Assembly: GCA_963714015.1 (NCBI GenBank) | Contig: OY970223.1 | Span: 896,001-960,000 of the forward strand | Reading direction: 5' to 3' | From: Vulcanimicrobiota bacterium | GTDB lineage: Bacteria; Vulcanimicrobiota; Vulcanimicrobiia; Vulcanimicrobiales; Vulcanimicrobiaceae | Length of the DNA: 64,000 nucleotides | Part shown: piece after piece, positions 1-64,000 of the stretch | Position numbering within the stretch: position 1 is the stretch's first letter | How the letters are laid out: each line of letters begins with the position of its first letter | The notes under the pieces: generated by a model | Seen by the model: the letters and a program-made list of their open reading frames with translations, nothing else | Databases searched by the model: none | What the model was told of the DNA's origin: nothing | Program-made: the position numbers and the translations under genes

Positions 1-1244
1 CTGAGCGGTGCATGGCTGAACTTCTACATCGGGGCGCTTTCGATCCACTTCCTCATCGGCGTCGCCTTCCTCATCTTCGCACTGAATTTTCCCGAGGTGC
101 GATTACGCGCGCGCACGATTGCGCTGGAATGCGCGCTGCTCGGAGCGTACCTCGTCTTCGCGATCCCGGCACGTTTCGGCGTGTTCGAAATGTCTTCGTG
201 GCTCGAACAAGCGATCGCATGGGCACCGGTGCTTCCCGGAATCGCGATCATGATTTGGCGTCTGCGTCACGCGCCGGCACCGGAGCGGGCACGCCTGCGC
301 TGGGTCTTCGCCGGGTTCATCGTAGCCGCGCTGCCGGCGCTATGGTTCTCGGCGCTCGGACCGTTCATCGGCATCGTCCCGCCGCATTTCATCGCGGTGT
401 ACAACGTGGCAACGAGTGGAATCTCATCGCGCCCATCGCCGTAGCGTACGCCATCTGCAAGCATCGCCTCTTCGATCTGCGGTTCGTCGTGAACCGCGCC
501 GCCGTCTTTTCAGTCGTATCGTTAATCTTGATCGGCGCGTTCGTCTTGACCGAATGGCTGCTGACCGAATGGCTGCGCAACGCGAGCCACGCGACGAACG
601 TGATCGCCGGTGCGGCGGTTGCGCTCGCGCTGGGGTTTTCGATCCGCGCCGTGCACGCGCGCGTGGACCGCGCGGTCGACACGGTGCTCTTCCGCAAGCG
701 GCACGAGAACGAGCGCGCCCTGCTCCGGTTCGCGGAGGACGCGCCGTACGTCACCGATCGCGACACGCTCTTGCTGCGCACGATGCAGACGTTGCGGCGT
801 CACACCGACGCCGCCTCCGTAGATATCCTGATGGACGAGGGATACGGCCGCTACGGCGCTTTCGACGAAAACGACGCCGCTTTCGTCCGTATGCGCGCTA
901 CGCATTGCGCCGTCGATCTTCACCGCGTCGAGACTGTGCTCTGCGGAGAGATTGCGTTCCCGCTGATTGCGCGCGCGTCGCTGCTGGGCGCGATCGTGCT
1001 CGGACCGCGGCAATCCGGAGAAACGTATGCTCCGGATGAAACCGCCGCCGTCACGCGCATCGCGCAGAGCGTCGCATCAGCGCTGGCGGCGGGGCTAAAA
1101 ACGGACCCCGCGCACGACGCCGTGCTCGAAGGCATTCGTGGGCTGCAAGAGTCGTTCGAATCGCTTCGTGTAAGCATATCGACGCTTGCGCCCATCGAAC
1201 TGCCTGAGGCGCTCGCCACGCGCGCTATGACACGGGGGCAATAA
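1..1244 (+). CDS. Multi-pass membrane protein with C-terminal GAF-like domain; 5'-partial, frameshift near 415
   Basis: Frame from base 1 gives hydrophobic helices (LSGAWLNFYIG...RLRWVFAGF) that continue after a 1-nt shift in the 12..1244 frame (AYAICKHRLFDLRFVVNRAAVF; FPLIARASLLGAIVLGPRQSGETY). Confidence 0.7.
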   Translation, partial: ERCMAELLHRGAFDPLPHRRRLPHLRTEFSRGAITRAHDCAGMRAARSVPRLRDPGTFRRVRNVFVARTSDRMGTGASRNRDHDLASASRAGTGAGTPALGLRRVHRSRAAGAMVLGARTVHRHRPAAFHRGVQRGNEWNLIAPIAVAYAICKHRLFDLRFVVNRAAVFSVVSLILIGAFVLTEWLLTEWLRNASHATNVIAGAAVALALGFSIRAVHARVDRAVDTVLFRKRHENERALLRFAEDAPYVTDRDTLLLRTMQTLRRHTDAASVDILMDEGYGRYGAFDENDAAFVRMRATHCAVDLHRVETVLCGEIAFPLIARASLLGAIVLGPRQSGETYAPDETAAVTRIAQSVASALAAGLKTDPAHDAVLEGIRGLQESFESLRVSISTLAPIELPEALATRAMTRGQ

Positions 1245-2085
1245 CCCGCGCAATTCCCGTATAGACGTTGCAGCGACCGCCGCGCACGAAACCGGCGAGC
1301 GTGAGTCCGAATGCTTGGGCGAGCGAGACGGCAAGACTGCTCGGTGCGGAAACAGCGGCAAGGATGGGAATTCGGGCAACGATGCATTTTTGCACCAATT
1401 CGTAACTCGCCCGGCCGCTGACCAGTGCTATGCATCCGTGAAGCGGAATGCGCTCGTTCAGCAATGCCCAGCCGACGATTTTGTCGACGGCATTATGGCG
1501 CCCGACGTCCTCGCGCAGGGCGAGGAGCTTGCCGTTGCCGTTGAAGAGCGCCGCAGCGTGAAGCCCGCCGGTTTGCGCAAAAACACGCTGAGCCTCGCGC
1601 ATTTTTTCAGGAAGCGAGGCGATGAACGAGCCGGTGACGTGCGCGTCGTCGTCGATTGGTTCGGCGCGCGTTGCGAGTGCGTCGATGCTTGCCTTTCCGC
1701 AGACGCCGCAGGCGCTGTTCACTGTAAAGTGGCGCTCGAGACGTTCCAGCTCCGGCATCTCGCGCAATTCAACCTCGACGTTGACGACGTTGTAGCGCTG
1801 TTCTTCGTCCAGTGCGCGATCCACGCAATACGAAATGCTCGAAATCTGGTTACGGCGGCTGACGATGCCTTCGCTGAACAGAAAACCTGCGGCGAGCTCA
1901 AAGTCGTTGCCCGGCGTGCGCATCGTCACGGCGAGCGAACGCGTTTGGCCGCCGGCTATGAGTCGAATTTCGAGTGGTTCTTCGGTGGCGAGTTCGTCAA
2001 CGGTCTCACGCGACTGCGCGCCCTCGATCGTCAGAATGCGAGCCGGCGTGGTCAGGCCGGGACGCTGGTATTCTTGGTCTATCAT
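1225..2085 (-). CDS. fdhD: Formate dehydrogenase accessory sulfurtransferase FdhD
   Basis: EEPLEI, TMRTPG, SACGVCG, TGGLHAA, REDVGRHNAVDK, SAPSSLA motifs. Confidence 0.95.
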   Translation of the reverse strand: MIDQEYQRPGLTTPARILTIEGAQSRETVDELATEEPLEIRLIAGGQTRSLAVTMRTPGNDFELAAGFLFSEGIVSRRNQISSISYCVDRALDEEQRYNVVNVEVELREMPELERLERHFTVNSACGVCGKASIDALATRAEPIDDDAHVTGSFIASLPEKMREAQRVFAQTGGLHAAALFNGNGKLLALREDVGRHNAVDKIVGWALLNERIPLHGCIALVSGRASYELVQKCIVARIPILAAVSAPSSLAVSLAQAFGLTLAGFVRGGRCNVYTGIARVIAPVS

Positions 2086-2117
2086 TCCGCTTGCGAACGC
2101 CTCTTTAGGGATTGCGC

Positions 2118-2291
2118 CTATTGTAGCGGTTCCAGCGTGCTTGCCGCTAGCGTCAATAGCAAAATCGCAAGGTACAGCAACGGAGTTACGCCCGGCCTGC
2201 CGTGAAGGAGCGCCGCTGCCGCCGCGGCGAGCGCCACGCCTACCGGCGTCAAACGCGAATTTCCCGTGACGAATTTGTAGATCTGCTTCAC
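2118..2291 (-). CDS. Small membrane protein, 57 aa
   Basis: GTG overlaps the upstream stop (GTGA); two hydrophobic segments (PVGVALAAAAAALL; LLYLAILLLTLAAS). Confidence 0.6.
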   Translation of the reverse strand: MKQIYKFVTGNSRLTPVGVALAAAAAALLHGRPGVTPLLYLAILLLTLAASTLEPLQ

Positions 2292-3004
2292 GCCCGCGCC
2301 GGCTTTCGCAGCAGAGGTATCAGCAGAAATGCCGCAATCGCGTAAGCTCCGACAATCCAAACCAGCGCCGAATCACCGCTCCACCAGGTCAGCCCCAAGC
2401 CTTCGCCGCTCCAAAACGTGCCGAACGAACACAGCATCACGCCGACCACGAAACCCATGGCATTCTCGGGAATCTTGGAGAGCGGCCGGCGCAACACGGC
2501 CGCTGCGCCTGCAACCAGCAAACCCGCTGCCAGCGCCCCGCCGGACGCCCATAGAAACGCGCCCTTTTTCTCCGCCGCAAACGTGACGACGATTACGGCA
2601 ACCTCCAAGCCTTCGAGCAGCACGCCGTTGAAGGCCGTCGCGAATGCATAGCGGCGCTCGTGATGCGCTTGCAGCGCCGCGAGTTCCTTATCGTAAGCGG
2701 AGACCTCGTTTCGCAACGCCTTGCGGCCCGCATAGCGCCAAATCGCCTTACGCAGCCACGAATAACCGAACAGCAGCAAAAAGATACCGATGACGGTCTG
2801 CAAAATCGCGATCGGCACGAACGTTACGAGCGCCGGTCCGAAGATCGCGCATATTGCGATCAGCGCTGCAATGGCCCAGCCGGCGGCAGCGAGCGCCGTG
2901 CGCCAGCCGGCGCTGTACGCGACGGCCAGCACGATAGTCGCCGCTTCCACGAACTCGAGCGACGAGGCCGTGAACGTCGTAAAAGCGGCGACCCAAGGCG
3001 TCAT
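2288..3004 (-). CDS. COG4280-type membrane protein
   Basis: Repeated ExxEA motifs (SLEFVEAATIV; VLLEGLEVAVIV) and LLLFGYSWLRKAI. Confidence 0.8.
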   Translation of the reverse strand: MTPWVAAFTTFTASSLEFVEAATIVLAVAYSAGWRTALAAAGWAIAALIAICAIFGPALVTFVPIAILQTVIGIFLLLFGYSWLRKAIWRYAGRKALRNEVSAYDKELAALQAHHERRYAFATAFNGVLLEGLEVAVIVVTFAAEKKGAFLWASGGALAAGLLVAGAAAVLRRPLSKIPENAMGFVVGVMLCSFGTFWSGEGLGLTWWSGDSALVWIVGAYAIAAFLLIPLLRKPARA

Positions 3005-5266
3005 CGAGTGCGCGCGGCGTGCGCCAGAATGTCGTCGAGTACGCGCGGATCGACGGCGTCCGGCCGGCTGAAGTTCATTTTCGCGCTTATCGCCGAGCCG
3101 TACGCGGTTTTTTTATTGAATTCGTCGACGGAGACTTCGGGCTTTAGGGCGGTGAACGGCGCTGAATTAGCGGCGCGCATCGCAAAGGCCGAATATAACG
3201 GCTGCGCCGTTTCGTCGTAGATAGAAAGCGGCTGCAAGCCCAGCAGAATCTCGATGGTATGCACGAATCCGGCTGTTGAGTAATGACCGTGCTGGATGCC
3301 GCCTTTTGCATACGGGGATGCAATATAGAAGGTCGATCGCTGATCGCTGACGTGGTCGGGCCCGTCCTGCGCGTCATCTTCCAACACGAAGATTGCCGTC
3401 GACTTCCAGTACTTCGAGTGCGACACGGTGTCGACGAGCCGTCCGACGGCCCAATCATTCATCGCGACGTAGGCCTGCGGCGTTCGCATATTCGGCGCGG
3501 TTCCGGCCGTGTGATCGTTCGGAAAATAGACGATCTCCAGCTGCGGCAGGTTGCTCCGCGCAACGAAGGCTTGAAACTCGCGTTCCCACTCGGCGTAGCG
3601 CGCGGTGTCCATGTACGAGAGATCCCACCCGATGTAGCGCGGGTCGAAGTGCGCGGTTAGGCCGGGAAACGTGTTGAGAACCGTCTTCATCGCCGAGTTG
3701 CCGGCTTCGTCCACGTCTTCGCCATAGTCGCGATAGGTAACGTGTGCGCGTTTGGCGGCATCCCATAGATACCCGTTGTGCGGGACGTCCGGCGCGTTGC
3801 CTTGCTGGAAGTCGTACAGCTCGCGGCGGCCGCCGTAATTCGGCGGCCAAAAACGCTCGACATAATCGTTTGCAAAGGCTGCGTCCGTCCAATTGTGCCC
3901 GTTTGCGCTGACTTGCGCGTCGACGTACGCGTTGTCGAAAATGCCGAAGCGTTTGGAGAGCGCATGCTGGTTCGGCGTAACGCGCGAACCGTAGATCGTC
4001 AAGCTCTGCATCGCCGTCGGCACCGGGAATATCGCCCAGAACTTGATCGTACGAACGATTTTCTTTGATGACGTAGATGACGTGTTTGATTGGACCGTTC
4101 GCACGAAGAACCGTCTGCCCGGGCGCGTTCCATTGCGGCGCGGCGTCCGCGACGACGGCCTGGGTTTCCGTCGTCCCGTCGCGATACTCAGCCGGCGGGA
4201 TCTTGCGCAGCGATCCGACGGTGAGCAGACCCACGTATCCCGCATCGCCGCGGCGCGGATTGAACTGAGGATTCGCCGGAGCGCGTTCGCCGCGGCCGTT
4301 GCTTACGAACAGCGTTCCATCGGATGCTACGGCGACCCCGGTCGGATACCACCCGGCGGGTATGCGTTCGGCCAATGCTCCATCGCGAATCACGCCGACG
4401 GCATTCTCCGCGCCGAGGCTGACGAAGATTGTTCCGCCCGCAACGAACAGCGCATTCGGCGAAGCTCCGTACCCCGCCGTTCGGGGCGCTTCCAACTTGA
4501 CCGAAACGCCGGAAGTGCGCTCGTTCGCATGCAGATCCACAATTCCGACGCTGTCGTTATCGCTTTCGGCCACATAGAGCCGACTTCCATCACCCGAGAG
4601 CGCCAGTGCCGACGGATCCAGACCGACGGGAATGCTTGCCGTTATCACATGCGATGCAACATCGATCACCGCGACCTCGCTCGGCTGACGCACCGCTGCA
4701 TAGAGCGTCTTGCCGTCCGGAGAAAAGACGAGATCGGACGGATGAGCGCCGACGTGCACGTTCACCGGGGCCGCCGTTCCGTTCAGCGATGCGAATATCA
4801 CCGAACCGGCGTCGTCGCAGAGCGCAAAACCGGTTTTGTCCGGCGCGAGGGCGACCGCAACGGGCAGTGCGGTCGAACCGGCAGCGATTTGCCGAATCGT
4901 CGAATTTGCAATGTCGACGTCGAGCAGCGCGTGCGTGCTCGCTCCGGCGACCAGCACGTGGCTTGCATCGAGCCAGACGGGCTTTCCGAACGCATCTTTG
5001 AGCCGAATCTTTGCGCGTTCACCGAGATTCGACGTATCGAAGACGTGCAGCGCCGGCGGCGCAACGCCCGATTCTACTAGAGCAACGGCTCCCTCGTCCG
5101 GCGAGAGCGCGATGCCCTGCGGCATCGTTCCGGTTACGGTTTCCGGTCCTTGCGGCGCCGCAAGTCTCCAGCCGCCGGGAAGCATTACCGTTCCCGGCTC
5201 TTGCGCGAAAACTGCGCCGAGAAGCGCGATGCCGAGCGCGATACCGGCGAACAAAGGTCGCAACAT
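3001..5266 (-). CDS. Secreted YncE-like beta-propeller plus phosphoesterase/alkaline-phosphatase-family protein; frameshift near 3995
   Basis: Signal peptide, YVTN-like repeats and IKHVIYVIKENRSYD in 3455..5266; continues in the 3001..4245 frame (TPNQHAL, FPNDHT, EDDAQDGPDHV). Confidence 0.85.
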
Positions 5267-5367
5267 GCCGCCCCGTTCTACCGGAAGCGCTGCAACCCCG
5301 CCGCGGAACCTCCGGCTAGGACTTTTGGTCCGAAGGAGGCCACCGCGATCCCCGGAATCGGGCCTTC

Positions 5368-6312
5368 GTGGAACTCGGCGAGATTAACGTTTACTCCAAC
5401 AACGGCTTTCACCGGTACGAAGACGCCAAAGTCGGCCTTCTGACGCACGGTTTGCAATACGGAACCGGCTGCTTTGAAGGGATCCGCGGCTATTGGTCCG
5501 CGCAAGAAAACGAACTCTATTTAGTGCAGCTGCGCGAACACTACGAGCGTCTGGCGATCTCCGCCAAAATTCTGATGATGGAGTTGCCACATTCGACGGA
5601 CGAATTGATCCGGATTACCGCCGATCTCTGCGCCCGGAATCGTTTTGAAACGGATATTTACATCCGGCCGTGCATCTTCAAAGCGGCCGAAGACATCGGC
5701 GTAAGATTACACGGCGTGCCGGATCATTTCGCAATCGTTCCCCTCCCGTTCACGCGTTACATCGACGCGAGCGGAGGATTGAAAGCCGGCATCAGTTCGT
5801 GGCGGCGCGCAGACGATTCCGCGGCTCCTCCTCGCGCAAAGATCACGGGTCTGTACGTCAACAGCGCGCTCGCGAAGAGCGAAGCAATCGCGAACGGCTT
5901 TGACGAGGCGATCATGCTCTCGCACGACGGCCACGTCGCCGAAGGTTCGGCCGAGAACATCTTCCTCGTCAAACGCGGCGTTCTCTATACGCCGGACCCC
6001 TCCCAAAACGTGCTGGAAGGCTGCACGCGCCGCTCGATCATGGAGATCGCGCGTAACGAATTGAATATCGAGATCGTCGAGCGTTCGATCGACCGCAGCG
6101 AGCTCTACGGCGCGGAAGAATTATTCTTCACCGGGACCGCTGCAGGCGTCATCTACATTCAATCGGTCGACCGGAGAATTGTCGGCGACGGCAAGATCGG
6201 CCCGATCACGAAGCGGCTCTGCGAGTTCTACGACGGCGCCGTGCGCGGCAAAGAGCCGAAGTACTCGAACTGGCTCAGCAAAGTCTACGCAGGCCGCGCC
6301 GTCCGCTCTTAA
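5368..6312 (+). CDS. ilvE: Branched-chain amino acid aminotransferase
   Basis: HGLQYGTGCFEGIR, AKITGLYVNS (PLP lysine), EGSAENIF, LEGCTR, FFTGTAA. Confidence 0.93.
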   Translation: MELGEINVYSNNGFHRYEDAKVGLLTHGLQYGTGCFEGIRGYWSAQENELYLVQLREHYERLAISAKILMMELPHSTDELIRITADLCARNRFETDIYIRPCIFKAAEDIGVRLHGVPDHFAIVPLPFTRYIDASGGLKAGISSWRRADDSAAPPRAKITGLYVNSALAKSEAIANGFDEAIMLSHDGHVAEGSAENIFLVKRGVLYTPDPSQNVLEGCTRRSIMEIARNELNIEIVERSIDRSELYGAEELFFTGTAAGVIYIQSVDRRIVGDGKIGPITKRLCEFYDGAVRGKEPKYSNWLSKVYAGRAVRS

Positions 6313-6322
6313 GCAAGCCGCA

Positions 6323-6754
6323 CTAGCACTCACGGCCGGAGATTCTAAACGGGTCCGACTTGAGTGTTGTTCCGTAAAACCATACGGCGCCGTGAACCGG
6401 TAGCCCAAACGCCATGCGCTCGAAGAGTCTTCCACAGCGCTCATGGAAACTCGACACCAGCAGGATAGAAGATGCACCCAAATCCTGTCGATGGGCCTGT
6501 TGCGGCGGATATATCGAGGATTCTTGCATTTGCAGCGGGCCTGCGATGGCGGTTAGCCTGTGTCGGAAATCGAAGTCCCGGGCACCCAAATGATCGAGAA
6601 CCGAATTTATTTCGGACGCGCGATCCCTATTGCAGAATCCTTGTCTGAGACCTTGGACCGTCCTGACGGAGGCGCCGGGCCAAAACGCGCGCGAGTGCTC
6701 TCGGGCGCAGGACGCCAAAATAAACGCAAACGCTAGCGTTCGGAGAGCGGACAC
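6323..6754 (-). CDS. Putative lipoprotein, hypothetical
   Basis: 143-aa ORF filling a 610-bp gap between convergent genes; N-terminus MSALRTLAFAFILASC resembles a lipobox. Confidence 0.45.
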   Translation of the reverse strand: MSALRTLAFAFILASCAREHSRAFWPGASVRTVQGLRQGFCNRDRASEINSVLDHLGARDFDFRHRLTAIAGPLQMQESSIYPPQQAHRQDLGASSILLVSSFHERCGRLFERMAFGLPVHGAVWFYGTTLKSDPFRISGREC

Positions 6755-6922
6755 GACAACACGCGCAAAAAGTGTGTCGCCGGCGTCGATTCGATCACGT
6801 CACGATCACATGTGTCGAAACGGCCGAAGTATTCTGCGATACACCCCTCCGGCGAATCTAGGCGGGCGATGCCGGACGCGGCCGGAAACGTTTTCGGCCG
6901 ACGAAATCAAATAGCGAAGCTG

Positions 6923-7963
6923 CTACTGTGGCGGCGCTGAGGTAGGCGCGGTTGTCGGCGCCGGTGAGGCCGCGTTCCACATGGGGACGTCCGGAATAAC
7001 CTGCGGCGTTTGATTTTGCGCATCAACTTGCGGCGCCGGCGTTGCAGCCGCAATGGGCGGAAGCGCCTGATCGTCCAAGCCGTTTTCGGCACGCCAGTGC
7101 GCGAACTGCTCCATGCGATTGTACGCGACTCGGGAGATGCGGCGGATGAACGATCGTCCGGAGTCGAGCGAGGAAAGATCGGTCGTCATCACCGCGATCA
7201 CGTAGGGTTCGGCGGCGTAGACGATCCCGACGTCATTGAGTGTGTCGTCGAACGAACCGGTCTTGTGAGCGATCGGAATGTCCGGAAGCGAGGCCGGCAA
7301 CAGCGTGTTGATCTGCTGATGCTCCAAAATCTGAATCATCTCGCGTGAGGACCACTCGTCGATCAGGTTTTTCTTCGCCATGTCGCTGAGCAGCCGCACC
7401 ATGTCGGCCGGCGTGGTGCGCAAGTCGGTCCGAACGCTGTAGTCTTCCGTTCGAATGTAGTCCGCCAGATGCGTGTGGTGCAATCCCAAGTCGGCCATCT
7501 CCGCGTTGATACTGCGGCGGCCGACCAGACGAATGAGCATGTTTGCGGCGGTGTTGTCGCTGACGGTGATCATCTGCGTGAGCAGCGTCGAGACCGGAAA
7601 CGTCGATCCGACCGGCGCGTCGCAGATGTCGCCGGATCCCCAATCGCGGTCGTTCGGAAGCAGCTCGACGCGGCGGTTGAAATCGAACGCACCCGCCTTC
7701 ATCTCCTTGAAGACCTCGACCATGATCGGCACTTTGATCGTGGAGGCCGCGGGCATCACTTGATTCATGTTGTAGCCGGAGGTGTAGCCCGTGGCAAGAT
7801 CGCGCACTGCAAACGCTGCGACGCCCGGAGCATCGGCTCCGAAACTTCGAAGCGTCTGCTGCATGTTCAACAGGGGTTTGGGGACGGCGGCACGCGCATC
7901 AGCGTGCGTTGCAATTGCTAACGCAAAAAAGAGAGTAGCGACAAGTGCAGAGAAGGGCCGCAT
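6923..7963 (-). CDS. Class A beta-lactamase-like serine hydrolase
   Basis: Signal peptide, SxxK (ASTIK), SDN, HKTG; Pro/Ala/Thr-rich tail. Confidence 0.88.
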   Translation of the reverse strand: MRPFSALVATLFFALAIATHADARAAVPKPLLNMQQTLRSFGADAPGVAAFAVRDLATGYTSGYNMNQVMPAASTIKVPIMVEVFKEMKAGAFDFNRRVELLPNDRDWGSGDICDAPVGSTFPVSTLLTQMITVSDNTAANMLIRLVGRRSINAEMADLGLHHTHLADYIRTEDYSVRTDLRTTPADMVRLLSDMAKKNLIDEWSSREMIQILEHQQINTLLPASLPDIPIAHKTGSFDDTLNDVGIVYAAEPYVIAVMTTDLSSLDSGRSFIRRISRVAYNRMEQFAHWRAENGLDDQALPPIAAATPAPQVDAQNQTPQVIPDVPMWNAASPAPTTAPTSAPPQ

Positions 7964-8062
7964 ACGTCAGTTGTCGGCAGGTTCTTTGTAAAGAGTTACG
8001 CTCCCCCCTCGCGGCATTGCCCGAAGTTTTCATTGACCGAAGCTTGCTTGCCCCTCGGTGTC

Positions 8063-8935
8063 CTAATATGGTACGCCGTCCGCCGCCGGTGCGCGCACTT
8101 TGCCGACCAGCCCCGCAATTGCAATCAGTGCGGCAACGTACGGAAGCGCCTGCATCGCGTCGCTGGGAAGAAACGCAACGCGGCCTTGGAGCACGTACTG
8201 AAGCGCTTCAAAGAAACCGAAAAATACCGCCGCGCCGGTAGCGCCCCACGGCGTCCATCGCCCGAAGATCACGGCGGCCAGCGCGATGAATCCGCGACCG
8301 GCGGTCATACCGTCGGAGTACAAGTTTACCTCGCCGACGGAGAGAAAGGCACCGCCGAGGCCCGCCAGCGCGCCGCTCGCAATAACAGCGTACACGCGCA
8401 GCCGCAGCGGATCGAGGCCGGCGTCCTGTACCGCGCGCGGATTCTCGCCGCAGGCGCGCACATGCAAACCCCACGGGGTGCGAGTCAGCCAAAAATGGAG
8501 CAGCGCCGCCGCCGCGAACGCCGCGCCAATCAGAATCCAGTATCCGTGCCCGAGCGCGTTGACCTGCGGGCTTGCGCCGGGTTGATTGAAGATCAGCGTC
8601 AAACCGAATGCGGCGCCTCCGGCGGCGACGAGGTTGATGCCGGTTCCCGCGACGATCTGGTCCACTTTGAAGTACGCGGCCGCCGCACCTAAAATGAAGC
8701 CGAAGATACCCCCCGCGGCGATGCCGGAAAGTAAGCCGATCACGGGACTCCCCGTCGCACCCGAAATGACCACAGCGCTGAAAGCGCCGGCGGCCATCAT
8801 GCCCTCGAGACCGATATTCACGATCCCTGAACGCTCCGAAATAACGCCGCCCAGCGCCGCATAAATGATCGGCGTGGCCTTGATGAGCGTCAGCGTGACC
8901 AGCGTAACCAGCAGGGCGATGCCGGGCGAGTTCAT
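8063..8935 (-). CDS. ABC transporter permease, BMP/nucleoside type
   Basis: Start at MNSPGIALL; ERSGIVNIGLEG, GRGFIALAAVIFGRW. Confidence 0.9.
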   Translation of the reverse strand: MNSPGIALLVTLVTLTLIKATPIIYAALGGVISERSGIVNIGLEGMMAAGAFSAVVISGATGSPVIGLLSGIAAGGIFGFILGAAAAYFKVDQIVAGTGINLVAAGGAAFGLTLIFNQPGASPQVNALGHGYWILIGAAFAAAALLHFWLTRTPWGLHVRACGENPRAVQDAGLDPLRLRVYAVIASGALAGLGGAFLSVGEVNLYSDGMTAGRGFIALAAVIFGRWTPWGATGAAVFFGFFEALQYVLQGRVAFLPSDAMQALPYVAALIAIAGLVGKVRAPAADGVPY

Positions 8936-9960
8936 ACGGGAGCCGCCGCCGCGCGCGTTGCGACGTATCGCCGCGCCGCAAGCACCAAAATGATGAGGCC
9001 TTCGATCACATGGATCGCGTCTTTGGGAACGTCGGCGAGCGCTTGCATCGCAAGACCACCGGCCTCGAGAATGCCGAACCCGAACGCGGCGACGCAAATC
9101 CACAACGGGTTGAGATCGCCGACCAGCGCCACGGCGATAGCGGTGTAACCATAACCGGGAGAGAGCTGCGTGTTGAAACGATGCAGCACGCCCGTAACGA
9201 TCGTCGCGCCTCCGACGCCGGCAATTGCGCCGGAGAGCGCCAGCGCAAGCCATGTCATGCGCGGCATGTTGACGCCGCTGCGCCGCGCCGCCTCGGGCGC
9301 CTCCCCGGACGCGCGCAAGTCGTAGCCGAAAACCGTGCGCCTGAAGATCCACTGCAGCACGATCGCAGCCAGCACCGCGATTACGAGCGCAATCGAAAGT
9401 CGCGTCCCGGGAATCAATGCCGGAAGCCAAGACCCGGGGCCCAGCGGCGCCGTCTCGGCGCCGGACGTTTGCGATGCGCGCAGCGGTCCGGAGACTAGAT
9501 AGTTTGCAACGGAAAGTGCGACGAAGTTCAACATCAGCGTGCTGATGATCTCGTTTGCATGAAAGCGCGCCCGCAGCCAGCCGGCCAGGCCGCCCCACGC
9601 ACCGCCGCCGAGAAAACCCGCTGCAAGCAAGAGCGGCGCTGCAACGATCTGCGGGACCGAAAGATGTGCGCCCAGCGCGCCGGCCAGCATACCGCCCATG
9701 AGCAGCTGTCCCTCGGCGCCGATGTTGAACAGCCCGGCGCGAAACGCAACCGCGATGCCGAGCGCGGGGAAAAGCAGCGCCGTCGTTTGCACGAGAGTTT
9801 CAGCGATTTGATTGCGGCCGCCGAGCGACCCGACGAAGAGCGCCCAAAAACCGTCCACCGGACTGACGCCTGCGATCAGCATCGCGCACGCAGCGAGCGC
9901 GAACGCGAGAACGATTGCGCCGAGCGGGCCGCCCAGGTAGTTTCTGCGCCGGGCGTTCAC
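8932..9960 (-). CDS. ABC transporter permease, BMP/nucleoside type
   Basis: GLFNIGAEGQ, NEIISTLMLNF, GYGYTAIAVAL. Confidence 0.9.
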   Translation of the reverse strand: MNARRRNYLGGPLGAIVLAFALAACAMLIAGVSPVDGFWALFVGSLGGRNQIAETLVQTTALLFPALGIAVAFRAGLFNIGAEGQLLMGGMLAGALGAHLSVPQIVAAPLLLAAGFLGGGAWGGLAGWLRARFHANEIISTLMLNFVALSVANYLVSGPLRASQTSGAETAPLGPGSWLPALIPGTRLSIALVIAVLAAIVLQWIFRRTVFGYDLRASGEAPEAARRSGVNMPRMTWLALALSGAIAGVGGATIVTGVLHRFNTQLSPGYGYTAIAVALVGDLNPLWICVAAFGFGILEAGGLAMQALADVPKDAIHVIEGLIILVLAARRYVATRAAAAPV

Positions 9961-11384
9961 GCCGCGGCTCCGGCCATCAGCCGTCCGATGCGCGCGCGAT
10001 CTATCGCCGCACCGGCAAACTGGCCGGCGATGCGACCGCGGTACATCACGAGCACGCGGTCCGAAAGGGCGAGCACTTCATCCAATTCGAACGAGATCAG
10101 CAAAATCGCCGTACCGGCATTGCGCGCTTCGATCAATCGCGACTGCACCAGCGCTGCAGCGCCCACGTCTACGCCGCGCGTAGGCTGATATGCCAGTACG
10201 AACGCCGGATCGTCCAGCAGCGCGCGCCCGGCGACGAGCTTCTGCTGATTGCCGCCGGAGAGCGTTCGCACCGGTACGCTCAGGGAAGCTGCGCGCACGT
10301 CGAAGCGCTCGACGATGTTCTGCGCAGCGCGCAGCGCAGCGGTGGGAGCGATCAACACGCCGCGCCGCATACTCGGCGAATGCTGCCGCCCCAGCATAGC
10401 GTTGTCGGTGATGGACCAGTTCATCACCAGGGCTTCACGTTGCCGGTCTTGCGGAATGATTGCAGCCCGTCCATCGATCGCAATGGATCCTCGAATCGGA
10501 ATCAAGCCGGCAATAGCGTCGGCCAGCGTCGACTGACCGTTCCCTTCGACGCCGGCGATACCGACGATCTCCCCCGCATGCACGTCGAACGAAATTCCGG
10601 AGATTTCCGTACTGCCCGAACCGGCGCTTACGTTTTCCGCATGAACGCACGGACGATTGCCGGCCGCCGTGCGCGCCGCGATCTTCGGCAGGTCGCCGCC
10701 GACCATCGCGCGCGCAATCTCCTCGACGCTCGTCTGTGCGGTTTCGTAGCGCGCGACGATCTTGCCGCGCCGCATGACGCTGACCCGCTCCGAGTAGTCG
10801 ATGACTTCCTGCAGTTTGTGCGTGACAATCATGACCGCGGTTCCCGCGGCGGCAAGGCGTTTTACGGTTTCGAAGAACGCCGCAATCTCTACCGGCGCGA
10901 GTGCGGCGGTCGGTTCGTCCAGCAGCAGCACTGCGGGTTCTCGTTCGAGTTCGCGCAGCAATTCGACGCGTTGCTGCACACCGATCGGCAATTCTTCGAC
11001 ATACGCGTCGGGGTCGATCTGCAAGCCGTTCCGCGCCGCCAAATCGCGTACACGAGCACGGGCGGCAGCCGTATCGATACGCCAGCCGCTTCGAGGCTCC
11101 CGCCCCAGCAGCACGTTCTGCCATACCGTCAAACGGCCCACCAACTGAAAATGCTGGTGCACCAGTCCGACGGTACCGCTCGCTTCAACGGTTCCTTCGT
11201 CCGCTTTCAACGCGCCGAATGCAATGTTCGCCAGCGTCGACTTTCCCGCGCCGTTCTCGCCGACCAGCGCGTGCACTTCGCCCGCGCATAATTCCAAATC
11301 AACACCGTCGACGGCTACTACGCCGGGAAACGCTTTGCGAATGTCTCGCAGGCGCAGCGCGGCGAGGCCGTCTACGGTTTCCAC
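9957..11384 (-). CDS. ABC transporter ATP-binding protein with two ABC domains
   Basis: GENGAGKST, LLLDEPTA, LSGGNQQK, QPTRGVDV. Confidence 0.93.
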   Translation of the reverse strand: METVDGLAALRLRDIRKAFPGVVAVDGVDLELCAGEVHALVGENGAGKSTLANIAFGALKADEGTVEASGTVGLVHQHFQLVGRLTVWQNVLLGREPRSGWRIDTAAARARVRDLAARNGLQIDPDAYVEELPIGVQQRVELLRELEREPAVLLLDEPTAALAPVEIAAFFETVKRLAAAGTAVMIVTHKLQEVIDYSERVSVMRRGKIVARYETAQTSVEEIARAMVGGDLPKIAARTAAGNRPCVHAENVSAGSGSTEISGISFDVHAGEIVGIAGVEGNGQSTLADAIAGLIPIRGSIAIDGRAAIIPQDRQREALVMNWSITDNAMLGRQHSPSMRRGVLIAPTAALRAAQNIVERFDVRAASLSVPVRTLSGGNQQKLVAGRALLDDPAFVLAYQPTRGVDVGAAALVQSRLIEARNAGTAILLISFELDEVLALSDRVLVMYRGRIAGQFAGAAIDRARIGRLMAGAAA

Positions 11385-12403
11385 GCAGCCAAGGCCTCAC
11401 GCGTCTGCGGAACGGCGATGCCGCCGTTCTCGATCCGCTGCTCGAGCGAATTCAAATGCGCGATCATCACAGGCGATACCGCATCGTGCGTATACTGAAA
11501 ATTCGTCAACGACACGCCTTTCTCGCGCAAGCCCAGCACTACATGACCCTGCAGCGGCCGATGCTGCTGCAACGCGCGCGCGATGTGAAAGACCGCTACG
11601 TCGACGTGCTTTACCATGGACGTCAGGATCTTCCCCGGCGCCAGCGCATCCTGATCGTTGTCGACGCCGATGATGTAATAGCCGGTCGGCCTCGACTTGA
11701 CCGCGTCGATTGCACCCAAGCCCACTTTTCCCGCCGCGGTATAGATGATGTCCGCGCCGCCGCCGAACAGGATGTTCGCAATTTCTTGGCCCGCCGGCAC
11801 GTCGTCGAACGATCCCGCATACTTCACGTCGACCTTCACCGACGGATCTATCTCGCGCACGCCCGCAATGTATCCGGCTTCAAATTTGCGAATCAGCGGG
11901 ATGTCCTGGCCCCCGAGAAACGCCACGTGCCGGGTCTTGGTGACCATGGCTGCAAGCGCGCCGGCCAAGAACGACCCGTCCTCTTCGGTGAACGTCACCG
12001 AGACGATGTTCGCCGCCGGCACGACGTCGTCGATGATCGCATAGCGCCGATCCGTAAACTGCGCCGCCACTTGCTGCAGATCGTCGCCCATCAAGAAACC
12101 GATGGCGTAGATCATGTCGTAGCCGGCTTCACTGAGCACGGTCAGGTTCGGCTGATAATCGGCGGCCGATTTGGATTGCAGCACTTTGACGAACGCGCCC
12201 AGGCGTGCCTGACTGGTCTGCAAACCGCGATACGCGGAATCGTTGAACGACTTGTCGCCGAGGCCGCCGACGTCGGTCACCATTCCCAGCGTCAGTTGCC
12301 CCGCCCGCGGCCGAAGAACGCGCCGCACGCAGCCTGCCTGGCCGGACGCGCAAAGGATCGCCGCGAGCGATGCGAGCATCTGCCGGCGCTTCATTACGGC
12401 CAC
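11372..12403 (-). CDS. BMP-family ABC substrate-binding protein
   Basis: GGLGDKSFN, GSFLAGALAA, IIGVDNDQ, ILTSMVK. Confidence 0.92.
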   Translation of the reverse strand: MAVMKRRQMLASLAAILCASGQAGCVRRVLRPRAGQLTLGMVTDVGGLGDKSFNDSAYRGLQTSQARLGAFVKVLQSKSAADYQPNLTVLSEAGYDMIYAIGFLMGDDLQQVAAQFTDRRYAIIDDVVPAANIVSVTFTEEDGSFLAGALAAMVTKTRHVAFLGGQDIPLIRKFEAGYIAGVREIDPSVKVDVKYAGSFDDVPAGQEIANILFGGGADIIYTAAGKVGLGAIDAVKSRPTGYYIIGVDNDQDALAPGKILTSMVKHVDVAVFHIARALQQHRPLQGHVVLGLREKGVSLTNFQYTHDAVSPVMIAHLNSLEQRIENGGIAVPQTREALAAWKP

Positions 12404-12454
12404 TGTTTGCAGAGGCTTTGGCCGATGCCTTTGGGCTTGTTCGCTCCGGGGTAC

Positions 12455-14125
12455 ATGGTGGACGTGCCCCAGGAGCAGGTGAAGGACTTGCGCGAGACCC
12501 CGCCGCGCCGCTGGTCCGAAGAACTAGGCGGGATTCGTTGGCTTCCGCGCATCATCGACAAAGCGCGCGCCGCCATGAACGGAACGTTGGGCGATTATCT
12601 CTACGGTCAAAGCCCGATGGACCGGGGTTTGCTTCTCGCGCTCGGCGTAACGTATAAAGAGTTCACCGCCATCGTGCGCCGCTCGGACGGCGACGACGAA
12701 AAAGTCCTGGAGAGCTTGCAGGCGCGTTCCTCCGACGGCATGGAGCTGGCGCGCCGCTGGAGCGAACGGCTCCCGCGCCGGCATCGCGCGTTTCTTTTTT
12801 CGATCGATTTGGACGACGGATACGCGGGAGGCTGGCTTCAGGCGTTTCGTCCCGTGATCCGGATTTTGACGCACGTGTACAGTCAATGGATACGCTTGCA
12901 TTGGCCGGCCAAAGCCGCATTGATCGGGCTGGAAGTCGAGACGCAGCGAGCGGGCGATCGCGCCGAGGCGGCGCGCGGCACGGAGGAAGAGCCGTACAAC
13001 TGGTTCACGACGCAAACGCTGGATTCGGCGTGGAAGACGCTGCTCTCGATCGTGCTCGCCTTCTTGATCGTTGAGTACATCGTGCGCTTTTTCGAGCGCG
13101 TCGGCACGATCTTCCTGATCATCATCGCGGCGATCTTTTTCGCATATCTGATCTATCCGATCGTGCGCTGGCTCAACCGAAAGCTCCCGCTGATCGTTTC
13201 GATCTTGCTCGTCTACGCCGTGATTGCGGCGATCGTCGCCGTTGGACTGATGTACTTGATTCCGGCGGTGATGGCCGAAGTAACGACGCTCTCACACACT
13301 TGGCCCGTGATGGAGGCGAGGATCACGGCGTTCATCCGCGATCCGCACAACAAACTCTTCGCGCGTATGCCCACGCCGATTCGCAGCCAAGCCGAAAAAC
13401 TTCCGCAGGCCGTGGTCACGTGGGCCCAAACGCACGGCGCAGCCGCTCTGGGAAACGCCGTGATGGTGCTGATCGGCACCGTTGCGCTCATCGCCGCGTG
13501 CGTTGCCGTTCCTGTCCTCGGCGCGTATCTGCTCTACGATTCGGAGACGATCAAGCGGTTCTTCATGGGATTCATTCCCAGCCGCAAACGTGAAGCGACG
13601 CTCGGCCTGCTCTCGGAATTGGAACAGGTCGTCGGCGGATTCATACGCGGGCAGTTGCTCGTCGGCGGATCCGTGGGCTTCCTGATTGCCGTCGGCTTGA
13701 TGCTGGTCGGCGAGCCATACGCAATTCTAATCGGTGTGCTGGCTGCCGCGCTCGATTTGATTCCGTACATCGGGCCGGTCATTGCGGCGATTCCGGCCTT
13801 TACGATCGCATTCATCTCCGGCGGTTTTCCGCTCGCGGTAAAGGTCGCCATCGTCTTTGTCCTGGCCAATCAAGCCGAAGGGCACATCATCGCGCCCAAC
13901 ATCGTCAGCCGCACGATTCAGCTGAGCCCAAGCGCCGTGGTCGTCTCCATTCTTATCGGGGGCGAACTCTACGGTATCCTGGGGATGTTCATCGCGGTGC
14001 CCATCGCGGGAATTATCCGCGTGCTGCTGCTGCACGTCATCCCCGGCTCGGTGAGTCGCGAAGAGGCGCGGCCGGTCCTGACCAAGGACCCGCATGACTC
14101 CGCTGAAGAAGCCGCTGCTTCGTGA
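12455..14125 (+). CDS. DUF5069-like domain fused to AI-2E family transporter
   Basis: N-terminal PRRWSEELGGIRWLPRIIDKARA...GDYLYGQSPMD; C-terminal AI-2E features (FAYLIYPIV, GFIRGQL, LIPYIGP, QAEGHIIAP). The long 5' part of the computed ORF overlaps antisense genes and is discarded. Confidence 0.85.
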   Translation: MVDVPQEQVKDLRETPPRRWSEELGGIRWLPRIIDKARAAMNGTLGDYLYGQSPMDRGLLLALGVTYKEFTAIVRRSDGDDEKVLESLQARSSDGMELARRWSERLPRRHRAFLFSIDLDDGYAGGWLQAFRPVIRILTHVYSQWIRLHWPAKAALIGLEVETQRAGDRAEAARGTEEEPYNWFTTQTLDSAWKTLLSIVLAFLIVEYIVRFFERVGTIFLIIIAAIFFAYLIYPIVRWLNRKLPLIVSILLVYAVIAAIVAVGLMYLIPAVMAEVTTLSHTWPVMEARITAFIRDPHNKLFARMPTPIRSQAEKLPQAVVTWAQTHGAAALGNAVMVLIGTVALIAACVAVPVLGAYLLYDSETIKRFFMGFIPSRKREATLGLLSELEQVVGGFIRGQLLVGGSVGFLIAVGLMLVGEPYAILIGVLAAALDLIPYIGPVIAAIPAFTIAFISGGFPLAVKVAIVFVLANQAEGHIIAPNIVSRTIQLSPSAVVVSILIGGELYGILGMFIAVPIAGIIRVLLLHVIPGSVSREEARPVLTKDPHDSAEEAAAS

Positions 14126-15012
14126 GTACGATTCTCCCGAGCCCCGTGAACCGCGTCGACATCATCGGCGTGCCGATGGACCTCGGCGCCAGCCGGCGCG
14201 GCGTGGACATGGGGCCGTCCGCCGTTCGCTACGCGCGCCTGAACGAGCGGCTGCACCGCCTCGGCATCGAGAACATCAACGATTTGGGCAATCTGACCGT
14301 GCCCATTCGCGAGGCCGTGCCGCAGTCCGACCAGCACGCCAAGTATTTTGACGTCATCGACGAGGTTTGCACCGAGCTCGCCGCCATGGTCGAGCGCGTG
14401 GTGAAGGAGGGCGGTTTTCCGATCGTGCTGGGCGGCGATCATTCGATTGCGATGGGCACGCTGTGCGGCTTGACCAAAGCGCGCGGCATGGCGCCGGGCG
14501 TCGTGTGGATCGACGCGCATAGCGACATCAATAGCCCGGACAGCTCGCCCAGCGGGAACGTGCACGGCATGCCGCTGTGGTTTGCGTTGAAGAACGGCTA
14601 CGCGCTGCCCGAACACACCGTGCAGATCGGCCTGCGCGACGTGGACGCGATCGAGAAAGCGAATCTGCGCGCCGCAAAAGTTGCGGCGTTCACGATGAGC
14701 GACGTCGATCGCCTGGGGATGACGCGCGTCATGGAAGAGTCGATCGGGATTGCCGGAGCAGGGGGCCGCTCCATACACGTTTCGTTCGATATGGACGGCA
14801 TCGATCCGAGCGAGGCACCCGGAACCGGAACCCCCGTCAAAGGCGGCTTGAGTTACCGGGAAGCGCACCTCGCAATGGAGATGCTGTTCGAATCGGGGCG
14901 GCTGGGCAGTATTGAAATGGTCGAGATCAATCCGATTTTGGACACGCGCAATCAAACCGCACTACTTGCGGTTGGGCTGATCTGCTCCGGTTTGGGGAAG
15001 TCGATTTTGTAG
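14122..15012 (+). CDS. rocF: Arginase
   Basis: GGDHS, WIDAHSD, SGNVHGMP, SFDMDGIDP, APGTGTPV. Confidence 0.93.
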   Translation: MSTILPSPVNRVDIIGVPMDLGASRRGVDMGPSAVRYARLNERLHRLGIENINDLGNLTVPIREAVPQSDQHAKYFDVIDEVCTELAAMVERVVKEGGFPIVLGGDHSIAMGTLCGLTKARGMAPGVVWIDAHSDINSPDSSPSGNVHGMPLWFALKNGYALPEHTVQIGLRDVDAIEKANLRAAKVAAFTMSDVDRLGMTRVMEESIGIAGAGGRSIHVSFDMDGIDPSEAPGTGTPVKGGLSYREAHLAMEMLFESGRLGSIEMVEINPILDTRNQTALLAVGLICSGLGKSIL

Positions 15013-15031
15013 CGGCGGTTTGTGCCGCGAC

Positions 15032-15352
15032 TCAAAATCTTCTGGTGGAAACCCGCTGCGGCGTTTGTGTCAGAACGGCCACAATGTCCCTGTAAAGAAT
15101 CTGCAACTCGTCCGCGCCCGATACGCCATGCACGTTCGCCGACCATGCATCCAGCGCTTCACGCAGTTCGATCCGGCGCTTTCGCAGCCAACCGCCATTT
15201 TGCGGCGCATTAAACGCCGCTTGCTCTAGGGCCACCAACGCACGCAGCGGAGCGCGCATTTCTTCGATGTCGCCTCGAGCCCGGGTTGCAATAGCACAAC
15301 GCATAGCATCGCACGCGGCCCTGAGAGTTGCATTGTCTAACGGATCAGCCAT
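15032..15352 (-). CDS. Hypothetical helical protein, 106 aa
   Basis: Purine-rich AAGGAAG just before the ATG; fills the intergenic gap. Confidence 0.55.
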   Translation of the reverse strand: MADPLDNATLRAACDAMRCAIATRARGDIEEMRAPLRALVALEQAAFNAPQNGGWLRKRRIELREALDAWSANVHGVSGADELQILYRDIVAVLTQTPQRVSTRRF

Positions 15353-15529
15353 ACTTCCTTATTTTCGCGGGGCCACGCTTTACGCGTTTCAACGCTGCAG
15401 CCATGAACTGCGAATCAGCTGCAGCGATTCGCTGCTTGCAGTATCCCATAAATCCTGGTATCTGCATAGGGTTGACCCCCAGAGGGCCGAGCGGCAAACA
15501 CAACCGGCGGTCGATTATTTCCCGACCAA

Positions 15530-16408
15530 TCAGGATGACGAGGTAAGGTCTGCACGCTCTGAAGGACGCGTTATAAATTCGAGTGCGCTGCGCATGATGG
15601 AATTCCGCGCGGGAACCTTTATTCGATCGGCGAGCCGCAGTACAGCCAGGACCTTAACGCTCCACCACGTGGGATCGAATTCGAACCAGCGCAACCCATG
15701 GCGCGCCGAATACGGAAACGCGTGGTGATTGTTATGCCAGCCTTCTCCCCAGGAAATAAGCGCAACCCACCAGCAGTTGGTTGAGAGGTCGGGCGTTCGA
15801 AACGTACGGTAACCCAACGAGTGGGCCGCGCTGTTGACCAGCCACGTCGCATGATAGCTCACCACCAGGCGGACGAAAACGCCCCAGATCACCCACGACC
15901 ATCCGCCCATAGCGAATAGTGCGCCGGCAAGTGCGAGTTGCAAGGGTCCGTGAATGTATTGCAACGCGCGATAAAACGGTTGCTCGTAGAGATCGGGGGC
16001 AAAACGCCGCAATTCCTCTTGCGTCGGCATTGCATCGTTCTGTTTGTAGAGCCACTGCATATGGGCCCAGCGGAAACCGACGTTACGCCCATGGGGATCG
16101 CCCTGCGCATCGGAATGAACGTGATGTTTGCGATGTGTGGCGACCCAACGAATCGGATCGCCTTGCAGCGCGAGCGTTCCAAAAATCGCGAGCGCATACT
16201 CCAAAGGCTTACGCAGCCGCAATGCACGGTGCGTCAATGCGCGATGATAGCACAGCGTAACGCCCAGGCCGCCTGTGACGTACATCAGCACCGCTGCAGC
16301 AACGAGTGCGCTCCAATGGAACATGCCCGGGATGAATGCGGCGAGCGCCCCAATATGAATCGCGCTCAGACCAACGCTGTTGATCCGAGCGCGAATGCGG
16401 CTATTCAC
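15530..16408 (-). CDS. Acyl-CoA/acyl-lipid delta-9-type desaturase
   Basis: His boxes YHRALTH, HRKHH and GEGWHNNHH. Confidence 0.93.
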   Translation of the reverse strand: MNSRIRARINSVGLSAIHIGALAAFIPGMFHWSALVAAAVLMYVTGGLGVTLCYHRALTHRALRLRKPLEYALAIFGTLALQGDPIRWVATHRKHHVHSDAQGDPHGRNVGFRWAHMQWLYKQNDAMPTQEELRRFAPDLYEQPFYRALQYIHGPLQLALAGALFAMGGWSWVIWGVFVRLVVSYHATWLVNSAAHSLGYRTFRTPDLSTNCWWVALISWGEGWHNNHHAFPYSARHGLRWFEFDPTWWSVKVLAVLRLADRIKVPARNSIMRSALEFITRPSERADLTSSS

Positions 16409-16411
16409 CGT

Positions 16412-16723
16412 TTAGCGATAGCTGGGACGTGACGCGAAGCAATCGCGGCAGTAAACCGGCTTGTCTCCGCGAGGTTGGAACGGAACTTCCGCGACCCCCC
16501 CGCACTGACTGCACGTTGCCTGGAACATCTCGCGCCGGCCGCCGCCGCCGCCGCTCCCGCCGCCCGTGCGTCCGCCGCCGGAGGCCTTGCGCGCCGCGCG
16601 GCAATCCGCGCAGCGGCTCGGTTTGTTCGTAAAGCCTTTGCTGGCGTAAAATTCTTGTTCGCTTGCGGTGAACGGGAAGGTGCGTCCGCAATCGACGCAG
16701 TTTAGATTTTCATCTGAGTACAT
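16412..16723 (-). CDS. Zinc-ribbon protein with CxxC-x17-CxxC domain
   Basis: CVDC...EQEFYASKGF..PSRCADC, Gly-rich linker, CSQC-x17-CRDC; AGGAG RBS before the ATG at 16723. Confidence 0.9.
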   Translation of the reverse strand: MYSDENLNCVDCGRTFPFTASEQEFYASKGFTNKPSRCADCRAARKASGGGRTGGGSGGGGGRREMFQATCSQCGGVAEVPFQPRGDKPVYCRDCFASRPSYR

Positions 16724-16950
16724 GAACGAGTCTCCTAACTCTGTGTAGTGGGTTTGTGGTAATCGGACTCGCCAGTACTGTAACAAAAAGTTGAAACACT
16801 AGTGAGCGCGGCAAATTCATACTGAACGTCTTCGACTCGGCGAAGCCGCTCGGCATCTATTGCTAATTCGGAATTTCTAGAAATATCGGACCAATCTTTC
16901 GCCGGCGCAACTTGTCGATCGCTCGAAAGATTGCGCCCTGAGTGACCAGG

Positions 16951-16979
16951 AGTATCTCACGAAACTGTGCCCGGTACAA
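16951..16979 (-). promoter_or_regulatory. Candidate sigma70 promoter for the zinc-ribbon/desaturase operon
   Basis: Minus strand TTGTAC-N17-GATACT with an extended -10 TG. Confidence 0.4.
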
Positions 16980-17068
16980 CCCTCCCACAACCCCTCGAGC
17001 CCGCAAAGGGTTGCGGCCTGCCGGCCTCCGCATTCCGTAGCCGATCGAGGCAATGTGCTGGAATGCGG

Positions 17069-17822
17069 TCAGAGTCGAATAGTCGCCACGCCCTGACAGC
17101 TTACTCCGCCTCCGCACACGGCTGCGTCCCAATCGGCTTCGGCCAAGATTGCTTCGATTTCATGCTCGGTCTGTGCGTCAAGAGGCGGATCGAAGCTGAC
17201 GTTCATCGTGCGTCCGTCTTCGCCCACGGTGACGCTCAACGTCACGTGCTGCGAGCCGACTTTCTGCTGCAGCATGGCGACCACGCGCGGATCGAGTACG
17301 GGATCTTGCTGCGCGCCGAGCGGCATCACGCCGCCGCGATCTCCGTTCCCCCCGGCGACGCTGCGAGAACCACCGACGACCGCAGGCTGCGGCGAGGCGG
17401 GTGCATTCTGCTCGGCGGCCGCAATGGGTTTTTGCGGCGTCGTGATTTGCGCGTACAGCGGTGCGGCTTGATGAACTCGACGTTTCGGTGCGGCGGCGTG
17501 CGTTCCGGGAGCGAGCACTTCGTGCTGCGGGACGGCAGGTTTCTTCGTACGCGCGGCGATCTGCGTGCGGACTTTAGCATAGCTGACGATCTTCGCGAGC
17601 TTCGCCGCCTGTGGGAGGGCGTGCGCGGGGGCGCGCTCGACGGGCTGCTGGATTTGCAGGCGAATCAGGTGAGCGAACGTCAGGCTTTCGATTGGCTGCA
17701 ACCCTTGCGATTGCGTGCGAATCCAATTGGGAAGGAAGAATGCCAGAAGCAGGTGCAGCACGATCGACAGTGCGAGCGCACGCCGAAAGAGTCTGCTGGT
17801 TGTTCAAAACGTAGACTGCCAT
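17069..17822 (-). CDS. TonB-like membrane-anchored periplasmic protein; frameshift near 17790
   Basis: GGAG-N4-ATG at 17822; after removing 1 nt it reads FRRALALSIVLHLLLAF, then a Pro/Ala/Lys-rich linker and a TonB-C-like end (VTLSVTVGEDGR). Confidence 0.55.
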
Positions 17823-17897
17823 TGCGCTCCGGTTGGGAAACGAATCTACGACCGGAGGCGTGACCAGCACCTGCAAGAAACTGCATCGGAGAAACTT

Positions 17898-18164
17898 TTG
17901 CGCGACACGAACATCGTTTTGTACCAAGCCGAGTGGTGCCCATACTGCGCCAGGGTCAGAGCCAAATTGACGGACCTTCTCTTAGATTACAAGTGCGTAA
18001 ACGTGCCGCACGAACACAGCGGGCGGACCATTGTCAAAGAGGTGTCGGGGCAGACCGGGATTCCGGTGATGGTCGACGGCGACGTCGTCTTGAGCGACGA
18101 CGACGACATCATCCCATACCTGGAAAAAACGTACTCCGAAGCATCGCAAGCTCAGCACCGCTAA
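17898..18164 (+). CDS. Glutaredoxin/GST-N-like protein
   Basis: GGAG then in-frame TTG; LYQAEWCPYC, SGQTGIPVMVDG. Confidence 0.85.
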   Translation: MRDTNIVLYQAEWCPYCARVRAKLTDLLLDYKCVNVPHEHSGRTIVKEVSGQTGIPVMVDGDVVLSDDDDIIPYLEKTYSEASQAQHR

Positions 18165-18180
18165 GCGGTTAGCCGCGCCG

Positions 18181-19281
18181 TCACGGCGCGACAGGGGTCA
18201 TTTCGAAAGCGGTCACCGTACCGTTATCAATGCCGCGCCCGACAATCCATCCGTTGTTGTTGATGCCGAAGGCGTCGAGCGACGTCCAACCGGAACCGGG
18301 GCCGACCATCGACGAAAGCCCTTCGATTTTTCCATTTTGGTAGATAAACCCATCACTGGTGCGGGATTGGGTGTCGCCGCAGAAGCCCACCACCTGATCC
18401 GAATCGTTAAGCGCCGTTGCCTGACACTTTCCGATGGACAACGATGGAATCCGGATCATTTTCGTGCCGTCGTAAAACCAGGGAATCGGATTACCTTTCG
18501 AATCGGCGGCGTAGCCCGCCAGATGCTGTTCTCCGTTGATTGCAACGGCAGTGGGGCTCGTATAGCCGGGCAGCGGGCCGAGGTCCCGTATCGACGTCGG
18601 GGTGTACTCGACTGCATGCTCGGCTTCGCCGACCATCTCGAAGCCGGCGCCGTCGCCTAAACGGTTGATGCCGAAGCCGGCGCTGCCGGTGCTTCCGGGC
18701 AAATGCGGCGGCTGCACAAAGTGCCCGTCCGGATAAAAGTACATCGTAACATCCGTGCCGTTCACGATGCCGCTTCCGATTGTCAGGCCGGAGTCGTTTA
18801 TGGCTTCCGCGACGGGATAAGTGACTTTGTAGAGCGATTGGAAGTCGATCAACTTGTTTGCCGGCGTCCATTTAACGCCGCACTCGCACTTGCGATAATA
18901 CGCTGCTCCGACCGCTGCGTCGTGGTTATTGACGGAGACTGGAAACGCGCCGCGTTGCGGTGCCGAAAGACGAATCAACTTGCCGTTTTCAAATTTCAGC
19001 GGAATCCATTGCGAGTTATGAAGGACTGAACCGACCGCGACACCTGCGTCGTTGATTGCACGCGCGCTCGCAAACGTCGCTCCCGCCAATGTTCCGAGAT
19101 CGACGATTTTGTATCGCGCCGCCGCGCGAAAACCTCGACTGAACGACAAGGAGTTGTTCTCGGCCCCACCGCCGGCGAACGGCGTCGTCCTTTGCGCATA
19201 CCCCGAACAAGCCGACAACAAGCCGACACCAAGCGCGGCGAAGAAGCAGAACGATAAACCGGTGAGCCCGATAGTTTTCAT
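18181..19281 (-). CDS. HAF-repeat extracellular lipoprotein
   Basis: Lipobox LSAC; repeated DLGTL / A-x-AIND-x-G-x-x-VG units. Confidence 0.8.
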   Translation of the reverse strand: MKTIGLTGLSFCFFAALGVGLLSACSGYAQRTTPFAGGGAENNSLSFSRGFRAAARYKIVDLGTLAGATFASARAINDAGVAVGSVLHNSQWIPLKFENGKLIRLSAPQRGAFPVSVNNHDAAVGAAYYRKCECGVKWTPANKLIDFQSLYKVTYPVAEAINDSGLTIGSGIVNGTDVTMYFYPDGHFVQPPHLPGSTGSAGFGINRLGDGAGFEMVGEAEHAVEYTPTSIRDLGPLPGYTSPTAVAINGEQHLAGYAADSKGNPIPWFYDGTKMIRIPSLSIGKCQATALNDSDQVVGFCGDTQSRTSDGFIYQNGKIEGLSSMVGPGSGWTSLDAFGINNNGWIVGRGIDNGTVTAFEMTPVAP

Positions 19282-19371
19282 AGCGACGGTTTCCTTCCGA
19301 GGCAGCCGTAATTCAAAGCGTCTTTGTTGCCGTTCCTTCGAAGCTCCGTTCAGTTAGGCCAAATTGGACGC

Positions 19372-20150
19372 CTAAAGGGCCATGGCAAGAATCGCCGCAA
19401 GCACAGCGCCGCTCAAAGTCGCGAGGGCGTTTACTGCGTCGTTGTTCATCCAGGCGCGGCCGCGAATTCGCTGCGTCGCGGTGCCGCACACGTGCGGATT
19501 GGTTTCGCACTCGCGCCGGCATTCGGGGCAGTAACGCAGATCCTGCGTGCTCGCGCCCAGCAGCGAGTCGACTAGGGCACCGCCGATGCCGCCGGCAGCG
19601 ACCGGAATCAGCGCGCCGACGCCGCATTTCCAAGCCACCGCGCCAACCAGCAATCCGCCCGCGACCTCGGCCGCCGTGCCCAGCGGGGTAACGCCGCCGG
19701 ACAGTCCGGCCGCGATCGGCCGAAGCGTCAGAATGGAGCGAGGCGCCGTACGAGCCAGCGTGCCGATCTCCGTCCCGAACGTGTCCGCCGCGGCGGCCGC
19801 AAACGCGCCTGCGAACGCCGCCGCCAAGACCGGCGAATGGTCAGCCGCCGCAGCGACGGCGCAGAGCGCCGCAACGCCGCCGTTCGCCAGTACCTGCCAC
19901 TGGTCGCGGGCCCCATGTTTGCCCATGTCGGTCAGACGCCGTTTGGCGGCACGTCCGGCGCGCGAGAGCAGCGTCGAGGGAATGAAAAATGCGAAGAGCA
20001 CCGCCGCGTACGGCCAGCCGCCCGAACCGAACACGCATGCTCCAATCGCGAAGGCGGCCGCCGCGCCTCCCGGGGTGAGCGCACGCGCGCGCCGCGCCGC
20101 AAGGGCGATCAGCGCGGCAAGCGCCGCACCTGCAGCGACGCGCGCGGCTA
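19372..20150 (-). CDS. DUF92 (TMEM19/VTE6-like) membrane protein; start uncertain
   Basis: RDQWQVLANGG, AAADTFGTEIG, GLSGGVTPLG, VDSLLGA, NNDAVN; no in-frame start codon near the hemD stop. Confidence 0.8.
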
Positions 20151-20927
20151 CATTGCCGATGCGGTGCTCTCCAGGGCTCGCAGCAGCCCGTCGGCCGTGT
20201 ACTCCTGCGCGACCGCATCGACGCGTAACCCGATCGCCTGCGCTTCTCGTGCGGTGATCGGCCCGATGCACGCGACCACTTTGCCATGTCCCGCTTTCGC
20301 GGCAGCGTCCGCTCCGCCGAGATTGCGGGCAAAGCCCCGTACGGTACTGGCGCTGGTGAACGTGAGGACGTGGCAGGACGCGACCTTGTTCGCAAACTCG
20401 GGATCGTCGCGCCACACGGTTTTGTAAGCAGCGACGACATGCGCTTTGCGTTCCGCGGCGTTCAAACGGCCGGGCAGCACGTCGCGCGCTTCTTGCGCGC
20501 GGTAGATCAGGATTTCGTCTCCGGTCTTTGAAGCCGCAATCAGCGCCTGGGCGAGATCTTCGGCAACGAACGACTGGGGAACCAAATCCGCGTAAACGCC
20601 GCGCGCACGCAACGCTTGCGAAGTTTTTATGCCGATCGCGGCGACCCTTGCATCGCCCAAAGCTCGGGCATCTTCACGCTGTTCTTCCAAACGATCGAAA
20701 AACGCATCGACGCCGGTGGCGCTGGTGAAGACGATCCAGGCGTGATTGCGCGCCGTACGCACCGCTTGTTCGGCGGCAGCGACGTCGTCAGGCGGTTGGA
20801 ATTCGATGGTGGGCGCGATAACCGGGATGGCGCCGTGCTCGCGCAGCGCTGAAGCGAATGTTTCCGCCCCGCGCACCGGACGCGTGACAAGAACGCGTTT
20901 GCCGGAGAGCAGGCTACTCGTCGGCAT
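20148..20927 (-). CDS. hemD: Uroporphyrinogen-III synthase
   Basis: VLVTRP, WIVFTSATGV, AAIGIKT, AYKT, FTSASTV, ACIGPIT. Confidence 0.92.
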   Translation of the reverse strand: MPTSSLLSGKRVLVTRPVRGAETFASALREHGAIPVIAPTIEFQPPDDVAAAEQAVRTARNHAWIVFTSATGVDAFFDRLEEQREDARALGDARVAAIGIKTSQALRARGVYADLVPQSFVAEDLAQALIAASKTGDEILIYRAQEARDVLPGRLNAAERKAHVVAAYKTVWRDDPEFANKVASCHVLTFTSASTVRGFARNLGGADAAAKAGHGKVVACIGPITAREAQAIGLRVDAVAQEYTADGLLRALESTASAM

Positions 20928-22219
20928 CGGGCGCGGGATGCGCCACGTTCAGTTCAAACAGCTCGTCGAGCACGCGCACGTGATCGAGCGCTTCCGAACG
21001 ATTGTTGATCGTTTTGTCGCGAATCTTCGTCACGACGGTGTGCAGCAGCTTCGAGATGATCGTCATCGACATGCCGGTGATCAGCATCTTGTCGCGTTCG
21101 GTCAGATTCGGGCAACGCGCGAAAAGCCGTTCCAGTTCGGCGGCGCGAATGCGCTCGGATTTTTTCGTCAGCGACGCGATCACCGGAACGGCGGCGCGCG
21201 ACTGATACCACTGCCCAAAGCGCTCCAGGTATTCCTCGATGATCTCTTCCACTTGCGGAATCGCTTCGCGCCGAACTTCCAGTTTCTCGGCGACGTGCGA
21301 TTTCAGTTGGTCGATGTCGACGACGCTCACACCGGGAATGCTCCGCAACCTCAGGATGCACGTCGCGAGGCACCGCGATGTCGACGATGAACAGCGGTTG
21401 GTTCGCGCGCCGCGCCATCGCTTCGTTGACGATCTCCGGGGTCAAAATGAAGTTCGGCGCGCCGGTCGAGGTCACCACCACGTCGGCGGCGGCGAGCACG
21501 TTCGCAAGCCCCGAGAGATCGACCGCGTTGCCGAAACCGATTTCGCCGACTACCTCATGCGCATTCCTCGCCGTGCGGTTCGTCACGATCAGATTCTGTG
21601 CGCCTTCGGCGTGGAAGCGCTTTGCGGCGGTCCGTCCCATCTTTCCGGCGCCGATGACGGCGGCGTTGCGATCGAGCAGCGATCCGAAATGCGCTTTGGC
21701 CAGATCGATAGCGGCGGTCGCAACCGAGGCCGACTCTTCGCCGATGCGCGTCTGCGTGCGCGCGGCTTTTCCGGCGCTCATCGCTTCGCGGAAGAGGCGG
21801 TGCAGCGTTTTGCCGAGCGACTTTGCGGCCTGGCCCGCGGCGAACGCATCCTTGACTTGACCCAAAATCTCCGCCTCGCCGATGAGCATCGAATCCAGGC
21901 CCGTGCTGACGCGCAAAAGATGCTCGACGGCTTGGCGGCCGAGCAGCGTGTAGAGGTACGACTCCAGATCGTACGCCACCATGCCGTGCCGGAAGTTCTG
22001 TAAAAACGACTTGATCTGCGCAACGCCGGCTTCGTAGTCGTCGACGTCGGCATAGATCTCGATGCGACCGCAGGTCTGCAGCATCACGGCTTCGCGCACC
22101 GCTTGGTAATCGCGCAGCGCGACGAGCGCGGCTTCCATGCGGGAGGGCGGAAACGCGTGGCGCTCGCGCACTTCAACGGGCGCAGTGTGATGCGAGAGAC
22201 CGATGCAGACTAACGGCAT
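20914..22219 (-). CDS. hemA: Glutamyl-tRNA reductase; frameshift near 21350
   Basis: HHTAPVEVRE, TCGRIE, SMLIGEAEILGQ, GAGKMG, DIAVPRD; C-terminal dimerisation domain lies in the 20914..21348 frame. Confidence 0.92.
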
Positions 22220-22337
22220 GCGCTAAATCGTATACCCGTATCGAGAAGAATCTCTGAACCGGCTCCCATAACCGGTTCCCATGGATGCCGGATGCGGGGA
22301 CGGCGGCTGTTGCCTGCTTGGCGGCGGTGCTCGTCGA

Positions 22338-23651
22338 TCACGGCGCGTCCAGGACCGGCTGTTGCAAAATCGACTCCAGAGCGTCATCAGCGGCGCTAAT
22401 CGTGCGCTCGATCTCGCGCGTCGTATGTGCGGTGGAAAGAAAGCCCGCTTCAAATTGCGAGGGTGCGAAGTAGACGCCGCGGTCGAGCATGGCGTGAAAG
22501 TATTTCGCGTACAGCGCGGTGTCGCTATGCATCGCATCTGCGAGATCGCGCACCGGCGCTTCACTGAAGTACGTGCAGAACATCGATCCGGCGTACGCGC
22601 TGTAATGCGGAATGCCGTGCTTGTTGAAGACTTCGTGCAGCCCGTCGCACAGCAGCTTCGAGAGTACTTCCAACCGATCGTAGAGCGTCGCGTCGCTTTG
22701 AATTGCCTGCAGCGTGGCAATGCCGGCCGCCATGGCGAGCGGATTGCCGCTGAGCGTTCCGGCTTGATAGACGGCGCCGTCCGGAGAGAGCTCCGCCATA
22801 ATCTCACGTTTTCCGCCGAATGCGCCGACAGGCAGACCGCCCCCAATCACCTTACCCAGCGTCGTCAGGTCGGGCGCGACGTTCTCGCGATCTTGGGCGC
22901 CGCCGCGTGCAACGCGAAAACCCGTCATGACTTCGTCGAAGATAAGGAGCGCGTGCTGTTCCGTGCAGAGATCCCGCAGCTTCTGCAAAAACCCCGGCGC
23001 CGGCGCGACCAGTCCCATGTTACCGGCGTACGGCTCGACGATGATTGCGGCGATCCGGTTGGGATGCGCTTCAAAAGCTTGCGCAACCGCATCCGCATCG
23101 TTGAACGCAATAACGATCGTGTCTTGTGCTGCGCCTTCGGTGACGCCGGGTGAATTCGGCACGCCGTTCGTAAGCGCGCCGCTTCCGGCCGCGATCAAAA
23201 ACGAGTCGGCGTGGCCGTGATAGCAGCCGGCGAACTTCACGATCTTCGATCGCCCGGTGAACCCGCGCGCGAGACGCACCGCGCTCATCGTCGCTTCGGT
23301 ACCGCTGGAGGTGAAGCGGATACGTTCGACCGACGGCATCATGCTTCGGATGATTTCGCCCAGATCCGATTCGGCTTCGGTCGGAGCACCGAACGAGCTG
23401 CCGCGCTGCGCCGCCTGCACTATCGCTTTGACCACTGCGGGGTGCGCGTGCCCCAGGATCAATGGCCCCCACGAAAGCACGTAGTCAATGAATTCGTGGC
23501 CTTCGATGTCGGTAATCGTCGCGCCCGATCCGCTTTTCATGAAAACGGGAGAACCGCCCACAGCGCGAAAGGCGCGCACGGGCGAATTGACGCCGCCCGC
23601 GATAATGCCGCGCGCGCGTGCAAAGGCCGAGATGGATCGTTCGAGGCGCAA
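22338..23651 (-). CDS. hemL: Glutamate-1-semialdehyde 2,1-aminomutase
   Basis: GGVNSPVRAF, SGTEATM, GCYHGH, FDEVMTGFR, GKVIGGG. Confidence 0.96.
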   Translation of the reverse strand: MRLERSISAFARARGIIAGGVNSPVRAFRAVGGSPVFMKSGSGATITDIEGHEFIDYVLSWGPLILGHAHPAVVKAIVQAAQRGSSFGAPTEAESDLGEIIRSMMPSVERIRFTSSGTEATMSAVRLARGFTGRSKIVKFAGCYHGHADSFLIAAGSGALTNGVPNSPGVTEGAAQDTIVIAFNDADAVAQAFEAHPNRIAAIIVEPYAGNMGLVAPAPGFLQKLRDLCTEQHALLIFDEVMTGFRVARGGAQDRENVAPDLTTLGKVIGGGLPVGAFGGKREIMAELSPDGAVYQAGTLSGNPLAMAAGIATLQAIQSDATLYDRLEVLSKLLCDGLHEVFNKHGIPHYSAYAGSMFCTYFSEAPVRDLADAMHSDTALYAKYFHAMLDRGVYFAPSQFEAGFLSTAHTTREIERTISAADDALESILQQPVLDAP

Positions 23652-23678
23652 GTCTTTCCGGTTCCTACTTCTTACGAT

Positions 23679-24260
23679 TTACGATTGTAGCAGTGTTTCA
23701 CGGTCCGCCGCTGTGTCAATGTCGGCAAAGGCGCGCTCGTCGGAAAGGCGCACGCGCTTGGCGCTCAGACGTTCGACGGCCTGCGCGACCCCTCCCGAGC
23801 CGTTGGTCAAAACATCGCCCGACACGGCCAAAAGCGCGACCCTATCGTAGAGGGCGCACAGGGGCTCGAGGCGTGCCTGAGCGTTGACCGGAACCACCGC
23901 TTGGACGCCAGGCTCCCACGCCGCCAGCAGTTCCCGAACGACCCCGGCATTCACGTACGGCGCATCGGCGGCTGTAACAAAGACCAAAGCTTCGCGCACG
24001 TACGTGAGGACCGAGTGCAGCGCGGCCAGTGGCCCGCGGCGCGGCCAGCGGTCTATGACGATGGGGCACTCCAGCGCGCCGTCGATGTCGGGCGGGAACG
24101 AGCGGTTGGAGGATATGTACACCGGTCCGGCCGGCGTCAAATTGCGATAAACCCGCAGAATCAGCGGCAAACCGCCGGCGTCCGATTCCAACTTGCCGGG
24201 CAAACGGCTCGACTCGCCGCCTGCCAGGATGACGACGCCGACGCGCTCAGCGCTGGCCAT
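23679..24260 (-). CDS. mobA: Molybdenum cofactor guanylyltransferase
   Basis: ILAGGESSR, GPLAAL, AADAPYV, LEPLCALY. Confidence 0.85.
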   Translation of the reverse strand: MASAERVGVVILAGGESSRLPGKLESDAGGLPLILRVYRNLTPAGPVYISSNRSFPPDIDGALECPIVIDRWPRRGPLAALHSVLTYVREALVFVTAADAPYVNAGVVRELLAAWEPGVQAVVPVNAQARLEPLCALYDRVALLAVSGDVLTNGSGGVAQAVERLSAKRVRLSDERAFADIDTAADRETLLQS

Positions 24261-25239
24261 GCCGCGCGGCGAAATCTTTCGCGAAATACGTGATAATAAT
24301 ATCCGCGCCGGCACGCACGAACCCGGTCAGCAGCTCGTCGACTGCGCGTTGTTCGTCGATCCACCCGTTTTGCGCTGCCGCTTTGATCATGGAATACTCG
24401 CCGCTGACGTTGTAAACGGCAATCGGCACGTTGAAAGCATCCCGCGCCGCCCGCACGACGTCCAAGTACGGAAGGCCGGGCTTGACCATCACGGCGTCGG
24501 CGCCTTCTTCGATGTCGAGCGCGATCTCGCGCAGCGCTTCGCGCACGTTCGGCGGATCCATTTGGTAACTGCGGCGGTCGCCGAATTGCGGCGTCGAATC
24601 GGCCGCTTCGCGAAACGGCCCGTAAAATGCGGATGCGTATTTGGCGCTATACGAAAGGATAGCGATGCGTTCGAAGCCTTCCGAATCCAGCGCTTCGCGA
24701 ATGGCGCGCACTCGTCCGTCCATCATATCCGAAGGCGCGATGACGTCGACGCCGGCGCGCGCATACGTAAGCGCAGTGCGCACCAAAATTTCGACCGTCG
24801 CATCGTTGTCGACGTCACCGAACGCATCGATTGGTCCGCAGTGGCCGTGATCGGTGTATTCGCAGTTGCACAGGTCCGCTATCACGAGCATGTGCGGAGA
24901 AGACTCTTTGATAGCGCCGATCGCGCGCTGCACGACACCGTTGGGATCGTAATTGCGCGTCGCCATGGCGTCTTTGGTTTCGGGAATGCCGAACAGCAGT
25001 ACGCTGCGCACGTCGAGCGCATCCAGGACGCCGGTTTCTTGCACCGCGCTTTCAACCGTGTACCGGTGAATGCCCGGCATCGATCCGATCGGACCTGCGT
25101 CCGCAGCGCGTTCGACGATGAAGAGCGGCTGAACGAGTTGTTCCACGCTTACACGATGTTCGCGAACCAGCGCCCGCAGCGTGGCGGTGCGGCGAAGGCG
25201 GCGCGGGCGCATCAACTGCTGAAGACGCGTGCGGATCAT
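24247..25239 (-). CDS. hemB: Porphobilinogen synthase
   Basis: RPRRLR, CNCEYTDHGHCG, PSDMMDGR, YGPFREAA, MVKPG, YNVSGEY. Confidence 0.96.
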   Translation of the reverse strand: MIRTRLQQLMRPRRLRRTATLRALVREHRVSVEQLVQPLFIVERAADAGPIGSMPGIHRYTVESAVQETGVLDALDVRSVLLFGIPETKDAMATRNYDPNGVVQRAIGAIKESSPHMLVIADLCNCEYTDHGHCGPIDAFGDVDNDATVEILVRTALTYARAGVDVIAPSDMMDGRVRAIREALDSEGFERIAILSYSAKYASAFYGPFREAADSTPQFGDRRSYQMDPPNVREALREIALDIEEGADAVMVKPGLPYLDVVRAARDAFNVPIAVYNVSGEYSMIKAAAQNGWIDEQRAVDELLTGFVRAGADIIITYFAKDFAARHGQR

Positions 25240-26391
25240 ACCGAATCCTTCGGCGCCGCGAGCAGTTCTTCCGCGCCGTCCGCCAGAAGCGCGCGTGCAA
25301 GATCGGCGCCGAGCGACTGCGCCCGGACCAAATCGTCCGCCTTCCCGCGCACGGTCGCGCGCAGCACTCGGCGTCCGTCGAGCGAGGCGATCACACCATC
25401 GGCGCGCAGTGTCCCGTTCTCAAACCGGGCGTGGATCCCGATTGGCGCCTGGCAGCCCCCTTGGAGCGCGCGAAGCGCCGCCCGTTCGCAGGTGATCGCG
25501 CGTTCGACTTCCTCGTCGTTGGCAGCGATGCGCAGTTGTCGCGCCAACTCGACCGAGTCGAATCGCGTCTCCACCGCAAGCGCCCCCTGTCCGACCGCCG
25601 GCACCATCGTGTGCACGTCGAACGGAATCGTGTATTTGGCATGAAGGCCGAGGCGTTTTAAACCGGCGCAAGCTCAAAACGATCGCGTCGTATTGACCGT
25701 CGCGCAGCTTACGCATCCGCGTGTCGACGTTGCCGCGAATCGTTTCGTAACGCAAGTCGCTGCGCAGCGCTGCCAGCTGTGCGCGCCGCCGCGAACTGGA
25801 CGTACCGACCCGCGCACCCGCCGGGAGATCCTGAAACAAAGGATAAGTTTCGCTGCAGTACGCGTCGCGCGGGTCCTCGCGCGGCGTAATGGCCGCGATC
25901 CGCATGCCTTGGGACAATTTTGCCGGCAGATCCTTGCACGAATGAACCGCATAGTGCGCCCGTCCATCGCTAAGCGCAATTTCGAGCTCTTTGACGAACA
26001 GGCTCTCCGATCCGATTTCAACGAGCGGCCGATCTTGCACGCGATCGCCGGTCGTAGCAACGTTGAGAATGGTCGTTGCGATACCGCGCTGAGCCAAACG
26101 TGCCGCAACGGCGCGCGCCTGCGTTAGGGCCAGCGCGCTGGAACGCGACGCGCAGATGACGGAGGCCGTAACGAAACTCGGCCCTTCGGGATTGCGCATG
26201 CGCACCACGACGTCCTCGAGCATGTGTTCGGCCTGAACCGGATTCATGGCTGCAAGCTCGTCGATCGGAACCTGCGCGAGTTCGTGAAAGATGGCCGCGC
26301 GTTCCGCTTGCGGCGCGGCAGTGTTCACGTAGGTGCGCAAGTGCTCCAGCGTTCGAAGCGCCGCTTCGAGTGCGTCCGCATCGTTTTTCAT
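25236..26391 (-). CDS. hemC: Hydroxymethylbilane synthase with ~75-aa N-terminal extension; frameshift near 25640-25670
   Basis: SRSSALALTQ, LFVKELE, VHSCKDLP, GTSSSRR, IRGNVDTR; then PAVGQGAL and LQGGCQAPIG in the 25236..25616 frame. Confidence 0.9.
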
Positions 26392-26436
26392 CCCTTCGCA
26401 TGAGTTCGCTGCAGCCTTGCCCAAAACTCTCCGCTG

Positions 26437-28074
26437 ATGCAGAAACCTTGGCGCGCCGCGCTCATCGGCGCGGCGGCCGGCGCGCTGGTTACGGTGCCCG
26501 GCCTGGGAAGCGGCACATTGTGGGACAACAGCGAGACCGCTTACGGCGAGGTAGCGCGCGAGATACTGTTGTCGCACGATTGGGTCGTTATGCATTTCAA
26601 CGGCTCGCCGTGGTACGTGCAGCCCCCGCTCTACTTTTGGATCGCCGCGATCTGCGCGAAGATCTTCGGCATCGGATCCTTTGCGCTGCGACTTCCGTCG
26701 GCGCTCGCGACGATTGCTATGGGCGGGATGACGTCGTACGCCGTGAGCCGGCAAGCGGGTACGCGCGCCGGCATGTATTCCGGCATCGTGCTCTCCACGT
26801 GTTTGATGCAGGCAATCGTCGGGCGTTTGGCCATCATGGACGCGCTGCTCGATCTAGCCATTGCATTTGCGGTTTTTTGGTGGTTCCGCTGCGTGCAAAC
26901 CGGGCGCGATCGTTACCTCGTTTACGGATCGATTGCGGCGGCGCTTGGTTTCTTGGCGAAAGGACCGGTCGCGCCGGTGATCGCGCTTCTCGTCATCGTC
27001 CCCTACACGATTTGGGAAGCTCGTGCCTCGCGCGCGCACCCGCCGTCATGGCGTGGCTGGCTGGGCGGGATCGCCCTGTTCGTCATCATCGTCGCACCAT
27101 GGTTCGGAGAGCTGGTCGCGCGTACGGGCGTAAGCTCGGTCATGCAGTTGATCGGACATTACACGTTCGGCCGGTACACGGGAACGATCGAAAATCAAAG
27201 CGGTCCGGTTTGGTATTACCTGCCCGTATTAATTCTCGGATTCTTCCCGTGGATCGCGTTCTTGCCGTCGGCCGTTGGGTTTTCCGTTTCGTGCCTGAAG
27301 GCCGGCGCCGTTAACGAAGCGCAGCGCAACACCCGGCAAATGATGCGTCTCTCCCTAGTCTGGGCCGTTGCGCCGCTGGTGTTTTTCAGCTTTGCCCATA
27401 CCAAGCTCCCGAATTACATCGCGCTGGAGTTTCCGGCTTTGGCGGTGTTGGTAGCGCTGTATTTCGACGATGCGGTCGAACGAGTGCGAAGCCGATCCGC
27501 GCTCTGGTCAGCCGCGGCGGTTCCGGCGACCATTCTGTTCCTGGCAATTGCCATTGCGATCTTTTCGCGCGACAACCGGCTTACCGCAGACGTTCACGGT
27601 GTAGCCGACGACATGCTGTACGTCGGCGGAGCGATTTTTGCGGGAGCTGTGGTTGCCTTTGGTCTGATCCTAACAGAGCGGGGGCGAGTCGCGGCGCCGT
27701 ACGCGCTGGGCGTTTCTATGGTGTTGGCCGTTGCGTCGATTGCCTTCTTGGCGTTGCCCGCCGCGGAGCAATTCAAGCCGATTCCGCACCTCGCGCGAAT
27801 CATCGAGCACAATCGGGAGGCCGGCGATGCCGTGGCCATAGGCGATGTCGCCGGAGGCAATGCCCTCGTATTTTACACATCACCGGTAGTGTATACGCTG
27901 CGCGCGCCCTATTCGTCAGGAAGCATACTTTGTTCGGCGCCGCGCACTTGGTTGGTGGCGCCGCGAGCGTTCGATCCGCCGGCCTTCGGTCGAACCTTGC
28001 GCCGCGTTTCGGCTTGGGGAAAGGCCGATCTCTATCTTTACCAGGGGCCCGCCTGTACGGCACGAAAAACTTAA
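26437..28074 (+). CDS. ArnT/PMT-family (GT-C) glycosyltransferase
   Basis: LWDNSETAYGEVAREI, PPLYFW, ALRLPSA, FLAKGPV, TKLPNYI; multi-pass membrane protein. Confidence 0.88.
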   Translation: MQKPWRAALIGAAAGALVTVPGLGSGTLWDNSETAYGEVAREILLSHDWVVMHFNGSPWYVQPPLYFWIAAICAKIFGIGSFALRLPSALATIAMGGMTSYAVSRQAGTRAGMYSGIVLSTCLMQAIVGRLAIMDALLDLAIAFAVFWWFRCVQTGRDRYLVYGSIAAALGFLAKGPVAPVIALLVIVPYTIWEARASRAHPPSWRGWLGGIALFVIIVAPWFGELVARTGVSSVMQLIGHYTFGRYTGTIENQSGPVWYYLPVLILGFFPWIAFLPSAVGFSVSCLKAGAVNEAQRNTRQMMRLSLVWAVAPLVFFSFAHTKLPNYIALEFPALAVLVALYFDDAVERVRSRSALWSAAAVPATILFLAIAIAIFSRDNRLTADVHGVADDMLYVGGAIFAGAVVAFGLILTERGRVAAPYALGVSMVLAVASIAFLALPAAEQFKPIPHLARIIEHNREAGDAVAIGDVAGGNALVFYTSPVVYTLRAPYSSGSILCSAPRTWLVAPRAFDPPAFGRTLRRVSAWGKADLYLYQGPACTARKT

Positions 28075-28084
28075 CCGCGCCGTC

Positions 28085-28741
28085 ATGATGCGCACGATCG
28101 AACCGGCGTTTGCATTGGGGGTTTGGGTGTTTCGGAGTAATTTTCTTACCGGGCTTTTAACGTCCGGCGCCGTTTTTGCGTCCACGGGCCTTGGACGTGC
28201 GGACGCGCCGTCGCCTGCGGCGTCCGCCAATCCGTACGAGCGATGCGATCGCAATTACGTGATTCCGTACAATCAGCCGCTCGAGATAAAGCATCGCGCG
28301 CTCGACGCGCCCGACATCGATTTGCAAGCCTACCGAGGCAGCGTCGTCGTGCTCAACTTTTTCGCGACATGGTGCGGCCCGTGCAATGCCGAACAGAGCG
28401 GCGTCGTGGAAGTTGCGAATACGTACTACGGTCAGGGTCTGCGCATGATTGGAATCAATTACAAAGAGGCGGACGATCGGGTTCGTAAGTACCGCGACAA
28501 ATACAAAATGGTCTATCCGATCATCATGGACGACGACGGCGGGCTTTTCGACCGGGTGGAGAACAACGACGTAGTGGCCACGGTCGCATTCCCGGTAACG
28601 TTGTTCCTGAATGAGAACGGTGAACTCACGTGCTATCGCCGCGGCGCCATGCACAAAGAGGAGCTGGTCTACAAAGTAGAACGTATGCTCAGCTTCATGC
28701 ACGGCAGCGCTTGCACCGGAACCGCGAGAACAATCTCATGA
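28085..28741 (+). CDS. TlpA/ResA-like thiol-disulfide oxidoreductase
   Basis: VVLNFFATWCGPCNAE, AFPVTLFLN. Confidence 0.85.
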   Translation: MMRTIEPAFALGVWVFRSNFLTGLLTSGAVFASTGLGRADAPSPAASANPYERCDRNYVIPYNQPLEIKHRALDAPDIDLQAYRGSVVVLNFFATWCGPCNAEQSGVVEVANTYYGQGLRMIGINYKEADDRVRKYRDKYKMVYPIIMDDDGGLFDRVENNDVVATVAFPVTLFLNENGELTCYRRGAMHKEELVYKVERMLSFMHGSACTGTARTIS

Positions 28742-29472
28742 CCCGAACGAGTTTGCTTTTATTATTGCTTAGCGCGTTCTGCCTGCGCGGGGCTTTCGCG
28801 GCTGGCGCGCCTTCAGACCCGGGATTGCTTTCCAAAAACCTAGGAAAATCCGCCGCTCATCTCACGTTTCAGCCGATAGACGGCGCTTTGCGCTCCTTCG
28901 TCACTCCCGGAAAACCTACGGTCGTCGTCGCGTTTGCATCGTGGTGCGCCGGATGCGTTGAGGAACTGCCGCGTACGCTTCACGACTACGAGCAATTAAA
29001 ATCGCGCGTGAGCTTCTTGGGCGTCGACTATCTCGATTCGCCGCAGCGCGGGCGCGCCTTCGTGCAGCAGCATCACATTCCGTTCCCGGTCGAGCAGTTC
29101 GCATCCGACGCCAACGCGCCTACACTGGCAACGGAGCCAATCGTTCTGCCGTCCAAGATATCCCCGCGGATGCTTCGAGGAATTGCCGAATCGCTTCCCG
29201 TCTCGAGCATGGTTCGCGTGAAAGCCGCCCTGGCGGCAAAATCTCATATGACGCACGCGCAATTCATCGCGTACGAAAATACGCACGGCATCTTCCTCGG
29301 CGATCAGCCCAAGCACCCGTGGAACCCGCCGGCGCCGCCGTCGGGCTCGATGCTCGGCCTTCCCGACGTGTTCGTCATCGACGCTTCGGGCGTCGTGCGA
29401 TCGGAGAACCAAGGCTACAGCCCCCAGACGGATCCCATTCGCGCGGGTCTGGCAAAGATCGGCGTTCGCTAG
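28738..29472 (+). CDS. TlpA-like oxidoreductase with internal insertion
   Basis: ATGA overlap, signal peptide, FASWCAGCVEE, GLPDVFVIDASGVVR. Confidence 0.8.
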   Translation: MTRTSLLLLLLSAFCLRGAFAAGAPSDPGLLSKNLGKSAAHLTFQPIDGALRSFVTPGKPTVVVAFASWCAGCVEELPRTLHDYEQLKSRVSFLGVDYLDSPQRGRAFVQQHHIPFPVEQFASDANAPTLATEPIVLPSKISPRMLRGIAESLPVSSMVRVKAALAAKSHMTHAQFIAYENTHGIFLGDQPKHPWNPPAPPSGSMLGLPDVFVIDASGVVRSENQGYSPQTDPIRAGLAKIGVR

Positions 29473-29577
29473 TAGCTCGCCCGAGCGCGCCGCCCGTCGC
29501 TCGATCGAGCGCGTTCGCATTACTTGGCGATGATTTAGGCGGCGCTATGCGATCGAAGGATGGATCACCACGGCGAT

Positions 29578-31089
29578 CTATTTCTTGAGTTTGGCAACGT
29601 CGGCTTGCGTGACCGGCGAGGCGTGATTGGTCCCGAGCGTGGTTCGGATGTACGTGACGACGTTTGCAATGTCTTTATTCGAGAGCGTCGCTTTCCAGGG
29701 AGGCATCGTTCCATTAAACGATGCGCCGTTCACGGTGATGGGGCCGGTCTTGCCGTTCAGTACGGTGCTGATGACGTCGTTTGCATTGCCGGTGACGAAC
29801 GGGTTGCCGTTGAGAGGCGGAAAAGCTCCCGGCGTTCCCGCCCCCGCCACGCCGTGGCAGGTCGAGCAGTTCTGCTGGTAGACGCCTTGGCCGGCGTGCG
29901 CTGCGCCCGCGGCGCTGCCGCCGCCGTTGATTGCAGACTGGCTGGGCGGCCCATTTGCAGCGCCGCCGCCGGCCCCTTCGCTCATGTTCGTCGCTTCTTG
30001 TGCGGCGAGAATTTGCGATTCAGGCGCGCTGGGCGTGGTCGCCGCTTGCTTTTGCACGATTGAGACTTGGCTCCAAATCGTCAGCCACCACATTACGATG
30101 AGCGCGAACGCGACAAGCCCCATGACGACGCCGCGCGAACCCACCATGCGCGTCGTGCTGCGATCTATCCACGGAAGCAGCAGAATGAGGGTGGTAGCGA
30201 CGCCCGGAATGACGATCGCGCCGACGATTTCGTAATCGCCCGGAATCAGCTGCAGAAGTCCGAAGAGATCCAAGAAATACCACGCGGGATACGGAATGAA
30301 CGTCGAGAGCGACGGATCGGCCTTGGCATCCAAGAACGGCGGCGCGAAGGCCGCCAGCGCCAGAATTATCAGGAAGACGACCAGCGACGCGAACGCGTCC
30401 ATGAACATCTGATCCGGCCAAAAGCGGCCGACTTTGAGCGGACGCGGATCTTCGACCGGCGGTCCCGCCGGGCCGTTCCAGCGGAAGATCGCCAAATGCG
30501 CGCCGACCAGCCCTACAAGCACCGCCGGCATTAACCAAACGTGCAGACCGAAGAACCGGTTGATGGTGAGCGTACCCATCGTCGTTCCGTCTTGCGTAAA
30601 CTGCTGAATGAATTGGCCGATGCCCGGAACGGTGAGCGTGAGGTTAATCGCGACCTGCGATGCGAAGTAGGCGTCCATGTCCCAAGGCAGCAGATAGCCG
30701 GTCAGGCCCAGCACCATGGTCACGAGCAGCAGCAGCACGCCGACGATCCACTGAATTTCGCGCGGCGACTTGTAAGCGCCCCAAACCACCACTTGCAGCA
30801 AGTGCAGGAAGAGCAGCGCGATCATCGCGGACGCGCCCCAGTAATGGATGCTCAGGACGAAATGCTGAAACGGATGAACGTACATGGATCGCGTCGATTC
30901 CCACGCCGTGGATGCCGACGGTGCGTAGAAGAAACACAGGAAGATTCCGGTGACGATCTGGACGACCATCGCGAGCAGCGTGGCGCTGCCGAAGACGTAC
31001 CAGTAACTCGCTCCGCCGGGAATGTCTTCTTCTAGGAATTCCTTAGCTTGCGTGAGGAAACCGGTACGCCGCTCGATCCAGTTGAGCAT
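29578..31089 (-). CDS. Cytochrome b fused to C-terminal cytochrome c (Rieske/cyt b complex)
   Basis: SIHYWGAS, LHLLQV, TGYLLPWD, FFGLHVW..HL, PAWYF; C-terminal CSTCHG...TMP. Confidence 0.92.
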   Translation of the reverse strand: MLNWIERRTGFLTQAKEFLEEDIPGGASYWYVFGSATLLAMVVQIVTGIFLCFFYAPSASTAWESTRSMYVHPFQHFVLSIHYWGASAMIALLFLHLLQVVVWGAYKSPREIQWIVGVLLLLVTMVLGLTGYLLPWDMDAYFASQVAINLTLTVPGIGQFIQQFTQDGTTMGTLTINRFFGLHVWLMPAVLVGLVGAHLAIFRWNGPAGPPVEDPRPLKVGRFWPDQMFMDAFASLVVFLIILALAAFAPPFLDAKADPSLSTFIPYPAWYFLDLFGLLQLIPGDYEIVGAIVIPGVATTLILLLPWIDRSTTRMVGSRGVVMGLVAFALIVMWWLTIWSQVSIVQKQAATTPSAPESQILAAQEATNMSEGAGGGAANGPPSQSAINGGGSAAGAAHAGQGVYQQNCSTCHGVAGAGTPGAFPPLNGNPFVTGNANDVISTVLNGKTGPITVNGASFNGTMPPWKATLSNKDIANVVTYIRTTLGTNHASPVTQADVAKLKK

Positions 31090-31111
31090 CGTTCTCCAAT
31101 CTTACTTTGCT

Positions 31112-31759
31112 TCAGCTTGTGTACGAGACGACAATGCGATCCGGAATGGTCGGTTTAAACCGGATCCACTCCACTTGCGCCTGACCGCTCTGCTCGCGCA
31201 GCGGCAGCGGATCCAGTCCGCGGGCTGCGGGACCGGCTATGTGCGTGCCGTCATAGTCGAACTGCGAGCCGTGGCACGGGCATTGGAACTTGTTCGCGTC
31301 GGCATTGTAATTGTACCGGCAGCCCAGATGCGGACAGATGGGGCTGAACATGACGAAGCCCATCGTCACCACTTCGTACGGAACGTTCGACTTGCCGCTC
31401 GGCGAAAACAGATCGGTCCGCGAGGTCTTGAACTTGGAAAGGTCTTTGACTTTGATGCCCCAGACCGATTCCTGAATGCTCTGCGTAGGCAAGTACGCGT
31501 CTTTCGCACTCAGGTTGAAGTCGATCTTGACCGCTTTGTCGGTAGCCGCCTGAAACTGTTTGAACTCGTTCTGGTCGAGCGGAGTCCACGTTGCGCCGCC
31601 GCTTCCGACGTCGGGAATCAGCGCGCCGACGATCGGAATGGCCAGAGCCAAGCCGATTATGCCGCCGATGGTGACGGTCGCGTTCGCCATGAACTTGCGG
31701 CGCGTGATCTCGTCATGGCTTTCGGGTTCTTCGTGGGCGCCCAGCGCGTGCGTTGCCAA
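31112..31759 (-). CDS. Rieske iron-sulfur subunit, Tat substrate
   Basis: TRRKFM plus TM helix; CPHLGC and CPCHGSQF; GPAARGL. Confidence 0.93.
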   Translation of the reverse strand: MATHALGAHEEPESHDEITRRKFMANATVTIGGIIGLALAIPIVGALIPDVGSGGATWTPLDQNEFKQFQAATDKAVKIDFNLSAKDAYLPTQSIQESVWGIKVKDLSKFKTSRTDLFSPSGKSNVPYEVVTMGFVMFSPICPHLGCRYNYNADANKFQCPCHGSQFDYDGTHIAGPAARGLDPLPLREQSGQAQVEWIRFKPTIPDRIVVSYTS

Positions 31760-32167
31760 ACTTCACTCTCCGCGGAAGGTGCGAATGTTTCCCAAAGATT
31801 CTACGCTCGCCCTCTCGCTTCAAGCGCCGACCTTCCTCGGAAGGCGGGGTCAAAAGGACCGGGCGCCGGCCCGCTGGCGCCCTTCAGTCCAAAGCGGCCC
31901 CGGCGGCACACCGCCATCGCGCCGAACATTTGAGCTTCGTCACGGCTCAAGGCATCGGACAGAGGCAATGCAGGCTCGCCGGTTATGATGCCCTTCTCAA
32001 GACCCCAAGTGCAGCGTAGGGCGCGAAGAACTGCGGCTACTCGAAGTTCCCGCGCTACCCCGTCACGCAGTGGCCGCGAATCGGTAATTATCGAGAGCGG
32101 CGCGGTGTTTCCGTGCAGTGCGTTGAAGAAGTTGACCAATCGGTCGCGCGAGCCTAGACTTGAATCG

Positions 32168-33229
32168 ATGATAGATCGAGCTCTGCGTACAAGCGCTCTG
32201 TTGATGATCTCCGTTGCCGCCGGCTGCAGCGCGGCAAACATGCCGTCATCTCTGAATCGCAGCCTTTCTTCAGCTACCGCGCAGGCGACCGCGCACTTCA
32301 CCGAGATTGCGGCGCCCGACCAACTTATGGGCGGCATTGCGATCGCTGCCGACGGCAGCGTATTTCTCAATGCAAATCAGCATTTCCTCAAGTACGATGG
32401 CGCATTCACGTCATATGCCTATCCACCGTGCGGATCGGGCTGCAGGGGCGACTTCGGAGTGAACACGCTCGCGTTCGGACCCGGCGGCACGGTATGGACG
32501 ACCTTCGTCATTAGTAGCAGCGGCGGCGGCCCCACAACGGGCGAAATCGTTGCTTTGACGCGGAGCACCGGCATAGTAAATGAATATCAGAATGGTATAC
32601 CGGGCGATGTGTACTCAACGGTAGCAAGCGCCGGCCGCGGCTACATGTGGGTGATCGACTGGTATGGCGGCGTACGTCCCTCAGCCGTTCCGGATGTCTA
32701 TAAGGGTTCCGAGGAGGTCAAAACGGTGGGTGCGCCCACGCCTATAAATACAGCGGAGACCCTGGGGAGTGACGGCTTGATGTATCTTGCAAGCGATCCG
32801 CACTTTAAGCCCGGGGAGCCGTCTCGCATCTTCGGTTACAACGACGCCGACAAACTCGTCGATCGCATCGTTTTGCCGTCACATTCAAATGTCGCGGCGA
32901 TGACAAACGGACCCGACGGAAATGTTTGGTTCACCGATGTGGGCTTGAATGAAATCGGGCAGGTCGCGCGCAACGGAACCGTTACCTATTACAGCATTCC
33001 AACGGCGAATGCCGGCCTCTCCGGAATTACGTCGGCAAGCGACCATGCGTTGTGGTTCACTGAGAGTTCCGCAAATAAGATCGGCCGAATCGACCTCAAA
33101 GGGAATGTCAGCGAATATGCCGTTCCGAATAAGGCCGCGGGACCGTCGGGAATCGCCGCAACGCCGGCCGGTCAACCCTTTGCGATCTATTTCGTCAATG
33201 GGGGCGGTTTAGGGGAACTGACGCTGTGA
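32168..33229 (+). CDS. Virginiamycin B lyase-like beta-propeller lipoprotein
   Basis: Lipobox AAGC; repeats GPDGNVWFT and DHALWFTESSANKIGRI. Confidence 0.75.
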   Translation: MIDRALRTSALLMISVAAGCSAANMPSSLNRSLSSATAQATAHFTEIAAPDQLMGGIAIAADGSVFLNANQHFLKYDGAFTSYAYPPCGSGCRGDFGVNTLAFGPGGTVWTTFVISSSGGGPTTGEIVALTRSTGIVNEYQNGIPGDVYSTVASAGRGYMWVIDWYGGVRPSAVPDVYKGSEEVKTVGAPTPINTAETLGSDGLMYLASDPHFKPGEPSRIFGYNDADKLVDRIVLPSHSNVAAMTNGPDGNVWFTDVGLNEIGQVARNGTVTYYSIPTANAGLSGITSASDHALWFTESSANKIGRIDLKGNVSEYAVPNKAAGPSGIAATPAGQPFAIYFVNGGGLGELTL

Positions 33230-33260
33230 ACGCGTCTCGCGTCGCGGCGTGCAAATGACG

Positions 33261-34244
33261 TTAAACTTTATAACTGTGTAAGCCGCTGATCCACAAGTTC
33301 ACGCCGAAGTAGCAAAACATGATCGTCAGGAAGCCGATGCAGCTGATCCACGCGCTTCGGATCCCGCGCCACGTGGCGCGCGTGTGCAGATGCATGTAGA
33401 TGGCGTAGACGATCCAGGAGACAAGCGCCGCGGTTTCCTTCGGATCCCATTGCCAGTACGCACCCCAGGATTCGTGCGCCCACATTGCGCCGGTAATAAC
33501 GCCTAGCGTCAAAAGCGGCAAACCTACGGCGACGATGCGGTAGATCAGGATGTCGATCTGCGCGAGGCTCGGCAGCGTGTTCAGCCATTGGGCCGTGGGT
33601 TGCCCGGCGGCGGCTGCTGCAGCGATGTTCGGCGTATCCATACGAATGGTCACCGCCCGCGAAAAACTTTCCGCGACGGACAAGTCCGCCGGAGGTCCGC
33701 CGGCGGTCTGCGCAACGGGCGCAAAGCCCGAAGAGCCGCCTCTCTGGAGCGATCTTTCAAAGTAGTACTTCACGAGGTATACGATCGACATCACGAAGGC
33801 GACCATGAACGCGGCGTACGACGAGACCACGAGCGGCACGTGAATCTTTGCCCAGTACGACTGCAGCGAGGGAACAGCCGGCATTACGCCTTCGTTCCAG
33901 GTCGATCCGTACGCCAGGAAAAGGGCGGCAAGCCCGATGAGCAACCCTCCCGCGAACCACAGCTTGTAGCGGAACGCGAAGTACATGAAGATCGCCACCG
34001 ACACCGCCGAGAAAAGCGACAGCGAACCGTAGAGATTCAGCAGCGGCCAAATGTGCGTGATTTCGTAACGGGCTACGAGCTGAGCGAACTGCGCGACGCA
34101 GCCGGCAATAGCGAGCGGAATTCCGAGATGCGCGAGCCACTCGTCGCGCGCGAAGAAGTATACCAGCAGCGCGAGAGCGCTGACCGTGTACGCACCGATT
34201 GCGACGATCAGCAAGACTTCGTCCAAGGGCATGTGGCTCTGCAT
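33261..34244 (-). CDS. ccsA: Cytochrome c biogenesis protein CcsA/ResC (System II)
   Basis: LQSYWAKIHV, GAMWAHESWGAYWQWDPKET, GLHSY. Confidence 0.95.
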   Translation of the reverse strand: MQSHMPLDEVLLIVAIGAYTVSALALLVYFFARDEWLAHLGIPLAIAGCVAQFAQLVARYEITHIWPLLNLYGSLSLFSAVSVAIFMYFAFRYKLWFAGGLLIGLAALFLAYGSTWNEGVMPAVPSLQSYWAKIHVPLVVSSYAAFMVAFVMSIVYLVKYYFERSLQRGGSSGFAPVAQTAGGPPADLSVAESFSRAVTIRMDTPNIAAAAAAGQPTAQWLNTLPSLAQIDILIYRIVAVGLPLLTLGVITGAMWAHESWGAYWQWDPKETAALVSWIVYAIYMHLHTRATWRGIRSAWISCIGFLTIMFCYFGVNLWISGLHSYKV

Positions 34245-34245
34245 T

Positions 34246-35634
34246 TTACGTGGCCTCCGCTAGGTTGAGATTTGCCGCCGGACCCGCGGGATTGAGCGCG
34301 CGTTCCAGTTCCGCCGCGAGCTCCGCGAACTGCGTTTCGAAGATATCGTAGCCTTTGACCGTCATCGCGGCGATGCCGATGCGGCTGTGGCCCGCGCCTT
34401 GCGCGTCGATGCGCACGAACAGCCGCGCCGGTAAAAAGTAGAACGAGACGACGAGCCCCGCCAACAAGACGAAAGCGCCTATTCCCACGAGCGGGACGCC
34501 GGGATCGTAGCGGTACTGCAGCCCGCTTACCATTAGATATCGTTCGGGCGTGATGCGCCAGCCGTCGCCCACGTCGATCCAGGTGTTCATCGGAACCATA
34601 GCGGCGCCAAGGCTTTGCCCGTTTTCAACTGCCTCCAGGACGACCGCCGGATTGTTGACGCGCGGATCGCTCGAAGGCATGTTGGTCTGACGATCGACCG
34701 TCGGTACGAATTGATCGACGACGACTTGCCGCTGGGATCCGGGCAACTCGATCGCGTCGCCGGCCTCGTACGTCTTGCCGGAAAGCCCGGGGTCGCGCGT
34801 GCCGGCATGCGAAACGAGGAAACGCAGCGCGAAACCGTAGCTCGATTGATAGAACAGCGATCCGCCGATGTCGATCGGGTGATTGACCCGGATCCTCTTA
34901 TGCTCTACCGTACCGTTGCCGTACGCGACGGTGACGTTCGAAACGTAGTCGATCGGCTGGTATACCATCCCGCTCTTGGTCATGATCGGCTGAATCTTAT
35001 ATTTGAACCCGTCCAACCGCAGCGTCGCATCGCGATGGGGAACGTCGATCGTCTGTCCCACCACCAGCCCCGCGTTGCCCGAGAAGCCCTTCGCCCAGTA
35101 CACGGTCGTTCCGGCGGCGATAATCGTGAAGCCGATGTGCGCGATCAGCACGCCGCGCCGCGCCCAATTGTGCTTGTCGGCGAAGGTCCACTCCGTTCCG
35201 CCGAATTCTTTCTTGCGGATCATCCAGCCGCGTTTGGCGAAAAATCGCTGGACGCGATCGCGCACCTGCGCTTCGGACCCGCGCACGTCGATCGTCGCAT
35301 TCAGCGGAATCTTGTCGATGAGTACCGGCCGCAGCGCCGGCAGACGCGCGGGTATGACGCGCTTGAACGTACAGACCGCCAGAGAAAGCAAGATGAGGCC
35401 GATCGTTCCGACGTAGTACGGAGCGTGATAGATATTGTTGATATTTAGGCGAAGGATTAGGCGCGCAAGGGGCGGCGCGTACATCGAAAAATAGGTGGCT
35501 GCGTCTTTGCCTTGGTCGACCACCACGCCGGCAAACGTCATCAAACCCCAGACGAGGAGCAGGCAAACGGCGAAGAGCACGTTTCCGAACGTACGCGTGA
35601 AGTCGTCGTAGAACGATCGCAGCGCCGCAGTCAT
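34246..35634 (-). CDS. resB: Cytochrome c biogenesis protein ResB/Ccs1
   Basis: SLAVCTFKR, LIAHIG, IRVNHP, FYQSSY, GLQYRYDPG; adjacent to ccsA. Confidence 0.88.
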   Translation of the reverse strand: MTAALRSFYDDFTRTFGNVLFAVCLLLVWGLMTFAGVVVDQGKDAATYFSMYAPPLARLILRLNINNIYHAPYYVGTIGLILLSLAVCTFKRVIPARLPALRPVLIDKIPLNATIDVRGSEAQVRDRVQRFFAKRGWMIRKKEFGGTEWTFADKHNWARRGVLIAHIGFTIIAAGTTVYWAKGFSGNAGLVVGQTIDVPHRDATLRLDGFKYKIQPIMTKSGMVYQPIDYVSNVTVAYGNGTVEHKRIRVNHPIDIGGSLFYQSSYGFALRFLVSHAGTRDPGLSGKTYEAGDAIELPGSQRQVVVDQFVPTVDRQTNMPSSDPRVNNPAVVLEAVENGQSLGAAMVPMNTWIDVGDGWRITPERYLMVSGLQYRYDPGVPLVGIGAFVLLAGLVVSFYFLPARLFVRIDAQGAGHSRIGIAAMTVKGYDIFETQFAELAAELERALNPAGPAANLNLAEAT

Positions 35635-35644
35635 TTCGATCAGC

Positions 35645-36425
35645 CTAGTACGCTTCAGCCTCGCCGCGCCACGACTTCTCGAGCAGGACGATGACCCACA
35701 GGCTCCCCTCGTAAAGCGCGTACATCGGCAAAGCCATCATGGCCATGGTCAGCGGGTTGCCGTCCGGTGCGGCAATAGCGCCGAAACAGAAGAAGCCGAA
35801 CAGAAAATACCGCCGCGATCGCTTGAGAAACGCCGAATTGACGACACCGATGCGGGCAAGCGCGATCATGACGATCGGCGTCTGGAAGATGAGGGCAAAC
35901 GCCAGGAATACCAGCAGAATGAAATTCAGCGTCGCTTCGATGCCGAACGTCGGCGTCGCTAGGTCGTGTGTGACCCCAAGCAGCGTTCCGACGACCCGTG
36001 GCAGCACGAGAAAGTGCGCGAAGGCGATGCCGGCGGCGGCCAGCAGCGCCGAAGGAGCGACATACGCATACACCAGGCGCCGGGTGCGCGGATGGAACGC
36101 CGGAACGATGAACATCCAGAGCTGATAGAGCAGCACGGGAAGGCCGACGACGATGGCGCCGTAGATCGAGAACTTGAACTCGACCATGATGACGTCGGCG
36201 GGACCGAACGCATGCAATTGCACGCCTTTGAAATATGCATTCGTCAGCAGCGGGATGACGTAACGCGAGGGCCAGAACAGCAGAATGCCTAGGCCGAGCA
36301 CTGTCCCAATGGATATCAGCAGACGCTTACGGAGCATCCCGCAGGTGCTCCGTAAAACTCATCTCCTTTTGATCCCAGATGGCTTCGTCCGGATCGGCGG
36401 CCGGCCGAGCCCGCTCGACTAGCAT
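35645..36425 (-). CDS. tatC: Twin-arginine translocase TatC; frameshift near 36338
   Basis: EMSFTEHL then LRKRL after a 1-nt shift; YQLWMFIVPAF, FQTPI, APDG. Confidence 0.9.
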
Positions 36426-36428
36426 AGG

Positions 36429-36737
36429 TTAACTGCTGAGCGTTCCTTTATCCGGCGTAGGCGGCGGAATCGGTTCACCGGTGCCCGAGGCGTTGGGCTG
36501 GCCCGTATAGTTCATGGGATCGGTGCGCGCGGTTTCCGCACGGACGCGGGCTTGCTCGCGCGCTTGGTCTGCCGCAGCGTCCGCTTCGGCTTGCCCCATC
36601 AAAAATTCTTTCTTCGCTTGACCTGCGCTGCGCGCAAGTTTCGGCAGCTTCTCCGCGCCGAACAGCAGTACCGCGGCGACGACGATGATGCCGATGATTT
36701 CCGGACTAAGCAGTCCGAGAATGGGGTGAATGGTCAT
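36429..36737 (-). CDS. tatA: Twin-arginine translocase TatA
   Basis: VLLFGAEKLPKLARSAGQAKKEF. Confidence 0.9.
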   Translation of the reverse strand: MTIHPILGLLSPEIIGIIVVAAVLLFGAEKLPKLARSAGQAKKEFLMGQAEADAAADQAREQARVRAETARTDPMNYTGQPNASGTGEPIPPPTPDKGTLSS

Positions 36738-36755
36738 AATGGCTCCTTTTGCGTG

Positions 36756-37724
36756 TTACTCGAGCAGCGCGCCGGCCAAGCGACTCAGTTCCGTCTTTGC
36801 CGCGCTCTCTTCGAGCGGTGCCAGCGAGAGTTTCGCGCGACTCGCGTACTGAGCGATCTGTTCGCGCGTCCCTTCGAGGCCGCCGTTTTCGGCGATGCCG
36901 TCGATTACCGCCGAGATTCCGCCCTGCTCACTTCCCGAATAAAACCGCCCGGCCATGCTGCGAAAGACCGCGCTTCCGCGGTTAAGCGCCAGAATTAACG
37001 GAATTGTCATCTTACGCTCCTGAAGGTCGTTGCCGACCGGCTTGCCGAGCGCCTCGGCGTCCGCGGTGACGTCGAGCAAGTCGTCCTTCATTTGAAACGC
37101 GATGCCGTAAAAGAGGCCGAAATCGCGCAGCGCCTTGATCTTCCGCGCAGATCCGCCGCCCATTATCGCTCCGCATTCGGCCGAGGCGGCGAAAAGGGAA
37201 GCCGTCTTCTTCATAACGATCTCTATATACGCTGTAAGCGGCAACTCCAGATTGCCCAAAGCACGCAGCTGCAGCACTTCGCCGTCGCAGATGTCGGCGA
37301 GCGTGGCCGAAAGGATGTTGGGCACCGGCTCAGGATACTGCGCGGTGACGTTCTTGAAGATCCAGGCGAAGAGATAATCGCCGGCCAGTACGCTGATCCG
37401 ATTGCCGTAGTCCACCGCGGTCGCATTGACGCCGCGACGTGTTTGCGCATTGTCGACGACGTCGTCGTGAATCAGCGTCGCCACGTGGATCAGTTCCATG
37501 TACGCCGCGAGGTGCAGATGATCTTCGGCGCTGCTGCCGTTCGCTTCGGCCGCCAGGAGCGTGATGCGCGGACGTAAGCGTTTGCCCCCCGCCGCCAGCA
37601 TGCGTTTAATCGCCTCGGTAATGAGCGGATTGTCGGTCGTGAACGTATTGCGAAAGAAGTCCTCGACCAGAAGGTAGAGGCTAGAATCGCTGCGGGACGT
37701 GCGGCGTTTGCGTGCGGAGATCAT
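36756..37724 (-). CDS. Polyprenyl diphosphate synthase
   Basis: GGKRLRP, LIHDDVVD, KTASLF, FQMKDDLLD, GKPVGNDL. Confidence 0.93.
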   Translation of the reverse strand: MISARKRRTSRSDSSLYLLVEDFFRNTFTTDNPLITEAIKRMLAAGGKRLRPRITLLAAEANGSSAEDHLHLAAYMELIHVATLIHDDVVDNAQTRRGVNATAVDYGNRISVLAGDYLFAWIFKNVTAQYPEPVPNILSATLADICDGEVLQLRALGNLELPLTAYIEIVMKKTASLFAASAECGAIMGGGSARKIKALRDFGLFYGIAFQMKDDLLDVTADAEALGKPVGNDLQERKMTIPLILALNRGSAVFRSMAGRFYSGSEQGGISAVIDGIAENGGLEGTREQIAQYASRAKLSLAPLEESAAKTELSRLAGALLE

Positions 37725-38452
37725 TGCGGCACCGTTCCGCAGTGGATCGCTATCGCGCCGCCCATCAAGCGCACGAAACTTGAATCGACGAAACCGGCGC
37801 GCGAAAACCGGTCGCGCAGCGCTTCCGCATTCGGGTGGTGCGTGAGCGAGTTCGGCAAATAGGTATAGGCTTGGCGTGAACCGCCGACGGCGCCGCCGAT
37901 GAGCGGCACGATCTTATAAAAATAGAAATCGAAGCACGCTTTCCATACGCCGTTCGGCGCTTTGCTCATATCCAGGTTCACAAAACGCGCGCCCGGGCGA
38001 AGCACTCGCCGGATCTCTCCAAGCGTGGTGTCGATGTCGACGACGTTGCGCATCGAGAAACCCATCGTTGCGCCGTCGAACGAGTCGTCCGCGAAAGGCA
38101 GGTGCATCACGTCGGCCTCGATGAACTGCGCGTCGCCTTTGGCTTCCCGTAGCGCGCGGGTGCGCGCCGTGTTCAGCATCGGTTCGCAAAAATCGGCGCC
38201 GGTGACGTGCAGCGAACGGTCGGTTCGCAACAAATTAAAGACGAAATCGCCGGTTCCGCAACAGAGATCCAGAATATTGCCGCCCGGAGGAGCCTGAAGC
38301 ATCGCAATCGTCCGGCGCCGCCACCCTTCGTCCATACCCGCGCTTATGATCCGGTTCGTGGTATCGTACCGGGGCGCGATCAGGGCGAACATCTCGCGTA
38401 CGAACGCACCTTTGTCGGAATGAGCCGGCTGCGTGCTTTGGCTGGAGGTCAT
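37721..38452 (-). CDS. menG: Demethylmenaquinone methyltransferase (UbiE/MenG family)
   Basis: IAPRYD, LDLCCGTGD, LPFADDSFD, MRNVVD, AYTYLPNS. Confidence 0.9.
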   Translation of the reverse strand: MTSSQSTQPAHSDKGAFVREMFALIAPRYDTTNRIISAGMDEGWRRRTIAMLQAPPGGNILDLCCGTGDFVFNLLRTDRSLHVTGADFCEPMLNTARTRALREAKGDAQFIEADVMHLPFADDSFDGATMGFSMRNVVDIDTTLGEIRRVLRPGARFVNLDMSKAPNGVWKACFDFYFYKIVPLIGGAVGGSRQAYTYLPNSLTHHPNAEALRDRFSRAGFVDSSFVRLMGGAIAIHCGTVPQ

Positions 38453-38512
38453 ACCCGGTCATAGCTTTCGCCTCCGGGCTAGGCGTTCATTCCGGGGGCG
38501 TGATGGAGCGCC

Positions 38513-39373
38513 ATGATTGCCCTAAGTTCGACCGCGAACGCATTCCGGGCCGTCGAACACGCCCGAAGCATCGTCGCGGCCGTCTACACGTTGCAGTCAG
38601 GTCGCCTGCTGCGCGAACTGGAGAATGCGGCTCGCCGTGGGGCGCGCGTGACGGTCCGTATTGAAGGCCGCCCCGCCGCGGATGCAACCGGTTCGCTGCA
38701 GAGAATGAACGAAGCGGCCGTCCGGCAACTCCAACGCCTAGGTGCCGACGCAAAACTCGTGGATCAAATGGACGGCGAGGGCGCTCCCCTTCATCTAAAA
38801 GGACTGGTCTGCGACGGCGCCGTCTACTTGGACGATCGCAATTTCACGACGACCGGCGCAGATGCGGTCGTGCGTTTGAATACCTCGCGCGAGGTAGCGG
38901 ACGTCAAGACCGCCATTTTGAGCGGAATCGTGCGCCAATCGCGTTCGCTGCAACTGACCAAAGCCGATGCGCTTCAAGCGGAGAAGCGCGTGCTGCAAGG
39001 CGCAAAACACTGCGAAGCGGTGGACGTCGAGAGCGAATCGTTCGGCATCGGCAGCGGTGTGTACGGCGCGTTGAAGGATTTGGCGCAGCGCGGTGAGCAC
39101 TGCCGGCTAATCGTCGCACGTTCGGCAATGACGGCAAGGACCCGCAGCGCGATCGCGCGCTTGCAGAATGCGGGCGTCGACGTCCGAGCGGCGGCGTATA
39201 ACGAGAAATTCGCGGTCGCCGGAAAACGAACGTGGATCGGTTCCGCCAACGCCACAACGCCTTACTACGACGGCAATCAGTTGGACTGGGGCATCACCAC
39301 CGCATCCGAACGAATCGCGGGCGACCTACGGTCGCGCTTCGAGCAGCAGTGGCAGCACGCCAAGCCCGTTTAA
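38513..39373 (+). CDS. Phospholipase D-superfamily protein
   Basis: First HKD motif LHLKGLVCDG; second half-site degenerate (YNEKFAVAG..WIGSAN). Confidence 0.7.
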   Translation: MIALSSTANAFRAVEHARSIVAAVYTLQSGRLLRELENAARRGARVTVRIEGRPAADATGSLQRMNEAAVRQLQRLGADAKLVDQMDGEGAPLHLKGLVCDGAVYLDDRNFTTTGADAVVRLNTSREVADVKTAILSGIVRQSRSLQLTKADALQAEKRVLQGAKHCEAVDVESESFGIGSGVYGALKDLAQRGEHCRLIVARSAMTARTRSAIARLQNAGVDVRAAAYNEKFAVAGKRTWIGSANATTPYYDGNQLDWGITTASERIAGDLRSRFEQQWQHAKPV

Positions 39374-39389
39374 AAGGTGTGGTTTAGAA

Positions 39390-41402
39390 TCACCGCTGCA
39401 AGCGCTGCTCGAGCCACCCCGCCCAGCGCTTGTACGTATCGAGACGCCGCACCGGATCGCTCGGAAAATGCCCGTACGCGGGTATCGCGACGAACTCGAC
39501 CGTCTTTCCCTGATCCCGCAGCGCTTTGTAGAACTCGTATGCTTGCGGTTCCGGAACCCGGTAATCGCCCGTATCACTCAAAATCAATGTCGGAGTGCGG
39601 ACGTTGCTCGCATAGGTGATCGGTGAATTGCGGCGGTACGCCGCCATTCCATTACCTTTCCAGGGCGTGAGTCCGCCGAATAGCGCCGGCAGATAGTCCG
39701 TGACGTCTTCCAAAGAATATTGCACCAGGCAGTCGTTGATCGCTGCACCGCTCACTGCGGCGGTCCACATCGACGGATAGTTCGTAATGAGCCATGAGGT
39801 CATCCAGCCGCCGCCGGACCAGCCGGAAACGCCCACGCGCGACGTGTCGATCATGCCCGTCGCTTCCAACGCCTTTGTGCCCGCGACCACGTCTCGCCCG
39901 GCGCCGACGTACACTTCGGGGCCGATCATCGCATCGGCGTACTTGAATCCTAAGTTGTCGCTGCCACGGTAATTCGGCTGCAGCACGAACATGCCATGGT
40001 TGGCGAGTTCTTGCACGAGCGGCGAAAACCCGATGTTCGAGGATGCTTGCGTCGGTCCGCCGTGAATCACCAGGGCCAGCGGATACTTACGACCGGCGAG
40101 GTAACCCGCAGGGTATGTCAGCGCGCCGTCTTCGTCGAAGCCTTCGTTCGTCCACGTGAACTCCTTGGACGGCGCGACGACGCGATCGCTCGCGATCCAC
40201 GCATTATCGTTCGTCAATTTGCGCACCGCGTGCGTGTCCGCTGCGAGGTAATAGAGCTCCGACGGATCGGCCTGCGTCGAACCCGTGAACGCAATCGCGC
40301 CGTCGCTCGCGACCGTCCCGTCCTCGAACTGGACGTTGCCGAGGTCGACGCGGCGCGCTGCTCCTCCGGGTGCGCCGATCCACAAGGCACGCGTCGTGCG
40401 GTCGGCCGCGCTGAATGCAATGCTCTGTCCGTGCGGCATCCAGGCGAACCAACCGATGTCGCGATCTACGGAGGGCGCCGCGTCGCGGCCGCCGGCCGAC
40501 GGATCGGACGCGACGAGCAGCGTATTCTGGACCGCGATGGAACCGTTTTTGCCGGCGAAGTAGGCGATGCGCGTTCCCTCAGGCGCAAAAACGGCGTTGC
40601 TGCTGTAAGGGGCGCCGACGGTGTGCTGCGTTCCGGAGGCAATGTCGTATACCACGGAACGTGCGTAGAGCGAATGCGCGAGGGGATACGCGTCGGGCCC
40701 TCGTTCGAAGGCTACGTAGCGTCCATCGCGCGACCACGAAATCGGCCCCGAGTCTGTAGGATTTCCTGACGTCAAACGCTTTGCTTTTGCATGTTCTGCA
40801 ATCTCTTGCATCCACACGTGCGTCGGCACCGGCGCAGCTTGCGAGAGAAAATCATTGTCGCCGACTACGAACAGATCGTGGTGCGCGTCGAGTTGCTTCT
40901 TGTTGCCGGGAGTGTCTTCGGTGATATAGGCGAGTGCCTTTCCGTCGGGTCGCAGCGAATAGTCCTCCACGCCGTTCGGCGCACTGGTCACCGGCCGTGC
41001 TTCGCCGCCGTCCATCGGCAGAATCCACACCTGCTCCTTGGCATCCTTACCTTCACCGGCGATCGAGATGAACGCTAATTGCGTGCCGTCCGAAGAGAAT
41101 TGCGGTGAAGCGATGCGGTCCCGCGTCGGCGTCAGCACGCGCATTGCGCCCGTCGCAACGTCGATCAGTTCCAATTGCGAATGTGTCTTATCGCTTTTCA
41201 TATCGGGCCTGGATACCACCACTGCGATTTTTTTGCCGTCGGGCGTTATCTGCGCGTCACTGAACGAAACAATCCTCGGAATATCGTCCAAAGTGAACGG
41301 CCTGGCGGATGCGGCTAGTGCCGGCATGGGCAACGCCGAAGCGAGCATGGCGACGAACGCGACACTTCTCATAATGGAGCATTTTCGGCTCGCGCCGTTC
41401 AC
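39390..41402 (-). CDS. Secreted S9 prolyl oligopeptidase-family peptidase
   Basis: Signal peptide, propeller region, IHGGP, PNYRGS, GWSGGG nucleophile, DYRVP, GH. Start may be the second Met. Confidence 0.92.
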   Translation of the reverse strand: MNGASRKCSIMRSVAFVAMLASALPMPALAASARPFTLDDIPRIVSFSDAQITPDGKKIAVVVSRPDMKSDKTHSQLELIDVATGAMRVLTPTRDRIASPQFSSDGTQLAFISIAGEGKDAKEQVWILPMDGGEARPVTSAPNGVEDYSLRPDGKALAYITEDTPGNKKQLDAHHDLFVVGDNDFLSQAAPVPTHVWMQEIAEHAKAKRLTSGNPTDSGPISWSRDGRYVAFERGPDAYPLAHSLYARSVVYDIASGTQHTVGAPYSSNAVFAPEGTRIAYFAGKNGSIAVQNTLLVASDPSAGGRDAAPSVDRDIGWFAWMPHGQSIAFSAADRTTRALWIGAPGGAARRVDLGNVQFEDGTVASDGAIAFTGSTQADPSELYYLAADTHAVRKLTNDNAWIASDRVVAPSKEFTWTNEGFDEDGALTYPAGYLAGRKYPLALVIHGGPTQASSNIGFSPLVQELANHGMFVLQPNYRGSDNLGFKYADAMIGPEVYVGAGRDVVAGTKALEATGMIDTSRVGVSGWSGGGWMTSWLITNYPSMWTAAVSGAAINDCLVQYSLEDVTDYLPALFGGLTPWKGNGMAAYRRNSPITYASNVRTPTLILSDTGDYRVPEPQAYEFYKALRDQGKTVEFVAIPAYGHFPSDPVRRLDTYKRWAGWLEQRLQR

Positions 41403-41420
41403 CCCTCTGCCGCGCCGCGG

Positions 41421-42188
41421 TCATGACAAGGGAAATAGCGTCTGCGCGTTCCGTGTCGTCGTCGCGTGCACTGCGTCAAGCGGCAAGGCTAACAGCTCCG
41501 CGAGTTTTTGAGCAGTAATCGCGACGTACGCAGGTTCGTTGCGTTGTCCGCGATGCGGAACGGGCGCGAGGTATGGGCAGTCGGTCTCCAAGATCAGATG
41601 CTCGATGCCCGCGGAAATTACGGCATCGCGGATCGGCTGAGCGGTTTTGAACGTGATCGCGCCGCCGATCCCCAGCTTCAACCCAAACTCTTGCACGTAA
41701 ATCTTCGCCTGCGCGGTATCCCCGGTGAAGCAGTGAATCACGCCGTTCATCCCGGAGCGCCATTCCTCGCGCAGGATCGCGACGAAATCCTCGAATGCCT
41801 CGCGATGATGAAAGATCACCGGCTTGCCGCACCGGCGCGCCAGCACGATCTGCTTGCGCAGCACGTTCCGCTGAATCTCCCGCGGGCTGTGATCGTAATG
41901 GTAATCCAGCCCGGTCTCGCCGATCGCGACGATACGATCGTCATTCAAGAACGGCGCAAACGCCGACGCCAAGTCCTCGGGCGCGTCTTTGGCTTCGTGC
42001 GGGTGAACGCCGGCGCTCGCGAACAGCCCGAATTCCCGCGCCGTTTCGAGAGCTCGCTGCGAGTCCGCCAGGTCGCACCCGACCGTCAGCGCTTGCGCTA
42101 CCCCCGCCGCGTGCATTCGTTCGACGACTTGAGCGCGATCTGCGTCGAACGCGCGATCGTGAATGTGCGCGTGCGTGTCGACCAGCAT
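41421..42188 (-). CDS. tatD: TatD-family hydrolase
   Basis: DTHAH, GVHPH, IGETGLDY, HCFTG, ETDCPYLAP. Confidence 0.94.
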   Translation of the reverse strand: MLVDTHAHIHDRAFDADRAQVVERMHAAGVAQALTVGCDLADSQRALETAREFGLFASAGVHPHEAKDAPEDLASAFAPFLNDDRIVAIGETGLDYHYDHSPREIQRNVLRKQIVLARRCGKPVIFHHREAFEDFVAILREEWRSGMNGVIHCFTGDTAQAKIYVQEFGLKLGIGGAITFKTAQPIRDAVISAGIEHLILETDCPYLAPVPHRGQRNEPAYVAITAQKLAELLALPLDAVHATTTRNAQTLFPLS

Positions 42189-42192
42189 TACG

Positions 42193-43863
42193 TTACGCGC
42201 CTAGTTCGATGACGCGGTTGCGTCCCGTCCGCTTGGCTTGGTAGAGTGCGCGGTCGGCACGGGCCAGCAGCGAATCCACGGTGTCGCTCACACTCGCGAC
42301 GGCCACGCCGATGCTTGCGGTCAACGGCCGGCCGTCGGCATAGTACAGCTCGCCGGTTTCGACGGCATTGCGAAGCCGCTCGCCTACGGCCAGCGCCATT
42401 TCGCTGGTCGTGTCGGGCATCATCACGACGAACTCCTCGCCCCCGATGCGTCCGGCGCGATCGTGCACGCGGATGTGGCTGCCGATGATCTTGCCGACGG
42501 CGCGCAGGCATTTGTCGCCGGTCTGGTGTCCCATTGCGTCGTTAATCATCTTGAAGTGATCGATGTCCAAGATCAACACCGCACACGGGTTTCCGACCGA
42601 CAGCTGTTCGATCTGCGCGCGCAAATCCAGCATGATGGAGCGCCGGTTCGGCAATCCCGTCAGTGCGTCGAGCGTCGCTGCTTTCTGCGTTGCCGCAATG
42701 GTCCGGAAGTCGCGCAGCAGCGCCGCAAGTTCCGAAGCCGCTTGCACGAAACGCCGCGCCGGCAGGAGCGATGCAGTACGCGCGGGCCGATGGACGACCA
42801 GCGCTCCGAGCAGCTGTTCGTCCGGAGCTCGCGCGGCATATCCGGTGACGCTCCAAATATCCGTCCGCTGCGACGCCGAAGATTCCTCGCCGCGCTGCAG
42901 CTGCGCAAGGACGCGGCGAACGCCGTCGATTTGCACCGCATCCGGCACCGGTCCCAGCGTTGCGAGCGGCGCAAGATGCGCGTCGCCCGGCGACATCGAT
43001 GCGTAAATCTGCAGCGTCTCTTCCGCCGCGGGGGTATGCAGGCTCGAGAGCAGCGAGTTCATCTGCGGCAGCGGATCGCGCGTGCGCAGCATCGCCTGTA
43101 CGGCATCGCGCGCCAGCCGGAGGCGATGCACTTCAGACCGGTAGTTGTTGACCGAACGCAACGCAAATGCAAGGAAGGGAAGCGGGGTAAACGCAGCCAT
43201 GCCCAGAGCCGCGCCGGCGCGCTGCCATATCGTCGTGCAGACGAAGCCCCAGGAAATCGTCAGCAGCGCAAACGCCAGCAGCCGCGTATCGCGCAGCAAT
43301 CCGCGCCAGAGCCGCACGACCGAAAGCGAGCGCCGCGAAAGCGCGTGCAGCGGGAGCCAAACCAAAAAGAAGAACGCAAAGAGCGCAGCCAAATAGAACG
43401 CGACGAAGAGCGCGAATGCCGGCGCTGACAACGCCGGATGCCGCGTTAGAACGAGCGGCGCGATGGTGCCCAGGGCAATCCAGAGCAGCGCTTCGGCCCC
43501 TCCATCCAGAAAGCGGCGCAGCAAGCGCGCACGCCCTTCGGGCGCGACGGAAAATGGATAACTCACCAATGCCAGCGCGGCGGGAGCTTGCCAACCGTAC
43601 ACGGTGAACAGTGTGAGCATCAGGGGAAGCTCGAGCGTGAGCAGGTGCTGTTCCATCGAGCGGCGCCGCTGATATGCCACCGCAAGAATCGGCGAGCTGA
43701 TGCGGTGCAGGGTCACGAGCAGCGCAAAAGAGACCAGGAGTGTCGCCCACCCCGTTGGACCGATTCTTCGAAAGAAATGCGCTTGCAATGCAACCGCAGC
43801 TACCGCGCCTGCCAGCATGCCGGCGCGTATTCCGAAATAGAACGGCCGGCGATAAGGACTCAT
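42193..43863 (-). CDS. Membrane-bound diguanylate cyclase
   Basis: Multi-TM N-terminus; DALTGLPNRR, DIDHFKMIND, RIGGEEF, ADRALYQAK. Confidence 0.92.
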   Translation of the reverse strand: MSPYRRPFYFGIRAGMLAGAVAAVALQAHFFRRIGPTGWATLLVSFALLVTLHRISSPILAVAYQRRRSMEQHLLTLELPLMLTLFTVYGWQAPAALALVSYPFSVAPEGRARLLRRFLDGGAEALLWIALGTIAPLVLTRHPALSAPAFALFVAFYLAALFAFFFLVWLPLHALSRRSLSVVRLWRGLLRDTRLLAFALLTISWGFVCTTIWQRAGAALGMAAFTPLPFLAFALRSVNNYRSEVHRLRLARDAVQAMLRTRDPLPQMNSLLSSLHTPAAEETLQIYASMSPGDAHLAPLATLGPVPDAVQIDGVRRVLAQLQRGEESSASQRTDIWSVTGYAARAPDEQLLGALVVHRPARTASLLPARRFVQAASELAALLRDFRTIAATQKAATLDALTGLPNRRSIMLDLRAQIEQLSVGNPCAVLILDIDHFKMINDAMGHQTGDKCLRAVGKIIGSHIRVHDRAGRIGGEEFVVMMPDTTSEMALAVGERLRNAVETGELYYADGRPLTASIGVAVASVSDTVDSLLARADRALYQAKRTGRNRVIELGA

Positions 43864-43873
43864 GCGCGCCCGC

Positions 43874-45403
43874 CTAAGTCAGTGCGGTCTCGATGCGCGG
43901 AAAGAGCGTCTCCCCCGCGCTGGTTTGCGTCCCATGCGCGATTCCGCCCCACACCAAGGCATCGTCCCAATTTGCGTCGATCGATTCCGTCATTCCCAGC
44001 TGCTGCCAAATGACGCGCGCCCGCGCGGGCATGAACGGGGCGAGCAGTATTGCGAGCCACCGCAATCCCTCGCAAAGGTCGTACAGCACAGCGTCCAATT
44101 CGTCGCCCCGGCCCTCTTTATGCAGCGTCCACGGTTTGCGATCTTCGATAGCCCGGTTGAGTGCCGAAACCAATTCCCAAATCGCCTCGAGCGCATCCCG
44201 GAACTGCAGGTCGAAGATTAGGGTGCGCACGCGTTTCGGCAGGTCCCCGAACTGCTCGCCGAACACGCGTCCCGCAACGTTTTCGTCAAACGGCGGTTGG
44301 GGTACGAGTCCGTCCCGATATTTTTTCAGCATGACGAGCGAACGATTCAGCAGATTGCCCAAGTCGTTGCCCAAATCGCTGTTGTAGCGGTGCAGAATCT
44401 TTTCCTCGGAGTACGAAAAGTCGCTGCCGAAATGCGCTTCGCGCAAAAGGAAATACCGCATCGCGTCTGCGCCGAAGCGATCGGCCAGCGCGAAGGGATC
44501 GACGGCGTTTCCCAAACTTTTTCCCATCTTCTGACCTTCGACCGTAATCCAGCCGTGAGCGAAGACCAATTGCGGCGCTTCTTCGCCGATACCCCACAGA
44601 ATCGCCGGCCAAATCAGCGTGTGGAAGCGCGCGATCTCTTTGCCGATGAGCTGTACGCTCGCAGGCCAAAAGGTCCTGAAGTTGGAGCCGTCCGGCCAGC
44701 CAAGCGCCGAAATGTAGTTCAGCAGCGCGTCGAACCATACGTAAATGACGCCGCCGCCGCCCGGAACGGGAATGCCCCATGCCAGATTGGTGCGCGAGAT
44801 GCTTAGGTCGTCCAAGCCTTCCTCGAGCAGCGCCATCATCTCGTTGTAGACTGCGCGCGGACGCACCCAGTCCGGATGATCGATATAATACTGCTTGAGC
44901 CGTTCGTTGTACTTGGACAACCTGAAGAACCAGTCGTCCTCGGAGAGCCACTGCACCGGACGCCCGCACGTGGGACATTTGCCGTCGACGAGTTTGGATT
45001 CGAGCCAAAACGTCTCGTCGTGAACGCAGTACCAGCCTTCATATTTGCCGAGATAGACGTCGCCGTTCTCGCGCAGTCTTTCAAATACCGACTGCACCAC
45101 GCGTTGATGCCGGGTTTGCGTCGTGCGTATGAAGTCGTCGTAAGCGACCTCGTATCGTTTGAACAGGTCTTGCCAGCGCGGAACCAGGTCGTCGCACCAC
45201 TCCTGCGGAGACTTGCCGGCCGCCGCCGCGGCGTCTGCGACTTTTTGGCCGTGCTCGTCCGTACCGGTCAGGAAATATGCTTGCCCGTGCGCTCGCGCGG
45301 TACGCGCCAAAACGTCCGCCACAATCGTCGTGTAAGCGTGACCGATGTGTGGATTGCCGCTGATGTAATAAATGGGCGTGGTCACGTAAAACGGACGGCT
45401 CAT
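43874..45403 (-). CDS. metG: Methionyl-tRNA synthetase, short form
   Basis: YVTTPIYY, PHIGH, GTDEHG, YVWFDAL, KMGKS. Confidence 0.95.
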   Translation of the reverse strand: MSRPFYVTTPIYYISGNPHIGHAYTTIVADVLARTARAHGQAYFLTGTDEHGQKVADAAAAAGKSPQEWCDDLVPRWQDLFKRYEVAYDDFIRTTQTRHQRVVQSVFERLRENGDVYLGKYEGWYCVHDETFWLESKLVDGKCPTCGRPVQWLSEDDWFFRLSKYNERLKQYYIDHPDWVRPRAVYNEMMALLEEGLDDLSISRTNLAWGIPVPGGGGVIYVWFDALLNYISALGWPDGSNFRTFWPASVQLIGKEIARFHTLIWPAILWGIGEEAPQLVFAHGWITVEGQKMGKSLGNAVDPFALADRFGADAMRYFLLREAHFGSDFSYSEEKILHRYNSDLGNDLGNLLNRSLVMLKKYRDGLVPQPPFDENVAGRVFGEQFGDLPKRVRTLIFDLQFRDALEAIWELVSALNRAIEDRKPWTLHKEGRGDELDAVLYDLCEGLRWLAILLAPFMPARARVIWQQLGMTESIDANWDDALVWGGIAHGTQTSAGETLFPRIETALT

Positions 45404-45413
45404 GCGCTCTCCT

Positions 45414-46268
45414 CTATTGCGGTTTTGGCAAGACGTCCCCTCGCAGCCGCTTGCGGTCGCCGGCCCGCGCATAAAGATGACGCCGCGCGCCGAGGCCCCG
45501 TTCGGAAAGCGCCTTCGCGATAGCCGACACGGCGGTGCCCGCATCCAGCAGCACGTCGATCTCGCGATCCACGTCGGCCTGCGCCGGAGCAGCCGGTAAG
45601 GCCGCAAGCGACGGACGAATCGCCAGCGCGATTTCACCGCGCACGGGCTCAGGCAATTCCGCGGCGACTTGGGCGGCTTTGCCGGCGATTTGCTGCTCGT
45701 AGCGTTTGGTGTACTCCCGCAACAAGAAAACGTCGGCTTGCGGATCCACGGCCTCGACGTCCGAAAGGAACGCGACAATCCGCTGCGGCGACTCGTACCA
45801 GATGCTCGGTACCCCGAGGGCGAAGCTTTGTGCCAGCGCTTCGCGGCGCGGTCCGGACGAGCGCGGCGCGAACCCTTCGAAGACGAAGCGCCGCAAGGGG
45901 AAGCCCGAAAGCACGGCGGCTCCTATCGCGGCGCTGGCACCGGGGAGCACTTCGATTGGTATGTCGCGCTCGCGCGCCAAGGCAACGAGCTCGTTGCCCG
46001 GGTCCGAGATTCCGGGCATGCCGGCGTCGGTGACGACGGCAACCAGCTCGCTCCGAGCGCGATCCAAAATCCCCGAAGCCGCCGCCTGCGCGTTGTGTTC
46101 GTGATAACTCCAGATCTCTTTTCCCGGCAGCCCGAGGGCGCTGAGCAGTTTGCGCGCAACGCGCGAATCCTCTGCGACGAGCAGATCGCATTCTTTCAAA
46201 ACGTCGAGCGAGCGCAAGGTGACGTCGCGAAGGTTGCCCAGCGGCGTCGGAACGAAGACGAGCGGCAT
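45414..46268 (-). CDS. rsmI: 16S rRNA C1402 2'-O-methyltransferase
   Basis: PTPLGNLRD, AEDSR, YHEHN, DAGMPGISDPG, YESPQR. Confidence 0.94.
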   Translation of the reverse strand: MPLVFVPTPLGNLRDVTLRSLDVLKECDLLVAEDSRVARKLLSALGLPGKEIWSYHEHNAQAAASGILDRARSELVAVVTDAGMPGISDPGNELVALARERDIPIEVLPGASAAIGAAVLSGFPLRRFVFEGFAPRSSGPRREALAQSFALGVPSIWYESPQRIVAFLSDVEAVDPQADVFLLREYTKRYEQQIAGKAAQVAAELPEPVRGEIALAIRPSLAALPAAPAQADVDREIDVLLDAGTAVSAIAKALSERGLGARRHLYARAGDRKRLRGDVLPKPQ

Positions 46269-46539
46269 GGCTGGGCAATTCGACCCGCGGCGCATCCCTC
46301 CGGGCGCCAAGCTGGAGCTCTTTATCAGCCCGAGCTGCCCGTACTGCCGCGAGGCCATGGCCTTCTACGATTCCGCCGGCCTGCCTTACAGCACTCACGA
46401 TGCTCAAAACGATTCTGCGGCGCGGACCCGGATGTTCTCTTACACCGGCGGCGACCCGACGGTTCCGGCGATCGTCGTGGACGGAATCTACCGTCAATCG
46501 GGTTGGGGAAGCCCGCCCCGGGGCTGAACGGTACATTAA
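46267..46539 (+). CDS. Glutaredoxin-like protein, probable C-terminal selenoprotein (...GWGSPPRG-U-TVH*)
   Basis: CPYC and TVPAIVVDG; in-frame TGA at 46525 followed by ACG GTA CAT TAA and a hairpin. Ends at 46527 if the TGA is a stop. Confidence 0.8.
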
Positions 46540-46543
46540 CTTC

Positions 46544-46561
46544 GCTGTCCGGTCGGGCAGC
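46544..46561 (+). promoter_or_regulatory. Putative bacterial SECIS element
   Basis: GCTGTCC-GGTC-GGGCAGC: 7-bp stem with one G-U pair, G-initiated 4-nt loop 23 nt after the UGA. Confidence 0.65.
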
Positions 46562-46620
46562 ACCATCAACGAACGTTAACGGCCCCGGCCGTTCACGCCG
46601 ATATTCCAAACGCAGGCTTC

Positions 46621-48216
46621 ATGATTCGCACACGCACACTGCCGCGTTTGGCACCATCGACCGTTCGCAGGCCGCGTTTAGAACGCTGGCTGGCGACGCA
46701 CGTCGCCGTTCCGCTGCGCTTGCTGGTTGCACCGGCCGGATCCGGCAAGACGACGCTGCTGCTCAAGTATTTGCCGAACAGCGTCGTGGACGCGGCGTAT
46801 TGCGCCCTGCCGCCCAATTGCAATGCGACTACACTCCGGGAAGCCGTCGCGGCGGCGTTTGCCCTTCCGCGCGTGCCGCCTTCGTACGACGACCTCGTCA
46901 TGGCTCTGCGCTCTCTCGTCTTTGAACCGACGGAGCTGGCCGTCGACGACGTCGACAACGCCTCACCCGAAGCGATGGACGAACTGCGCCGCCTGATTGA
47001 AGACGCGCCCGAGCATCTGACGTTCATCTATACTTCGCGTTCGCGCGACGCCATCGACGCCAAGACCTGGATAGCGCGCGGGCTGGCGGTCCTCTGCGAT
47101 CACCGGCGGCTCGCGTTCGATTCGGCGGAGACCGAACTGCTCGCCGAAACCTGCGGAGTAGCTTCGTCCCATCTGGACATCGGCCGGCTGCTCGAAGAGA
47201 GCGATGGTTGGGCTATCGTCGCTTGCGGCGCCGTTCGGGCCGTGGCCGAAGACGGCCGGTCGCTGAGCGACGCCTACGAACACTGGCGTGGGCGTTACGG
47301 ACAGCTGTTCACCGAATTCATCGCCGCCGAACTGGAACGCGCTCCCGAAGAAGATCGCGCGCTCGTGCGCAGTCTCATCGCGGGCGCAACCGCCGACGAT
47401 CAGGAACGCCTCCATGCGCTGGAGATGCAGGGCTTGTTCGTCGTCGGCGACGACGACGGGTATCGTCCTCTTCGCCCTATCCGGCAACTGCGCGGCCGAG
47501 GACGCTTGGCGCCCAGCGCGCGGCTTTCACCACTCGTGGTCAGGATGTTCGGCAGATTCACGGCCCAGATCGAATCGCAGGAAGTAAACTGGATCCGGCG
47601 GCGCGATCAGCAGTTCATCAAATACTTGCTTCTCAAGCCGTCGGGTTCGGCCACTCGCGCCGAGCTCGCTTCGATATTTTGGCCGGACGCCGATCGGCAA
47701 CTGGCGGCGCAGAGCGTACGCACGGCGTGCAGCAACATTCGCAAAGCGATCGCCGCGCAAGTCGGCTATGCGTGCGTGGATCTCTATTTCCGAGCCGATC
47801 CGGACGTCGCGCTGAACCTTACGAACGTGGTCGCAGACGTCCGCCGTTTCACCGCGCACGTCGCAGACGGCGATTCCGGTTTCGATCGCGGCGACACGCA
47901 GGAAGCGGCCGTTCACTATCGCGCCGCTGAAGAACTCTACACGGGCCGTTTGCTCGATGGCGACGTACCCGAGCCGTGGTTCTCGGGCCATGCGCAGCTC
48001 CTCGAGGACCGTTACGTCATCGTGCTCGAACGTTTGGCGCAGACTGCGTTCGACGAAGGCGATATGAAGAGCGCCGCAGAGTACGCCTATCGCGTACAGC
48101 GCATTCGCCCCGACGCGAGCGGTCTGGTCAAGATGCTCGGCCAGATCACGCCGCAATATTCGGGTGCCGAGTCGGGCGCATTCGAGAATCGCCGGCGCAA
48201 AAGCGCCGGTGCGTAA
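46621..48216 (+). CDS. Transcriptional regulator: MalT-like P-loop N-terminus plus SARP winged helix/BTAD
   Basis: VRRPRLE, APAGSGKTTL, SDGWA; VRMFGRF, YLLL, FWPDAD, LYTGRLL. Confidence 0.82.
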   Translation: MIRTRTLPRLAPSTVRRPRLERWLATHVAVPLRLLVAPAGSGKTTLLLKYLPNSVVDAAYCALPPNCNATTLREAVAAAFALPRVPPSYDDLVMALRSLVFEPTELAVDDVDNASPEAMDELRRLIEDAPEHLTFIYTSRSRDAIDAKTWIARGLAVLCDHRRLAFDSAETELLAETCGVASSHLDIGRLLEESDGWAIVACGAVRAVAEDGRSLSDAYEHWRGRYGQLFTEFIAAELERAPEEDRALVRSLIAGATADDQERLHALEMQGLFVVGDDDGYRPLRPIRQLRGRGRLAPSARLSPLVVRMFGRFTAQIESQEVNWIRRRDQQFIKYLLLKPSGSATRAELASIFWPDADRQLAAQSVRTACSNIRKAIAAQVGYACVDLYFRADPDVALNLTNVVADVRRFTAHVADGDSGFDRGDTQEAAVHYRAAEELYTGRLLDGDVPEPWFSGHAQLLEDRYVIVLERLAQTAFDEGDMKSAAEYAYRVQRIRPDASGLVKMLGQITPQYSGAESGAFENRRRKSAGA

Positions 48217-49637
48217 GCACCTCCCTGCAATCGCCGCTATCGCGGCGACCTGTCTACTGCTGTGCTGGCAGACGTTTTCTCTGAGCCGCGGTCATGCGCT
48301 GCTCGGGGATTTTCGCGCATTTTACTGCGGTGGAAGGGTCGTCGCACACGGCGGAAATCCGTACGCCGCGGCACCCATCATGGCATGCGAATCGACTCCG
48401 CAGCCGTTCGGACTCCACAAATCGCCGCATGGTTTGGCGGAGCCCGTTCCATATCCGGGATACGCTTTCGCGCTCTTCGTGCCGTTTGCACTGCTGCCGT
48501 ACGTGCCGGCCGCGCTGCTGTGGACCGTCTTCATGATCGGCGCGTTGCTCGCTGCATGCGCGCTTCTGGCGCGCATCGTGGATCGGCCCTTCGCGAGCGC
48601 ACTCGCCGTCTTTGCGTTGGGATTCTCCGTTGCGATATGGCCTTATGGCGAAGTTGCCCCGCTGGGAGTTTTCGGTCTCGCGCTTGCCGCCTATTTGCTG
48701 CGTTCGGCTCGTCCGGCGCTCGCCGCACTTGCGCTCTGCTGCGCGGCCATACTTCCGCACGTCGCCGCCCCCGCATTCGCGGCCCTCTTCGTTTGGGAGC
48801 GCCGTTCGCGCATTGCGCTGATTGCCGCATGCGCGGCGCTGATCGCTTTCGATCTTGCCGTCGGAGGACCGGAGCTGGCCTTCAGCTACTTTGCACGCGT
48901 GCTGCCGGCACATTCGCAATCCGAGATCGGGTACGTCACGCAGTACGGTTTAACGTGGCTGCTTCACGCGCTCGGCGCCTCGAATGGCGCCGCCGTTGCT
49001 GCCGGAGACCTGTCCTACGCGGTAATGACCGTTTGCGGAATTTGGCTCGGCGGCGCGCTCGCCAAAAAGTACGCGGATCCCGCTTTCGTCGTGCTGCTTC
49101 CGGCCGCGTTCGCGCTGATCGGCGGACCGTTCGTGCACTACTCGGAGATCACGCTGGCTCTTCCGGCGTTGATGCTGTTCTACGCGCGTACGACCGGCCG
49201 TTTGCGGATCGGCCTTGCCGCTTCGCTGCTGCTGGTCGCCCTGCCGTGGCAGTCGTCGCTGCAAATCGAGTCTCGTTGCGGCGATCGTCGCAGCCTCGTT
49301 TGCGGTGGCCAGGCTGTACCTGCGACTTACGCCGCTTGCGGCGCTTCGCATCGCGCTGGTAACTGTAGCGTGGTGCGCCGTGGTGGTCGGGACGGGAGCC
49401 GCGTTCGGCGCGCAGCTTTCGGCCGGCGCGGCGCCGCACTTGGATCCGCATCTGGCGCAAGCGACATGGGCGGAATACGTGCGGACGAACATCTCCAGCG
49501 TGGGCATCGTGTGGATTCTCGCCAAGCTGCCGACTTGGACCGGCCTGGTGCTGCTAGCGGCTTGCGGTGCGTATGCCGTCGTGAAGAAAGATCTCGAACC
49601 GGCGGTCGCGATAAAACAGGCGCCAGTCGAGTCGTAG
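48209..49637 (+). CDS. GT87-like (GT-C) membrane glycosyltransferase; frameshift near 49270
   Basis: GDFRAFYCGG..GGNPY, YPGYAFALFVPFALLPY; hydrophobic helices continue in the 49215..49637 frame. Confidence 0.7.
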
Positions 49638-50967
49638 CGCGAGCGCTTGCGCGAGCGGCCGTCCGCTTTTCACGAGCACCGCGTCGGTGCCGTACCGATT
49701 CAGCAAACCATTCCAGCGCGGCGAAAGGTTTTGGACCGCCACGTAATCGTTCCATACCTGCTTGGGAAACGGGTCGCAGCGGCCGTCCACGAACGTGCGC
49801 AAGTTGTCGTAACGAAGCGCTAAACTGCACCAAGCAAAGTCTTCGCAGTACAGATTGTGCATGCCGGGCAGTCGCCCAAGCGCGGCAACCGCCGTACGCG
49901 GCAGATTAACGGCGGCAACTGCCGGAACTCGCGAGAGATTCACGACAATCGTAACGATGGCCAGAGCGGTCGCGCTGAAGACGAGCACTTCGCTGAAGCG
50001 TTCGTGCAAGACGACGTTGATTCGCATGTGCGAAGGCAGGACGGTGCTCAAGCGCTGCGCGGCCATCGGCGCAATGATGAGGGCCGCAAGCGGCAGATGC
50101 CGGACCGCCGCAAACGCCATCACGCAAGCCAGGGCAAACTGCATCCCGTCGCGCCAGCGTTCCCGCGGCGCCGCGATACCGAAATACGCGCAGATCCCAA
50201 GGAGCGGAAGAACGCCGCCGGCGAGCGCGGCGAAGAGAATGTCGCTCGGCTGCCATTCCGTGATCGTGGCCCGAATCGTGCTGGTCTCAAGGCCAAATGC
50301 GTAGGCCGGAAGCTGCCAGAGCAACGGCGTCAGAAACACCGCGAAAACGCAGCCGGCAGTTAGGACTGCATTGCGCTCGACGCGTTCGGTCCAGCGGCGA
50401 TCCTCGATCAGCGTTCCGGCCGTCCAGGCGCCCACGATTACCGGCGCGATCATTGCGCTGGCATGCAGATTGGCCCAGAGCGCAACGATCGGGATGATCC
50501 AGAAAAGCCAAGCGTTCTCGAGATCGAGCAGCAGAAGTATCAAAGCCAGCAGCGGCCAGCCGAAAATTTGGGCACGCACGCCGAACGACTGCAGCATCGC
50601 GAGTCCCGTCAGTGTGGTCGTCAGTGCGATTGCAACGGTCGACGAACCGCGCCGGTACGATCGCCAAGCCGTAAGCAGAAGCGCGAGCGCCGCCGCCAGT
50701 GCGCTGAGAAATGCAAGGCTGCCGAAGCGGCCCTGCGGCAGCGTCGATGCAACCGCGAGGCTGAATGCCCATTCCTGCGGCACCCATTTGGCGCCGGCCG
50801 ACGTGAACGTCTCCGGTCCGAGCGAGTGCGGCAGCTGATGCGCCTGGATGACCTTCGCGCCGAGCCATTGCTGCCAGGCAAGATCGCCGTCTTGTCCCGG
50901 ATAGAACCATGCCGCCACCGACGAAACGCGCGAAAAAAATCGCCGCGACGGCCCACGCGATTCTCAT
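49554..50967 (-). CDS. Multi-pass membrane protein, GT-C-like; frameshift near 50915
   Basis: DGDLAWQQWLG, WVPQEWAF, VRAQIF, LWANLHAS, ITEWQP, FVDGRCDPF. Confidence 0.7.
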
Positions 50968-52263
50968 TCGCCCGCGCCTCTTACGAGCAAAACGCGCGTG
51001 CCTTCCCTCGCGCTGGGCCGCCAGCCCTGCGCGAGCAGAAGCGTTGCGATCGAGTCGTCTTTTTCGGCGACGACTTCGTCGACCGCGTTGGCTGCCAGCT
51101 CTTTGCTCCAATTTCCGCTTAGGTGCGTGACGTCAAATTGAAGGCGATGCATCCTTCGCCGCGCTATCCCGGCGCGATCGTCGAGCACTGCGCCCGCAAG
51201 CCCGTCGCACCATCGGCGGATTCTGGCAGAGAATAGCGCGCGATGGGTCTTCGGCGGATGCCGAGCCGATTAGCGTCTGCGGCGAATCCGCCGGCAACCG
51301 CCACTGGGCGATCTTCGGTTCGTTCGCAGTCAGCACGGCAGCGAAAACTGCGGCTGCGGCGATGAACGTGACGAAATACTGGCGAACCGATCCCACCGGA
51401 AACGTGCGAACGTTCAGGTAGAAGCTCGCCGCCGCATCAGCTGCAATGGGTGCTGCGACGATCCCGAAGTACGGCAGATTGCGAGCGTCGAGCAGCGAAA
51501 GGACGAGGAGTGCGAAGAAGCTGAGCGCTTCGAACGCCTGAGCTCGCCGGCGAATGCCGTACCACGCAGCAACGATGATGACGAGGCAAAATCCGATTGC
51601 AGAGGCGGTCGACGCATCGCCCCAAATGCGATCCCGCAACGCGCCGAGCGTAAGAGAATCCAGGTAGAGCGCGTGCGGGCCGTATGCGTGCCACGGGAGC
51701 GCACGCAGCTGCAGCGATCCGGCGATACAGCAGGCCCCCGCGACGAGTGCTTTGCGCCGGACGCGCGCGCCGAACGCGCGCTCGTCGACAAGCGCACCGA
51801 TAAATGCGAGAACGGCGAGCAAAGCGCCGAGTGTCGCGCCACCCTGCAGCAGCGACCAAATGACGACCAGCGCGACGGTATTTATTGCCGACGCGTCGTC
51901 ATCGCGATCGAGCAGCAGACAGACACCCGCGGCGCAAACCCACCCAATGGGATCGAGACTCACGCCGAGTCGCGACGTGAAGCAGAGCACCGCCAACACC
52001 GCCGCCAACGACGCATACCAATCGGATGCACCCCGTACGCGCGTGCGCCACGCCACCAGCACGACGGCGGCCGCCGTGAGAATCGCGCAAAGCGCCAGCA
52101 CGAAAGAGTATCCGAGCGCGCCGAGCATCGCGCCGAAGAGCGGGCCGCCCAGCAAATTCGGATCCCGTAGTTGAACGAAAAACTCCGGGAGTGTCGAGGC
52201 GTGCGTTACGACGGCAGTGCCGATTGCGAATGCGACGATTGCGGGGCAGAAGCGTCCATTCAT
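50964..52263 (-). CDS. Diverged paralog of the adjacent membrane protein; frameshift near 51210
   Basis: IWSLLQGG aligns with LWANLHAS, ARNLPYF with VRHLPL and LLDDR with FVDGR; C-terminus in the 50964..51188 frame. Confidence 0.6.
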
Positions 52264-52604
52264 TCCAAAGTTAGGCGGTCGCCCACGAGGACGTCCCGGC
52301 CCTCCAATGCTCCGGCTCCCAGTTCCACGACGCTGCGCGCGCCGAAGTGGGAGACGAACGGACGATGCCGCCCGACTTGACGTTTGGTCGCGACGACGCA
52401 TCCTTCGTCATCCAGAAAAAGCACGTCCAACCGGGCGCGCATGCCGATGGTATGGATCGCCCAGCAGTCGCGAAACCAAAGTCCATCGTCGGGATCGACG
52501 ACGGGCTTGGGAATAAAACCGGTCAGGCGGTTCCACCAAGTGTCGGCATAGTGAACGTTTTCGGCGATGATTTGGCCGGTCGTCGCGTTACGCAAAATGC
52601 TCAT
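52260..52604 (-). CDS. DUF192-family protein
   Basis: ADTWWNRLTG, AIHTIGMRARLDVLFLD, VVELGAG. Confidence 0.85.
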   Translation of the reverse strand: MSILRNATTGQIIAENVHYADTWWNRLTGFIPKPVVDPDDGLWFRDCWAIHTIGMRARLDVLFLDDEGCVVATKRQVGRHRPFVSHFGARSVVELGAGALEGRDVLVGDRLTLE

Positions 52605-52608
52605 GGGC

Positions 52609-53223
52609 TTAGAAATGGAGCACCTCGAACGGAATCGCGAAACCGATGGAGCACGCCAGATACGGCGCAAAAGCGATCGCGCCGTGCTTTTTGCCTCTGC
52701 GATAGCTGATGGCGACCGCCGCGAAACAGGCGAGCGCGAACGCGAGCACCGCGATCTGCGGACCGAGAACGATGCCGCCGAGCGCAACGAGTTTTGCGTC
52801 GCCCCAACCCATACCGCGGCCCTTCGAGAGCAGAGCCGTCGCGGCGAACGGAACGAACGGAACCGCCGCCCAAATGAATTGCCACCATTCGTGCCGCCAC
52901 AACGCAATCAGCAACAGCAGGGCGAGCGGACCGAGCGTGAATGCGTCGGGAACCAATCCCCGGCGGGCATCGGTAATCCAGATCGCGACGAGCGCTCCGC
53001 AGACGATCGCGATCGTGACGATCTGCGATTGCGACGAGCCGTGCGTCGCCATTACTCCGCCGATAAGAGCGCTGGCTGCAATGAGCAGAGCTACGGGTGC
53101 TTGAGCGGACGGCGGACCGTCGGGGAATGCCTCGAGGCGTTCCACGTAATAGCTTGCGATCAGCGATCCTACGAACGCGGCGACGCCGAAGAAGATTGCG
53201 CCCAAAAGTGCTGCGATGATCAT
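52609..53223 (-). CDS. A24-family prepilin peptidase
   Basis: WITDARRGLVPD, GMGWGDAKL, AFAPYL. Confidence 0.85.
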   Translation of the reverse strand: MIIAALLGAIFFGVAAFVGSLIASYYVERLEAFPDGPPSAQAPVALLIAASALIGGVMATHGSSQSQIVTIAIVCGALVAIWITDARRGLVPDAFTLGPLALLLLIALWRHEWWQFIWAAVPFVPFAATALLSKGRGMGWGDAKLVALGGIVLGPQIAVLAFALACFAAVAISYRRGKKHGAIAFAPYLACSIGFAIPFEVLHF

Positions 53224-54080
53224 TTGTTGTTCGTCACGTAGTTGGCCATCAATGCGCCGAAGATGACGACGAACAGCGCGGGCAGCATGAACATCGCCAT
53301 CGGAAAGACCATTTTGACGGGAAGTTTGGCTGCGTGCTCTTCGACCAGCATGATGCGGTGATTGCGGACGTCCTCGGCGAGCTCGTTCAAGACTTTGGAG
53401 ATATTGGTTCCGAGGCGTTCGGCTTGAGTGATTGCCGTAACGGTGCTGCTGAACTGCTGCTGCTGCAGCCGTTCGGCGGCGGCCTTTAAGGCATCGGAAC
53501 GCGCGCGGCCGAGCCGAATTTCCGAGAGCGCCGCCTTGATTTCTTCACCGAGCGCTCCGGGCGCCGCGTCGATAGCATATGCCAGCGCCTGATTTACCGA
53601 GAGGCCCGGCTTGCACCGTCGTGCCGACCATGTCCAGAAAATCGGGAAGCGTTCTTTGCACTTGCGCTTTGCGCGCCTGCACCGCTTTATCGAGCGTTGC
53701 AAGCGGCAAGTAGGCGCCCATGCCGATCAGCAATGCCGGAGACGATCAGCTCGAGCACCGGACTGAAATGCAGCACGCGTAAATATAAACACGGCGAAGA
53801 TGGCGCCGAACAATGCGCCTCCGACTAAACGCACGCCCATCTGGGCAGGCGTGACCGTATACCAGCCGCCTTCGATCAGTTTGCGCCGCAGTGCCCCGCG
53901 CTTCTCTTTGGAGAAGACGCGTTCGAACGGCTTTACGCCGCTCGAGTCGCGCTGAACGCCGCGCGCTTCGAGCTCCTCAAGCGTCTTCTTCAGAACGCTC
54001 TTCTGCGGAATCAGCGAGAGTGCAAACAAGAACGTCGCGCCGACGCCCAGGGCGACGATGACGAGAATCATCAAGGTCAT
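53220..54080 (-). CDS. tadC: Tad platform protein TadC; frameshifts near 53750 and 53610
   Basis: LPDFLDM..TVQAG / LSVNQAL, QAERLGT, AAKLPVKMVFPM across three frames. Confidence 0.85.
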
Positions 54081-54910
54081 ACGTCCACCTTGAGCATCTT
54101 CATTAGCGTGAAGACTCCGAGCGCTTCGAGCACCGCGACGATGGCAAGCGCGACGTGGCCCGGTGCAGTGAGGAACAGCGCGGTCCCCATTTGCGGTTCG
54201 GTGAGCGAGATGAAGCCGCTCAAGAACGGCGGAAGCGCCGCGAGAATTGCCGCGCTGGCGCGGCCTTCGGACGTAAGCGCGCGAATCTTGCGTTGAATCC
54301 GGCGCCGGTCTTTGATCGTATTGGCCAGATGCTCCAGAATCTTGCCGAGATCGCCGCCCGTCTGCGATTGAATCCGGATAGCGCGCGCCATCATCAGCGT
54401 TTCGTTGCACGGCATGCGCTTGGACAAAGTATCGAGCGCGTCGTAGACGCTTACGCCGATGTTCGTCTGACCGATGACGCGCATATACTCGTACTTGGCC
54501 GGGTTGGGCATCTCTTCGATCACCATCGTGAGCGCTTGACGCAGTCCCAAACCGATCCGTACGCCGCTGGAGATCAGCCGCAGCGCGAGTTCGAGCTGCT
54601 GCACGAATTGATCGAGCCGCCGTTTGATCTTCATTTGCACGAAGCACCAAAAACCGCCGGCCGACGCGCCCCCGCATAACACCAGAAACATCACCGCCAT
54701 CACGGGCACCGGATGCATGAAGAAGATCGAAAATACCCAGAGTATCGCCGTGGCTACCGCGATTCCGATGGCCGCTTCGGCCGGACGCATGTGCATCCCG
54801 GCGCGATCCATCAGGTTCGCGAATTCGCGCGCGCGGTCGCGTTTCGGCGCCGCGCTTTGCGAGGCGTTCGCAGCGGCTTTGGCGCCGAAAAGGTTCCCGA
54901 TCGTTGTCAT
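54077..54910 (-). CDS. tadB: Tad platform protein TadB
   Basis: FVQQLELAL, GLGLRQAL, IQSQTGGDL, IRALTSEGRASA. Confidence 0.9.
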   Translation of the reverse strand: MTTIGNLFGAKAAANASQSAAPKRDRAREFANLMDRAGMHMRPAEAAIGIAVATAILWVFSIFFMHPVPVMAVMFLVLCGGASAGGFWCFVQMKIKRRLDQFVQQLELALRLISSGVRIGLGLRQALTMVIEEMPNPAKYEYMRVIGQTNIGVSVYDALDTLSKRMPCNETLMMARAIRIQSQTGGDLGKILEHLANTIKDRRRIQRKIRALTSEGRASAAILAALPPFLSGFISLTEPQMGTALFLTAPGHVALAIVAVLEALGVFTLMKMLKVDV

Positions 54911-55145
54911 TTTAAAAGGCGCTCCGCTCTAAGCTCCGCGCCCCCCACGCTAAAGCGCGGGGCCCCCATAACCACGGCGCGCGCACGATTCGTTCCTGCG
55001 AAATCCTCCCCGTGGCCGCGCCAAACAACGTCTACCATTTTGAAAGGCGCTCCGCTCTAGCTCCGCGCCCCCCACGCTAAAGCGCGGGGCCCCCATAACC
55101 ACGGCGCGCGCACGATTTGATCCTGCGAAATCCTCCCCGTGGCCG
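54908..55145. repeat. Tandem ~110-bp direct repeat (54908-55018 and 55036-55145), each copy with a GC hairpin
   Basis: Copies differ by 3 substitutions and 1 indel; each contains minus-strand CCCCGCGC-TTTA-GCGTGGGG. Confidence 0.92.
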
Positions 55146-55212
55146 GGTACTGCGCACATCCTGTGCTTGCCGGCATGCTCCCGTCCTGGTCGCGAGGCGC
55201 GCCCAACAACGT

Positions 55213-57312
55213 TTACCATAAAGCACCGGCTGAGGCGAGCTGGGAGAGGTTGCGGACGTCGTACGTGATGCCGTACTCGTCGAATTTTTCGAGCGATTGC
55301 GGCTGGACGCCGGTGTACTGGAATTCGCCGGCGACCTTGTTTTCCAGATCCATGCCGTGCTGCGCGTACCGGAGGATCTCTTGCATCGTGACGACGTCGC
55401 CTTCCATGCCGATGATCTCGCTGACCGAGACGATCTTGCGGCTGCCGTCACGCAAACGGGCAATCTGCACGATCAGATCGACCGCGCTGGCAATCTGTTC
55501 GCGAATGGCGCGGACGGGCAGATCGAAGCCGGCCATCATGACGAGCGTCTCTAAGCGCGAGAGCGCGTCACGCGGCGAGTTGGCGTGCAGCGTGGTGAGC
55601 GAACCGTCGTGACCGGTATTCATGGCCTGAAGCATGTCCAGCGCTTCTCCGCCGCGGCACTCACCGACGACGATGCGGTCGGGGCGCATGCGCAGCGAGT
55701 TCCGCACCAGATCGCGGATCTTGATTTCGCCCGCGCCTTCGAGGTTGGCCGGACGCGTCTCCAAGCGCACGACGTGCGGCTGGTTCAAGTTGAGCTCGGC
55801 GGCGTCTTCGATGGTCACGATGCGTTCGCGCGCCGGAATGTAGCTCGACATGATATTAAGGAAGGTCGTTTTACCGGAGCCGGTGCCGCCGCTGATGACG
55901 ACGTTCAGCCGTCCTTCGATGCAGGCGCGCAGAAAGTCGAGCATCTGCTCGTTGGCCGAGCCTTTTTCGACCAGGTCTTGCGCGTTCAGGCGCCGCGTTC
56001 CGAAACGCCGGATCGTGAGCGACGCTCCATCGATGGCGAGCGGCTCGATGATGGCGTTGACGCGCGATCCGTCGGGCAGACGCGCATCGACCATCGGCAC
56101 GGATTCGTCCAAACGGCGGCCGAGCGGCGCGATGATGCGCTCGATGACCAGCCGCAGCTGTCCGGACGTGCTGAACCGCTTGCCCGTCAATTCCAGCTTA
56201 CCGGCGCGCTCGACGTAGACGGTCTTGCGGGCCGTTGACCATGATCTCGCTCACGGCGGGATCGGCCATCAAATCTTCCAGCGGTCCCAAACCAAGCGAC
56301 TCGTTCACGATCTCTTCGCGTATCTGCGAGATGTCCTCGGCGGTCAGTTCGTGCTGCGTCTTCTCGCTGAGCACTTGCTGCGTGGCCTCTTCGATCTTCG
56401 CGCGAAGTTCGGCGAGTTTTTCGGTGTCGCTGTGTGCGGCGCTGGCCTCGATCAGATTGACCTTGCTCGTAAGCGCTTCGTGAATCTCGAGTTTGAGCTT
56501 TTCACGCGGGTCGTATCGCCTCAGCCTCGGAAGCGCGCCGGCCGGGCGAGCCGGACGCGGCTTCGGCGGCACCCGCGGTACGCGGACGCATTGCGGTGCG
56601 CGGCTCCAAGCGGCGATCCTGAATCAGACCGCGCGCCGACGGCAAAAGCGCCTCGATCTGCGGTTCGGCCGTGATCGTGCGAATCGTCTGCGCTCGAGGC
56701 TCGCGAGTGCCTTCGCATAGTTGCGGTCGTCGTGCGCGGGGAGTTCGGCGATGATTTTCGTTTCCAGCGCGCGCTCGATCTCGGCGCGCGTTGCACTCGG
56801 GTTGCCGTCGCGGCAGTTCGTAAGCAGCACGATGCGCGTGATCGGGACGCCGAAGTTTTTCAGCTCGGCAGATCATCGTGCGCGCCGAGGCGATTCCCAG
56901 CAGCGTCGGTTCGGCAACGATTACGAAGCGAGTTGCGCGCACCACGAACGGACGCACGGGAGCGGAAAACGGAATCGGAACGTCCGCCAGAACGCAGTCC
57001 CCGGAGGAGAACGATGCGGCCAGTTGCTCGACGTCATCGAAGTTGATCGTAAACGCTGTGTCGTAAGTCGGCGCGAGTTCGGCGAGCGTAAGTCCGGCGA
57101 CTTCCGTTAAACCGATGCCCTTGCCGGCGCGCGAGGTATCGAGCGGGCGAACCGCGTCGAAGACGATTGCCATATTGCGGCGTCCCGGAGAGATCGCCGT
57201 CCACGACGACGACTTTCTGATCGGAGCGCAGAAGCTTGGCGAGTTCCGCGCAAACCGTGGTTGCGCCGGATCCGCCTTTTGCGTTGATGAACGCAAAGAC
57301 CGGCGAGCTCAT
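55213..57312 (-). CDS. cpaF: CpaE/MinD-like domain fused to CpaF/TadA assembly ATPase; about 5 frameshifts
   Basis: N-terminal [27 protein letters not shown]-terminal [43 protein letters not shown]. Confidence 0.85.
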
Positions 57313-58170
57313 TGCGAGCCGGCCAGATGGTCGCCGTCGATGACGACCACGGACGAGAGCGATGGAGGGTCGGCTTTGGCCGGTTTGGCAGCCGGCGCTT
57401 GGGCCACGACAGGCGGCGCGTACGGCTGCGGTTCCGGCGCGACCGGAGCGGCGGGCGCAGGCTGCTGCAGATCCGGCCACGCGAGCGCTTCGGTGGGCAG
57501 AGAGTTGAGTGGTTCGCGCGGCGAGCGAAGCGCCAAGCGCAGCACCGTGTTCAAGTCGGCCATTGCAATCAAATCCGCTTGTTTCGGCGTAACTTCCAAT
57601 GTAACGGTCGTCGAGTTGGCTTCCTGCGGGGAGGGAGTCGCCGAACTGTATTCGAGCGATTCGCCGATGGCGAGCACGCGAATGCCGCGCAGGATCGCCG
57701 ATGCCGGCGGCGGCTTGTTGCCGATGCGCGGAAGCACCGCAATCACATCGACGTAGTCGCCCGGCTCGATCAATCCGGATACGCCTTTGACTTTGTCGAT
57801 CTGAATGCTGACGGCACGCATGCCCGGCTTCAGCCGTACGGGAAGTCCGACGTCCGTAGGATGTCCAACCTTCGATTGGGTGATTGTCGACCCTGCCGGA
57901 ATAGAGATGAGCGCGAGCGCGCCTACCGCTTTGCCCGGATCGCGGATCGCATCCGGATCGACAGCGCTTGCGGGGCGAGCAATTGTCGGCAACCATCGCC
58001 TGCGTTATCGGAACGCGCGCGGGAATGTCTTGCGCGGCAACGAGGATCTGCACGGGCGCGCTGTTTCCGTTGGCTTGACGCTGCAGGCCGGAGAGGTAGT
58101 TCAGCGTCAGCCAGCCGGTTCCAACCGCCAAAACGAGGGCGACGATCAGCGTAGTGCGGCGGGTATTCAT
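57309..58170 (-). CDS. cpaB: Flp pilus assembly protein CpaB/RcpC; frameshift near 57993
   Basis: N-terminal TM and ILVAAQDIP (SAF domain); GMRAVSI, PGDYVDVI, VTLEVTPKQA, LRLALR. Confidence 0.9.
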
Positions 58171-58685
58171 GGTAGGAACCTCAGATGCGGCGCGAAGCCG
58201 TTGGCGAACGCGGTGCAAAGCGCACCGGCGAAGATTGCGAGCGCATAGGGCATCGGCGTGCCGTCGGGACGAGCCGGCCGCACGCCCGCGAAGACGGGCA
58301 GCGCCATAGCGTGCACGTTTGCGAACGTTGCGCGAAGACGGCCGCGCATTGCGGCATATACGACGGCGATGAAGCCGCCGCTAACGAGCGTACAAAGAAG
58401 AAAGGCCGCGCAATCCGGATAGCCCAGCGTGCCGGCAGCGGCCGCAAGCAACTTCACGTCGCCGCCGCCGATGAGTCTCAAGGAAAATGCGAAGGTGCCC
58501 GCGATCAGCACGAGTGCGGCGATCAGCAGGTCCAAACCGGCGGGTTTCCAGCCGCCCGCGGCATTCAGCGCGAGGCCGGCGAGCAGAAGCGCTCCGACCA
58601 GAAGATTGGGAATCTTTCGAGTGCGCACGTCGCTCACTGCGGCAAGTGCGGCGGCGGCGACGACGAGGGCGATCGCTAGATTCAT
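58167..58685 (-). CDS. cpaA: Prepilin peptidase CpaA/TadV
   Basis: SDVRTRKIPN, IGGGDVKL, MPYALAI. Confidence 0.9.
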   Translation of the reverse strand: MNLAIALVVAAAALAAVSDVRTRKIPNLLVGALLLAGLALNAAGGWKPAGLDLLIAALVLIAGTFAFSLRLIGGGDVKLLAAAAGTLGYPDCAAFLLCTLVSGGFIAVVYAAMRGRLRATFANVHAMALPVFAGVRPARPDGTPMPYALAIFAGALCTAFANGFAPHLRFLP

Positions 58686-58849
58686 ACGCCGTTCCAATTG
58701 CTGTTGATCGGTGCGAACAGGCCGTTGGTGCTCGATCCGAGCGAAGCGATGAGGACGATGCACACCACAGCGATGAAGGCGAGCAACACGGCGTATTCGA
58801 CCATTGTCGCGCCGCGCCGGCTGCTGATCATTCGCCGCAATGCGTTCAT
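58682..58849 (-). CDS. flp: Flp family type IVb pilin
   Basis: RRG|ATMVEYAVL motif followed by a hydrophobic helix. Confidence 0.9.
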   Translation of the reverse strand: MNALRRMISSRRGATMVEYAVLLAFIAVVCIVLIASLGSSTNGLFAPINSNWNGV

Positions 58850-58872
58850 TTGCTGGTTCCTCACCGTATAAA

Positions 58873-58903
58873 GCCGGGGCTGTAGGGGAGAGTCAGCCCC
58901 GGC
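58873..58903 (-). terminator. Strong hairpin between the two flp genes (partial terminator or 3' stabiliser)
   Basis: GCCGGGGCTG-N11-CAGCCCCGGC perfect 10-bp stem followed by TTTAT on the minus strand. Confidence 0.6.
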
Positions 58904-58937
58904 GTTGCGGTAGTTTCCGAGTGTGTCGTTTTAGGGA

Positions 58938-59099
58938 TTAGATGTTGCTGTTGACGGACGCGAAAGCGGTCGAAACCTTACTGCCGAGCGTCGAAATCAG
59001 CACGATGCAAACGGCGGCGATGAGCGCGACCATGATGCCGTATTCGACCATCGTGGCGCCGTCTTCGTTACGAATCAGAGCGAGCATGTTCTTGAGCAT
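58938..59099 (-). CDS. flp: Flp family type IVb pilin, probable major pilin
   Basis: EDG|ATMVEYGIM; strong AGGAGG RBS. Confidence 0.92.
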   Translation of the reverse strand: MLKNMLALIRNEDGATMVEYGIMVALIAAVCIVLISTLGSKVSTAFASVNSNI

Positions 59100-59161
59100 A
59101 GTGTCCTCCTGGACTGTCGTAGAGTTCGTGCAATCAGATAGGGAAATCGAGCACATCGCGG

Positions 59162-59829
59162 CTAGTACTGCTCGAGCGGCACGTCGACTCCATCGTTGGG
59201 AGCCGCCGTTACCAGTTGTGCCGACGCCGAACCGACGCCGGGAAGTGACGTGGCTACGACTCTGAGAATCGTGCCGCGCTCGTAGGCGGACGCAATCGGA
59301 ATAACCGCTGCGAAGTGTCCGCTGACGTCGGTGACTACGTCGTGTCGGCTCACAACGATTGTCGGCACATCCGACGACACGATCGCCAGTAGGGTGATGG
59401 TGACCGGAGCATCCGGTGGAGCGGTTCCGTCGACCGTGATAGCCTCGGCGCCCTGCAGTTGTCGAGCCTCCAGGGATATTGTTCGTTGCGCCGAGGCTAT
59501 CCGTCGATGGCGATCCGCCGGTGCGGCGCGGGATGCCGTCGCAAGCGCGCCAGATCCGGCCAACGGAGTCACGAATAGTTCGCCTCGTTGCGCGCTCGGC
59601 GCCGTATCGGCGACCTCTTCCCGGTCGTTCACCTGATACACCGTGGCCCCGGGCCGCAATACCACAACGATACCGGCCCGAGAGAGAACGCGGATGCTGC
59701 GGCGGCCGACCATGAATACTGGTAACCGTCGCGGGCGGCCACGTCTTTGACGGCGACGAGCTGCTGCGCTCCGGCTTGTAAAGCCGGAATGCTGAGCGCT
59801 ATAGCCGTTGTCAGAGCGATGGTCCGCAT
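59162..59829 (-). CDS. Secreted protein with stalk/copper-amine-oxidase-N-like N-terminus; frameshift near 59695
   Basis: GGAGG RBS, signal peptide MRTIALTTAIALS, then GYQYSW..VVVLRPGATVYQVND and a beta-rich C-terminus. Confidence 0.55.
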
Positions 59830-59884
59830 TGATGCCTCCGTGTCCTTCGGTGAGTGCATCATGCCATGCGGACATTTCGGCCAC

Positions 59885-59980
59885 AATATTGAAATCGGCG
59901 AATTGTACCGTATATTTACGTAACGTCTATTGATTGTTGACGTGTTAACGTATCCACGCCATGGCATAATGGGCACGTCT
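59885..59980. promoter_or_regulatory. AT-rich divergent promoter region of the Tad locus
   Basis: Marked AT enrichment; extended -10-like TGGCATAAT at 59962-59970, 10 nt before the cpaC ATG. Confidence 0.5.
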
Positions 59981-61409
59981 ATGCAGTTACGGACATTTGT
60001 CTTGTCGACGCTCGCGGCGTTCGCCGTTTTGGCTGCGCCTGCGCCCGCGCCGGCGGCCGAGGCCGTACAATCTTTATCGGTCGAATCGGGTCACTCACTG
60101 CTGTTGTACGACTCCGGGCCTCTCTCGGGTGGCCGTAGGCGACGGCCGCATCGCGGGCGTTCTGCCCATCGGAACCGCTCAGCTCGTCCTCAACGGGAAG
60201 GCGCCGGGCCAAACGACAGTCTTCGTCTGGGAGAACGGTCACCGCGCCGCCTACGAAGTGACCGTTACCGAACAGACCATGACGATCTGGCCGACATGCT
60301 GCGCACGTCGATTACCGTGCCGGGGATCGACGTGGTTCGCGTTCCGGGATTCGGTCGTACTGCGGGGCACGGTCGCGGACGGCGCGCAGTTCAATCAGGT
60401 CGACGAAGTACTCACGCGGTTTGCGGATTACGCGAAGAAGTCGAACTCCACGATCGTCAACGCGGTCACCATCGCGCATCCGCTCGGCTCTCTCCAAAGC
60501 GATCTGGCGGCGATACCGGGCGGGGGCAACATCCGCGTGGATCCGGACGGCAAGGGCAACGTCATCGTCAGCGGCCACGTGCACGACACGGTAACCGCTC
60601 AGGCCATTCTGGACCGGGCCAAGGACCTGGCCGGACCGTATCTTGCGGCGGACGGCAAGCTGATCAACCGCATCAGTACCGACGTGAACAGCGAGATCGA
60701 CGTGAAGGTCTACGTTCTGGAAGTCGATCGCACTGCGCTGAGCAATTTGGGCGTGCAGCTGCAGTCGGCGATCGCTTCAATCCCGACGGCACGTTACACG
60801 ATCGGACAGCCGAGCTTCCCGATCGTCGAGAACCCTGCGAATCTGCAGCCGGCTAAAGGCTTCACGATCTCCAACGCGTTCTTCCGTACCGTAACGCTGG
60901 CGCCGACGCTCAATTTATTAATTACCTCGGGACACGCGCACGTGCTTTCGTCGCCGAATTTGGTGACGACGCCCGGAAACGAGGCGACGTTTTTGGTCGG
61001 CGGCGAGATCCCGGTCATCTTCTCCACCGGCCTCGGCCAAGTCAGCGTAGTTTACAAAGATTACGGCGTGCAAGCTCGACGTGACGCCCATTATTCTGGG
61101 CAACGGCGGCATCGACGCCAAGATCAATCCCGAAGTCTCCGACCTGGACTTCCAGGACGGCGTCAACTACAACGGCTTCCTGGTGCCGGCGCTCAAAGAC
61201 GAGCAAACTCTCGACGGACGTCATCACGAAACCCGGCGAGTCGATCATCATGGGCGGCATGCTGCGCCGCGTCGAGCAGCGCAATATCGCCAAAGTTCCG
61301 CTGCTCTCGCGCATTCCGATCTTGGGCAAACTCTTTCAGTCCGACGTCCTATCAGAACGATCAAACCGACGTCGTTTTCGTGATGACGCCGGAGATCATT
61401 ACGCGATGA
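59981..61409 (+). CDS. cpaC: CpaC/RcpA secretin with BON-like domains; about 8 frameshifts
   Basis: Signal peptide, RVAVGD, GKAPGQTTVFVW, LSSPNLVT, FLVGGEIP, PEVSDLD, VPLLSRIPILGKLF, VFVMTPEI spread over three frames. Confidence 0.85.
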
Positions 61410-61594
61410 TCGAGAGCCTGATCGAGCTGTTGAACGACAACTCGGCCAGTACCCTCGTCGAATACGGGATCGCGTTCGCGCTCATCTCCGCGGCCGCTAC
61501 GGCAATCCTCTACGGTATGGGAGCGACCACGAACAGCGCATATTCCAACGTCGCCTCGAACATGCAGTCGTTTCAGAATGCCCCGCCGCCGTAA
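61406..61594 (+). CDS. Flp-like minor pilin
   Basis: ATGA overlap with cpaC; NSA|STLVEYGIAFALI. Confidence 0.8.
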   Translation: MIESLIELLNDNSASTLVEYGIAFALISAAATAILYGMGATTNSAYSNVASNMQSFQNAPPP

Positions 61595-61607
61595 AGGTTA
61601 GCAGCAG

Positions 61608-62579
61608 ATGAAGAAGGTGCGAAGCGCCCGGCGCGGCTCGGCTTTGGTGGAAACGGCGTTTACGCTTGGGTTTACGCTCATGCTGATTCTGGGGGCGCTG
61701 CAGATTGCGGTCATGGGATTTTTCCAAATGCAGCTCGACGGTGCGACGTTCTTCTTCGCGCACAGTTTCGCAACCGGATCGACGAACGTCACGTCGCTCG
61801 AGACAGCGCGCTTGCGCCGCTGTTTCCCAACGCCAATCATGAACATGAGCCCCAATCCGCAGAGTCCGCCCCTCACGAACGTTCCGGTCAACTTCACGCA
61901 ATGGGGCAACCTGAACAACCGCTACGGCGGGGCGTCGATTCTTCGCCCGCAGCGGCTTGAGGCGACCTCGCAGATGAACCTGGGATTCCTCTCGGTGCTC
62001 GGACGTTCGGTCACGCTCACCAGCGGCAATGTCGACGGACGCTCGATGATCGGCAACCATGACGACGACGCACAAGGCATCGCCTACGACTCGAATGCCG
62101 AGTACAGCTCCCTCGTCGATCCGCTGCTCCAAGACGATCAGAACGTGCCGCCGTACTACATCACGCTTTCATTCTTTTGGAACTGCGGCGATACGCCGCC
62201 GTGGGGCCCGACCTGCAGCAATCAGAACCATCAGCTGCGGGCGATCGGTCTTGGCGAGTTTCTAAAAGACGACAACTATCAGAATCCCAATAACGGCATC
62301 GGGCCGAGCGCGACGTTTGCGACGGCCGCATGCCACCAGCGCATCCTCGCCGATTTGGCGCAAGCCTTTCCGCAAACGATGCCGACCTACGCGCCGCGCG
62401 GGAACTACGATCAGGTCAACGGTCCGTCATCCGTAGACTCGTGGAACGGCGCTTCATTTAAATTGGTATACAGCTGGGACATTCAGCCGGTTCAGGGTGA
62501 AAGCGGTCAAGTCATGGTCGGCCGGCTCTATCCGATGGCGGTGAACAACGGCTGCGCGTCAGGAGAGCCGGGCGCATGA
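61608..62579 (+). CDS. TadE-like pseudopilin with large Cys-containing domain
   Basis: RRG|SALVETAF plus hydrophobic helix. Confidence 0.8.
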   Translation: MKKVRSARRGSALVETAFTLGFTLMLILGALQIAVMGFFQMQLDGATFFFAHSFATGSTNVTSLETARLRRCFPTPIMNMSPNPQSPPLTNVPVNFTQWGNLNNRYGGASILRPQRLEATSQMNLGFLSVLGRSVTLTSGNVDGRSMIGNHDDDAQGIAYDSNAEYSSLVDPLLQDDQNVPPYYITLSFFWNCGDTPPWGPTCSNQNHQLRAIGLGEFLKDDNYQNPNNGIGPSATFATAACHQRILADLAQAFPQTMPTYAPRGNYDQVNGPSSVDSWNGASFKLVYSWDIQPVQGESGQVMVGRLYPMAVNNGCASGEPGA

Positions 62580-63626
62580 ACGGGCAGCGCGGACAAAGCA
62601 TCCCCATCTGGGCGTTCGGTACCCTGACGGCGCTCGTGCTGCTGGCCATGGCGCTCAACTACGGCTCGACGTTGCGCTGGCAGATTCGCGCGCAGAATGC
62701 TGCGGACGCTGCCGCGCGCGGCATGCTGGCCGTGCAAACCTCGCAATGGAACGAGACCATTGCCGACGTGCATGCAGCGGCAATCGAAGAATTTCGTTTG
62801 CGCGGCCATCATGAACGATCTGCTCGAGGTCATTCAGGGCAGCGGCGGGTGCGACGCCAAGCCGGGCGACAGCGGCCCGACGACGTGCAGCGCGATGTAC
62901 GCGAATTTGCGCCAGCAGTATTTAGACGGTTTGCAGCGCTACACGAACGACGTGCTGCTGCTCAATCGCATCGACTATCCTCAGCAAGACGATCAGATCT
63001 CGCAAATCAAAGCGGCGCTGCAGCTATATCAGAGTAATTGCGGCAAGGCAAACGGCGGCGATTGCGCCTTCAATTACTCCCTGGTCGCTGCCGCGCCGCG
63101 GCAGAACAGTTACGTCGAGGACGTGTACGCCGACTGCTGCGCGTTCGTCGTCGGCGGCGACACGACCGGCAATCCGAAAACCGATCTTTCGCCGCTCAAA
63201 CTCGAAGTCGTCGCTTGCGCAAACGTGCAGCCGGCATTCCCGTCGTTCTTTAAATTCGCACCGCAGCCGTATCAGGCCATCGGACGCGCCGCGGCGACCT
63301 CGATCATGGGTACGCAAGAGTTCTTTTACGTGGGATCGCTCGTGAACCCGGTAACGAACGAAGTCTTTCAGCCTAGTGAATTCCCGGAGAGCAGCAGCAA
63401 CTCGCCGATCTTCAAGAACGACGATCCGGGTTATCGCATCGACTACGGCGGCAATCCGAACGACCAGTACAACAATGGTAATCCCGCCGTTTCCGATGGA
63501 AAATGGGGCTTTACATACACGCCGGAAAACGCAGGTTTCATGGCGGGTACGGGCTGGTGGGAATCGATGGCCATCAAGCCGTTCTCGGGACAACTGACCA
63601 ATGGAGTGCAGTACACGTGCAAATGA
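62576..63626 (+). CDS. TadG-like pilus-associated protein; frameshift near 62805
   Basis: QRG|QSIPIW, TM helix, AQNAADAAA; continues in the 62697..63626 frame. Confidence 0.78.
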
Positions 63627-64000
63627 GCATGCACCGTCAGCGCGGCACGGCCATGGTCGAGAGCGCGATCTTTCTTCCGTTGTTCTTGCTGGTGCTCTTC
63701 GGCATCATCTGGGCGGTGCAGTCGAGCGTGCAGTCGGAGCGCGTGCAGATTGCCGTGCGCTACGGCGGCCTGGTTTCAAATGAAGCCGCACCGTACGTGG
63801 GCTACAGTCTGTACGGGCTTTACGTGCAAGCAGCGGCGCCGGCTATAACGAACGGCTGCATCGCACCGACGACCGATGCGCTCACGAACTCCGGCACGTT
63901 CCCGGGACCGCAATCGAACACGTTTTGGTCGCCGGAAAATGGTCAAACGAACGGCACGTGCAGCAAAGGTCAAGCGGTGCTTACAGGCGGCGATCTGAGC
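63623..64000 (+). CDS. TadE-like pseudopilin, 3'-partial
   Basis: ATGA overlap; QRG|TAMVESAIFLPLFLLVLFGII; open to the window end. Confidence 0.8.
   Translation, partial: MSMHRQRGTAMVESAIFLPLFLLVLFGIIWAVQSSVQSERVQIAVRYGGLVSNEAAPYVGYSLYGLYVQAAAPAITNGCIAPTTDALTNSGTFPGPQSNTFWSPENGQTNGTCSKGQAVLTGGDLS

Follow-up and report, generated by a model that had tools for sequence, protein, structure and literature searches.

In Escherichia coli fdhF the SECIS element is a hairpin 3' of the UGA codon whose apical loop, GGUC, lies about 20 nt past that codon, and in mammalian thioredoxin reductase and thioredoxin-glutathione reductase a C-terminal Gly-Cys-Sec-Gly (GCUG) tail reaches a dithiol centre or a Grx domain. 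With respect to glutaredoxin-related selenoproteins, a 'Grx-like' family with a UxxC motif is listed in the 2008 GOS paper (the term 'C-terminal' is absent from its text), and for Uxx-star a 2026 review (PMC13188914) cites Haft and Tolstoy 2025 (mSystems).

We report that a glutaredoxin-like gene in the window, i.e. the whole 64,000-nucleotide stretch of a Vulcanimicrobiota genome that was analysed, very likely encodes a 90-residue glutaredoxin-fold selenoprotein (M1...CPYC(24-27)...GWGSPPRG-U87-T-V-H90), in which UGA87 specifies selenocysteine (Sec) and the C-terminal tail may form a redox relay with the CPYC centre. Judged by sequence comparison, this is a genuine selenoprotein that lacks annotation, on a neglected branch of a family described only recently. 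The open reading frame begins with the ATG at 46267 and extends to 46524, where it meets an in-frame TGA (46525-27), and its 3' end reads GGT TGG GGA AGC CCG CCC CGG GGC TGA ACG GTA CAT TAA. Gly86 directly precedes UGA87 at the extreme C-terminus, and the codons ACG GTA CAT that follow the TGA correspond to Thr-Val-His. Every base given in the original prediction for the ATG, the CPYC centre, the TGA, ACG GTA CAT TAA and the hairpin was recovered at its position, as follows.

46267..46524, + strand: glutaredoxin-like coding region, Met1 to Gly86, the database-annotated part (translation, PF00462, AlphaFold2, Foldseek)
46336..46347, + strand: CPYC redox motif, Cys24-Pro-Tyr-Cys27 (translation; 22-row alignment A3)
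46525..46527, + strand: in-frame UGA, probably read as selenocysteine 87 (TGA conservation; Cys in paralogues)
46528..46536, + strand: Thr88-Val89-His90, the three post-Sec codons (codon use at 47 loci)
46537..46539, + strand: true stop codon TAA (stop in this column at all 47 loci)
46544..46561, + strand: SECIS-type hairpin: 7-bp stem, GGUC apical loop at 46551-46554 (minimum-energy fold; covariation)

The annotated frame thus ends at the TGA, as the prediction had stated, and the full product would be 90 residues long; its reading as a protein with both a CxxC centre and a U-x-x-x-stop tail is supported by the CPYC at positions 24-27 and by the three residues after U87.

The window protein matches the Pfam family PF00462 (Glutaredoxin) with 46 bits against a cut-off of 22.9, and a small glutaredoxin/thioredoxin-fold domain with an N-terminal Cxx[CT] is present. 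Foldseek against the PDB gave glutaredoxins as its best matches (rmsd 1.4 A over 62 columns), and the Grx domains of thioredoxin-glutathione reductases are also among the matches. The AlphaFold2 model has a mean pLDDT of 94.3 (95 for residues 81-90), and DSSP run on this model assigns isolated beta-bridges at 65-66 and at 85 and 87-88, which suggests that the predicted Gly-Sec tail may dock on its own domain.

Among the NCBIfam models NF041212 (Uxx-star family glutaredoxin-like (seleno)protein) gave the best match, with 45.4 bits for the protein cut at the TGA and 45.5 bits for the read-through form; the curated cut-off of 66 is not reached, and the match spans profile positions 2-58 of 70 such that the model's tail columns are unaligned. 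With 56.3 bits (L024) and 59.4 bits (L041), two orthologues also stay below 66. On these profile scores we class the window protein as a divergent branch of NF041212 and not as a member by the curated threshold. The proposed link to Uxx-star therefore stands as regards homology (NF041212 is the best match, and relatives with a UTVH tail pass the cut-off) but not as regards score (45.5 bits against 66). Nor is the two-residue 'Uxx-star' tail matched, since three residues (T-V-H) follow U87; here, 'two residues after Sec' was deduced from the family name and from the profile, which ends two positions past U. Within the family the tails are of two main kinds: of 136 loci, 67 carry U-x-x-stop and 64 carry U-[TSA]-[VI]-[HYQ](-x)-stop, and several of the latter still pass the NF041212 cut-off. 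In the wider family, the order TGA, 2-4 codons, stop and hairpin was found at all 80 of 80 loci, which represent at least 8 phyla. Moreover, at least 599 loci of the superfamily were matched in one related-loci scan, which was queried with the closer alignment A4.

One reading of the annotated gene is an 86-residue glutaredoxin whose normal stop codon is the TGA, with the hairpin acting as a terminator or mRNA stabiliser and TVH-stop being non-coding. The databases agree with this: among 120 listed relatives, coverage of the 90-residue query never exceeds 96% and the tail is never reached, and 87 of them are 86 aa long, with the named ones called plain glutaredoxin. Furthermore, TGA is the commonest stop in the genome and GC-rich hairpins after genes are common. 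However, the TGA is kept at 47 of 47 orthologous loci, whereas the stop column 12 nt on is divided between TGA (20), TAA (18) and TAG (9) and is never without a stop. Of the three codons between them, codon 88 is ACG (30), ACC (16) or ACT (1), codon 89 is GTC (21), GTT (15), GTG (6), GTA (2) or ATT (3), and codon 90 is CAC (30), CAT (15) or TAC (2). The tail is consequently always T-[V/I]-[H/Y] while the third positions drift synonymously. The original prediction had proposed that TAA or TAG at the TGA position, or loss of the three downstream codons, would speak against Sec; neither TAA nor TAG occurs at any of the 47 loci, and the codons are conserved. In addition, distant paralogues ending in GRGC... 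have Cys at the TGA column. In alignment A3 (22 rows) this column is invariant for U or Cys (U in 20 rows, Cys in 2), Cys24, Pro25 and Tyr26 are invariant, and at the fourth CxxC position most rows have Cys, the Cys paralogues have Thr and a single orthologue has Ser. A phylum-wide search of 401 genomes gave 150 listed matches and 33 further ones, and each of the 150 listed matches has exactly one in-frame TGA.

The hairpin provides a further line of comparison. It has the sequence GCTGTCC-GGTC-GGGCAGC and starts 16 nt after the TGA, with the first loop G at 23 nt, and the RNAfold minimum-energy fold is exactly this hairpin (-12.3 kcal/mol). As a single sequence its stability is unexceptional (z = -1.68; 14 of 200 shuffles fold as well), and it is the comparison across genomes, not single-sequence folding, that places it beyond chance. 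Hairpins with a GGTC tetraloop and at least 5 bp number only 226 on both strands of the 3.56-Mb genome, and a GGTC-loop hairpin is present at the matching place in nearly all orthologues; counted from the U of the UGA, its loop G falls at +20 to +27. The loop is nearly invariant among the orthologues while the stem co-varies. Covariation was scored on loop-anchored windows, since in a whole-tail MAFFT alignment the 5' arm was gapped and the register lost, and the main set was confined to published genomes (43 rows, 37 distinct). In this set 92.8% of the cells are paired, whereas shuffles give 73.8% and none of 500 attains the real figure; compensatory double changes occupy 32 cells compared to 6.9 in shuffles, and control windows slid along the sequence pair at 30-50% only. 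A 19-row set gave 85% paired compared to 59%, with compensatory changes at 6 of 7 pairs. The claimed position and G-first loop are confirmed, the stem shows significant covariation, and the hairpin lies 3' of the UGA at a proper distance for a SECIS element and with a conserved structure. An Rfam scan of 46400-46700 with E up to 10 gave no SECIS family; the sole match was to an unrelated sRNA at chance level (10.8 bits, E = 10). A terminator would need neither a kept GGUC loop nor a co-varying stem, and the hairpin is not terminator-like because no T run follows its stem. Taken together with the codon data, we consider it highly improbable that the TGA is an ordinary stop.

Read-through of UGA87 by other means, for example by a near-cognate tRNA that inserts Trp or Cys or because the genetic code has changed throughout the lineage, would on its own likewise explain the conservation of the downstream codons. 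Yet 608 of the genome's 1345 long open frames close with TGA, which argues against global UGA recoding, and in 20 of the 47 orthologues TGA also serves as the true stop, 12 nt on. Nor would this reading account for the complete Sec machinery or for the conserved GGUC-loop hairpin spaced like a SECIS, and we regard it as barely credible.

As the prediction implied, selA, selB, selD and tRNA-Sec are all present in the source genome. The selA match reaches 464.6 bits (cut-off 267.9), pieces of selB adjoin selA, and the tRNA-Sec gene (74.5 bits) has the anticodon TCA (UCA in RNA). The selD gene (379 bits) has an in-frame TGA itself, followed by a GGTC(C)-loop hairpin of the same loop type as that of the glutaredoxin-like gene. 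Among the relatives, selA is above the cut-off in 57 of 61, and in the three genomes where selA gave no match (G004, G006 and G034) the TGA-form orthologue is absent too. Apparent frameshifts split selA and selB in this assembly, and a pseudogenised Sec machinery was considered and rejected because rpoB and rpoC show the same kind of split; most simply, the frameshifts are assembly indels. Two other sites in the genome that combine a TGA with a GGTC hairpin (L162 and L163) are not supported as selenoproteins: one resembles two adjacent genes, with TTHB210-like and DUF1801 domains flanking the TGA, and the other has no Pfam match.

Because the TGA, the tail codons and the hairpin are conserved, Cys occurs at the same column and the machinery is present, the assignment of Sec to this codon is strongly supported by the comparative data, and the TGA is very probably read as selenocysteine under guidance of the hairpin just past the true stop. 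UGA87 would be decoded by Sec-tRNA (Sec, UCA) delivered by SelB, which would be recruited by the GGUC-loop hairpin. The hairpin begins 4 nt past the true stop (TAA), so the insertion signal would lie wholly in the 3' UTR, as the prediction had it. The second UGA, the true stop of many orthologues, would be too near the hairpin and hence terminate. If so, the hairpin represents a clean natural case of a bacterial SECIS located wholly within the 3' UTR, and the 20 of 47 orthologues in which a second UGA, 12 nt on, acts as the stop would illustrate position-dependent decoding of UGA.

In bacteria, Sec insertion has to compete with release factor 2 and frequently has a low efficiency, and an 86-residue product would retain the whole Grx fold and the CPYC. 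The gene might therefore have a dual output, with the 86-residue CPYC glutaredoxin as the main product, the Sec-tailed 90-mer as a minor or selenium-dependent one, and the UGA serving in part as a selenium-sensing switch. Across the clade the tail and the SECIS are strictly conserved, which shows selection on the full-length form and makes this unlikely in our view.

With the full-length selenoprotein as the preferred product, the Gly-Sec tail would fold back beside the cis-Pro loop (T65-V66-P67) and the CPYC centre, and Sec87 could exchange a selenenylsulfide with Cys24 and Cys27, giving a two-centre redox relay in one small protein. This role of the tail as a redox partner is inferred. More tentatively, it is possible that the tail occupies the protein's own glutathione groove and forms a selenenylsulfide with Cys24, and that across the superfamily SelB of bacteria routinely uses SECIS elements wholly outside the frame. 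The Gly-Sec-Thr-Val-His tail would then dock in the groove beside the cis-Pro loop with the selenenylsulfide being intramolecular, and with its 90 residues the protein would be a self-contained redox module with two centres, resembling on a small scale the relay from Sec tail to Grx domain in thioredoxin-glutathione reductase.

Alternatively, Sec may be real and the tail (Sec87 and His90, together with the CxxC) may form a site that binds a metal or metalloid, or one that carries selenium or sulfur, in place of a redox relay. PMC13188914 gives a role as metal-binding ligand as a possibility for the Sec of UXX-star proteins, and alternatively an interaction with unknown substrates. The C-terminal residue is conserved as His (45 of 47) or Tyr (2 of 47), and in a relative a Cys-form paralogue is located directly upstream of hypF (hydrogenase metallocentre maturation). 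Against this, the core is that of a classical dithiol CPYC glutaredoxin and the neighbourhood of the gene is not metal-related, with the gene being divergent from rsmI in 39 and from metG in 35 of 46 loci. We find a metal-binding or carrier function somewhat doubtful and favour the redox relay.

Within one family, 180 of the 296 genomes sampled contain the clade. The source labels of close relatives are Candidatus Cybelea, Baltobacteraceae and Eremiobacteraeota. A text search of a limited paper collection found no paper pairing 'Eremiobacterota' with 'selenocysteine'. Our data suggest that a conserved selenoprotein of a major, largely uncultured soil lineage has been cut short in every listed relative, and the physiology of this lineage would gain a selenium requirement. 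The curated NF041212 model misses the clade, and a lower cut-off or added sequences would mend the annotation in many genomes.

Comparison with the described systems places the window protein as follows. UXX-star families 1-3 (NF041114, NF041211 and NF047338) and HUGP/GUXX-star (NF045501) belong to the same superfamily and give weak matches of 15-31 bits, far below their cut-offs of 72, 100, 97 and 325 bits, respectively. In UXX-star family 1, according to PMC13188914, a UxxT motif contributes a second Sec; the window protein has CPYC there. The clostridial selenoprotein glutaredoxin (UxxC) in a table of the same source shares a Sec-containing glutaredoxin fold; its Sec replaces the first active-site Cys, whereas in the window protein the CPYC is intact and the Sec is predicted on the tail.

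The likeness to NF041212 is closer: both have a small glutaredoxin fold, an N-terminal CxxC, a Gly-rich stretch, Sec (predicted in our case) near the C-terminus and a SECIS hairpin beyond the stop codon, and NF041212 relatives with an identical U-T-V-H tail score 74-94 bits, above the cut-off. The core members end in GFGGG-U-G-[IFVM]-stop and score 104-113 bits. The window protein differs in having three and not two residues after Sec, a 3-residue insertion (PPR) before Gly-Sec and an N-terminal extension of roughly 14 residues. Two acidobacterial loci, L149 (Blastocatellaceae MAG) and L154 (Chloracidobacterium MAG), end in GWG(T/N)P(P/L)RG-U-TVH(D/P)-stop and have the GWGxPxRG-U-TVH tail and the hairpin placement in common with the window protein. 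They lack the N-terminal extension, have one extra C-terminal residue and pass NF041212 (77.3 and 74.4 bits), and in a quick tree they group with the window's clade with a weak support of 76.

The E. coli fdhF element resembles the hairpin in its GGUC loop and in its geometry, the loop being some 20-27 nt away from the UGA in the window's clade. Whereas the fdhF element is contained in its reading frame, here the frame closes 9 nt past the UGA and the whole element would be untranslated. Finally, a Sec on a short C-terminal tail after Gly recalls thioredoxin reductase and thioredoxin-glutathione reductase; in contrast to these the window protein is only 90 residues long, with neither a flavoprotein module nor a Cys beside the Sec, and we regard the analogy as functional only.

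The glutaredoxin-like gene of the window and its 3' region comprise the following features.

ATG 46267 to TGA 46525-46527, forward strand: glutaredoxin-like open reading frame of 86 residues (translation)
Residues 24-27, forward strand: CPYC motif (translation)
Directly 3' of TGA 46525-46527, forward strand: ACG GTA CAT, i.e. Thr-Val-His (sequence)
46537-46539, forward strand: TAA stop (sequence)
46544-46561, forward strand: hairpin GCTGTCC-GGTC-GGGCAGC, starting four bases past the TAA (sequence)

On re-reading of the window sequence the coordinates, the codons, the 16-nt spacing and the G-first loop of the original prediction were each exact, and the candidate SECIS lies, as proposed, entirely in the 3' UTR. 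The layout is also that of the suggested U-x-x-x-stop variant with both a CxxC centre and a tail Sec, i.e. CPYC at 24-27 and a TGA followed by three codons and a stop. The 46544-46561 hairpin is the minimum-energy structure (-12.3 kcal/mol, RNAfold) with an ordinary single-sequence stability (z = -1.68, RNAfold), no Rfam model matches it, and since a search for a T run 3' of the stem found none it does not resemble an intrinsic terminator. A second strong GC-rich hairpin, AACGGCC-CC-GGCCGTT (46573-46594), is located between it and the next gene (start 46621), likewise with no T run after it.

Searching 61 related genomes (seven unpublished) in six frames gave 19 strong matches with 55-73% identity, the window's own counted. 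Each has one in-frame TGA, the alignments extend to residue 90, and all 19 end ...SGWGxPP(R/A/S)G-TGA-T-V-(H/Y)-stop. Together with 28 loci from a phylum-wide search these make up the 47 loci for which codons were counted; four (L030, L034, L036 and L038, all among the 19) come from unpublished genomes (G023, G031, G030 and G010, respectively).

Codons at the UGA, in the tail and at the stop in 47 orthologous loci
Column 87: TGA 47
Column 88: ACG 30, ACC 16, ACT 1
Column 89: GTC 21, GTT 15, GTG 6, GTA 2, ATT 3
Column 90: CAC 30, CAT 15, TAC 2
Column 91 (stop): TGA 20, TAA 18, TAG 9

Over codons 88-90 the amino acids are steady while the third positions drift, and the true stop varies freely while the upstream TGA is fixed, a combination characteristic of a tail that is translated beyond a recoded UGA. 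The TGA column (47/47) and the three conserved residues encoded after it agree with the original prediction, as does the presence of Cys in the U column of more distant paralogues (35-42% identity), which end ...G-R-G-C-(Y/I/N)-V.... The phylum-wide search (E ≤ 1e-15) gave a match in 182 of 401 genomes (seven of the 182 unpublished): 180 of 296 in the organism's own family and one of 30 in a second; 19 other families had none. Each of the 150 matches listed has one TGA; 33 more matches lie beyond those listed.

A hairpin of 5-8 bp follows the stop in 18 of the 19 first orthologues, and its loop is GGTC in 17 of these (counting two 5-nt loops beginning GGTC) and AGTT in the other; the remaining one of the 19 has the loop CGTGA. 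Counted from the U of the UGA, the first loop G is at +20 to +27, mostly at +22. GGUC is the apical loop recognised by SelB in E. coli fdhF, and only 226 GGTC-tetraloop hairpins of at least 5 bp are present genome-wide on both strands. Covariation was scored in two loop-anchored alignments, A2 (19 rows, four from unpublished genomes) and A5 (43 rows, 37 distinct, published genomes only).

Pairing and covariation in the loop-anchored hairpin alignments
Cells paired: A2 85.0%; A5 92.8%
Cells paired in shuffles: A2 59.3%; A5 73.8% (0/500 shuffles as high in either)
Cells paired in slid controls: A2 33-47%; A5 30-50%
Cells changed on both sides: A2 33 (11.8 in shuffles); A5 32 (6.9 in shuffles)
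Pairs with change on both sides: A2 6/7; A5 4/6
Covariation score: A2 0.640 (0.187 in shuffles); A5 0.463 (0.118 in shuffles)

Kinship of the sequences inflates the shuffle test, a weakness from which the slid controls are free, and these are equally clear. Repeating the analysis without the unpublished genomes (A5) led to the same conclusion, and the covariation check called for in the original prediction came out in its favour.

The genome is a single contig of 3.56 Mb (completeness 89.6%). Profile searches identified selA (464.6 bits, cut-off 267.9), pieces of selB immediately downstream of it, selD (379 bits) and a tRNA-Sec (74.5 bits, Rfam) with anticodon TCA (ARAGORN); all four components sought are hence represented, and the organism uses selenocysteine. 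Its selD is itself a selenoprotein gene, with an in-frame TGA (...FAACAG-TGA-ASKLG..., C1:525002, outside the window) followed by the hairpin GGCGCA-GGTCC-TGCGCC, whose loop G is at +36 relative to that UGA. The selA and selB region (C1:1032466-1035651) is broken by apparent frameshifts. These we regard as assembly indel errors, because the essential rpoB (C1:2035484-2038733) and rpoC (C1:2063474-2066972) are likewise split over two or more frames, and decay of the Sec system was rejected as their cause; the four split genes indicate an assembly with many indel errors, not pseudogenes. General recoding of UGA was also rejected: TGA closes 608 of 1345 open frames of ≥400 codons, more than any other stop. 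Among the 61 relatives, selA scored over the cut-off in 57; three genomes (G004, G006 and G034) have neither a selA match nor a TGA-form orthologue, and G010 (75% complete) has the orthologue but, of selA, only a fragment at a contig edge.

As judged by these comparisons, codon 87 is shown to be selected as UGA, the tail to be translated, the SECIS-like hairpin to be structurally selected and the Sec machinery to be present. SelB would bind the 3'-UTR hairpin at its GGUC loop with UGA87 in the ribosomal A site; where a second UGA closes the frame, as in 20 of the 47 orthologues, that codon, 12 nt nearer the hairpin, would be read as stop. The fixed TGA, conserved tail codons, covarying hairpin and Sec machinery bear out the hidden selenoprotein, and on this comparative basis the window gene is very probably a genuine, conserved selenoprotein gene, previously unannotated, whose SECIS lies in the 3' UTR. 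The 120 database relatives listed (64-79% identity) each cover at most 96% of the 90-residue query, and 87 of them are 86 aa long; they are named glutaredoxin, glutaredoxin 3, glutaredoxin domain-containing protein or, once, GST N-terminal domain protein, and originate from MAGs that carry the labels Candidatus Cybelea, Baltobacteraceae or Eremiobacteraeota. Database relatives of a sister form also stop short, at GFGGG. Among the papers searched, one mentions Uxx-star and none combines Eremiobacterota and selenocysteine. This kind of protein is already known; what the case offers is the repair of an annotation error shared by a whole clade, a clear example from nature of a bacterial SECIS that is not translated, and a question accessible to experiment, the role of a C-terminal Sec tail on a CPYC glutaredoxin.

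Residues 17-73 match Glutaredoxin (PF00462, 46 bits, Pfam), and PDB sequence matches are classical glutaredoxins reaching only residue 73-79. AlphaFold2, given 22 aligned rows, produced a confident model (mean pLDDT 94.3, pTM 0.85; mean pLDDT 95 for the final ten residues) with a beta-alpha-beta-alpha-beta-beta core; the model's top Foldseek matches are glutaredoxins (rmsd 1.4 Å over 62 columns), with Grx domains of thioredoxin-glutathione reductases among the best. From short DSSP beta-bridges at 65-66 (Thr-Val preceding the cis-Pro), 85 and 87-88 we infer that the modelled tail touches CPYC. The tail might be pictured, more loosely than the decoding, as returning to the CPYC centre and forming a relay through a selenenylsulfide. 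A live alternative to the relay is a role in metal binding or as a carrier, favoured by the conserved terminal His, by the place of a Cys paralogue immediately 5' of hypF in one relative, and by a remark in a 2026 review (PMC13188914) that the Sec of UXX-star proteins may bind metals or unknown substrates.

That paralogue (L050:1498-3218, genome G017) is a Cys-form Uxx-star protein with a CPYT motif and the end GRGCYVGKP; the adjoining hypF has Acylphosphatase, zf-HYPF, Sua5 and HypF_C domains, and downstream sequence is similar at L043-L045 and L047. This suggests a role in hydrogenase maturation for that paralogue. The neighbourhood of the window gene itself says little on function. It is head-to-head with an rsmI-like methyltransferase gene, with metG beyond, as conserved in 39 and 35 of 46 orthologous loci, respectively. 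The two start codons, ATG 46267-46269 (+) and 46268-46266 (-), overlap in a CATG palindrome (46266-46269), and therefore the promoter of each gene must be inside the other. The downstream gene (46621-48216), encoding a 531-residue regulator with AAA_22 ATPase and BTAD transcriptional-activator domains, adjoins the selenoprotein gene in only four of 46 loci.

UXX-star families 1 and 2 and a HUGP/GUXX-star fusion are listed as predicted selenoproteins in the same review (PMC13188914). A pattern scan of the genomes of 185,579 species matched at least 600 stretches, 599 of them confirmed relatives. In all of the best 80 of these at least 599 relatives (Zixibacteria, Ignavibacteriota, Chloroflexota, Actinomycetota, Acidobacteriota, Vulcanimicrobiota and others) TGA is the first stop in frame. 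After it come two codons (G/A/S/R, then I/F/V/M/T) or else T-(V/I)-(H/Y/Q), to which one more residue may be added, and next a stop and a hairpin. In these loci (L082-L161, public MAG records) the loops are of few types, GGTC, CGTG(N) and CAGT-like, which appear to track phylum; this suggests lineage-specific SelB-SECIS recognition.

Scores on NCBIfam NF041212 (Uxx-star family glutaredoxin-like (seleno)protein; cut-off 66 bits)
Core U-x-x-stop: L084 112.6, L116 105.8, L099 103.8
Sister family within the same class, tails GF(G/D)G(G/A)-U-(T/A/S)-(V/I)-H-stop: L049 (one tested) 93.5
Acidobacterial GWEGRG-U-TVH: L150 86.8, L148 85.2, L142 79.8
GWG(T/N)P(P/L)RG-U-TVH(D/P): L149 77.3, L154 74.4
Cys paralogues: 76.8, 66.0
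Two orthologues of the window's protein: 56.3, 59.4
Window's protein (profile positions 2-58 of 70): 45.5

Among 136 family loci, in a sampling heavily biased to the window's clade, 67 have the two-residue tail, 64 the T-V-H type and five Cys. A quick tree of 102 of these 136 rows (73 usable columns; four unpublished rows, the 28 close orthologues L054-L081 and two identical sequences left out) recovered the window's clade (15 rows, SH-aLRT 93) and grouped it, at a weak 76, with the T-V-H forms of Acidobacteriota and the Cys paralogues. The proposed link to Uxx-star proteins stands as homology, NF041212 being the top NCBIfam match, while its score falls short of the cut-off. Within the Uxx-star glutaredoxin-like selenoproteins the window's protein represents a divergent branch specific to its lineage: it is a homologue and functional analogue of these, but is under the NF041212 threshold, does not keep to the letter of the rule that two residues follow U, and has a PPR insertion before Gly-Sec and an N-terminal extension of ~14 residues.
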